Source: Candidatus Thorarchaeota archaeon (lineage in GTDB: Archaea; Asgardarchaeota; Thorarchaeia; Thorarchaeales; Thorarchaeaceae). Taken from it: DNA of 15,555 bases. The notes beneath the pieces are model-generated. The model did not search any database and was not told the origin of the DNA. It was given only the letters and a program-made list of their open reading frames with translations. Made by a program: the position numbers and the translations under genes. The DNA lies in the NCBI GenBank assembly GCA_003345555.1, contig PRDJ01000031.1, positions 1 to 15,555 of the forward strand. Reading direction: 5' to 3'. Positions 1-15,555 of the stretch are shown piece after piece; position 1 is the first letter of the stretch, and each line of letters opens with the position of its first letter.

Positions 1-790
1 ACCCTCCTCTGGCGAGAGCATCTGGAATTGCACCTGCAAGACCGGCGAAGGAGCCCACGGTTTTCGCGTAAGGGTACGAATCGTCAGTGACTCTGCCTGC
101 CAATGTGGTGCCGAAGTCAAGAGCCATGACAGGGTTCCGGAAGTCGATGTCTGAACCTTTGACGGCGCCTTTGATTCCTGCTGTGACAAGCTCTCCTTCC
201 ATCTCGTTCGCAACAACCTCTGCACTAGAGGGAGGAAGTGAGCTAGCGACTGCTCCATCAAAATAGACCTTCTTGAGCCAACTGAAGTCTCTGACATCTT
301 CCGGCAGATTCTCCGGGGAAATTGAAGCCGCCATCTTTCGCGGTGGAACTCCTGCAGCAATGCAACCGTCAGCGAGCGCTTTCACCATCTCGCCGACCTC
401 CACGGGCTTTGAGAAACCAGCCGTCACCCCGGTAGATCTTACCACGAAGTGAAGGTCTCTCTCCATGTCAAGATGAGCATCATGTAGGACAGATAGGAGA
501 ATGTCTGAAACGAGTTCCGAGACTGATTTTCGCGTTAGTTCCACACCTGTAATCGTTCTGCCGAAGATGTCCTCGCCATCCTTGGGGGATCTCACGTCCC
601 TTGTGAAGCGAACCTGTTTCGCTATCTCGAAGATTTCAGCTGTGCGGAGATTGGTGCTTACTAGGATGCACTTTGTCGTTGTGTTGCCGAGTTCCACGGA
701 AGCCACCGTGTAAAAAGGACCCGTCCTCAGAGATCCTACCCCTATTGTTCGGGGTCTTATGACCGTAGCACGGTGTGACGTTCCTAACAC
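1..790 (-). CDS. Methanogenesis marker protein 14 (DUF2114 family; ASKHA/actin-like ATPase fold), 3' end truncated by the window edge
   Basis: Not in the ORF track; translated by hand. Open from GTG at 790 (6 nt after the mtrH stop, preceded by GGGGT) to the edge, 263 codons: VLGTSHRATVIRPRTIGVGSLRTGPFYTVASVELGNTTTKCILVSTNL...LHFVVRSTGVTAGF...ALADGCIAAGVPPRKM...FDGAVA...VVANEMEGELVTAGIKG...DFRNPVMALDFGTTLAGR...GLAGAIPDALARG. These blocks match the marker-14 family as I recall it. ELGNTTTK and LDFGTT resemble ASKHA phosphate-1 and phosphate-2 loops. Confidence 0.85.
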   Translation of the reverse strand, partial: MLGTSHRATVIRPRTIGVGSLRTGPFYTVASVELGNTTTKCILVSTNLRTAEIFEIAKQVRFTRDVRSPKDGEDIFGRTITGVELTRKSVSELVSDILLSVLHDAHLDMERDLHFVVRSTGVTAGFSKPVEVGEMVKALADGCIAAGVPPRKMAASISPENLPEDVRDFSWLKKVYFDGAVASSLPPSSAEVVANEMEGELVTAGIKGAVKGSDIDFRNPVMALDFGTTLAGRVTDDSYPYAKTVGSFAGLAGAIPDALARGG

Positions 791-796
791 ACCCCA

Positions 797-1732
797 TCAT
801 AACAACTTGCGGAATGGATGGTTCTCGGAAGGCTGGACACCAAACTCAACGCTTGATGACTCTGCGGCGAAAATATCGGCCATCGCCACAACGGGAAAGA
901 CTGTTCTTGCATTGCTGATTGGCCCATAGAGAATGAAGTTGGCGCCCATCATCTGCACTATCAGGGCAGAAGCCACATCACATGCACGATACGCATCAGG
1001 ATTGGTCTTCTTGTACTTCCGAAGCCAAGACCATGAACTGGGTGCGTTGTGAACCCCAGACCCAGTGGGTTGGCCGTAGAGAGTCTTGGCCACGAATATG
1101 AAGGATGCCGAGGAGCCAGCACCGGCACCCATGGCAGTCGTTGCCGTATCAATGAGAGGTTTTGTGATTCCCACTTCCTCGCCCATTTTCAGCAAGCCCT
1201 TGTCGAGTCCGGGAACTCCATCTTCAAGCACAGCTCGCCTGCCAGCAATCGAGGAGTCGTGAGGATTGAAAGCCAATATCACTGCACAATCATGATGAAT
1301 ATCCTTCAGAGATGCAAGCTCGTCCTTTGTGATGGAGACACTGATCGAATTGTAGATGGCCCTGTCTAGGAGACCGACCTCCTGAGCATGCCTCAAACCC
1401 GCAATCCGCACCTCAGGGCTGGTCGAATCGATAAGAAATGGCGCGTCTGTGACCTCAGCAACGAAATCAAGGTACTTTGTGACTGCCTTCTCAGATTCGG
1501 AAAACACTTGGACAAGAGCAGGATTGCCTGTGGTGTCTGACATCTCATCTTGAACTCGGATTAGCTCCGTCGCGGCCCTCTTGTCAAAGACGCCTTTCCG
1601 AGCATCTTGGACTACGTCGTGCCCACCGTAGAAAATGGTACCAGCAAGAACGGTTGGCATCTCTCCGGGCACGCCTCCGATTCTAATCCCTCCAATGGTA
1701 TGTACAATCTGCTCCTTCTCAAATGCGAACAT
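797..1732 (-). CDS. mtrH: Tetrahydromethanopterin S-methyltransferase subunit H homolog (paralog 1, canonical-looking)
   Basis: 311 aa. N-terminus MFAFEKEQ..IGG..GE.PTVLAGTIFYGGH; motifs FLIDST, IYNSI, LIDTA, GSGVHNAPSSW, NFILYGPI and a C-terminal HPF, all typical of the MtrH/MtxH/MtgA pterin-binding TIM barrel. Confidence 0.93.
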   Translation of the reverse strand: MFAFEKEQIVHTIGGIRIGGVPGEMPTVLAGTIFYGGHDVVQDARKGVFDKRAATELIRVQDEMSDTTGNPALVQVFSESEKAVTKYLDFVAEVTDAPFLIDSTSPEVRIAGLRHAQEVGLLDRAIYNSISVSITKDELASLKDIHHDCAVILAFNPHDSSIAGRRAVLEDGVPGLDKGLLKMGEEVGITKPLIDTATTAMGAGAGSSASFIFVAKTLYGQPTGSGVHNAPSSWSWLRKYKKTNPDAYRACDVASALIVQMMGANFILYGPISNARTVFPVVAMADIFAAESSSVEFGVQPSENHPFRKLL

Positions 1733-1735
1733 ATC

Positions 1736-2431
1736 TCACAGCTCCTTTCCGACAAGTATTGTCCCTGTCTCTGTCCTCTGAACAACGACCGCTATCGTAG
1801 AGGGGTGAGTGGTTACCACTGCGTAGAGGTCTAGCTTCGAGACCAATGAGGAAAACGGATCTACAGAGAGACCATATTCAGGCAGCAGCGCAATAGCGGA
1901 ACCTAATCCTCTCGGGGCTGCCCTTCCGCGTTTAGCCTTGAACTCGACCCACAATGCTTCGCCTCCAAATGGGCCGGGATTCTTTGAGGTCAGTTCGCGA
2001 GCGACCCGAGCAATATCGTCGGGGTTCGTGACATCTATCATGTCTATGAGTTCTACTTGCATCCTGAATCGCTCAATCGCTTCTGTTGGCAGGTTCTCAA
2101 CATAAGGGATGGCTCCTTCGGCTTCGACTATCTTCCGGGTTTCCTTGTCAACGCCCTTCTGATGAAGACATCGTACCGATGAGCCGGTCTTGTGACCAGG
2201 AACCTCTGGTCCTGCCAAAACGAGGTATCTGATGCAGGGATTGGATACTATGTTAACAATCATTCGTTCTATTCCGATGTTCTCAGTCTTGCAGGTGCCG
2301 ATTATGGCGTAGTCTGAATCAACATCTATCTTCTTTCCAAGGGTGCATATTGCGATGCACGAACCAGGATTCTTAACTTCGAAGTCGCCAGGAATCGGCG
2401 GCCATTCCCGCTTCTCAGCACTCGTAACCAT
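1736..2431 (-). CDS. mtrA: MtrA/MtxA-like cobamide methyl-carrier protein, soluble (no C-terminal membrane anchor), with a ~65 aa C-terminal extension
   Basis: 231 aa. WPPIPGDF, G.CKTENIGIE, NIVSNPCIRYLVLAG.EV.GH.TG (His80 matches the cobamide axial-ligand His of MtrA), GAIPYVENL. RBS GGAGG at 2443-2439 overlaps the upstream stop. No long hydrophobic segment at the C-terminus. Confidence 0.92.
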   Translation of the reverse strand: MVTSAEKREWPPIPGDFEVKNPGSCIAICTLGKKIDVDSDYAIIGTCKTENIGIERMIVNIVSNPCIRYLVLAGPEVPGHKTGSSVRCLHQKGVDKETRKIVEAEGAIPYVENLPTEAIERFRMQVELIDMIDVTNPDDIARVARELTSKNPGPFGGEALWVEFKAKRGRAAPRGLGSAIALLPEYGLSVDPFSSLVSKLDLYAVVTTHPSTIAVVVQRTETGTILVGKEL

Positions 2432-2442
2432 AGCAGAACCTC

Positions 2443-3360
2443 CTACTCGAACGACGGCGGCTCGAAAATGGGATGACTTAGTCCCAATGCCTGCTGCGCT
2501 TCAGCGATAGCTGCAGCCATTGCATTTGCTATCAGCGCTGTCGCGGTGAATACTTGCTTGGTCCTTGCCATCGATCCGTACATTATGCAGTCAGTGGCGA
2601 ACAACTGGGCAGCAACAGTCGAAGCTACAATCGCCGAGGTCTGGGTGATCTCGTCATCAAACCCAGCCTGCTTTATGAATTTCCAAGCAGAGGGGGCATT
2701 GTGAGGTCCCAAGCATGTCGGCAGCCCTAATTCCGACTTGATAGCAAGCACGGTTCTGTATTCCAGTCCGTACCCTGCGCCCACCGGCATTGTGGCGGGG
2801 TCTACAACCATCTTCTCGATGCCGATCGCCTTGGCCTCGTCAATCATTGACCGAATCGTCTCCATCCGGTCAGGCAGACTCATCGCCTTGGGTGACCAAC
2901 CAAGAACCACAGCCATCTTCAGAGAACTGTTTCGAAGCAACTGCTTCTCATCATCCTTCATGGACAGATTGATTGAATTGTATATGGCCCTCTTGCTCAA
3001 GCCGGTCTCGTGGCAGTATTCTATGGCCTTCTTTCGCGCATCACCACTTGTTGATTCGAACATAAACGGACCATCGAAGTTCTCACCGAGCCACGACAAG
3101 TGATTCTCCATTGCCTCAGGCGTCCGACCAAAGGCTTGAATGATAAGCGGGTGGCCTGTCTTCTCAACCATCATCTTGGCTGTATCAATCCACTGCTTGG
3201 TCATTTCCTTGTCAAACGTGCCTTCCTTCGCGCTCTTGACGATAGGCTGCGTAGTAAAGAAGAGCCCTCCAATCAACACGGTGGGGTTCTGTCCGGGTTG
3301 GCCGCCAACCGTCACGCCGCCGAAATCAAAAGCCTGCTGCTCCTTCTTGAAAACGAACAT
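2443..3360 (-). CDS. mtrH: MtrH-family methyl-pterin:corrinoid methyltransferase (paralog 2, divergent)
   Basis: The track ORF starts at 3432 inside metF. The likely start is ATG 3360 (MFVFKKEQQ..., matching paralog 1), preceded by TGAGGT overlapping the metF stop; 305 aa. Motifs GGQPGQNPTVLIG, FEST, IYNSI, VVDPAT, GPHNAPSAW, IMYGS, HPIF. Confidence 0.88.
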   Translation of the reverse strand: MFVFKKEQQAFDFGGVTVGGQPGQNPTVLIGGLFFTTQPIVKSAKEGTFDKEMTKQWIDTAKMMVEKTGHPLIIQAFGRTPEAMENHLSWLGENFDGPFMFESTSGDARKKAIEYCHETGLSKRAIYNSINLSMKDDEKQLLRNSSLKMAVVLGWSPKAMSLPDRMETIRSMIDEAKAIGIEKMVVDPATMPVGAGYGLEYRTVLAIKSELGLPTCLGPHNAPSAWKFIKQAGFDDEITQTSAIVASTVAAQLFATDCIMYGSMARTKQVFTATALIANAMAAAIAEAQQALGLSHPIFEPPSFE

Positions 3361-3371
3361 CGTTCTCAACC

Positions 3372-4385
3372 TCACTTCGGTCTGGGGTATAACCCCGAAG
3401 CCTTCACTAGCTCCGGGATGCTCTCTTCCCATCCGATGGCCATGATATGAATGCCATTGATTCCACGAATCATCTTCACTCGGTTGATTGTCTCCAAAGC
3501 GACTGCAATACCCTCAGCACGGACCGCCTCTTTCTTCTCTTCGCCTTTCATTCCTGCGCCAGCAGACTCCAGACGATTAACTATCTCGTCGGAAATCCTA
3601 ATGCCGGGGATTCTCTCATTCATGAAGCGAGCCATCTTCGGTCCTTTCAAGGGGATTACACCTGCCAGTACCTTGACGCCCAATGGCTCAATCTGCTCCA
3701 TGTACTCTTCGAGTCGGGCAGTATCATAAATCGCCTGAGTCTGAAAGAACTGAGCCCCTGCATCACGTTTCTTTTCTACACGCCAGACTTGGAGCTCAAG
3801 CGGGTCAGCATTTGGATTGAATGTCGCACCGAGATGGAAAAGCGGTATGCCCTCAAGCTTCTCCCCGGCCAAGTCCTTCCCCGACATCAGATGACTGGCG
3901 AGCTGTAGGGCTTGGATGGAGTCCAGATCATACACCATCTTTGCCTGAGGATGCGATCCTAGGAGAGTGTGATCGCCCGTAACGAACAGGATGTTGCGAA
4001 TCCCTAGTGCGTATGCACCATAAAGCTCGCTCTCGAAGAGGATGCGATTCCTGTCTCTGGAAGACATCTGCATGACTGGCTCGGCGCCAGCCTGAATGAC
4101 AAAGTGAGCACATGCCATACTGCTCATAGTGGGAATACCGCGGACGTTGTCAGTGATGTTGATTGCGTCACAGTAATCCTTGACGAGACGTGTTCGTTCT
4201 CTTACTAGGTCATCATCAGCGCCATGCGGAGGTCCGACTTCTCCTGTGACAGTGAACTTGCCACTTCGAAGCATGCGCCTGAGCTTGGTTTCTGGTGATT
4301 GCACGCTGTTCTTCAATCTGGCGTCGAAAGACCCCGTCTGAAGACTGACACATATCTCCTTTGGTTGAGCGATACAGGAGTACAT
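3372..4385 (-). CDS. metF: 5,10-methylenetetrahydrofolate reductase, MetF subunit (MetVF type)
   Basis: Motifs TGEVGPP, AINITDN, SRDRN, TGDH, FFQTQ, LAGVIPL, GIHIM. GGAGG lies 5 nt upstream of ATG 4385, which supports that start. GTG 4304 (VQSPETKLRRML) is an alternative closer to the usual family N-terminus. Confidence 0.92.
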   Translation of the reverse strand: MYSCIAQPKEICVSLQTGSFDARLKNSVQSPETKLRRMLRSGKFTVTGEVGPPHGADDDLVRERTRLVKDYCDAINITDNVRGIPTMSSMACAHFVIQAGAEPVMQMSSRDRNRILFESELYGAYALGIRNILFVTGDHTLLGSHPQAKMVYDLDSIQALQLASHLMSGKDLAGEKLEGIPLFHLGATFNPNADPLELQVWRVEKKRDAGAQFFQTQAIYDTARLEEYMEQIEPLGVKVLAGVIPLKGPKMARFMNERIPGIRISDEIVNRLESAGAGMKGEEKKEAVRAEGIAVALETINRVKMIRGINGIHIMAIGWEESIPELVKASGLYPRPK

Positions 4386-4433
4386 ACAGTCCTCCAGCAG
4401 CCAAGATGCACGAAACCAATGGATTCTCTCTTT

Positions 4434-5090
4434 CTAGGCTTCCTCATGGACTACCGAGTGCGGGCCCTGAGACAAGCTCCAGTCCTTTATCTCCCAGATT
4501 GACTTCAGTTTGTCGAGCTTTCCTAGCTTCTTTAGTCGATCATAAATAAGCTGCCAAGCGCAGTCTGTCTCCGGATCTCTCTCGCATTTGCCATTCATCG
4601 AGCCACCACATGGACCATTTAGGATACCTTTCGCACAGCGGGCGAGCGGACAAATGCCACCGGTCAAGTCCAAAATGCATTCACCACACATGATACAGCG
4701 CTCTTGGTGAACAAACCGTTGTGGCATAGTCCCGAGGAACTTCGAATCAGTGGCTGGAAAGGACTCCTTCTCTGGTATCAGTTCTGTGACGTTTTGAGTC
4801 GCTACACCGCATGCCTGTATCAAAAAAGCTTCGGCCTCATCGAGTATCGCCCTATTGTTCTCCATCTCCTGTTTGACAGCATTGACATCGCATATTCCGC
4901 CTTGAACGAATATCTTGCCCAGGACCTGCTTATTGTGCTGTCGCAGAAAATCCTCCATGTCTTCGAGTTGAAGTATGCCGCCCACATCACACATCTGAGC
5001 ACAACCTGAATCACCAAAGAGGACTATCTTCTCGTATCCCTCCAACATCCGGAGAATCTCATCTGGTGATTTCAATTCCATGGCAATCAT
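4434..5090 (-). CDS. metV: MetV, Cys-rich small subunit of methylene-tetrahydrofolate reductase
   Basis: Cys cluster ERCIMCGEC..TGGICPLARCAKGILNGPCGG..GKCE..DCAWQLIYDRL, directly upstream of metF. Start chosen at ATG 5090 (MIAMELKSPDEI) because it fits the family N-terminus. The track's ATG 5129 abuts a TATA-like box. Confidence 0.88.
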   Translation of the reverse strand: MIAMELKSPDEILRMLEGYEKIVLFGDSGCAQMCDVGGILQLEDMEDFLRQHNKQVLGKIFVQGGICDVNAVKQEMENNRAILDEAEAFLIQACGVATQNVTELIPEKESFPATDSKFLGTMPQRFVHQERCIMCGECILDLTGGICPLARCAKGILNGPCGGSMNGKCERDPETDCAWQLIYDRLKKLGKLDKLKSIWEIKDWSLSQGPHSVVHEEA

Positions 5091-5130
5091 AGAGAGGACG
5101 TCACTCGTACTAAGTCGTCGATACTGCATC

Positions 5131-5136
5131 TAAAAA
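5131..5136 (-). promoter_or_regulatory. Putative TATA box (TTTTTA) for the metV-metF-mtr operon
   Basis: The minus strand reads CTGTTTTTAGATG about 40 nt upstream of ATG 5090, in the hflX-metV gap. It could instead be an oligo-T terminator of hflX. Confidence 0.35.
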
Positions 5137-5169
5137 CAGTTGCCTAAGTGCACAAACGATTCATTCCTG

Positions 5170-6483
5170 TCATGCACCCTGGGCCGGATTATCGGACTTT
5201 GGCTCCAATTTCCGAATCGCATCTTGTGGGAGCATCTTCAGGAGCTTCTGAGCAACGTCAAGACTGAGACTGGCCTCTACCTCGATTCGATCCTCTTTGA
5301 ACTTCTGATTGCGAACACTACCAACCTGATGCAACCACGAGATGAGAGACATAGTCGAGTCACCATATGGCAAATCGATTGAGTAGACGGACAAGATTGG
5401 CAGTAGACTTTCAATTACGCTGACAAGCGTCGGAAGATTGAGCATTTCCTTTGCAGAGACAGGTACCACCTCGGACCCGACGCCGTCAAGTGCGGAAATC
5501 CTCTCTCTGATGCCTGCATCGTCAATGAGATCAACCTTATTCAAGGCAGTGACAATTGGAATCCCGTTAATCCCGATTCGTGTGAATGTGTCTAGGCATA
5601 CATTCGCTTTTCGTCGGACCTCGTCCACAGAATTAGACCCATCGACAACGAGAAGAATGACATCTGCGTCAGCAATCTCCATCAAAGTAGTGTTGAACGC
5701 GCGAAGCAACGACTTTGGAAGATCACTTATGAAACCAACAGAGTCCGTGAGAACTACCTGCCGACCATCCATCGCTAAGTCAGAGGACTTGGTGGAGAGG
5801 GTTGTGAAGAGCCCAGCTGCGACCTCCACTTGTGACCCGGTCAATGCGCGATGAAGGGTGCTCTTGCCTGCATTAGTATAACCTGCAAGGGCCACTTCAA
5901 GAAAGCCCGAATCAACTCTCTTCTTCCGTTTCAACTCTGAAGCTTCAGATATCTTCTGCAGCTTCTCCTCGATGGCTGCAACACGATGCCTAATCTCCAT
6001 GTATCGGAGATTGAGAAGGTCCTCGCCAGGTCCCACTTGTCGTCCTACCGGTCTTGGACCTGCGCGTTCTTTGTCGAGGTGTTCTTTGAGCTGGTGTCGT
6101 ACGAAAGGAAGCTCATAGCTCAGCCTTGCTTGTTCAATTTGCAGTTTAGATTGAGGGGTTCGTGCGTGTCTATCGAATATCTCCAGAATGAGCTGGACTC
6201 TGTCCCTCACATCCGTTTTCCATTCTTCCTTCAGTCTGTACATCTGGCTTGACTTAAGCCCCGGAGAATAGAAGACGACGTCAGGCTTCTGGGCTTCAAT
6301 CCAGATCCTGATTTCCTCAACCTTGCCGCCCTTGATTCCAAATCGTGCTGACGACGGCCCCACAACATCGAAGGTTCCAACTACGTTGTACTCGGCTGTC
6401 TTAGCTAGGGCCTCGAATTCCTCAAGCAAGTCCGGATCGCGTGCGAACCTATGCTGGACGAGGAGCGCAGTTGTTGAAACCAT
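5170..6483 (-). CDS. hflX: Ribosome-associated GTPase HflX
   Basis: 437 aa. HflX N-domain (ILEIFDRHART..SKLQIEQARLSYELP), GPGE motif, G1 GYTNAGKS, G2 LFTTL, G3 DSVGF, G4 NKVD, G5 SAK. Confidence 0.96.
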   Translation of the reverse strand: MVSTTALLVQHRFARDPDLLEEFEALAKTAEYNVVGTFDVVGPSSARFGIKGGKVEEIRIWIEAQKPDVVFYSPGLKSSQMYRLKEEWKTDVRDRVQLILEIFDRHARTPQSKLQIEQARLSYELPFVRHQLKEHLDKERAGPRPVGRQVGPGEDLLNLRYMEIRHRVAAIEEKLQKISEASELKRKKRVDSGFLEVALAGYTNAGKSTLHRALTGSQVEVAAGLFTTLSTKSSDLAMDGRQVVLTDSVGFISDLPKSLLRAFNTTLMEIADADVILLVVDGSNSVDEVRRKANVCLDTFTRIGINGIPIVTALNKVDLIDDAGIRERISALDGVGSEVVPVSAKEMLNLPTLVSVIESLLPILSVYSIDLPYGDSTMSLISWLHQVGSVRNQKFKEDRIEVEASLSLDVAQKLLKMLPQDAIRKLEPKSDNPAQGA

Positions 6484-6507
6484 CGATGTTGGCTTGAGGC
6501 ATATGGT

Positions 6508-6513
6508 CTTAAA
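6508..6513 (-). promoter_or_regulatory. Putative TATA box (TTTAAG) for hflX, implying a leaderless or near-leaderless transcript
   Basis: Lies about 25 nt upstream of the hflX ATG in the 97 bp divergent hflX/tgtA gap. No SD-like motif precedes hflX. Confidence 0.4.
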
Positions 6514-6580
6514 CCGATTGATTGTTGCTTGCAGCGATTTGACGCGCGTAAGTCAATAGCCACTACATGAGGAACTCGGA

Positions 6581-8653
6581 TTGAGCCAGTTTGAGATTCG
6601 TGCTAAGGATGGACTTGCTCGTCTTGGCAGGTTCGAGACCAATCACGGAACAGTCACAACGCCCCTCCTGATGCCGGTCGTCCATCCGGGGAAATCAGAG
6701 GTAACACCAAGTCAGCTGGTATCCGAGTTCAAGTTTCAGATGGTCATAACTAACGCATACATCATCAAATCCACAGACCGCTTCAGAGACGCGGCACTTG
6801 ACAAGGGAGTGCATTCACTTCTCAACTTCAGCGGGCCCATCATGACAGACTCCGGGACGTTCCAGATGTACACTCATGGTCTTCCGGAGGGAGAGATTGA
6901 TCCTATGGACATCGTGAGCTTCCAGCGGCAAATTGGTTCGGATGTCGGTACAATCCTTGACACGTTTTCGGACCCCTATGCTACATGGGCTAGAGTTGAG
7001 CAGGATGTACAAGTGTCAACGGAGAGAGCTAGAATATCCATCCCCGTAAAGGGAGACATGCTTCTTGCAGGCACTGTCCAAGGAGGCATATACCCAGATT
7101 TGCGAATCAGAGCAGCTGACGAGATGGCGCCTCTGAATATCGACGTTCATCCTATTGGCGGTCTCGTGCCTCTCATGGAGCAGTATCGCTATGCTGACAT
7201 TGTGAGGGCAACCCTTGCGGCTAAGTCGCACCTTCCGCCTCAACGTCCAGTCCACCTCTTCGGATGCGGTCACCCGATGTTCTTTGCACAGGCGGTTCTC
7301 ATGGGCTGCGACCTCTTCGACTCGGCATCTTATGCCAAATTTGCGGAATCGGGCCGACTGTTGTTTCCCACCGGCACTGTTCACCTGAGCGACCTCCGAG
7401 AGTTGCCATGTGAATGCCCTGCGTGCAACAGCACAACAATCGATGATTTGCAACGCCTAGATAAAGCGGCGCAGTCGCTCATTCTTACGAAGCACAACCT
7501 GTATGTCAGCGCAGCCGAGATCAGGAGAGTGCGACAGGCGATTGCCGACGGCAATCTGTTAGAGCTTGCTGCGTTGCGCGCCCGGAGCCACCCAGCACTC
7601 TATGAGGCCCTGGATATTTTTCTTGAACAAATAGGAAACATAGAATCGTCGGCACCTAGTGCAAACGCAAAGTCGGTTTTCTACACGGGTCCCGAGACAG
7701 CAAGACATCCGCTACTCAGAACCTTCCAGTATAGAATCCTCGAGCGATATCCATTCAGAAGAACGAGGATGCTCGTGATGGTGCCTGACATGGGTGCCAA
7801 ACCATTCTCAGAAACCAATCAGGCAATCGAGAACGAAGTGAAGATGCGTGACCCTGCCGAGATGCTCTTGTTCTATGTCACACCTATAGGAGTGGTCCCG
7901 TGGGAACTGGAGCATGTGTACCCCGCCCAACAAACCATCTTTCCTGCGAGTGTGGATTCTGAGTGCCTGACTGCAGCTGGAGAAAGCCTGACTAGACTGC
8001 TGAGTACAATGGAATTCGATGACTGCATGTGGGTGTCGAGAGAGACACCGACCAATGTGCTGTCGGCGGCGACCGGACTGAGTGATAGAGCGACCAAGGT
8101 GTCAGGGGTTTCTGAGCTATCGCAAATCCTGCCGGCGGCAAGCCACCCGCAGCTCTGGCAGAAGAGAGTGATAGCGGGTGTCTGTGCCTTTCAGTGGGAT
8201 GTAAGAGACATGGACAGCTTCGGGCTCAACGAATTAGGAATAACCCTCTCTTCGTCAACAGGCAAGATACGGCATATCACGCGAAATGGCAAGGTGCTCT
8301 TCACGTTGGTTCCAACCAATGGACTACTGACCCCGACATACGACGGCGGCAGGCTTCTTCTGAAGTCGGGCCTGAAGGACGATTACAAGGTTGTAGTTGA
8401 CGATGATGCCGCTCCGTTTGTAGCGGATGGCAAATCCGTCATGACCAAGTTCGTCAAATGGGCCGGCCCGCATCTGATGGCGGGTGAGGAAGTGCTCGTT
8501 GTTGATTCCAAAGGCGAGTTCTTAGGATCCGGAAAGGCCGTTCTAAATGGCAGAGAAATGATGGCATTTAGGCGGGGTGTCGCTGTCATCATGCGGCACT
8601 CGAAGAAACAGCCGCCGGTTGACTATAAAGAGGATGACCAGGAATCTTTCTGA
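6581..8653 (+). CDS. tgtA: Archaeosine tRNA-guanine(15) transglycosylase with C-terminal PUA domain
   Basis: 690 aa, TTG start with GAGGA upstream. Motifs DGLARLG, TPLLMPV, MTDSGTFQ, HPIGG.VPLME.Y, HLFG.GHPMFFA.AV.MGCDLFDSASY, Zn site CECPAC...H, and a PUA-like C-terminus (GKSVMTKFV..GEEVLVVD..G.AVLNG.EM..F.RGVAV). Confidence 0.95.
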   Translation: MSQFEIRAKDGLARLGRFETNHGTVTTPLLMPVVHPGKSEVTPSQLVSEFKFQMVITNAYIIKSTDRFRDAALDKGVHSLLNFSGPIMTDSGTFQMYTHGLPEGEIDPMDIVSFQRQIGSDVGTILDTFSDPYATWARVEQDVQVSTERARISIPVKGDMLLAGTVQGGIYPDLRIRAADEMAPLNIDVHPIGGLVPLMEQYRYADIVRATLAAKSHLPPQRPVHLFGCGHPMFFAQAVLMGCDLFDSASYAKFAESGRLLFPTGTVHLSDLRELPCECPACNSTTIDDLQRLDKAAQSLILTKHNLYVSAAEIRRVRQAIADGNLLELAALRARSHPALYEALDIFLEQIGNIESSAPSANAKSVFYTGPETARHPLLRTFQYRILERYPFRRTRMLVMVPDMGAKPFSETNQAIENEVKMRDPAEMLLFYVTPIGVVPWELEHVYPAQQTIFPASVDSECLTAAGESLTRLLSTMEFDDCMWVSRETPTNVLSAATGLSDRATKVSGVSELSQILPAASHPQLWQKRVIAGVCAFQWDVRDMDSFGLNELGITLSSSTGKIRHITRNGKVLFTLVPTNGLLTPTYDGGRLLLKSGLKDDYKVVVDDDAAPFVADGKSVMTKFVKWAGPHLMAGEEVLVVDSKGEFLGSGKAVLNGREMMAFRRGVAVIMRHSKKQPPVDYKEDDQESF

Positions 8654-9746
8654 GTGCGTCCACACCTCCCAGTGGCAGCACCATCACGTTTGCTCTGGGT
8701 GCGAACAAACGGATCTTGTCACCCTTACTTGCCGGGGCATCTGGAGGCAGCAAGGAAACTGCATCGATGTCACCTACCTTGAAGTGGATTTCCAAGTTGC
8801 TACCCAGATAGACGACCTCGTTCGCGACGCCCATAATCTCGTTATCTGTTGGATCAGTGCGTTCAGTCTGCAAGTCCTCAGGCCGGACGGCGCATCTTAC
8901 ACGTTCTCCAACCTGAAATGGATAACCCTCCAAGGGACTTCTTCCAGAGACTACTTGTCCGTCTGGCAAACGGGCTTTCATATACTCTCCAAGAGATGTG
9001 ATTTCTGCGTCGATAAATGTGCACTTACCGATGAAGTCTGCAACAAAGATAGTCTGTGGTCTGGCGTAGATTTCTTTCGGCGAGGCATATTGCTGAATGT
9101 ATCCCTTGTCCATGACTGCCACCATGTCAGATATGCTAAGCGCCTCGTTCTGATCATGAGTGACATAGACTGTTGTGATACTTAGCTCCTTCTGAATTCG
9201 CATTATTTCCTCTCGCATCTCGTGTCTGAGCTTGGCATCAAGGTTTGAGAGCGGCTCATCGAGAAGCAAGACATCTGGCTCTATGACTAGAGCTCGGGCG
9301 AGTGCTACCCTCTGCTGCTGGCCTCCACTTAGCTGATGAGGAGTACGATTGGCTAGGCCTTGCATGTGGACAAGGTCAATTACCTTCTCGACCCGGTTTG
9401 CTATTGCGGCAGGCGTGTACTTCATACCATTCATTCGCTTCATTTTTAGGCCGTAAGATATGTTATCAAACACGGTCATGTGAGGCCACAGTGCGTAGTT
9501 CTGGAAGCACATACCTGTCTTCCTCTTGTTAGGCGGAATCTCTGTCACATCTCTGTCATCGAAGAAGATTCGTCCTCTATCAGGAATGTAGAATCCGGCA
9601 ATTAGCCTGAGTAGTGTGGTCTTGCCGCAGCCCGAGGGCCCGAGCAACGTAGTCAGTTTGCCCTCCTCCAGATCCATGTTGACATCGTCTGTGGCTATGA
9701 CATCGCCGAATGTTTTTCTCAAGTTGACTAAGTGAATGGTAACCAT
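8589..9746 (-). CDS. ABC importer ATP-binding subunit (FbpC/AfuC/PotA-like) with C-terminal regulatory (TOBE-like) domain
   Basis: Walker A GPSGCGKT, signature LSGGQQQR, Walker B LLLDE, H-loop THDQ. Start ATG 9746 preferred over 9755 because GGTGA lies just upstream. The 3' end overlaps tgtA. Confidence 0.94.
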   Translation of the reverse strand: MVTIHLVNLRKTFGDVIATDDVNMDLEEGKLTTLLGPSGCGKTTLLRLIAGFYIPDRGRIFFDDRDVTEIPPNKRKTGMCFQNYALWPHMTVFDNISYGLKMKRMNGMKYTPAAIANRVEKVIDLVHMQGLANRTPHQLSGGQQQRVALARALVIEPDVLLLDEPLSNLDAKLRHEMREEIMRIQKELSITTVYVTHDQNEALSISDMVAVMDKGYIQQYASPKEIYARPQTIFVADFIGKCTFIDAEITSLGEYMKARLPDGQVVSGRSPLEGYPFQVGERVRCAVRPEDLQTERTDPTDNEIMGVANEVVYLGSNLEIHFKVGDIDAVSLLPPDAPASKGDKIRLFAPRANVMVLPLGGVDALRKIPGHPLYSQPAAVSSSAA

Positions 9747-9756
9747 GACTATCACC

Positions 9757-11799
9757 CTATATACCGGTCATTGCCGAAGCTCTGGTCTTCAAAATCCTGT
9801 TCGTCACCGTTATCACAACCATCTGCATGCTCATCATCAGTACGCCAAGGGCCGCTGCGGGACCAATCCCATATATCGGGGGAAGGCCGGCTCGTGTCAC
9901 ATTTATCCAATAGGTAAGAGGAGCCTGGTAGTAGTTTGCACCGCCCAGCAACAAGCTTGTACTGACCTCACTCACGCAGTAAACGAATGATAGAAGGGCG
10001 CCTGCGAGAACACTCAGGCCAATCAGAGGGACCACAATTTTCGCAAAAGTGGTATTACGACCTGCCCCGACATTGAGAGACGCCTCTTCCATCACCACAG
10101 GGGTCTGCTGTAGCCCCGCGTATGCAGCTCTTACCGTGAAAGGAAACTTCCTCACTAAGTATGACATCACGATCAGGAACATTGGTGCGTCCCTTGGAAA
10201 GAAAGGAGTGTTGTAGAAGAGTGTGAAATAGCCTGCGGCAATCACAGTGCCGGGAATCGCGATGGGCGAGGTGACAAGCAGGTCAAGTGCAGTGCGCCCG
10301 GGAATCTTCCGTCTCGATATTATGTATGCAGCGGAGACTCCCAAGAGGACAATGCCGATGGTGGCTATCCCTGCATAGCTGAGTGTTCTTGTAAGGGCAC
10401 CCTGAATGTCTGAGTTCATCAGTATAGCGAAATTATCCAATGTCAACGGAGGGAATAATGCACTAGAGCGATACTCGGCAAATGAGAGTAGAATAACACT
10501 CATCTGAGGAATCAGAGCAAAGAACAGCATGGACACTACCAGCAGATAGAGGAGGACTGTTGCTCTCGCACTAAGTCTTCTTGTCCGGGGATTCCATTGA
10601 CCCCCCTTGCTGCCTGATGCGTAGCTCCTCAGAGCAGCATACTTACGGATTGCCAAGAAACCCATGAGAGCGAATGCTAGGAGAATCATTCCGATGGCGG
10701 GGCCAATAGGGCTTATCGAGCCTGATTCAGATGTGATGTTGATGAATACCTGATATGCGAGACAATGCTGGGCCTGCAAATCCTCGCTGAATACAATGGG
10801 AGTTCCCAGGTCTTCGATGCTCAAGATGAATGCCAGTATCGCTCCGGCTTGGATGCCAGGCATCGCGAGTGGAAGCGTAACCGTCCTGAACAACGTGAAG
10901 CCCTTCGCCCCAAGGTTCTCAGCCTGTTCTTCAAGGGATGGGTCTATCGATACAAAAGAGGAATACGCGTTCAAGTATACCAAAGAGAAAAGGGACAAAC
11001 CCTGCACCAGTATTATCGCAGCCAGACCGTGAAACTCAATCCGTGTCCAAGTTAAGCCGAACCATGAAAAGAACGCAGACGCAAGGTTATTCAGAAACCC
11101 GTTCCCGCCCAAGAACCACTTTATCCCAATGGCGCCAACAAATGGTGTTGATAGCATTGGGAACAGAAGCACTGTCCGAAGTATCGTCTTTCCTCGGAAC
11201 TCATATCGGGCAATCAGGTAAGCGAAGAAAGTGCCAAGAGCAACGGCAATACACGTGACAATAGCGGCCACATATAGGGAATTCAAGATGACGCCCATCT
11301 CGATCCCCCATATCTCCACGATTCCACTCGGGCTCGGTCGGATCACCCGAAAGTCAGCCGGAGACCATTGTGGCAGAAAGACCGGGTTTCTCAAAAGAAG
11401 CAGGATTACGAATTCGCCTTCTTGAATCGTGAAGGACCCAACGACGACCTTAAGGAGAGGCGCAATCAGAAACACTCCGAAGACGATTATGATGGCCAGA
11501 AGCTGAATCGAGGATAGTGAGTCCATCTCTCTCCTGAATGTGTGCACACCGGAAATGAACTTGTCAGAAAGAATCCTAGTGTTCTTGGCGGGGCTGCGCA
11601 GAAAGCCAGCTAGACGTACGACGCCCCGCCAAGTCCACTTAACGAATCGAATGATGCGCTGTGCAATGCCTTTGAACAGCCCTATGACTAGGTTGCCCAA
11701 GGATCGGAGGACGGCGACAAAGAGGTTCTCTTGTCTTACCATTTCAGTACCGGGAGATTCCGATTCTGTGGTTTCTGAGACTTCCGCCACATTGTCCAC
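9757..11799 (-). CDS. ABC importer permease with two fused MetI-like halves (FbpB/AfuB/ThiP type)
   Basis: Many hydrophobic helices and two EAA loops (LEEQAENLGA.GFTLFRTVTLPL and MEEASLNVGAGRNTTFAKIVVPL). The start (GTG 11799) is uncertain. Confidence 0.9.
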   Translation of the reverse strand: MDNVAEVSETTESESPGTEMVRQENLFVAVLRSLGNLVIGLFKGIAQRIIRFVKWTWRGVVRLAGFLRSPAKNTRILSDKFISGVHTFRREMDSLSSIQLLAIIIVFGVFLIAPLLKVVVGSFTIQEGEFVILLLLRNPVFLPQWSPADFRVIRPSPSGIVEIWGIEMGVILNSLYVAAIVTCIAVALGTFFAYLIARYEFRGKTILRTVLLFPMLSTPFVGAIGIKWFLGGNGFLNNLASAFFSWFGLTWTRIEFHGLAAIILVQGLSLFSLVYLNAYSSFVSIDPSLEEQAENLGAKGFTLFRTVTLPLAMPGIQAGAILAFILSIEDLGTPIVFSEDLQAQHCLAYQVFINITSESGSISPIGPAIGMILLAFALMGFLAIRKYAALRSYASGSKGGQWNPRTRRLSARATVLLYLLVVSMLFFALIPQMSVILLSFAEYRSSALFPPLTLDNFAILMNSDIQGALTRTLSYAGIATIGIVLLGVSAAYIISRRKIPGRTALDLLVTSPIAIPGTVIAAGYFTLFYNTPFFPRDAPMFLIVMSYLVRKFPFTVRAAYAGLQQTPVVMEEASLNVGAGRNTTFAKIVVPLIGLSVLAGALLSFVYCVSEVSTSLLLGGANYYQAPLTYWINVTRAGLPPIYGIGPAAALGVLMMSMQMVVITVTNRILKTRASAMTGI

Positions 11800-11835
11800 G
11801 TCCGCTTACTTGAGCAGCCCAGTACCTCCTATCGT

Positions 11836-13254
11836 CTAGATCATTGAGAGCAGCTCGGCGAGCACCAGATCATATTGTGCGTTCGCTGCAGCTGTCCACA
11901 GTGTCTTCATGTTGTAGCGGAATATATCGCTCGTGAGGATGTCATTGTTGATCTCCGTTGCGTATTCGATCGTAAACTGATGTTCGATTAGGTCCACCGT
12001 CACATTCACGGGTGTCCCCATTTTTGCGGCCAGCATGTCCAGCTCTGGCAGCGTGATGTTCGTGGCATAGTATGCATCAACCATCGCTTTCCAAGTCGTC
12101 TGGAGCTTATCATGAGCATCGTTGAAGACGGATTCGAAGTAGTATATGAAAGCTGCATTTGTGAGAAGAGACAGTGTGTCGTTGAAATCAATGCCTTGAT
12201 TGGCCAAGGTCTTGTTGAATACCGCGTATAGATCAGGGTGCAATAGTCCTCTTTCAGTCAGAAACGCTTCAGCGAGAACTGGCATCCGGTTGATTCCCGG
12301 GTTAAACCAATAGGCTTGACCCTCGGCTGATAGTATGAAATCTAGGAAACCTTCAGCTAGTGTCAACTTTGGTGTGTCTTTCACAATCGCTATAGGATCT
12401 CCGTTAACAATCGTCTGATTCACTGGGAGTACGTACTCGCAATCTGGGTTGTTCACTTGTGAAGAGAGGCCGTAGTAATCGATTGACATAGCTACACCGA
12501 CTTGCTCGGTCTCCGCTGCCGACTGAGTCTCAACAGAGCCTTGATAGAGCCGGGCACTGCCAGCCATTCGAGCGAGGTTGACCCAGCCATTATTCCAGCC
12601 CATTCCTTGAGTCATTATTTCGTAGATTCTGGTATTCGATGTAGTCGCGGGGGCATTTCCCATGGCGATTGTCGCAGTAGGTAAGATACTGCCCCAAATG
12701 GGGTCTGCCAAGTCCGTCCAGGTCTCTGGCGTTGGTAGGCCGTAATCGGTGAGAAATGCCTTGTTGATAGTAAAGCCGAATGAAGAGATCGCAGCGGCAA
12801 CCCATATCGTCTGGCCTTCAGTGTTATTCCGCTTCATGTCGGCTCCTGCTATCTCATTCGGAACTCTTGCCAGAACGGTAAGCATGTGGGTGCTGTTCAG
12901 GGATTGTAGGTGGCCGTCCCGCTGCATCTGGTCAAACAACGTAGGCCCTCCACCCCAAAGTACATCGACGCCTCCACCATCTATGACCTGTTTCCAATAC
13001 GAACCGGCTTGCGTCTTCCACATAATATCCTTGATATTGTTCTGCTTGGCAAAGTCAGTTGCTAGAAACGCAGTCTCAAAGACGCTTTGAATTGATGTAT
13101 CGTGTCGCGTGAGAATCGTAAGTGTCTGCTCTCCGACCTGAGGGGGAGGCAGGATAATAATGACTACCGCCGCGCCCAAGACAGCTACGATGACGACGAC
13201 AATCACAATCGTCTTGACATTGCGCCCAGCCTGTAATTCTCCTGAGGACACCAT
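11836..13254 (-). CDS. ABC substrate-binding protein, FbpA/AfuA-like type II periplasmic fold, N-terminally membrane anchored
   Basis: N-terminal hydrophobic anchor IVIVVVIVAVLGAAVVIIIL. Motifs DVLWGGG, P.PETW.DL.DP, IVNGDPIAIVK, FLDFILS.EGQ. GGTGA upstream of ATG 13254. First gene of an SBP-permease-ATPase operon. Confidence 0.88.
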   Translation of the reverse strand: MVSSGELQAGRNVKTIVIVVVIVAVLGAAVVIIILPPPQVGEQTLTILTRHDTSIQSVFETAFLATDFAKQNNIKDIMWKTQAGSYWKQVIDGGGVDVLWGGGPTLFDQMQRDGHLQSLNSTHMLTVLARVPNEIAGADMKRNNTEGQTIWVAAAISSFGFTINKAFLTDYGLPTPETWTDLADPIWGSILPTATIAMGNAPATTSNTRIYEIMTQGMGWNNGWVNLARMAGSARLYQGSVETQSAAETEQVGVAMSIDYYGLSSQVNNPDCEYVLPVNQTIVNGDPIAIVKDTPKLTLAEGFLDFILSAEGQAYWFNPGINRMPVLAEAFLTERGLLHPDLYAVFNKTLANQGIDFNDTLSLLTNAAFIYYFESVFNDAHDKLQTTWKAMVDAYYATNITLPELDMLAAKMGTPVNVTVDLIEHQFTIEYATEINNDILTSDIFRYNMKTLWTAAANAQYDLVLAELLSMI

Positions 13255-13569
13255 CAATCACCACTTTCAGATAGACTTCATCCAGAAAAAGAGAGACGAG
13301 CACCATGTCATCTCTTTTACTGGTCCTTCAAACAACAATGGGCCGAGAGGCGATATTAAAGGTTTGTCACTGACGAGGGCGTTCAGATGTCGGAATACAG
13401 GTTGTCCGAAGAGTCGGTAACAAAAAGCCTGTGCAGAACAATGCTATCGTCACGGACCGCCGTTTGTGTTGCCCTTCGCGTCCCTAAAAGTCTAAATAGT
13501 GCACCTGACAGCCCGAAGTCATCCTCTCAATACCTCGCTCTGAGGAGAAGAGGAGGAGATGAATATATA

Positions 13570-14607
13570 GTGAGAGCAGGAAACAACACACGCAGGATTG
13601 GATCAATCCTGATCATCGCCGCTCTGCTTGCACCATCTCTCGCGCTGTTAGGTATTGCCCCTGTTCCAGCTCGTGCCGCGACACAGGTTATTGTCTTTGA
13701 CATGGGCCACGGACAATACAAGGCCGCGGTCTTCACTGCACAAGACGCGTGGCTGGCAGGCAACCTGACCGCGTTGGGATACCAAGTGATATGGGCATGG
13801 GGCGGAATAAACGCTAGCATCCTGTCTAATGCGACAGGACTTGTGCTCGGTAGTCTGTATGGGCCTTCGTACAATTTCAGCACAGCTATGGTTAACGACA
13901 TCACAACATGGTTCAATTCGGGGAAGAAGTTCCTCTGGGTTGCAGGAGACTCGGACAATGCTGGCAATGGCCCAATCGCTAACGCGAGCGTAGTCCTCGA
14001 TGCGGTTGGCTCACACGTCTATGTAGAACCTTGCTCCGTGGAGGACCCGATTTCGAGCGCCGGCTCCGCGTATCGAGTAGTCGCCAACAAGACCAGCACA
14101 AATGCCTACGTTGCCGACCTAGTAGGGAATACTACTAAAGTCTTGATGCATGGCCCGACTACCCTTTATGGCAGCACAACTGGACACAAGGACGGCGGCA
14201 TAGTCAGTCTGGAGAACACGACTATCGCGAACGTCTACCCAGTACTCTACTATGGCGGATCTGCTGTAATAGTCGACCCTGACCTCATTCCTCCTGTTGC
14301 TCATACAGCAGGTCAGACCGGCTCATTCACAGCAATGACTGTCGAGGTCAATGCAGGCAGTGGCCAAAACGGAGTCATCGCTGTATCAGGTGCATCACCG
14401 TATGCTGACTACATGCCAATGACCTGTCAGCTGTACTACAACGTGACCATGAATGGCCAGCTTCTGGTGAGGCAGACTATCGACTGGGGCATGAAACTAG
14501 CCACCTACACTACTGTGACACCAGTCGACTACACCCTATATATCGGCATAGGAGCTGTTGCAGTAGTCGTCGTATTGGCCCTAGCGTTCTTCCTGAGAAA
14601 GAAGTAA
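13570..14607 (+). CDS. Secreted, C-terminally anchored cell-surface glycoprotein; possible DUF4350/GldG-like (class I glutamine-amidotransferase-like) fold
   Basis: Likely start GTG 13570 after GGAGGAG, giving 345 aa (the track start at 13387 adds a non-protein-like 61 aa). Signal peptide VRAGNNTRR-IGSILIIAALLAPSLALLGIAP-VPARA/A. VIVFDMGHGQ motif, 9 N-x-S/T sequons, Thr-rich linker, TM helix and LRKK tail. The fold call is tentative. Confidence 0.75.
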   Translation: MRAGNNTRRIGSILIIAALLAPSLALLGIAPVPARAATQVIVFDMGHGQYKAAVFTAQDAWLAGNLTALGYQVIWAWGGINASILSNATGLVLGSLYGPSYNFSTAMVNDITTWFNSGKKFLWVAGDSDNAGNGPIANASVVLDAVGSHVYVEPCSVEDPISSAGSAYRVVANKTSTNAYVADLVGNTTKVLMHGPTTLYGSTTGHKDGGIVSLENTTIANVYPVLYYGGSAVIVDPDLIPPVAHTAGQTGSFTAMTVEVNAGSGQNGVIAVSGASPYADYMPMTCQLYYNVTMNGQLLVRQTIDWGMKLATYTTVTPVDYTLYIGIGAVAVVVVLALAFFLRKK

Positions 14608-14617
14608 GATTTCAAAT

Positions 14618-14657
14618 GGAGTAGACGGTAATATCCGTCTGCTTCCCTCCTTTTTTT
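14618..14657 (+). terminator. Hairpin plus oligo-T terminator after the surface-protein gene
   Basis: GGAGTAGACGG-TAATAT-CCGTCTGCTTC forms an 11 bp stem with two G-U pairs, 10 nt after the stop. It is followed by CCCTCC-like pyrimidines and T7 at 14651-14657. Confidence 0.7.
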
Positions 14658-14804
14658 CTCTCCTGCGGTTAAGCCAGTAGTGAGAAGCAGAGTTGCTGCA
14701 ACAAGAGCATCTGTGCGACTGTTTTCCTGTAGTCGCCGAGACTTGATAATCTTCATATACGTTATAGACGCATGAAGTAGTGCTTGATTATTGGGGGCAG
14801 ATCC

Positions 14805-15437
14805 GTGTCGGACGAGATGAGACTGGAAGAGAAGGAAAAGAACATTGATACAAGCGTAATCTACTCGTTTGGATCCGCGATAATTGAGTTCGAGGATGTC
14901 ATCTTCCAGAAGTTTCTAGTCATGTCAGGCGTGAATTCTATCACTACCAAAGAGCAGTTCGGGAGAATTCTATCGAGAATGCACTCGAAGGGCTATATCG
15001 CGCCCCTTGAGTTTCTTGGCAGAAAAGCTTGGAGAAGGCTTGTGGTCGAGGACAGATTGGAGGATAGACTTGACCCCATATCTGTTCAGAAGAGATCTGG
15101 GGACATCACAATGCCGTCGAAGCCAGAGAAACTCCAAAGGGAACGTGACGAACGACTCGTGAGCGAGTCGAGACTCATTGCAGAGGATCTCCTGAAAACC
15201 ATGAGAGGAAAGCTACTCGGCGGCCGCGATCTCGATGCGAAAGCAAGGCAGGTGCTAGTGAGACATGCCGCCGAAATGCGTAAGGCACTGACCGATTCCA
15301 GAGAAGAACTCCTCAACTATGTCCGCTCTAATACCCCTTCCATGAGTGAACCCATGCAGAGAATACTCAACTCCAAGGGAGAAGACGTTCTGCTGCTTAG
15401 CCTGCGTCTCATCGAGACGGGATATGCAAGCTCGTGA
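14805..15437 (+). CDS. Hypothetical protein, possible N-terminal winged-helix domain plus helical C-terminal domain
   Basis: Long open frame (track 14784-15437). GTG 14805 after GGGGG is the preferred start and ATG 14817 an alternative. QFGRILSRMHSKGYIAPLEFLGRKAW resembles a wHTH recognition helix and wing. No recognisable family. Confidence 0.55.
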   Translation: MSDEMRLEEKEKNIDTSVIYSFGSAIIEFEDVIFQKFLVMSGVNSITTKEQFGRILSRMHSKGYIAPLEFLGRKAWRRLVVEDRLEDRLDPISVQKRSGDITMPSKPEKLQRERDERLVSESRLIAEDLLKTMRGKLLGGRDLDAKARQVLVRHAAEMRKALTDSREELLNYVRSNTPSMSEPMQRILNSKGEDVLLLSLRLIETGYASS

Positions 15438-15555
15438 ACGCAATTCCTCCCACGACGGACTGTTCAGGTGCTCATGATTCGACTCAGAAGTTTCTCTCCA
15501 CCAAGAAGTTCGAAAGGCTAATCAGGAATGCTTTGTACCTCGGCGTCAGCGGTGG

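Follow-up and report, generated by a model that had tools for sequence, protein, structure and literature searches.

A conserved operon of Thorarchaeota with soluble MtrA, two MtrH paralogues and MetF: a possible membrane-free, folate-linked corrinoid methyl relay

In a Thorarchaeota (Asgard) genome, referred to here as G000, a six-gene operon brings together a soluble MtrA, two different MtrH paralogues and marker 14 with MetF and a MetV-like protein. The gene set holds up on analysis and extends throughout the family, and the account that we favour – tentatively, with a probability just short of even – is that it encodes a membrane-free, Mtr-derived corrinoid methyl relay, folate-linked in this genome, with a second substrate besides folate. 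In this view it is a soluble remnant of the vitamin-B12-dependent methyl-transfer machinery of methanogens, set in one operon with a methylene-folate reductase plus a diverged second methyltransferase.

The window analysed – the whole 15,555-nt stretch of DNA, whose position 1 is the end of contig C31 – contains the six genes on the minus strand in the order MetV-like, MetF, MtrH1, MtrA, MtrH2 and marker 14 (Table 1). As the genome is 93% complete, every absence from it reported below means only that the gene was not found. Gene calls and domain matches agree with the initial annotation, which had described six co-oriented genes with gaps, in this order, of 48, 11, 11, 3 and 6 nt; the overlaps between ribosome-binding sites and stop codons also read exactly as described, with TGAGGT at the MetF stop and TAGGAGG at the MtrH1 stop. 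A domain search confirmed that the window holds no mtrB–G, CoM methyltransferase, MT1 or mcr gene; its remaining open reading frames encode HflX, archaeosine TGT, an ABC transporter and two products without a Pfam match.

Table 1. Genes of the operon, with coordinates in the 15,555-nt window.
Feature	Coordinates	Strand	Length	Domain match
MetV-like small subunit (predicted)	4434..5129	-	231 aa	PF12225, 118 bits
MetF	3372..4385	-	337 aa	PF02219, 117 bits
MtrH1, diverged	2443..3360	-	305 aa	PF02007, 242 bits
MtrA, soluble	1736..2431	-	231 aa	PF04208, 186 bits
MtrH2, canonical-type	797..1732	-	311 aa	PF02007, 391 bits
Marker 14/DUF2114, 3' end off contig	2..790	-		TIGR03285, 381 bits

The arrangement is not due to chance, since a survey of gene order – a check proposed at the outset – finds the core order MtrH1–MtrA–MtrH2–marker 14 in all 24 loci from relatives (protein identity 51–96%). 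Marker 14 adjoins MtrH2 in every one of these loci, and MetF lies immediately upstream of MtrH1 in 23 of them. The loci are flanked by HflX and CofE/LarC: past the window edge, relatives carry CofE and LarC and no mtrB–G or other membrane subunit. MtrA is present in 24/24 genomes of the family and was not found in the sister family. The operon is under purifying selection (dN 0.13–0.25, dS saturated), and within the MtrH1–MtrA–MtrH2–marker 14 core it is MtrH1 that varies least beyond the genus (67% mean identity).

MtrA, the proposed corrinoid carrier and the only MtrA in G000, keeps its cobalt-ligand histidine: the equivalent of His84 is retained in the motif EVPGH (aligned to PDB 5LAA; PMC4915002), and the protein scores 171 bits against NF002126 (cut-off 161). 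It has no membrane helix, as its 19-residue hydropathy peaks at only 1.19. The claim that the system is soluble holds more generally: nowhere does hydropathy reach the level of a membrane helix, MtrE was detected in 0/26 genomes, and searches of G000 yielded neither MtrC nor MtrD. In an AF2 model of MtrA, a Rossmann domain (residues 1–160, pLDDT >90) is followed by a low-confidence linker (160–178) and a five-strand β module (180–230), which suggests that a small β domain replaces the stalk helix and membrane anchor; W161, F164, P184, E185, G223 and T224 are conserved in this tail.

The two MtrH proteins are, as had been claimed, different (33% identity), with the pterin-ring residues – N129, D196, H229 and N230 in Methanosarcina mazei numbering – intact in both; the roles of pterin-site residues are taken from PMC12774963 and PMC7154762. 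MtrH2 matches the TIGR01114 equivalog at 403 bits (cut-off 271) and M. mazei MtrH (PDB 9QTP) at 271 bits, and retains T32, Y35, Q75, D102, N128, D195, H228 and N229 together with the basic patch R238/K241/K242. MtrH1, assigned by PF02007 to the same fold as a diverged MtrH-family TIM-barrel methyltransferase, falls under the family cut-offs (238 vs 271 bits for TIGR01114, and likewise for NF002142 and MtgA). Its pterin-ring residues N128, D187, H220 and N221 are invariant, as is a Glu102 in place of the catalytic Asp; G32, F35, Q38, H70, R79, W155 and C216 are also fixed, the basic tail patch is lacking, and 36 paralogue-specific differences are fixed, many of them beside the active site. Sequence comparison thus separates the paralogues in tail surface and active-site residues alike. 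The MtrA/corrinoid contacts of MtrH named in bioRxiv 10.64898/2026.07.03.736320 are partly kept, namely F155 and E79 in MtrH2 and an aromatic W155 and M191–P192 in MtrH1. Among 121 genomes searched, orthologues of MtrH1 turned up only in Thorarchaeaceae (17/17 sampled) and in G033, an Asgard genome from another family.

Because both paralogues keep the pterin-ring residues and MtrH1 has its 36 fixed differences, it is plausible that two different sites are arranged around one corrinoid carrier. As for the identity of the pterins, position 75 is Gln in both MtrH1 and MtrH2, and Asp in the folate-using MtgA and in MtrH3, a third paralogue in G000. By sequence alone, neither MtrH1 nor MtrH2 looks folate-specific, and MtrH2 carries the patch proposed to serve the H4MPT/H4SPT tail (PMC12774963).

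MetF matches PF02219 over its full length and the MTHFR part of NF006396 at 224 bits, and its ATG is preceded by GGAGG at a spacing of 5 nt. Its neighbour 48 nt away is a Cys-rich PF12225 MetV, the combination that marks a MetFV-type MTHFR. The PF12225/DUF5981 match of the MetV-like protein spans residues 124–218 and its C-terminal domain is Cys-rich, so it is predicted to be the small subunit of a MetFV-type methylene-pterin reductase; among the 24 loci from relatives, its gene adjoins MetF in 13, lies 2–5 kb away in two more and is missing beside MetF in about a third. Given the folate-only gene complement described below, the substrate is probably methylene-H4F rather than methylene-H4MPT, although a precedent counts against certainty: ANME-1-type MetF, which groups with the MetF of uncultured archaea including Asgard, may use H4MPT (PMC9012536).

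G000 appears to have folate alone as its C1 carrier. Fhs, shared by G000 and the three congeners, is adjacent to FolD on contig C1, and a folate-type DHPS (220 bits, cut-off 163) stands beside GcvT/GcvH; Fhs and folate-type DHPS occur in 16/16 sampled genomes (G000 and 15 relatives). Ftr, Mer above cut-off, ACS (CdhC), RFAP synthase and the H4MPT-type DHPS-like protein (TIGR00284) were not found in the genus, nor Mtd and McrA in G000, where an orphan Mch is the sole H4MPT-branch enzyme left.

Marker 14 – also DUF2114, m26, arCOG04866 or MMP1223, and linked to Mtr through both its occurrence and its gene neighbourhood (PMC9635834 and supplement) – is represented here by the N-terminal 263 of about 478 residues, ended by the contig end; the 3' half is missing from the whole G000 assembly. 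This partial copy lies above the TIGR03285 cut-off of 274 bits, as does a full orthologue (593 bits); orthologues include MJ1451 and MTH_1153. The AF2 model of a full-length orthologue (L003:9636-11072; pLDDT 90) points to an ASKHA fold, with Z 18.1 to MK0840 and Z 15–17 to BcrAD/HgdC-type ATPases, FtsA and Kae1. Marker 14 is thus a candidate reactivator of the corrinoid. Against such a role count the generic nature of the ASKHA fold and, unlike RACo/RamA, the lack of an Fe–S domain: no Fer2 or RACo domain was detected, DUF2114 being the only match.

From the gene identities, conserved order, solubility, catalytic and cobalt-ligand residues, ASKHA fold and folate-only gene complement, we infer a series of methyl-transfer steps, a direction of flow, a probable assignment of folate to one of the MtrH proteins and a putative physical complex. 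MetF (with MetV) would interconvert methylene-H4F and methyl-H4F; MtrH2 would exchange the methyl group between a methyl-pterin and the Co(I) centre of MtrA, the soluble carrier; and this carrier, in which a flexible linker and small C-terminal β domain take the place of the stalk and membrane helix of methanogen MtrA, would bring it to MtrH1. There it would be exchanged with a second substrate – in G000 unlikely to be H4MPT – in a pocket that still appears pterin-like, with active site and tail surface re-tooled. Marker 14, as an ASKHA-fold ATPase, might be the ATP-dependent helper returning oxidised Co(II)-MtrA to Co(I). Points against the relay are that neither MtrH seems folate-specific, that no MT1 methyl source was found (none in the window, no MttB family in G000), and that ACS, MetE and MetH were not found in G000, leaving no known consumer of methyl-H4F.

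It is also conceivable, though unlikely, that MtrH1 and MtrH2 form a heterodimer on one pterin whose sole task is to load or unload MtrA, with a protein encoded elsewhere performing the other half-reaction – an MT1 importing methyl groups for oxidation via MetF–FolD–Fhs, or an acceptor enzyme. MtrH and MtgA are obligate homodimers whose active sites point away from each other, and MtrA is believed to interact productively with just one of the two MtrH subunits (PMC12774963; PMC7154762); Fhs yields ATP when run oxidatively; and a second, separate corrinoid module in G000 (MtrH3–RACo–MtgC/MtbC-like protein) means that corrinoid methyl traffic into folate exists there. However, the invariant pterin-ring residues of MtrH1 and its top conservation within the core argue for catalysis of its own over a scaffold role, and no MttB-family MT1 was found in G000.

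The want of a methyl-H4F consumer could instead be met if the operon were itself a MetH-like, four-module methyltransferase for methionine synthesis (or for another thiol), with MetF making methyl-H4F, MtrH2 as the pterin, MtrA as the corrinoid, MtrH1 as the acceptor and marker 14 as the reactivation module. Neither MetE (PF01717) nor the homocysteine S-methyltransferase domain (PF02574) was found in the family (0/16 genomes each), and the presence of AdoHcy hydrolase means that homocysteine is formed. In the absence of ACS, methyl-H4F has no known use other than methionine synthesis. Every genome of the family has the operon, and the corrinoid methyl donor in archaeal methionine synthesis has yet to be established (PMC9012536). 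We nevertheless consider this distinctly unlikely. MtrH1 keeps its pterin-ring residues and has no clear zinc–thiolate site, with a single conserved Cys near the active site; the absence of MetE and the Hcy domain is not specific, since several other Asgard genomes lack both and MtrA alike; and auxotrophy is the simpler explanation.

The initial annotation had read the operon as a Na+-independent methyl-H4F:H4MPT transmethylase, a kind of system with no characterised member, with MtrH1 and MtrH2 on different C1 carriers, joining the two branches of an archaeal Wood–Ljungdahl pathway. Such an enzyme would feed CODH/ACS from the folate methyl branch, or run the reverse. Two distinct pterin-type sites – MtrH2 with the full canonical signature, MtrH1 with a different tail surface – and the MetF adjoining the MtrH–MtrA core would suit it. 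Yet this shuttle does not fit G000, because the genome appears folate-only: besides Fhs, FolD, folate-type DHPS and GcvT/H, no H4MPT marker except Mch was found, so that only one pterin branch is seen in the host (an outcome named beforehand as telling against the idea) and methyl-H4MPT would have neither source nor sink. Nor does the distribution agree, the operon being intact in 24/24 family genomes, with CdhC in only 4, Ftr in 9 and Mer in 9 of the 15 relatives sampled. As a general explanation it is therefore very unlikely, but it stays open for the few relatives with H4MPT-biosynthesis markers: G010 and G013, where Ftr, CdhC and the H4MPT-type DHPS-like protein occur without Mer, and G033, of another Asgard family, where the same MtrH1–MtrA–MtrH2 triad co-occurs with RFAP synthase, Ftr and TIGR00284.

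Operation of the whole operon on H4MPT, with MetF(V) replacing Mer as proposed for ANME-1 and MtrAH as a remnant of methyl-H4MPT:CoM transfer, would accord with the clustering of ANME-1-type and Asgard MetF (PMC9012536) and the canonical scores of MtrH2 and MtrA (PMC9635834), but is most improbable given that G000 has folate synthesis and folate enzymes and no H4MPT-biosynthesis markers, MtrE or Mcr that could be found, and that nine relatives retain a true Mer alongside the same operon.

The relay that we favour resembles several known systems in part. The architecture had been called unknown; in fact, canonical MtrAH with m26 (DUF2114) in Thorarchaeia – the same genes in the same lineage, with MtrA and MtrH2 canonical by HMM score – has already been published as a methanogenesis remnant by Adam et al. 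2022 (PMC9635834), who propose only 'a methyltransferase in a mixotrophic lifestyle'. The claim is still partly right: the text and supplement searched say nothing of the diverged MtrH, of the MetF(V) linkage, of an altered C-terminus in MtrA or of genera that have only folate. With the Mtr complex of methanogens and ANME (MtrABCDEFGH) the operon shares the His-on corrinoid site in MtrA, a TIM-barrel MtrH with the same pterin-ring residues and the co-occurrence of marker 14, but it lacks MtrB–G, a membrane anchor, the MtrE/CoM half-reaction, Mcr and Na+ coupling; a second MtrH paralogue stands where MtrE would act. The MetF and MetV gene pair is common to the MetFV of acetogens and of ANME-1 and uncultured archaea (PMC9012536), which is encoded with Hdr/Mvh, Rnf or folate-biosynthesis genes rather than, as here, with corrinoid methyl-transfer proteins.

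Three-component corrinoid systems (MtgABC of Desulfitobacterium hafniense; Mta, Mtb, Mto) follow the same methyltransferase–corrinoid protein–methyltransferase logic with a reactivating ATPase, and MtgA is itself an MtrH-family enzyme methylating H4F (PMC7154762). Their carrier is, however, a PF02310/PF02607 B12-binding protein and their ATPase RACo/RamA (Fe–S plus ASKHA), whereas here the carrier has the MtrA fold, both transferases belong to the MtrH family and the adjacent ATPase is DUF2114 without an Fe–S domain. G000 itself has one module of the three-component type, in which a RACo-like protein adjoins MtrH3 and a PF02310 protein lies nearby. MetH is comparable in function only: there too MetF supplies four modules, of which two are TIM barrels, one carries the corrinoid and one reactivates it. 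Sequence comparison showed no kinship, and the operon has no evident site for homocysteine or zinc. Soluble MtrA with MtrH but no membrane subunits is also known from other non-methanogens and Methanomassiliicoccales MALP (PMC6147122), from Sifarchaeia/Jordarchaeia (PMC9723677) and, as fusions, from Atabeyarchaeia/Freyarchaeia (PMC11291895); the guess for all of these is that methyl groups are shuttled between a pterin and some other carrier. Those systems have one MtrH or an MtrA–MtrH fusion and a non-canonical MtrA, whereas the thorarchaeotal operon combines a canonical pair with a second, lineage-specific MtrH, MetF and marker 14.

The gene cluster at the start of the window is real, conserved and partly published. 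As first read, it is a six-gene, head-to-tail operon with gaps of 48, 11, 11, 3 and 6 nt and with overlaps at the stops of MetF (TGAGGT) and MtrH1 (TAGGAGG); a scan for sigma-70 promoters and terminators, ill-suited to archaea, gave nothing above shuffled sequences. The left end of the window coincides with the end of its contig, C31, and the 3' half of marker 14, together with the orthologous CofE and LarC, is absent from the assembly of the genome under study, G000 (2.28 Mb, 82 contigs, 93.5% complete). The gene context on that side was taken from relatives' loci instead. Elsewhere in the window lie genes for HflX, for an ABC transporter and for an archaeosine tRNA-guanine transglycosylase, as well as two ORFs that match no family; the longer of these has hydrophobic stretches at its N- and C-terminal ends and may be a surface protein.

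Operon genes and selected other features of the window
Feature	Coordinates	Strand	Family or match
MetV-like	5129..4434	minus	PF12225
MetF	4385..3372	minus	PF02219
MtrH1	3360..2443	minus	PF02007, 242 bits
MtrA	2431..1736	minus	PF04208
MtrH2	1732..797	minus	PF02007, 391 bits
Methanogenesis marker 14, truncated	790..2	minus	DUF2114
TgtA, archaeosine tRNA-guanine transglycosylase	6581-8653	plus	487 bits
ORF, 406 aa	13387-14607	plus	no Pfam match
ORF, 217 aa	14784-15437	plus	no Pfam match

The order MtrH1–MtrA–MtrH2–marker 14 is identical in all 24 relatives' loci, which represent at least 16 genera; MetF lies immediately upstream in 23 of them, MetV adjoins MetF in 13 and sits 2–5 kb away in two further, and HflX is found upstream of the operon. 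After marker 14, on the same strand, most relatives' loci examined carry a CofE-like ligase and LarC, and beyond LarC a family-B DNA polymerase on the opposite strand. The initial annotation had held that mtrCDE or mtrBFG just past the window's edge would speak against its model; this objection does not arise, since the relatives show CofE and LarC at that point, MtrE was found in none of the 26 genomes searched, and neither MtrC nor MtrD was found in G000. The core is under clearly purifying selection (dN 0.13–0.25, dS saturated), and outside the genus MtrH1 is its best conserved member, at a mean identity of 67%; MtrH2 reaches 64% and MtrA 55%.

MtrA occurs in 24 of 24 Thorarchaeaceae genomes and was not found in the sister family. 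Among 121 Asgard genomes, orthologues of MtrH1 are confined to Thorarchaeaceae (17 of 17 sampled) and to G033, which belongs to another Asgard family and in which a 3.8-kb contig (L039, G033:C86:1-3778) carries the same MtrH1–MtrA–MtrH2 triad, with an MtrH1 that is 48–49% identical and keeps the hallmark residues, and an MtrA with a similar C-terminal tail. The best 120 matches of an MtrH homologue search all have at least 69% identity, and those with a label are Thorarchaeota except for one labelled Lokiarchaeota. A Chloroflexi MtrA-like locus (L006) was set aside, its context – MtrA-DUF4346, ABC exporters and chromate transporters – being unrelated.

Some details of the relatives' loci may be recorded here. 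In the closest relative, G003 (L002/L018, contig CAVSBO010000007.1), the genes for HflX, MetF, marker 14, CofE and LarC are apparently frameshifted and those for MtrH1, MtrA and MtrH2 unbroken – a pattern typical of long-read assembly indel errors rather than of gene decay. In locus L003, the CofE-like gamma-glutamyl ligase and LarC (nickel-pincer cofactor insertase) that follow marker 14 span L003:11143-13484; the operon-linked ligase scores 188 bits on TIGR01916 (cut-off 181) and 104 bits on a model named 'putative folate metabolism gamma-glutamate ligase'. Two further CofE paralogues are encoded in G000 (on C67 and C11; 36–37% identity), and the operon-linked copy may therefore differ in substrate.

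The two MtrH proteins, about 33% identical, are clearly distinct. MtrH2 is canonical (TIGR01114, 403 bits against a cut-off of 271; 271 bits to Methanosarcina mazei MtrH). MtrH1 falls below all curated family cut-offs; it matches MtrH2, M. mazei MtrH and PDB 8Z9U about equally well (176–178 bits) and MtgA at 144 bits. With residue roles assigned from the structures of M. mazei Mtr (PMC12774963) and of MtgA (PMC7154762), both proteins keep N129, D196, H229 and N230 across 24 orthologue pairs, while the position of the catalytic Asp103 is an invariant Glu in MtrH1; the D102A mutant of MtgA is inactive (PMC7154762). At 36 positions, MtrH1 has a fixed residue that MtrH2 does not share, and G32, F35 and Q38, likewise fixed in MtrH1, correspond to T/S, Y and H/D in MtrH2. 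The basic patch R239/K242/K243, proposed to hold the tail of H4MPT (PMC12774963), is kept in MtrH2 but lost in MtrH1. Residue 75 is Gln in MtrH1 and MtrH2, as in MtrH, and Asp in folate-using MtgA and in MtrH3, a third MtrH-family protein of G000. On these sequences, the general idea that two distinct sites may flank one soluble corrinoid carrier is supported.

MtrH3 itself, which the 'MtrH family protein' model scores at 281 bits, belongs to a separate cluster (G000:C42:26527-29916; L012:9528-12917), where its gene precedes those for a RACo/AcsV-like activase (with a 2Fe-2S, a RACo middle and an ASKHA domain) and for an MtgC/MtbC-like corrinoid protein. The cluster resembles a conventional module for corrinoid methyl transfer, with no MT1 adjoining. 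A 437-aa ORF past it was considered as MT1 and rejected, as it is NurA-like and part of a set with HerA and an Mre11-like gene. Near the same cluster, L012:3262-5205 encodes another TGT-related protein, ArcS-like, which has a DUF5591 and a PUA domain.

Most likely, the operon encodes a soluble, Mtr-derived corrinoid methyl relay tied to the folate pool, all of whose transfer steps we infer. MetF, with MetV, would set the methylene/methyl level; one MtrH would exchange the methyl group between a methyl-pterin and MtrA, and the other would act on a second, probably pterin-like substrate. Marker 14 is a candidate ATP-dependent keeper of the cobalt. Its model has an ASKHA fold (pLDDT 90), with fold matches to MK0840 (Z 18) and to BcrAD/HgdC-type ATPases, FtsA and Kae1 (Z 15–17); these matches are generic to the ASKHA superfamily, RACo is not among the best 50, and a sequence search of the PDB gave no match. 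Marker 14, whose orthologues include MJ1451 and MTH_1153, forms a tiny family (125 clusters among 1.8 billion representatives). A rival to the relay with two substrates is that MtrH1 and MtrH2 form a heterodimer that merely loads MtrA, its partner being encoded elsewhere; a complex prediction of MtrH1 and MtrH2 with MtrA as partner, made without controls, reached 0.26 against a mark of 0.32 and counts neither way.

The link to folate comes from the pterin complement. In G000, Fhs and FolD are adjacent, and a folate-type DHPS (TIGR01496, 220 bits, cut-off 163) lies beside GcvT and GcvH. Ftr, Mtd, CdhC/ACS, RFAP synthase, the H4MPT-type DHPS-like TIGR00284 and McrA were not found in this genome, nor was any Mer over its cut-off (best 195 bits against 349); in three congeners Ftr, Mer, CdhC, RFAP synthase and TIGR00284 were likewise not found. 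Fhs and folate DHPS are present in G000 and all 15 sampled relatives (16/16), and the relatives have Ftr in 9/15, Mer in 9/15, CdhC in 4/15, TIGR00284 in 2/15 and RFAP synthase in 1/15. On these counts, the operon goes with the folate branch rather than with that of H4MPT or with ACS.

The initial annotation had proposed a Na+-independent methyl-H4F:H4MPT transmethylase bridging the two branches of an archaeal Wood–Ljungdahl pathway. Such a bridge requires both carriers, and a one-branch host had been named as evidence against it; it is therefore unsupported for G000, where the folate genes were found and, except for an orphan Mch, the H4MPT-branch enzymes were not. Methyl-H4MPT would have neither source nor sink in this genus, so that the bridge, though attractive, is a misfit here. 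It is possible in two relatives, G010 and G013, where ACS, Ftr and TIGR00284 were found but Mer was not, and also in the ancestor of the family and in G033, where RFAP synthase, Ftr and an H4MPT-type DHPS-like protein are present and Fhs was not found (genome 80% complete). A further rival, an all-H4MPT operon with MetF in place of Mer, a replacement proposed for ANME-1 (PMC9012536), is very unlikely.

The orphan Mch of G000 (G000:C18:34472-35407, L013:8458-9417; 351 bits) lies about 2 kb from an IS605 OrfB/TnpB-type gene with a Cas12f1-like TNB domain (L013:5358-6512); Halobacteria, too, are known to have an orphan Mch (PMC9635834). Several Thorarchaeaceae genomes (G005, G007, G008, G009, G011, G012 and G015) have both Ftr and Mer, and two of them, G005 and G008, CdhC as well; RFAP synthase (TIGR00144) and TIGR00284 were not found in these genomes, all of which have a folate-type DHPS. 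The product of G000:C6:2160-3137 (L015), an F420-dependent oxidoreductase of the luciferase family that resembles Mer, matches Mer models over the full length at 206 and 195 bits, under their cut-offs; this paralogue is family-wide, including genomes with true Mer.

A further reading makes the operon a MetH-like methionine or thiol methyltransferase. Searches of G000 and 15 family relatives gave no known methionine synthase, MetE (PF01717) and the homocysteine S-methyltransferase domain (PF02574) being found in none of these 16 genomes; AdoHcy hydrolase is present in G000 (G000:C33:38260-39504), and without ACS there is no further known use for methyl-H4F. The idea is weakened, however, because no zinc site is evident in MtrH1; further Asgard genomes also lack MetE, the homocysteine-methyltransferase domain and MtrA, and a complementary distribution of the operon and known methionine synthases over Asgard genomes was sought and not found. 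We consider it rather unlikely that the Mtr parts form a self-contained MetH-like relay, in which the lineage-specific MtrH1, supplied through MtrA with methyl groups from methyl-H4F, would methylate an acceptor outside the Wood–Ljungdahl pathway and marker 14 would be a new type of ATP-dependent corrinoid reactivator, one that the methanogen Mtr complex would have too. Candidate acceptors would be homocysteine, filling the family-wide MetE/MetH gap, or, in the few relatives that make it, H4MPT.

Methanogenesis relies on Mtr as its central energy-conserving enzyme. The operon brings together, in compact form, a canonical MtrA–MtrH pair, a re-tooled second MtrH, the reductase that forms the methyl-pterin or uses it up, and marker 14; the whole soluble set could be expressed and assayed membrane-free, and it is of moderate interest as a compact soluble system for testing MtrAH remnants and marker 14. 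A new acceptor at the second site would imply a novel corrinoid methyl-transfer reaction for Asgard archaea; should marker 14 prove to reactivate MtrA, the long-standing methanogen question of how the Mtr cobalt is kept active would be answered too.

Canonical MtrAH has already been described from Thorarchaeia as a remnant of methanogenesis, and marker m26 (DUF2114, the marker 14 discussed here) has been tied to Mtr by distribution and synteny, Thorarchaeia included (both in Adam et al., PMC9635834); the soluble MtrAH proteins of other lineages have been given varied guessed functions (PMC6147122, PMC9723677, PMC11291895, PMC8407382). In the literature searched, of incomplete coverage, no description was found of the second MtrH paralogue, of the link with MetF or of the altered tail of MtrA. 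The operon's MtrA keeps its His84 ligand and has no membrane helix; in its model, a confidently predicted Rossmann domain is joined by a flexible linker to a small, conserved beta domain (residues 180–230), in the place of the stalk and membrane helices of methanogen MtrA.

Follow-up and report, generated by a model that had tools for sequence, protein, structure and literature searches.

In most methanogens, Mtr is the methyltransferase that conserves energy, and the cobamide it carries must stay in the Co(I) state. Corrinoid methyl carriers are inactivated by oxidation of Co(I) to Co(II), and their known rescuers are RACE-type ASKHA proteins that depend on ATP; in O-demethylase operons, the activating enzyme is placed after MT-CP-MT. 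We know of no factor that keeps the Mtr cobamide as Co(I) in cells. A protein family associated with Mtr is methanogenesis marker 14 (TIGR03285, PF09887, arCOG04866, “m26”, e.g., MMP1223). Borrel et al. (2014) found this family (arCOG04866) to be absent from the Mtr-less Methanomassiliicoccales and located near mtr in four orders, and proposed a role in Mtr function (PMC4153887). Adam et al. (2022), in whose nomenclature m26 corresponds to DUF2114 and MMP1223, described its association with Mtr, Thorarchaeia included, termed the MtrAH and m26 of Thorarchaeia “remnants”, and argued for the demotion of several methanogenesis markers (PMC9635834). Neither of these two studies names a fold or a mechanism for marker 14, our literature search found no paper assigning a function to the family, and a preprint from 2026 that deals with an [Fe8S9C] cluster of MtrCDE mentions neither marker 14 nor activation. 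Thus neither the family itself, nor its occurrence in Thorarchaeia, nor its tie to Mtr is new. A first-pass annotation of the DNA analysed here had arrived at the Mtr link, and at a caution against using marker 14 as an indicator of methanogenesis, from the sequence alone; both are correct in content, yet not novel, since the two studies precede them.

The stretch of DNA that we analysed (hereafter the window; 15,555 nt) belongs to a Thorarchaeota (Asgard) MAG that is 93.5% complete. An ORF at 2..790 on the minus strand encodes the N-terminal 263 residues of marker 14 (DUF2114/m26/arCOG04866). In profile searches, this ORF matches TIGR03285 with an E-value of 6e-114 (381 bits versus a cut-off of 274), reaching profile positions 1-236 of 446, and PF09887 (DUF2114) with an E-value of 3.5e-114 (382 bits). 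Both matches are far beyond chance, and Thorarchaeota orthologues carry the NCBI name “methanogenesis marker 14 protein”. The first-pass annotation had claimed an overlooked ORF directly after mtrH, with four motifs, and had named it marker 14; the ORF does begin with a GTG at 790, 6 nt from the TGA stop of mtrH, all four motifs are located in it, and the model search settles its identity. The 6-nt spacer (791..796, minus strand) reads TGGGGT on the coding strand, so that a GGGGT box precedes the marker-14 start, and a gap this short would fit co-transcription of the two genes. Window position 1 is base 1 of the contig, and the C-terminal ~215 residues of marker 14 are cut off there. Near-identical wetland-metagenome contigs extend beyond this position, and same-genus genomes hold a full marker 14 of 478 residues, with 81-82% identity over the half in common with the window ORF; the break is therefore a matter of assembly, not of biology. 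Identity to full-length same-genus or closest homologues ranges from 81 to 92%, and dN/dS between the ORF and its closest relative is 0.04, showing that marker 14 is under purifying selection. In sum, the ORF represents the N-terminal half of a canonical marker-14 (DUF2114) gene. It is an ordinary member of the family, which is known but uncharacterised, and it shares the family's Mtr linkage. It differs from the family as described in that its host lacks detectable Mcr and MtrE, and in that the window copy is halved by the contig end.

Marker 14 stands last in a set of six co-oriented, closely packed genes on the minus strand (window 1-5129) that are organized as metV-metF-mtrH'-mtrA-mtrH-marker14. 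The set opens with a MetV-like partner of MetF (DUF5981; 4434..5129; PF12225, 118 bits) and a MetF-type methylene-tetrahydropterin reductase (3372..4385; PF02219, 117 bits), followed by a second, divergent MtrH paralogue (2443..3360), which scores 242 bits with PF02007 and 238 bits with TIGR01114, the latter below the cut-off; its longest ORF reaches to 3432, and an internal Met is the likely start. Downstream lie the corrinoid carrier MtrA (1736..2431; PF04208, 186 bits) and the canonical MtrH (797..1732; TIGR01114, 403 bits versus a cut-off of 271; PF02007, 391 bits). A comparison of C-termini shows that Thorarchaeota MtrA carries a conserved ~60-residue tail where methanogen MtrA has its C-terminal membrane helix, and the Thorarchaeota protein is predicted to be soluble. 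His79 in the G-H-x-T-G loop of MtrA is invariant in 27 MtrA sequences, those of methanogens included. Judged by its gene content, the operon would be a soluble one, with marker 14 as its last catalytic-looking gene.

The cluster had been suspected to be non-methanogenic, and the genome data bear this out. Neither McrA nor MtrE was found in the 93.5% complete host genome, which contains a single MtrA, and McrA was found in 0 of 77 Thorarchaeaceae genomes. The original definition of the marker-14 model, “only in methanogens”, does not hold for the Thorarchaeota copy, an exception that has already been published (Adam et al. 2022, PMC9635834). Elsewhere in the host genome there are two RACE-type genes, which could in principle serve MtrA.

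Across Asgard archaea, surveyed with an even sample of 301 genomes, marker 14 is present in 73 of the 76 Thorarchaeaceae genomes, representing 16 genera; outside this family it occurs in a single genome and in 0 of the ~224 others. A high-scoring canonical MtrA (~232 residues) is found in 71 of the same 76 genomes. In other Asgard families, 22 genomes, the marker-14-bearing outsider not counted, encode MtrA-like domains that score lower, most of them within ORFs of 330-590 residues and a few in shorter ones, and these genomes have no marker 14. In Halobacteriota, searches for McrA, MtrA and marker 14 in 201 genomes were cross-tabulated by hand. All three proteins are present in 102 genomes and absent from 59; McrA and MtrA occur without marker 14 in 4, McrA and marker 14 without MtrA in 2, and McrA alone in 3, whereas among the genomes without McrA, MtrA is accompanied by marker 14 in 27 and stands alone in 0, and marker 14 stands alone in 4. 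By this hand count, over genomes whose completeness is not given and whose relatives are not independent of each other, marker 14 is concordant with MtrA in 191 of 201 genomes and with McrA in 163 of 201. McrA and MtrA disagree in 32 genomes, and marker 14 goes with MtrA in 30 of them. As for the four genomes with McrA and MtrA that lack marker 14, one has a weak MtrA-like match together with Acr-like McrA matches, and in one (G436) the contig stops 2.7 kb past mtrA, where relatives hold marker 14; three of the four look like assembly gaps rather than counter-examples. The expectation that marker 14 would be distributed with mtrA rather than with mcrA is thus upheld in both surveys, by 30 of 32 discordant genomes in Halobacteriota and, in Thorarchaeaceae, by the near-universal marker 14 and MtrA versus 0 of 77 genomes with McrA. 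The constant evolutionary partner of marker 14 is canonical MtrA together with MtrH, and not Mcr, the membrane Mtr subunits or MetE. The link between marker 14 and MtrA is solid, and it has been published before. RACE-type activases (PF14574) were found neither in M. jannaschii nor in one Methanothermococcus genome and three genomes of ~1 Mb, all of which contain MtrA and marker 14.

The gene neighbourhood tells a similar story within Thorarchaeota and a more varied one across archaea. The order metF-mtrH'-mtrA-mtrH-marker14 is kept in all Thorarchaeota loci that are long enough (7-8 fetched relatives from 7 genera) and in ~25 named Thorarchaeota MAG contigs; the spacing from mtrH to marker 14 is constant at 6-20 nt, and genes for a CofE-type ligase and a LarC-type protein come next after marker 14 in all those loci. 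In Methanobacteriales marker 14 lies directly downstream of mtrH, in several Halobacteriota lineages it lies downstream of an mtr operon with duplicated mtrA, and in an ANME-1-like genome it is divergent from mtrE at a distance of 314 nt. No mtr gene was found within 8 kb of marker 14 in Methanosarcinales and Methanococcales. In Methanosarcina, an FrhB-like Fe-S/F420 gene is located upstream of marker 14; it was considered as a clue to an electron donor and dropped, being conserved only at the genus to family level. A 0.99-Mb single contig labelled “Methanosarcinales archaeon” (CP061209.1) has the order mtrA-mtrH-orf345-marker14-coreMetE-thyA-mch, in which mtrA encodes no anchor, and contains neither McrA nor MtrE. 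One Methanobacteriota MAG (L048) has marker 14 adjoining core-MetE and a split CobN gene. Finally, four members of a divergent DUF2114 subfamily, whose phosphate loops are degenerate and whose four contigs come from one study, are oriented divergently to one or two core-MetE genes with no MtrA nearby. In neither the operon nor the marker-14 neighbourhoods of relatives did we see a gene for a DdrB-like small subunit.

Conservation of the marker-14 motifs was scored over 108 family members. The ASKHA phosphate-1 loop SVELGNTTTK (671..700, minus strand; residues 31-40) has a Glu in place of the Asp usual in ASKHA proteins, and its E, G, N, T, T and K are conserved in at least 95% of the 108 sequences. 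The same level of at least 95% is reached by N-E-M-E-G, the near-invariant part of the block VVANEMEGELVTAG (176..217, minus strand; residues 192-205), by D-x-G-T-T of the phosphate-2 loop NPVMALDFGTT (104..136, minus strand; residues 219-229) and by G-x-T-G-R of the adenosine motif. A GLAGA motif follows at 29..43 on the minus strand (residues 250-254). Three cysteines, C140, C438 and C457 in the numbering of a 478-residue same-genus homologue (P0002), are conserved in at least 99% of the 108 sequences; the first lies in ALADGC (362..379, minus strand), and the equivalents of the other two fall past the contig end, outside the window. All family-invariant residues of the motifs are retained in the half that the window ORF encodes.

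This full-length homologue was aligned with 34 family members and folded by AlphaFold2, yielding a model with a pLDDT of 92.5 and a pTM of 0.92. In the model, the phosphate-1 loop sits on the first beta-hairpin and the phosphate-2 loop on the hairpin E218-223/E226-232. An exhaustive structure search with VIA-align returned 146 PDB representatives with a Z of at least 8; every one of the top 50 listed is an ASKHA protein. The best match is the type III pantothenate kinase CoaX (Z 17.4 over 249 residues), followed by FtsA (17.0), the MbdQ/BcrAD-type ATPase of 3-methylbenzoyl-CoA reductase (16.9), an AnmK-like protein (16.7), MK0840 (16.5), Kae1/TsaD (~16), EutJ (15.5) and the HadI activator (15.2). 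All matches listed by Foldseek are ASKHA proteins too, and they include RACo (3zyy/4c1n), a corrinoid activase. Some 250-300 of the 478 residues can be aligned to ASKHA structures, the rest being family-specific insertions (~180 residues). The predicted model therefore supports the earlier suggestion of an ASKHA fold, with marker 14 as an actin/Hsp70-like protein of two RNase-H-like domains, and from its motifs the protein would be expected to bind and hydrolyze ATP. The more specific “DdrA-type” resemblance is not supported by the comparison: DdrA (2d0o_A) ranks 34th at Z 12.9 and 13% identity, with 33 ASKHA entries above it, and marker 14 has no match at E<=10 to the Pfam families DDR, EutA and MutL. 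With CoaX, FtsA, the BcrAD-type ATPase and Kae1 all ahead of DdrA, the likeness amounts to shared superfamily membership only.

Sequence searches place marker 14 close to none of these relatives. A PDB sequence search with the family profile gave nothing meaningful (best E 1.1), other ASKHA Pfam families have no match at E<=10, the RACE ASKHA domain (PF14574) has no match in marker 14, hhalign gives a probability of 0.65% for homology to the host's own RACo-like protein, and no ferredoxin-type Fe-S domain was found by Pfam. A complex prediction of MtrA with marker 14 gave a median of 0.33, compared with 0.45 in a control in which MtrA was replaced, and counts neither way.

What, then, might marker 14 do for MtrA? 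The ASKHA fold, the position after an MT-CP-MT arrangement and the presence in MtrA genomes without RACE genes together favour an ATP-driven maintenance role, and we lean, by a modest degree, toward marker 14 being a factor that maintains the MtrA cobamide in an ATP-dependent way, with MtrA as its presumed direct client. Its chemistry would probably be of a redox or a chaperone kind. Reductive reactivation of the MtrA cobamide is a tentative proposal, somewhat more likely than the loading or exchange of cobamide into MtrA's unusual binding site, which we regard as rather unlikely. For the reductive route, marker 14 would reshape Co(II)-MtrA upon ATP binding or hydrolysis, and a low-potential donor would then return the reshaped protein to Co(I), in parallel with the way RACE-type ASKHA activases act on other corrinoid proteins. 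It is somewhat doubtful, though worth stating, that marker 14 is the first member of a new class of corrinoid activases, namely an MtrA-specific ASKHA ATPase that has no Fe-S domain of its own and keeps the cobamide as Co(I). The lack of an Fe-S domain and of RACE similarity leaves the electron path unexplained, and the three conserved cysteines are the only candidates for it. Several observations also speak against a maintenance role: the host itself encodes two RACE-type proteins, kinases are among the nearest structures, mtr is not near marker 14 in Methanosarcinales and Methanococcales, and marker 14 is linked to core-MetE in some lineages as well as in a divergent subfamily that has no MtrA nearby.

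Other readings draw on the same observations. Marker 14 might be a cofactor-exchange chaperone in the manner of DdrA, removing a damaged or inactive cobamide from MtrA and admitting a fresh one without any electron transfer. The ASKHA fold, the G-N-T-T phosphate loop, the presence of DdrA among the structural matches and the split CobN gene that adjoins marker 14 in one Methanobacteriota MAG would all suit such a protein, and Wagner and colleagues reportedly found in 2016 that MtrA holds its cobamide in a non-standard fold. However, marker 14 is no nearer to DdrA than to ASKHA proteins in general, lacks DDR, EutA and MutL matches, and has no DdrB-like small subunit beside it in the operon. The clients of DdrA, moreover, are AdoCbl radical enzymes with irreversibly damaged cofactors, and we know of no such irreversible damage in methyl-transfer corrinoid proteins; we consider this reading unlikely. 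The kinases at the top of the structural list (CoaX, AnmK-like and MK0840), together with a G-N-T loop that we take to be CoaX-like, would instead point to a small-molecule kinase or another ASKHA enzyme in the biosynthesis or salvage of a cofactor such as cobamide or an H4MPT-type pterin, whose tie to MtrA arises only through a common demand for that cofactor. The CofE-type ligase and LarC-type neighbours in Thorarchaeota and the CobN neighbour in L048 agree with this. Yet marker 14 is absent from Asgard families with MtrA-like proteins and from Mtr-less methanogens, the Methanomassiliicoccales among them (PMC4153887), and its ~180 inserted residues are without counterpart in the kinases. Because it is missing from many corrinoid-using archaea, marker 14 follows canonical MtrA rather than a cofactor pathway, and a kinase of this kind seems improbable.

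The linkage to core-MetE could mean that marker 14 serves a split methionine synthase of archaea, composed of MtrH, MtrA and core-MetE, as an adaptor or an activator, with the MetE step as its client. Core-MetE follows marker 14 in the 0.99-Mb Halobacteriota genome and in the Methanobacteriota MAG, and the four divergent DUF2114 members face core-MetE genes, although the latter come from one study and have degenerate phosphate loops. Against this, Meth_synt_2 (PF01717) was found neither in the host genome nor in 41 Thorarchaeaceae genomes that still hold marker 14; MetE as a universal client is ruled out by this 0 of 41, and the reading as a whole appears quite improbable. The description of Thorarchaeia MtrAH and m26 as “remnants” by Adam et al. 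(2022; PMC9635834) would, taken literally, make marker 14 a functionless relic of lost methanogenesis in Thorarchaeota. Such a relic would not be expected to show a dN/dS of 0.04, to persist in 73 of 76 family genomes across 16 genera, to keep the invariant motif residues and to maintain a constant 6-20 nt spacing after mtrH, and we regard loss of function as highly improbable. ATP-dependent maintenance of the MtrA cobamide remains the reading that we prefer.

The fold, phyletic pattern and gene neighbourhood of marker 14 suit the role of a factor that keeps cobalt as Co(I), making it a good candidate for such a role. If the activase reading is true, marker 14 would fill the in vivo activation step of Mtr, both in methanogens and in the soluble MtrAH descendants of non-methanogens. 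Independently confirming published work, our surveys show that DUF2114 reports MtrA rather than methane metabolism, which matters whenever “methanogenesis markers” are used to screen MAGs. What is left of value beyond this confirmation is a concrete hypothesis, in which marker 14 is a caretaker of the cobalt cofactor of MtrA; it can be addressed in the Thorarchaeota operon and in the ~1-Mb archaeal genome with three or four proteins, all soluble, and no membrane complexes.

Several characterized systems can be set beside marker 14. DdrA/GdrA, the alpha subunits of diol and glycerol dehydratase reactivases, use ATP to service a B12 enzyme. They share with marker 14 the ASKHA fold and a phosphate loop of the G-N-x-T-T type, but they are a mid-list structural match, and marker 14 has neither a Pfam DDR match nor a DdrB-like partner. 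The “archerases” HgdC, HadI and BcrAD couple ATP to low-potential electron transfer, with a [4Fe-4S] cluster held between two subunits. They too are ASKHA proteins and are among the best structural matches (Z 16.9 for the BcrAD type and 15.2 for HadI), whereas marker 14 has no BcrAD_BadFG Pfam match. The reactivation module of the cobalamin-dependent methionine synthase MetH offers a functional analogy only: MtrH would correspond to the pterin module and MtrA to the cobalamin module, and Co(II) would be rescued by an additional factor. MetH shares neither fold nor chemistry with marker 14, since it relies on SAM-dependent reductive methylation and not on ATP. Among RACE activases (RACo, RamA and the O-demethylase activating enzyme; COG3894, PF14574), there is a ferredoxin-like Fe-S domain that marker 14 lacks, and marker 14 has instead three invariant cysteines that form no cluster motif and ~180 residues of unique insertions. 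Like marker 14, however, RACE activases have the ASKHA fold and are encoded beside a corrinoid protein and methyltransferases, and marker 14 is present in the genomes where MtrA occurs without a RACE gene.

In Thorarchaeota, across about 25 loci, two genes invariably come after the marker-14 gene (DUF2114) on its strand: one of the CofE-type F420-0:gamma-glutamyl ligase family (PF01996) and one of the LarC-type, "nickel insertion" kind (PF01969), as exemplified by two of the compared loci, L017 (10967–13308) and L015 (12005–14265). The window's own CofE-type and LarC-type genes would be expected just past the window start. In the closest relative, a long-read MAG, marker 14 (L026:8001–9412, 92% identical) is split over three frames. 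At the same locus metF, cofE and larC are likewise broken, a pattern that fits indel errors of the assembly rather than pseudogenes.

The operon in the window is flanked by genes for an HflX GTPase (5170–6483, minus strand) and a PUA-domain archaeosine tRNA-guanine transglycosylase (6581–8653, plus strand), and this flank (5170–8653) is kept together with the operon across Thorarchaeota genera. Next to it, a putative ABC importer set, assigned from sequence appearance only, spans 8589–13257 on the minus strand and comprises an ATPase (8589–9755), a long, fused permease of 680 aa (9757–11799) and a substrate-binding protein of 473 aa (11836–13257). Two RACo/RamA-type corrinoid activase genes are encoded elsewhere in the window's genome (G000:C42:28299–29039, L110; G000:C41:16698–17456, L111).

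One Asgard genome outside the Thorarchaeaceae, G033, carries both marker 14 (C91:8955–10268) and a very high-scoring MtrA (C86:1976–2458, 221 bits); neither McrA nor MtrE matches were found in this genome, which is 80% complete. G033 may represent a second Asgard lineage with the MtrAH module, or else a binning artefact. In several Asgard families without marker 14, MtrA-like domains (e.g., G030:C2:24108–24626 and G060:C1:1763237–1763731) lie within ORFs of about 500–590 aa, which are probably fusions.

In a divergent DUF2114 subfamily of about 390–409 aa (19–27% identity; L115–L119, on Logan contigs from runs SRR11308164-170), the phosphate loops are degenerate and the three conserved Cys residues are missing. 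One core-MetE gene (PF01717), or two in tandem, is oriented divergently to the DUF2114 gene, and no MtrA was found on the contigs carrying this subfamily, all cases of which come from a single study. In a GC-rich Methanobacteriota MAG (L048:4581–10904), marker 14 has a split CobN chelatase on one side, with the N-half of CobN on the same strand as marker 14 and the C-half on the opposite strand, and DUF2115 plus core-MetE on the other; mtrH is found a few kb upstream of marker 14.

The marker-14 matches of two small Halobacteriota genomes, G370 (C22:49770–51020) and G328 (C1:348945–350192), carry TGA codons in frame (two in one genome, a single one in the other), which could reflect sequencing error, selenocysteine or recoding. 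In the single-contig, 0.99-Mb Halobacteriota genome CP061209.1, no McrA, MtrE or RACo/RamA-type activase gene was found, and about a dozen further similar genomes of 0.8–1.6 Mb in the Halobacteriota sample also lack McrA. Its operon (L103, G386:C1:431000–446000) reads mtrA (without anchor)-mtrH-orf345-marker14-coreMetE-thyA-mch, in which orf345 has no Pfam match. This arrangement resembles a MetH-like methionine synthase in split form, supplied from methyl-H4MPT.

What the first reader, a model, noticed from the sequence alone, without database searches (positions are those of the whole stretch)
797..3360. Two strongly diverged MtrH paralogs flank mtrA and differ at pterin-pocket motifs
Seen, paralog 1 versus paralog 2: GTIFYGGH vs GGLFFTTQ, IDST vs FEST (Asp to Glu), GSGVHN vs CLGPHN, LYGPI vs MYGSM. 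Both keep IYNSI, the strand Asp (LIDTA/VVDPA), HNAPS.W and a C-terminal HP motif, so neither looks like a decaying copy. Established: in pterin-binding TIM barrels, Asp/Asn residues at these strand ends hold the pterin ring, and MtrH-type proteins dimerise. Inference: the paralogs have different pterin specificity, or form an H1/H2 heterodimer that MtrA swings between.
Basis: partly seen in the sequence, partly recalled or inferred. Interest (0 to 1): 0.65.

Follow-up and report, generated by a model that had tools for sequence, protein, structure and literature searches.

The report
Two MtrH enzymes around soluble MtrA
A non-methanogenic Thorarchaeota (Asgard archaeon) genome keeps a soluble remnant of the methanogen Mtr methyltransferase in which the vitamin-B12 carrier MtrA sits between an ordinary MtrH and a second, lineage-specific MtrH with a rebuilt substrate pocket. 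This is probably a two-enzyme methyl relay whose substrates are still unknown.

Summary
Two MtrH-family genes, H1 (797-1732) and H2 (2443-3360), both on the minus strand, flank a soluble mtrA. They are 33% identical, and every cited motif is present. One correction: the C-terminal 'HP' is not conserved in H2.

The genome is a Thorarchaeia MAG in which no MtrE or McrA was found. The order metF-H2-mtrA-H1-marker14 holds in about 40 species and in 16/16 genera of the family.

- **H1** groups with canonical methanogen MtrH.
- **H2** is a class-restricted clade on a long stem. Its next relative is 36% identical, and it has the lowest dN/dS in the operon (0.019).
- **H2 pocket.** It keeps three of the four pterin-binding residues. 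It has fixed Asp→Glu, Thr32→Gly and Gly→Cys at near-invariant family positions, and it has lost the basic patch proposed to bind the cofactor tail.
- **MtrA.** It keeps its cobalt-ligand His. Its membrane anchor is replaced by a linker and a β-rich tail that resembles the MtrH-docking strand of MtrB.
- **MtrB contacts.** H2 alone keeps the partner Arg; H1 alone keeps the acidic residue 5.

Best reading: two active barrels with different substrates share one tethered corrinoid arm, possibly as an H1/H2 heterodimer. An H4F/H4MPT split in particular is unproven. The H1/MtrA/marker-14 remnant is published; I found no paper describing H2. This is a new variant of a known kind.

The parts
4434..5129 (-). 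metV-like gene (231 aa; Pfam DUF5981 'methylene-tetrahydrofolate reductase C-terminal', Cys-rich)
   Evidence: Pfam 118.2 bits. It lies next to metF in about half of the Thorarchaeia loci. dN/dS 0.028.
3372..4385 (-). metF-like methylene-tetrahydropterin reductase (PF02219 MTHFR). It ends 11 nt before the H2 start.
   Evidence: Pfam 117 bits; NCBIfam best match is the MTHFR half of PRK08645. It sits directly upstream of H2 in all but one (L043) of the Thorarchaeia loci that reach that far upstream.
2443..3360 (-). mtrH2 (H2), 305 aa: Thorarchaeia-restricted, very conserved MtrH paralog with a remodelled pocket
   Evidence: TIGR01114 scores 238 bits, below the 271.4 cut-off. Orthologues are 57-96% identical. 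The next relative in 1.84 billion representatives is 36% identical.
3265..3267 (-). H2 Gly32 codon (Thr32 in H1 and in M. mazei MtrH, a pocket-lining residue)
   Evidence: G in 42/42 H2 and T in 35/36 H1. Other family members: S60, T25, G5. Codon checked. Role of the residue from PMC12774963.
3055..3057 (-). H2 Glu102 codon, replacing the pterin-binding Asp (Asp103 of M. mazei MtrH)
   Evidence: E in 42/42 H2 and D in 35/36 H1. Of 97 other family representatives, 87 have D and 1 has E. Codon checked.
2755..2757 (-). H2 Arg202 codon, equivalent to M. mazei MtrH Arg211, which salt-bridges MtrB Glu9
   Evidence: R in 42/42 H2; H1 has Ala/Ser/Gly here (A19, S15, G2); canonical MtrH and MtxH have R or K. 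The contact is from PMC12774963.
2713..2715 (-). H2 Cys216 codon at a position that is Gly in almost the whole family
   Evidence: C in 41/42 H2, G in 36/36 H1, G in 95/97 other representatives.
2650..2673 (-). H2 residues 230-237 (K-Q-A-G-F-D-D-E): the basic patch proposed to bind the cofactor tail is lost
   Evidence: H1 keeps R/K238, K/R241 and K242, equivalent to M. mazei R239, K242, K243. H2 has K/R230, then G233, L/F234 and acidic residues 235-237.
1736..2431 (-). mtrA, soluble corrinoid carrier (231 aa): MtrA core 7-168, low-confidence basic linker about 160-178, β-rich tail 177-231, no membrane helix
   Evidence: Pfam MtrA 186 bits. PDB MtrA hits at E 4e-46. AF2 mean pLDDT 84.9; the tail is all β at pLDDT 66-79. 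It is the only MtrA gene in the genome.
2192..2194 (-). MtrA His80 codon. It aligns with chain residue His84 of the solved MtrA (5laa); that this His is the lower cobalt ligand is from my own knowledge of MtrA.
   Evidence: Alignment to 5laa/8q3v. G79-H80 is invariant in 32 sequences. Codon checked.
1823..1894 (-). MtrA tail residues 180-203 (motif I-A-L-L-P-E-Y-G-x-S-x-D-P-x-S-S-L-V), resembling MtrB N-terminal residues 4-27, the strand on which the MtrH dimer docks
   Evidence: hhalign of 40 tails against 55 MtrB sequences: P 1.1e-4, probability 56%, 24 columns. hmmsearch alone is not significant, E about 0.35. P184-E185 is 40/40. E185 aligns with MtrB Glu9.
797..1732 (-). mtrH1 (H1), 311 aa, canonical-type MtrH
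   Evidence: TIGR01114 scores 403 bits against a 271.4 cut-off. It groups with Methanosphaera, Methanosarcina and Methanoregula MtrH. All four pterin residues and the basic patch are kept.
2..790 (-). N-terminal 263 aa of methanogenesis marker 14 (DUF2114, 'm26'), cut by the contig end; an ASKHA-fold ATPase
   Evidence: Pfam 382 bits, TIGR03285 381 bits. It follows H1 in the Thorarchaeia loci that extend past H1. The AF2 model of the full-length form (pLDDT 78.5) matches Kae1/TsaD, sugar kinases and RACo.

Best explanation
The finding is the core of a soluble, Mtr-derived corrinoid methyl-transfer system that is conserved across Thorarchaeia: (metV)-metF-mtrH2-mtrA-mtrH1-marker14.

**Components**
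- MtrA carries the corrinoid. Its cobalt-ligand His is kept. Its membrane anchor is replaced by a flexible linker and a small β domain that resembles the MtrB strand on which MtrH dimers dock.
- H1 is an ordinary MtrH.
- H2 is a neofunctionalised paralog. It keeps the catalytic Asn, two other pterin-binding residues and corrinoid-contact residues. The rest of its pocket is reshaped and the tail-binding basic patch is gone.

**Proposed mechanism (inferred)**
The two barrels catalyse the two half-reactions of one relay. One barrel loads a methyl group from a methyl-pterin onto Co(I)-MtrA. The other unloads it onto a different acceptor, most likely a second pterin-type carrier. The tethered MtrA domain moves between the two active sites, plausibly on an H1/H2 heterodimer. 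MetF(V) makes or consumes one of the methyl-pterins. Marker 14, an ASKHA ATPase, is a candidate for keeping the corrinoid active.

**Shown:** gene content, conservation, selection, residue changes and phylogeny.
**Inferred:** catalysis by both barrels, different substrates, tethering and heterodimer formation.
For: **Context**
- The genes are tightly packed, with 3-11 nt gaps and Shine-Dalgarno sites.
- The order metF-H2-mtrA-H1-m14 holds in about 40 Thorarchaeia species.
- H2 with H1 about 700 nt away occurs in 16/16 genera of the family.
- The genome has one MtrA. No MtrE, McrA or MtxX was found. So the only methyltransferases encoded with the carrier are H1 and H2.

**Both barrels look active**
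- N128, D195/D187 and H-N 228-229/220-221 are invariant in both clades.
- H2 keeps Met-Pro at the corrinoid-contact loop and has Trp where MtrH has Phe156.
- dN/dS is 0.019 for H2, the lowest in the operon, and 0.033 for H1.

**H2 is different**
- It forms a single 50%-identity cluster among 1.84 billion representatives. The next hit is 36% identical.
- Its clade has 100/100 support on a stem of 1.02.
- D102E, T32G and G216C are fixed at positions that are D 87/97, S/T 85/97 and G 95/97 in the rest of the family.
- The basic patch is lost.

**Tether**
- The tail is modelled as β strands after a low-confidence linker.
- Tail residues 180-203 align with MtrB 4-27, hhalign P 1.1e-4.
- Tail Glu185 (40/40) aligns with MtrB Glu9. 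Its published partner, MtrH Arg211, survives only in H2 (R202, 42/42). The acidic residue 5 survives only in H1.

**Marker 14**
- It has an ASKHA fold, and RACo is among the structural matches.
Against: - There is no biochemical data. Everything about activity and substrates is inference.
- The identity of the second substrate is open. RFAP synthase was found in 1/61 genomes, Ftr not in the own genus, and Mtd and a bona fide Mer not in the own genome. These argue against a full H4MPT pool, while Mch in 59/61 argues for some H4MPT-like cofactor.
- CODH/ACS (CdhC) is present in only 24/61 genomes. Feeding acetyl-CoA synthase therefore cannot be the general role.
- The genome has two URO-D-family genes that could serve as a separate MT2. 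H1 and H2 therefore need not be the donor and acceptor pair.
- The MtrB-like match is short. By hmmsearch alone it is not significant at genome scale, E about 0.35.
- I could not model complexes, so the heterodimer is untested.
- The published MtrA-MtrH salt bridges (MtrH Glu79 and Glu136) are not clearly conserved with either paralog.
Confidence: 0.5

Rival explanations
1. Structural heterodimer with one net reaction. H1/H2 is an obligate heterodimer that replaces the MtrH homodimer. Only one barrel methylates MtrA from a single methyl-pterin. The other has become a docking or regulatory subunit. The methyl group leaves MtrA through a third enzyme encoded elsewhere, such as a URO-D-type MT2, a MetE-like enzyme, or CODH/ACS where present.
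For: - In the M. mazei complex only the membrane-proximal MtrH of each dimer is thought to serve MtrA.
- The MtrB-contact residues are split between H1 and H2.
- The MtrA tail is MtrB-like.
- URO-D-family genes are present in the genome.
Against: - H2 keeps the catalytic Asn, two pterin ligands and the corrinoid-contact residues invariant in 42/42 sequences.
- It has the lowest dN/dS in the operon. That is more than a scaffold would need.
- The pocket changes are fixed substitutions at substrate-contact positions, not decay.
Confidence: 0.22
2. H2 is a thiol-directed MT2 that functionally replaces MtrE. Glu102, Cys216 and His220 would form a metal site that activates coenzyme M, homocysteine or another thiol to accept the methyl group from CH3-Co-MtrA. 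Together with H1 this would give a soluble methyl-pterin:thiol methyltransferase.
For: - H2 gained conserved Glu102 and Cys216 next to the conserved His220 in the pocket. It also gained conserved His70, His87 and Cys116 elsewhere.
- metF adjacency is reminiscent of methionine-synthase logic.
- No MtrE was found in the genome.
Against: - N128, D187, N221 and Q75, all pterin-site residues, stay invariant or nearly so in H2. That would be unexpected after a switch to a thiol.
- No MtrH-family thiol methyltransferase is known (my own knowledge).
- Only one Cys lies at the pocket. C258 is variable, 33/42.
- I had no 3D coordinates to test whether these residues are close to each other.
Confidence: 0.08
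3. Independent isoenzymes. H1 and H2 do the same reaction on the same cofactor, for example under different conditions. Alternatively, H2 serves an unrelated pathway and the gene order is historical.
For: - Both are MtrH-family barrels with most catalytic residues.
- A lineage-specific duplication is not rejected (AU p 0.13).
Against: - Strict H2-A-H1 synteny holds in all 16 genera of the family that were sampled.
- There is only one carrier gene.
- The long stem is followed by very slow evolution.
- The fixed changes fall at near-invariant pocket positions.

None of these is expected for redundant isoenzymes.
Confidence: 0.1

Closest known systems
Mtr complex (MtrA-H) of methanogens: MtrH, MtrA and the MtrB N-terminal strand (PDB 9QTP/9QTS, 8Q3V)
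   Same: - H1 is a canonical MtrH with all pterin-site residues and the basic patch.
- MtrA keeps its core fold and the His ligand.
- Marker 14 (m26) is linked to the system as it is in methanogens.
- The MtrA tail resembles the MtrB docking strand.

   Different: - No membrane subunits were found (MtrE not found) and no Mcr.
- MtrA has no membrane helix.
- A second, divergent MtrH paralog is present, and metF is adjacent.
- Sodium pumping is therefore not possible.
MtxXAH of Methanosarcinales (soluble MtrA/MtrH paralogs with MtxX/Mmp4)
   Same: - A soluble MtrA homologue is directly followed by an MtrH-clade gene.
- H1 is about 50% identical to ANME-2/Methanosarcinales MtxH.
- The MtxA C-terminus also carries an MtrB-like strand (ILMDTTSGVV).

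   Different: - MtxX was not found in the genome.
- Thorarchaeal MtrA scores below the MtxA model cut-off, 161 against 279 bits.
- Mtx has one MtrH-type gene, not two, and no metF or marker 14 in the locus examined.
MtgA (methylcorrinoid:tetrahydrofolate methyltransferase, D. hafniense, PDB 6SJ8/6SJN/6SK4) and related Mto/Mtg systems
   Same: - The TIM-barrel family is the same.
- The four pterin ligands align.
- The genome's third copy, H3, belongs to this side of the family and sits next to RACo and a B12-binding protein.

   Different: - H1 and H2 score far below the MtgA equivalog cut-off, 217 and 164 against 550 bits.
- They use MtrA rather than a MtaC-type B12-binding protein.
- MtgA has Asp and Ser where H2 has Glu102 and Gly32.
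Three-component corrinoid methyltransferase systems (MT1 - corrinoid protein - MT2 - activase), for example MtaBCA+RamA, or CmuAB with metF/folD
   Same: - The logic of donor enzyme, carrier, acceptor enzyme and ATPase activator is the same.
- metF is adjacent, as in chloromethane (cmu) clusters (from my own knowledge, not tested here).
   Different: - Here both methyltransferases would be MtrH-family pterin barrels.
- The carrier is MtrA-type.
- The putative activator is DUF2114, which lacks the N-terminal 2Fe-2S ferredoxin domain that the genome's own RACo gene carries.

Membership tests
MtrH family (Pfam PF02007) | Full-length match above the Pfam gathering score | tested here: met
   H1 390.8 bits and H2 241.6 bits against a cut-off of 22.8.
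MtrH family (Pfam PF02007) | Four pterin-binding residues shared by MtrH and MtgA (M. mazei Asp103, Asn129, Asp196, Asn230) | tested here: inconclusive
   H1 has all four. H2 has Asn, Asp and Asn conserved, but Asp103 is replaced by Glu in 42/42 sequences.
Bona fide MtrH (NCBIfam TIGR01114 equivalog) | Score above the curated equivalog cut-off (271.4 bits) | tested here: inconclusive
   H1 scores 403.2, which meets it. H2 scores 238.3, which does not.
Bona fide MtrH (NCBIfam TIGR01114 equivalog) | Part of a membrane Mtr complex (mtrEDCBAFGH) in an Mcr-containing organism | tested here: not met
   No MtrE or McrA match in the 93%-complete genome. There is one MtrA, and it lacks a membrane helix.
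MtxXAH system | MtxX (Mmp4, TIGR03270) present with MtxA and MtxH | tested here: not met
   No TIGR03270 match in the genome. MtrA scores 161 bits against the 279 cut-off of the MtxA model PRK14053. The positive example is L051.
MtgA (NF047990 equivalog) | Score above the 550-bit cut-off | tested here: not met
   H1 217.5 and H2 164.5 bits.
MtrA corrinoid protein (PF04208) | MtrA core domain with the cobalt-ligand His | tested here: met
   186 bits. His80 aligns with His84 of the solved MtrA and is invariant in 32 sequences.
Three-component corrinoid methyltransferase system (MT1-CP-MT2) | Two methyltransferases with different substrates acting on one corrinoid protein | not testable with these tools
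   Gene content and conserved catalytic residues fit. Activities and substrates need assays.

The most novel reading that the evidence does not exclude
H1 and H2 form a heterodimer whose two opposite-facing active sites bind two different C1 carriers: an H4MPT-like pterin at H1 and tetrahydrofolate or another pterin at H2. MtrA, tied to the dimer interface by its MtrB-like tail, swings between them. This would be a pterin-to-pterin methyl shuttle built from a dismantled Mtr complex. It would link archaeal-type and bacterial-type C1 pools in Asgard archaea.
Probability: 0.25. Interest if true: 0.85.

Novelty: new variant of a known kind. Interest (0 to 1): 0.62.

Why it matters
The role of the MtrA/MtrH 'remnants' in non-methanogenic archaea is an open question. 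The papers I read call it unclear.

This work gives that question a defined object. The module is conserved in all 16 genera of the family that were sampled. It has one corrinoid carrier, two different MtrH barrels, a reductase and an ATPase. The sequence changes are specific enough to test directly: D102E, T32G, G216C, loss of the basic patch, the R202/E185 pair, and the MtrB-like tail.

If the relay reading holds, it would show how an energy-conserving membrane complex was cut down to a soluble methyl shuttle. It would also clarify C1 metabolism in the archaeal lineage closest to eukaryotes.

Tried and rejected
- **Recent duplication with identical pockets.** Rejected: 33% identity, a stem of about 1.0, and fixed pocket differences.
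- **Origin of H2.** A duplication inside the Thorarchaeia lineage followed by fast divergence is not rejected (AU p 0.13). The origin stays open.
- **Relaxed selection or decay of H2.** Rejected: dN/dS 0.019 and a constant 305 aa length.
- **H2 as MtgA, MtoA or MtxH.** Rejected by the tree and by model scores. The MtgA/Mto-like copy in this genome is H3 on contig 42.
- **Role tied to CODH/ACS.** Rejected as a general explanation: CdhC in only 5 of 17 genera.
- **Sequence search of the MtrA tail against PDB and Pfam.** Nothing found.
- **hmmsearch of the tail profile.** MtrB was the best hit among the methanogen-locus ORFs, but E was about 0.35 at genome scale. Only the profile-profile comparison gave support.
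- **Marker 14 against PDB by sequence.** Nothing found.
- **Marker 14 in the ESM Atlas.** This gave only a weak EutA lead, score 0.83.
- **One paper search was wasted.** 'MMP14' retrieved matrix metalloproteinase papers.
- **The C-terminal match of H2 to 8z9u_B.** It runs into what looks like a Strep-tag (WSHPQFEK) and means nothing.
- **The 115-row careful tree.** It did not finish in time. I used a 55-row subset instead.
- **Limits of the tools.** Complexes could not be modelled and model coordinates are not returned. Distances between pocket residues and interface predictions were therefore not possible.
Full report
**What is in the window**

The window is a whole 15.6-kb contig of a 2.28-Mb genome that is 93% complete. 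On the minus strand, tightly packed with 3-11 nt gaps and Shine-Dalgarno sites before H2, mtrA and H1, lie:
- a metV-like gene (4434-5129, DUF5981)
- a metF-like MTHFR (3372-4385)
- an MtrH-family gene, H2 (2443-3360)
- mtrA (1736-2431)
- a second MtrH-family gene, H1 (797-1732)
- the first 263 codons of methanogenesis marker 14/DUF2114 (2-790, cut by the contig end)

The names attached to homologues place the genome in Thorarchaeota/Thorarchaeia, an Asgard lineage.

**The observation**

H1 and H2 are 33% identical, E 2e-57.

I extracted 36 H1 and 42 H2 orthologues from about 40 Thorarchaeia species and aligned them. The differences are clade-fixed, not peculiar to this genome:
- T32→G
- Y35→F
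- N70→H
- E79→R
- D102→E (42/42)
- F155→W
- an 8-residue deletion
- T196→P
- G224-S225→C-L
- YGPI→YGSM
- R/K238, K241, K242 → K230, G233, L/F234 followed by acidic residues

Shared and invariant in both clades are N128, D195/D187 and H-N at 228-229/220-221; Q75 is the majority residue in both clades. The 'HP' C-terminal motif is conserved only in H1.

**Where the changes fall**

The M. mazei Mtr structure paper (PMC12774963) names these residues:
- Asp103, Asn129, Asp196 and Asn230 as the pterin ligands shared with MtgA
- Thr32, Gln75 and His229 as pocket lining
- Arg239, Lys242 and Lys243 as a basic patch proposed to hold the anionic cofactor tail

H1 keeps all of these. H2 keeps Asn, Asp, His-Asn and Gln. 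It replaces Asp103 by Glu and Thr32 by Gly, and it loses two of the three basic residues.

Among 97 other family representatives, the Asp column is D in 87 and E in 1. The column where H2 has Cys216 is G in 95.

A 2026 preprint names MtrH Phe156, Met200 and Pro201 as corrinoid contacts. H2 has Trp, Met and Pro there. H1 has Phe, Thr and Ala. Both barrels therefore look able to bind the corrinoid domain, and both keep the catalytic Asn.

**Distribution and selection**

- The order metF-H2-mtrA-H1-m14 is kept in essentially every Thorarchaeia locus with enough flank. metV is present in about half. One locus, L043, lacks metF.
- In a survey of 61 genomes of the class, an H2 orthologue (57-96% identity) with H1 about 700 nt away occurs in 16/16 genera of the family. 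It is absent from the single genome of the sister family.
- Against 1.84 billion 50%-identity representatives, H2 collapses into one full-length cluster (71%). The next hit is a Methanosphaera MtrH at 36%.
- Against the closest relative, dN/dS is 0.019 for H2, 0.033 for H1, 0.118 for MtrA and 0.038 for MetF.

H2 is the most constrained gene of the operon.

**Phylogeny**

- In a 55-row maximum-likelihood tree, H2 orthologues form a 100/100 clade on a stem of 1.02 substitutions per site.
- That clade sits inside the group holding canonical methanogen MtrH, MtxH and the H1 clade. It sits away from a 100/100 clade holding Bathyarchaeia and bacterial MtrH-like proteins and this genome's third copy, H3.
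- H1 groups with canonical MtrH and scores above the TIGR01114 equivalog cut-off. H2 scores below it.
- Forcing H1 and H2 into one clade costs 14.3 log-likelihood units, AU p = 0.13. A duplication in the Thorarchaeia stem followed by a burst of change is therefore not excluded.
- Within-clade branches of H2 are shorter than those of H1.

This long-stem, tight-crown pattern fits neofunctionalisation.

**Genome context**

| Feature | Result |
|---|---|
| MtrA | one copy in the genome |
| MtrE | not found in the genome |
| McrA | not found in the genome |
| MtxX | not found in the genome |
| Fhs and FolD | present, adjacent |
| Mch | present |
| Mtd | not found in the genome |
| Mer | below cut-off |
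| Ftr | not found in the genus |
| CdhD / CdhC | not found in the genome / genus |

Across the class, CdhC is in 24/61 genomes, RFAP synthase in 1/61 and Mch in 59/61. The module therefore cannot exist just to feed acetyl-CoA synthase. Whether these organisms hold an H4MPT-type cofactor beside folate is unresolved.

**MtrA and its tail**

- MtrA keeps its core and the His ligand (H80).
- After residue 160 the AF2 model has a low-confidence basic linker, then six short β strands at pLDDT 66-79. There is no membrane helix.
- A profile of 40 tails against 55 MtrB sequences aligns tail 180-203 with MtrB 4-27. hhalign gives P 1.1e-4 and probability 56%.
- hmmsearch alone is not significant, E about 0.35 in 30,485 ORFs.
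- In M. mazei this MtrB strand is where the MtrH dimer docks, through Arg5(B)-Asp5(H) and Glu9(B)-Arg211(H).
- The tail's invariant Glu185 aligns with MtrB Glu9.
- The Arg211 equivalent is kept in H2 (R202, 42/42) but is Ala/Ser in H1. The acidic residue 5 is kept in H1 (31/36 sequences) but is Lys in H2 (42/42). Canonical MtrH carries both.

This split is what one would expect if an asymmetric strand binds an H1/H2 heterodimer. It is indirect evidence only.

**Marker 14**

- The full-length form has ASKHA phosphate-binding-like motifs.
- An AF2 model at pLDDT 78.5 matches Kae1/TsaD, sugar kinases and the corrinoid activator RACo at E 1e-5 to 1e-3.
- Its link to Mtr, including in Thorarchaeia, is already published as 'm26'.
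- A role in keeping MtrA's cobalt active is plausible but untested.

**Interpretation**

One carrier gene is flanked by two strongly constrained barrels. Both keep catalytic and corrinoid-contact residues, and they differ at substrate-contact positions. A corrinoid carrier needs a loading enzyme and an unloading enzyme.

The simplest reading is that H1 and H2 are those two enzymes, with different substrates, and that the tethered MtrA domain moves between them. metF beside H2 suggests that one substrate is the methyl-pterin MetF makes or uses. I put this at about 0.5. The specific H4MPT-like/H4F shuttle on a heterodimer I put at about 0.25.

The rivals are:
- a heterodimer with only one productive site and a third enzyme as acceptor (0.22)
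- redundant isoenzymes (0.10)
- a thiol-directed H2 (0.08)

**Comparison with the literature**

Adam et al. 2022 (PMC9635834) report canonical MtrAH and m26 in Thorarchaeia and call them remnants with an unclear methyltransferase role. Other Asgard papers discuss MtrAH or MtrA-H fusions.

In the library I could search, I found no description of any of the following:
- the second paralog
- its class-wide conservation
- the pocket changes
- the metF linkage
- the MtrB-like tail

The earlier notes of this scan contain the shuttle idea and the tail idea for this same stretch. I tested the tail idea here.

**Verdict**

This is a new variant of a known kind of system, worth biochemical follow-up.

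Noticed in passing
G000 contig C42:26545-31400 (locus L005:9528-14405): The third MtrH-family gene, H3, is followed by a RACo-type corrinoid activator (2Fe-2S plus ASKHA), a B12-binding corrinoid protein and a 437-aa protein with no Pfam match. This looks like an Mto/Mtg-type methyl-substrate system. H3 groups with Bathyarchaeia and bacterial MtrH-like proteins.
   Followed up: partly
Thorarchaeia class survey (61 genomes): Mch is nearly universal (59/61). RFAP synthase, the committed step of methanopterin synthesis, was found in only 1/61. Ftr was not found in the own genus, and Mtd and Mer were not found in the own genome. Which cofactor Mch and canonical MtrH use here is unexplained.
   Followed up: partly
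L051:2853-3446 (MtxA of a Methanosarcinales MAG): The soluble MtxA C-terminus (…ILMDTTSGVVFV) also resembles the MtrB docking strand. A tethering tail may therefore be general to soluble MtrA homologues.
   Followed up: no
window 6581-8653 (+) and L005:3262-6315: The window holds a 690-aa archaeosine tRNA-guanine transglycosylase (TgtA) with C2 and PUA domains. Elsewhere in the genome an ArcS-like protein sits next to a radical-SAM gene.
   Followed up: no
window 9757-11799 (-): A 680-aa ABC permease with two BPD_transp_1 domains, apparently a fused double permease. It lies upstream of a PotA/PhnT-like ATPase at 8589-9755.
   Followed up: no
L013 (closest relative, 96% H2 identity): metF, hflX and marker 14 each appear split into two or three frames in this assembly, while H2, mtrA and H1 are intact. 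Assembly errors are likely, but I did not check.
   Followed up: no
L043 (complete Thorarchaeota chromosome CP070761): This is the only locus where no metF was found between hflX and H2. The H2-mtrA-H1-m14 block is otherwise intact.
   Followed up: no
L008:10084-12425: Downstream of marker 14 in a relative lie an F420-0:gamma-glutamyl ligase (CofE) gene and a LarC-type nickel-insertion gene.
   Followed up: no
L038 (record labelled Hermodarchaeota): Its H1 and H2 are nearly identical to those of a Thorarchaeota MAG (L035), so the label may be a binning or naming issue.
   Followed up: no

What the first reader, a model, noticed from the sequence alone, without database searches (positions are those of the whole stretch)
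1736..1936. MtrA replaces its membrane anchor with MtrB-like beta-hairpin segment(s)
Seen: after the MtrA core and a basic linker (KAKRGRAAPRG), residues ~179-199 read AIALLPEYGLSVDPFSSLVSK. A second strand-rich stretch follows, VVTTHPSTIAVVVQRTETGTILVGKEL. Neither can span a membrane. From memory, the first matches the cytoplasmic N-terminal motif of MtrB (roughly P-E-x-x-L-x-x-D-P-x-[ST]-G-x-[IV]), and TETGTI may be a degenerate second copy. Established in outline: N-terminal segments of the small stalk subunits attach MtrH to the membrane Mtr complex. Inference: this is a minimal MtrA-MtrB(N) fusion carrying its own MtrH tether(s), possibly one per paralog, i.e. the Mtr head group without the ion pump.
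Basis: partly seen in the sequence, partly recalled or inferred. Interest (0 to 1): 0.72.

Follow-up and report, generated by a model that had tools for sequence, protein, structure and literature searches.

The report
MtrB-like docking tail on soluble MtrA
In this Thorarchaeota (Asgard) genome the vitamin-B12 carrier protein MtrA has no membrane anchor; instead it ends in a conserved tail whose first part copies the short arm that methanogens' MtrB uses to hold the methyltransferase MtrH, so it probably tethers MtrA to its neighbouring MtrH proteins in a soluble, pump-free enzyme.

Summary
Window 1736-1936 (minus strand) encodes residues 166-231 of a 231-aa MtrA. This is a basic variable linker, the stretch AIALLPEYGLSVDPFSSLVSK (179-199), and a strand-rich end. 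No segment is hydrophobic enough to span a membrane.

The tail is present in 68 of 68 Thorarchaeia-type MtrA loci, always within MetF-MtrH2-MtrA-MtrH1-marker 14.

The likeness to MtrB is real:
- Profile-profile comparison aligns residues 180-200 to MtrB residues 4-24, the published MtrH-docking segment (hhalign P 1.4e-6, probability 90%).
- Shuffled and natural controls stay at background.
- Reciprocal searches make MtrA the best hit of an MtrB N-terminal profile in this genome. MtrB is the best genome-wide hit of the tail profile in two of five methanogen genomes.

The proposed second copy (TETGTI) is not supported. Residues 202-231 are a conserved element with no detectable relative.

Binding to MtrH is inferred, not shown. 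Residue patterns point to the diverged paralog MtrH2 as the partner.

The genome (93% complete) yielded no MtrB-G and no McrA.

I found no paper describing this tail. Earlier reports of this scan reached the same reading on other Thorarchaeia DNA. I class it as a new variant of a known kind, of moderate interest.

The parts
1736..2431 (-). mtrA gene, 231 aa plus TGA stop; soluble Thorarchaeia-type MtrA
   Evidence: ORF and translation. Pfam PF04208 at 186 bits over residues 7-168. It is the only MtrA found in the genome.
1928..2413 (-). MtrA corrinoid-binding core (residues 7-168), including invariant H80 in GPEVPGH
   Evidence: aligns to PDB 5laa, 8q3v, 9qtq. AlphaFold2 pLDDT is about 90 over residues 20-160.
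1895..1936 (-). Basic, poorly conserved linker (residues 166-179)
   Evidence: Mean column identity 0.37. Predicted disordered.
1832..1894 (-). MtrB-N-terminus-like segment (residues 180-200, IALLPEYGLSVDPFSSLVSKL); proposed MtrH-docking strands
   Evidence: hhalign against 118 MtrB N-termini gives P 1.4e-6, probability 90%, aligned to MtrB residues 4-24. 300 column shuffles reach at most 17.9, against 27.4 for the real alignment scored on the same 32-row MtrB set. Reciprocal hits. P184 and E185 are invariant.
1805..1831 (-). Spacer (residues 201-209), moderately conserved
   Evidence: Mean column identity 0.48.
1739..1804 (-). Conserved C-terminal element (residues 210-231, HPS..I..V....GTILVGKE), predicted beta-hairpin; no detectable relatives
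   Evidence: Mean column identity 0.66. AlphaFold2 places strands at 213-220 and 223-230, at low confidence. No similarity to MtrB, MtrF, MtrG or the first half of the tail.
797..1732 (-). mtrH1, the canonical-like MtrH paralog (311 aa); its start lies one codon after the mtrA stop, in frame
   Evidence: TIGR01114 at 403 bits, above its cut-off. E-value 1.4e-79 to M. mazei MtrH 9qtp. The Arg211-equivalent position is A, S or G in 34 of 34 Thorarchaeia orthologues.
2443..3360 (-). mtrH2, the diverged MtrH paralog (305 aa from M25 of the 329-aa ORF that runs to 3432); inferred docking partner
   Evidence: Pfam MtrH at 242 bits. Orthologues are 305-308 aa. The Arg211-equivalent R is invariant in 34 of 34.
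3372..4385 (-). metF-like methylene-pterin reductase, upstream in the same conserved gene string
   Evidence: PF02219; synteny.
2..790 (-). Methanogenesis marker 14 (DUF2114), cut by the window end; immediately downstream of mtrH1
   Evidence: PF09887. The full-length orthologue scores 581 bits to TIGR03285. Synteny holds in about 60 loci.

Best explanation
This is the Thorarchaeia form of MtrA. It has a normal corrinoid-binding domain, but the C-terminal membrane helix is replaced by a flexible basic linker and a roughly 50-residue tail.

The first part of the tail (residues 180-200) is a copy of the N-terminal beta-strand arm of MtrB; whether it arose by descent or by convergence is not settled. 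In the methanogen Mtr complex, that arm docks the MtrH dimer onto the stalk.

The most likely mechanism has three parts:
1. The tail binds an MtrH dimer by adding strands at the dimer interface.
2. The invariant Glu185 takes the role of MtrB Glu9 and pairs with the Arg211-equivalent arginine. Here only the diverged paralog MtrH2 keeps that arginine.
3. The corrinoid domain stays tethered on the linker and can swing into MtrH active sites.

The result would be a soluble MtrA-MtrH1-MtrH2 methyl-transfer module with no ion pump.

Shown: the sequence similarity, the conservation, the synteny and the failure to find pump subunits. Inferred: the binding, the choice of MtrH2, and the role of the C-terminal hairpin as extra strands of the docking sheet.
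For: - **Forward profile comparison.** hhalign of 27 tails against MtrB N-termini gives P 1.4e-5 with 32 rows and P 1.4e-6, probability 90%, with 118 rows. Both align tail 180-200 to MtrB 4-24.
- **Published docking segment.** MtrB residues 1-23 hold the MtrH dimer, with salt bridges Arg5(MtrB)-Asp5(MtrH) and Glu9(MtrB)-Arg211(MtrH) (PMC12774963).
- **Controls.** 300 column shuffles gave mean 9.3, sd 2.1, max 17.9, against 27.4 for the real alignment. MtrF, MtrG, MtrH1, MtrH2, the MtrA core and canonical MtrA C-termini scored 9-14.
- **MtrB profile against this genome.** An MtrB N-terminal HMM ranks the MtrA ORF first of 44,170 six-frame ORFs, aligned at PEYGLSVDPFSSLVS.
- **Tail profile against methanogens.** 10 of the top 11 hits among 1,505 ORFs of methanogen mtr loci are MtrB; two of those MtrBs share the exact word LLPEYGL with the tail. 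MtrB is the best whole-genome hit in 2 of 5 methanogen genomes (E 0.008 and 0.05).
- **Residue pattern.** E185 is present in 27 of 27 tails. The Arg211-equivalent is R or K in 35 of 41 canonical MtrH, A/S/G in 34 of 34 MtrH1 and R in 34 of 34 MtrH2. The lost Arg5/Asp5 pair is lost on both sides: the tail is never basic at that position, and MtrH2 has K or R there.
- **Disorder.** The tail is disordered in isolation, as expected for a segment that folds on binding.
- **Synteny.** MtrH2-MtrA-MtrH1 is kept in about 65 species-level loci.
- **Missing pump.** No MtrB-G or McrA was found in the genome, which is 93% complete.
- **Precedent.** Six methanogen loci carry a second MtrA core fused to MtrG at the same junction.
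Against: - The similarity spans only about 21 residues. HMMER alone does not reach significance: E 6.2 with a small margin, no MtrB at E <= 1e-3 among 1.8 billion representatives, and no Pfam MtrB hit on the tail.
- In 3 of 5 methanogen genomes the tail profile did not find MtrB.
- The MtrB Arg5 contact is not kept.
- In canonical operons mtrB lies upstream of mtrA, so a simple read-through fusion cannot place the arm at the C-terminus of MtrA.
- The partner assignment to MtrH2 rests on one salt-bridge position, mapped by sequence alignment only.
Confidence: 0.65

Rival explanations
1. The motif likeness to MtrB is real, but the tail docks MtrA to something other than MtrH. Candidates are the conserved neighbour marker 14 (a possible corrinoid-servicing ATPase), MetF/MetV, or another MtrA copy (oligomerisation).
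For: Marker 14 and MetF sit in the same conserved gene string. The C-terminal half of the tail (residues 202-231) is as conserved as the MtrB-like part and has no relative that would assign it a partner. No binding result exists.
Against: The only part with a detectable relative matches the segment that binds MtrH in the solved complex. The Glu/Arg pair needed for that contact is invariant in the tail and in MtrH2.
Confidence: 0.17
2. One reading: the tail carries two MtrB-like tethers, 180-200 and a degenerate copy around TETGTI, one for each MtrH paralog.
For: Two MtrH paralogs always flank MtrA.
Against: That placement scores 8.9 (P 0.09), the same as unrelated controls. The two halves of the tail show no similarity to each other (score 8.0, P 0.17). 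The C-terminal half lacks the P-E and D-P hallmarks.
Confidence: 0.08
3. The resemblance is a coincidence of short strand-forming sequences. The tail is a lineage-specific appendage unrelated to MtrB in both origin and function.
For: Only about 21 columns align. The HMMER E-values are not significant. hhalign statistics are poorly calibrated for 40-column templates.
Against: The real score lies about 8 sd above the column shuffles and about twice every natural control. The best hits are reciprocal across whole genomes. The match falls on a protein of the same enzyme system and on its MtrH-binding segment.
Confidence: 0.07

Closest known systems
N-terminal arm of MtrB (residues 1-23) in the membrane Mtr complex of Methanosarcina mazei (PDB 9qtp/9qtq/9qts; PMC12774963). 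AlphaFold2 also predicted this contact for M. marburgensis (PMC10998594).
   Same: The consensus is the same: hydrophobic-hydrophobic-P-E-aromatic-x-hydrophobic-x-hydrophobic-D-P-x-x-[G/S]-hydrophobic-hydrophobic. It aligns column for column, so that tail E185 equals MtrB Glu9. Both segments are disordered when MtrH is absent.
   Different: Here the arm sits at the C-terminus of MtrA, not at the N-terminus of a separate protein. The rest of MtrB (central helix, DDLxNSLxP and PGRE motifs, membrane helix) is missing. The Arg5 contact is lost. An unrelated conserved hairpin follows the arm.
Canonical MtrA of methanogens (PF04208, TIGR01111; PDB 5laa, 5l8x, 8q3v)
   Same: The corrinoid-binding core is 44-49% identical, with the conserved His in G-x-E-V-x-G-H.
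   Different: There is no stalk or anchor helix. The tail shows no similarity to the canonical C-terminus (score 10). The TIGR01111 score (178) is below its equivalog cut-off (249).
[quoted passage not shown] 2022, PMC9635834)
   Same: These are the same genes and the same lineage. The paper already reports MtrA and MtrH as remnants of methanogenesis.
   Different: In the passages I read, the paper does not describe the MtrA tail, its likeness to MtrB, or the two distinct MtrH paralogs as docking partners.
MtrA-MtrH fusion proteins of Atabeyarchaeia and Freyarchaeia (PMC11291895), and the MtrA-core::MtrG fusions seen here in six methanogen loci
   Same: They are other ways of keeping the MtrA corrinoid domain physically attached to a partner once its own anchor is gone. 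The MtrG fusions use the same junction after the core.
   Different: Those are covalent fusions to whole proteins. Here only a roughly 21-residue docking arm was acquired.

Membership tests
MtrA (PF04208 / TIGR01111) | Corrinoid-binding Rossmann-like core domain | tested here: met
   PF04208 at 186 bits against a cut-off of 25, residues 7-168. E-value 4e-46 to PDB 5laa. AlphaFold2 core pLDDT is about 90.
MtrA (PF04208 / TIGR01111) | Conserved histidine of the G-x-E-V-x-G-H loop (the cobalt-associated His, His84 in M. marburgensis numbering) | tested here: met
   H80 is invariant in 27 of 27 sequences and aligns to the GH of 5laa. Its role as ligand comes from the literature (text; Harms & Thauer 1997, as cited).
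MtrA (PF04208 / TIGR01111) | C-terminal stalk and membrane-anchor helix | tested here: not met
   Maximum 19-residue hydropathy is 1.09, against 2.35 in canonical MtrA. No similarity to canonical C-termini. The TIGR01111 equivalog score of 178 is below its cut-off of 249.
MtrB (PF05440) | N-terminal MtrH-docking beta-strand arm (residues about 1-24) | tested here: met
   hhalign P 1.4e-6, probability 90%, tail 180-200 aligned to MtrB 4-24. Controls. Reciprocal hits.
MtrB (PF05440) | Central cytoplasmic helix with DDLxNSLxP, the PGRE loop and a C-terminal membrane helix; a whole-family Pfam match | tested here: not met
   No Pfam hit on the tail at E <= 1. hhalign covers only MtrB 4-24. The tail has no membrane segment. 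It is therefore not an MtrB, only MtrB-arm-like.
Energy-conserving Mtr complex (MtrABCDEFGH) | [quoted passage not shown] | tested here: not met
   phmmer with all eight subunits of a Methanotrichaceae operon finds only MtrA (one copy) and MtrH (three copies) in the genome. PF05440 gives no hit above its cut-off. The genome is 93.5% complete.
MtrB-arm/MtrH-dimer docking interaction | Physical binding of the arm at the MtrH dimer interface | not testable with these tools
   Only partner residues could be checked. The Glu9-equivalent E185 is invariant, and the Arg211-equivalent R is invariant in MtrH2 but absent from MtrH1.

The most novel reading that the evidence does not exclude
The tail docks asymmetrically on MtrH2, or on an MtrH1/MtrH2 heterodimer. 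One tethered corrinoid domain then alternates between two different pterin methyltransferase active sites. This would make a soluble pterin-to-pterin (for example H4MPT to folate-type) methyl shuttle, built from a dismantled Mtr complex with the MtrB arm reused as a portable docking module.
Probability: 0.2. Interest if true: 0.8.

Novelty: new variant of a known kind. Interest (0 to 1): 0.55.

Why it matters
The MtrB-MtrH contact was seen experimentally only in 2025. Finding the same arm grafted onto MtrA in a lineage without the pump gives independent evolutionary support that this short segment is the MtrH-docking element.

It also turns the unexplained 'MtrAH remnant' of Thorarchaeia into a defined three-protein soluble complex. 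That complex can be expressed, pulled down and assayed without membranes.

Finally, it gives a concrete handle (E185 in the tail, R202 in MtrH2) for asking what the two MtrH paralogs and marker 14 do in Asgard carbon metabolism.

Tried and rejected
- **Complex prediction.** MtrH1 + MtrH2 + tail, each as an alignment, scored 0.02 against a mark of 0.32. This is no verdict either way.
- **Read-through fold.** AlphaFold2 on the natural in-frame read-through MtrA-stop-codon-MtrH1 (19-row alignment A7) left the tail below pLDDT 50, and part of MtrH1 was also poor. Uninformative.
- **Tail profile against PDB sequences.** No MtrB chain came up. The only hits were weak LAMTOR5/roadblock matches (E 0.2) to residues about 200-229, which I treat as chance.
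- **Pfam on the tail alone.** Nothing.
- **Tail profile against 5.8 billion and 1.8 billion protein sets.** Only Thorarchaeia MtrA proteins and fragments of them were found. P0143 is a low-complexity eukaryote-like repeat protein and P0144 a frameshifted fragment, both spurious. The tail therefore never occurs as a separate protein, and HMMER alone cannot bridge to MtrB.
- **Second-copy hypothesis, and tail similarity to MtrF or MtrG N-termini.** Background scores only.
- **First hhalign run with only 9 full-length MtrB sequences.** The same alignment appeared, but with P 0.005 and probability 7%. It was superseded by deeper N-terminal alignments.

Full report
**What is in the window**

On the minus strand there is a tight gene string:
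- HflX (5170-6483)
- MetV-like DUF5981 (4434-5129)
- MetF-like reductase (3372-4385)
- MtrH2 (2443-3360; the ORF runs on to 3432)
- MtrA (1736-2431)
- MtrH1 (797-1732)
- methanogenesis marker 14 (2-790, cut by the window end)

The finding's coordinates, 1736-1936, encode residues 166-231 of MtrA plus the stop. Pfam MtrA covers residues 7-168, so the last 65 or so residues lie outside any known domain.

**Organism and distribution**

The closest homologues are Thorarchaeota MAG proteins of 225-236 aa that align over the full length. A scan of one genome per prokaryotic species returned 68 Thorarchaeia-type loci, some labelled Hermodarchaeota or Promethearchaeota. Wherever the contig allows it to be seen, these loci carry the order (HflX)-(MetV)-MetF-MtrH2-MtrA-MtrH1-marker 14.

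The window's genome is 2.28 Mb and 93.5% complete. I found one MtrA and three MtrH genes in it, and no MtrB, C, D, E, F, G or McrA. [quoted passage not shown]

**Is the tail real, and is it an anchor?**

It cannot span a membrane. The best 19-residue hydropathy mean is 1.09, against 2.35 for the anchor of a canonical MtrA.

It is under selection. Mean column identity by region:

| Region | Residues | Mean identity |
|---|---|---|
| Core | 9-160 | 0.75 |
| Basic linker | 166-179 | 0.37 |
| MtrB-like segment | 180-200 | 0.61 |
| Spacer | 201-209 | 0.48 |
| C-terminal element | 210-231 | 0.66 |

P184, E185, S195, P210, G223 and E230 are invariant in 27 sequences. All 68 loci keep a hydrophobic-hydrophobic-P-E motif.

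AlphaFold2 folds the core with confidence but leaves residues 164-231 below pLDDT 50. Only a tentative hairpin appears, at 213-220 and 223-230. That is the behaviour expected of a segment that folds on a partner.

**Is it MtrB-like?**

The published facts are these. In the M. mazei Mtr structure, the MtrH dimer sits on a three-stranded sheet formed by MtrB residues 1-23. The contact is made by small hydrophobic residues plus the salt bridges Arg5(MtrB)-Asp5(MtrH) and Glu9(MtrB)-Arg211(MtrH) (PMC12774963). The same contact had been predicted earlier for M. marburgensis (PMC10998594).

I collected real MtrB sequences from canonical mtrEDCBAFGH operons. The tests were:

- **Profile-profile comparison.** The 27-row tail alignment gave the same single alignment each time, tail 180-200 on MtrB 4-24. 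The score was P 0.005 with 9 full-length MtrB sequences, P 1.4e-5 with 32 N-termini, and P 1.4e-6 at 90% probability with 118 N-termini.
- **Shuffle control.** 300 column shuffles of the tail scored 9.3 ± 2.1, maximum 17.9. The real alignment scored 27.4 against the same 32-row MtrB set.
- **Natural controls.** Alignments of MtrF, MtrG, MtrH1, MtrH2, the MtrA core and canonical MtrA C-termini scored 9-14.
- **MtrB profile against this genome.** An MtrB N-terminal HMM searched against all 44,170 six-frame ORFs ranks the MtrA ORF first, aligned at PEYGLSVDPFSSLVS. The margin is small and E is 6.2.
- **Tail profile against methanogen loci.** A 25-column tail HMM puts MtrB in 10 of the top 11 places among 1,505 ORFs of methanogen mtr loci. 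The two best MtrBs share the exact word LLPEYGL with the tail.
- **Tail profile against whole methanogen genomes.** The MtrB N-terminus is the best hit in two of five genomes (E 0.008 and 0.05). The other three gave no MtrB hit.

HMMER alone across 1.8 billion representatives does not reach MtrB, and Pfam MtrB does not hit the tail. So this is a short-arm likeness, not membership of the MtrB family.

**The proposed second copy**

For residues 202-231, hhalign's best placement on MtrB is indeed VQRTETGTI on MtrB 13-21. Its score is 8.9 (P 0.09), which is background. The two halves of the tail do not resemble each other, and the second half resembles neither MtrF nor MtrG.

The C-terminal element is conserved but has no detectable relative. 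It may add strands to the docking sheet, as the MtrF and MtrG N-termini do in the full complex. That idea is inference only.

**Which MtrH?**

Mapping by HMMER alignment to the M. mazei chain and counting across alignments gives:

| MtrH position (M. mazei numbering) | Canonical MtrH | Thorarchaeia MtrH1 | Thorarchaeia MtrH2 |
|---|---|---|---|
| Arg211 | R or K in 35 of 41 | A, S or G in 34 of 34 | R in 34 of 34 |
| Asp5 | mostly D or E (31 of 41) | E, Q or D | K or R in 34 of 34 |

On the tail side, the Glu9 equivalent (E185) is invariant. The Arg5 equivalent is never basic.

So one salt bridge appears to be kept, between the tail and MtrH2, and the other is lost on both sides. This points to MtrH2, or to an interface that contains it, as the docking site. 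It rests on sequence mapping alone.

**Attempts at a structural test**

Both attempts failed to give an answer. They are listed under Tried and rejected and are not used as evidence.

**Mechanism proposed**

The MtrA corrinoid domain is held to an MtrH dimer by the MtrB-like arm, perhaps together with the extra hairpin. The 14-residue basic linker lets it reach MtrH active sites. In the full Mtr complex, MtrA and MtrH are each tied to the stalk. Here MtrA would be tied directly to MtrH and the stalk is dispensable.

There is a natural precedent for swapping what follows the MtrA core. Six methanogen loci encode a second MtrA core fused to MtrG at the same junction.

Origin by fusion with an mtrB fragment is plausible. 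It would need a rearrangement, because mtrB lies upstream of mtrA in canonical operons. Convergence cannot be excluded.

**Novelty**

No paper in the searchable library combines MtrA, MtrB and Thorarchaeia. The papers on Asgard MtrAH that I read do not mention the tail.

Earlier reports of this scan reached the same reading on other Thorarchaeia DNA (e1-5447981, e1-1448014). They are not independent evidence. Everything cited above was recomputed here.

**Verdict**

- Observation: confirmed.
- Interpretation: partly supported. The first motif holds, the second copy does not, and binding is untested.
- Class: a new variant of a known kind.
- Interest: moderate.

Noticed in passing
window 3361-3432 (minus strand): The longest mtrH2 ORF (329 aa) starts 24 codons upstream of the likely true start, M25 at 3360. 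Orthologues are 305-308 aa and begin MFVFKKEQ. The longer ORF would overlap the end of metF (3372).
   Followed up: partly
window 2-790 (minus strand); L003:7636-9069; L077:11387-12484: Methanogenesis marker 14 (DUF2114, TIGR03285 at 581 bits) follows mtrH1 directly in about 60 Thorarchaeia loci. It also lies a few kb from the mtr operon in a Methanopyri-like genome. It may service the MtrA corrinoid.
   Followed up: partly
G000 contig C42, locus L120:6028-9417: A third MtrH-family gene in the same genome sits next to a RACo-type reductive activator (2Fe-2S + ASKHA domains) and a B12-binding corrinoid protein. This is a second, classical corrinoid methyl-transfer system, separate from the MtrA module.
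   Followed up: partly
L103:952-1689, L104:949-1689, L105:952-1689, L106:1468-2235 (-), L107:940-1686, L108:1471-2208 (-): Six methanogen genomes carry the order mtrA-mtrF-[MtrA core fused to MtrG]. The second, near-identical corrinoid domain is joined to MtrG at the same post-core junction, in place of its own anchor helix.
   Followed up: partly
L070:9372-10412 (-): Methanogenesis marker 12 (TIGR03281, 298 bits) lies about 1.2 kb downstream of mtrH in a Methanotrichaceae mtr locus.
   Followed up: no
L086 (G004 contig C182), 1489-2868 (-): A Methanosarcinales genome has a second, diverged small cluster with MtrB-like, MtrF-like and short MtrG-like genes, away from its main mtr operon.
   Followed up: no
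window 1733-1738: The mtrA stop (TGA) and the mtrH1 start are separated by a single codon and lie in the same frame. The same one-codon in-frame spacing occurs in 18 other Thorarchaeia loci, which suggests translational coupling.
   Followed up: partly
window 13387-14607 (+) and 14784-15437 (+): Two ORFs of 406 and 217 aa have no Pfam or NCBIfam match.
   Followed up: no
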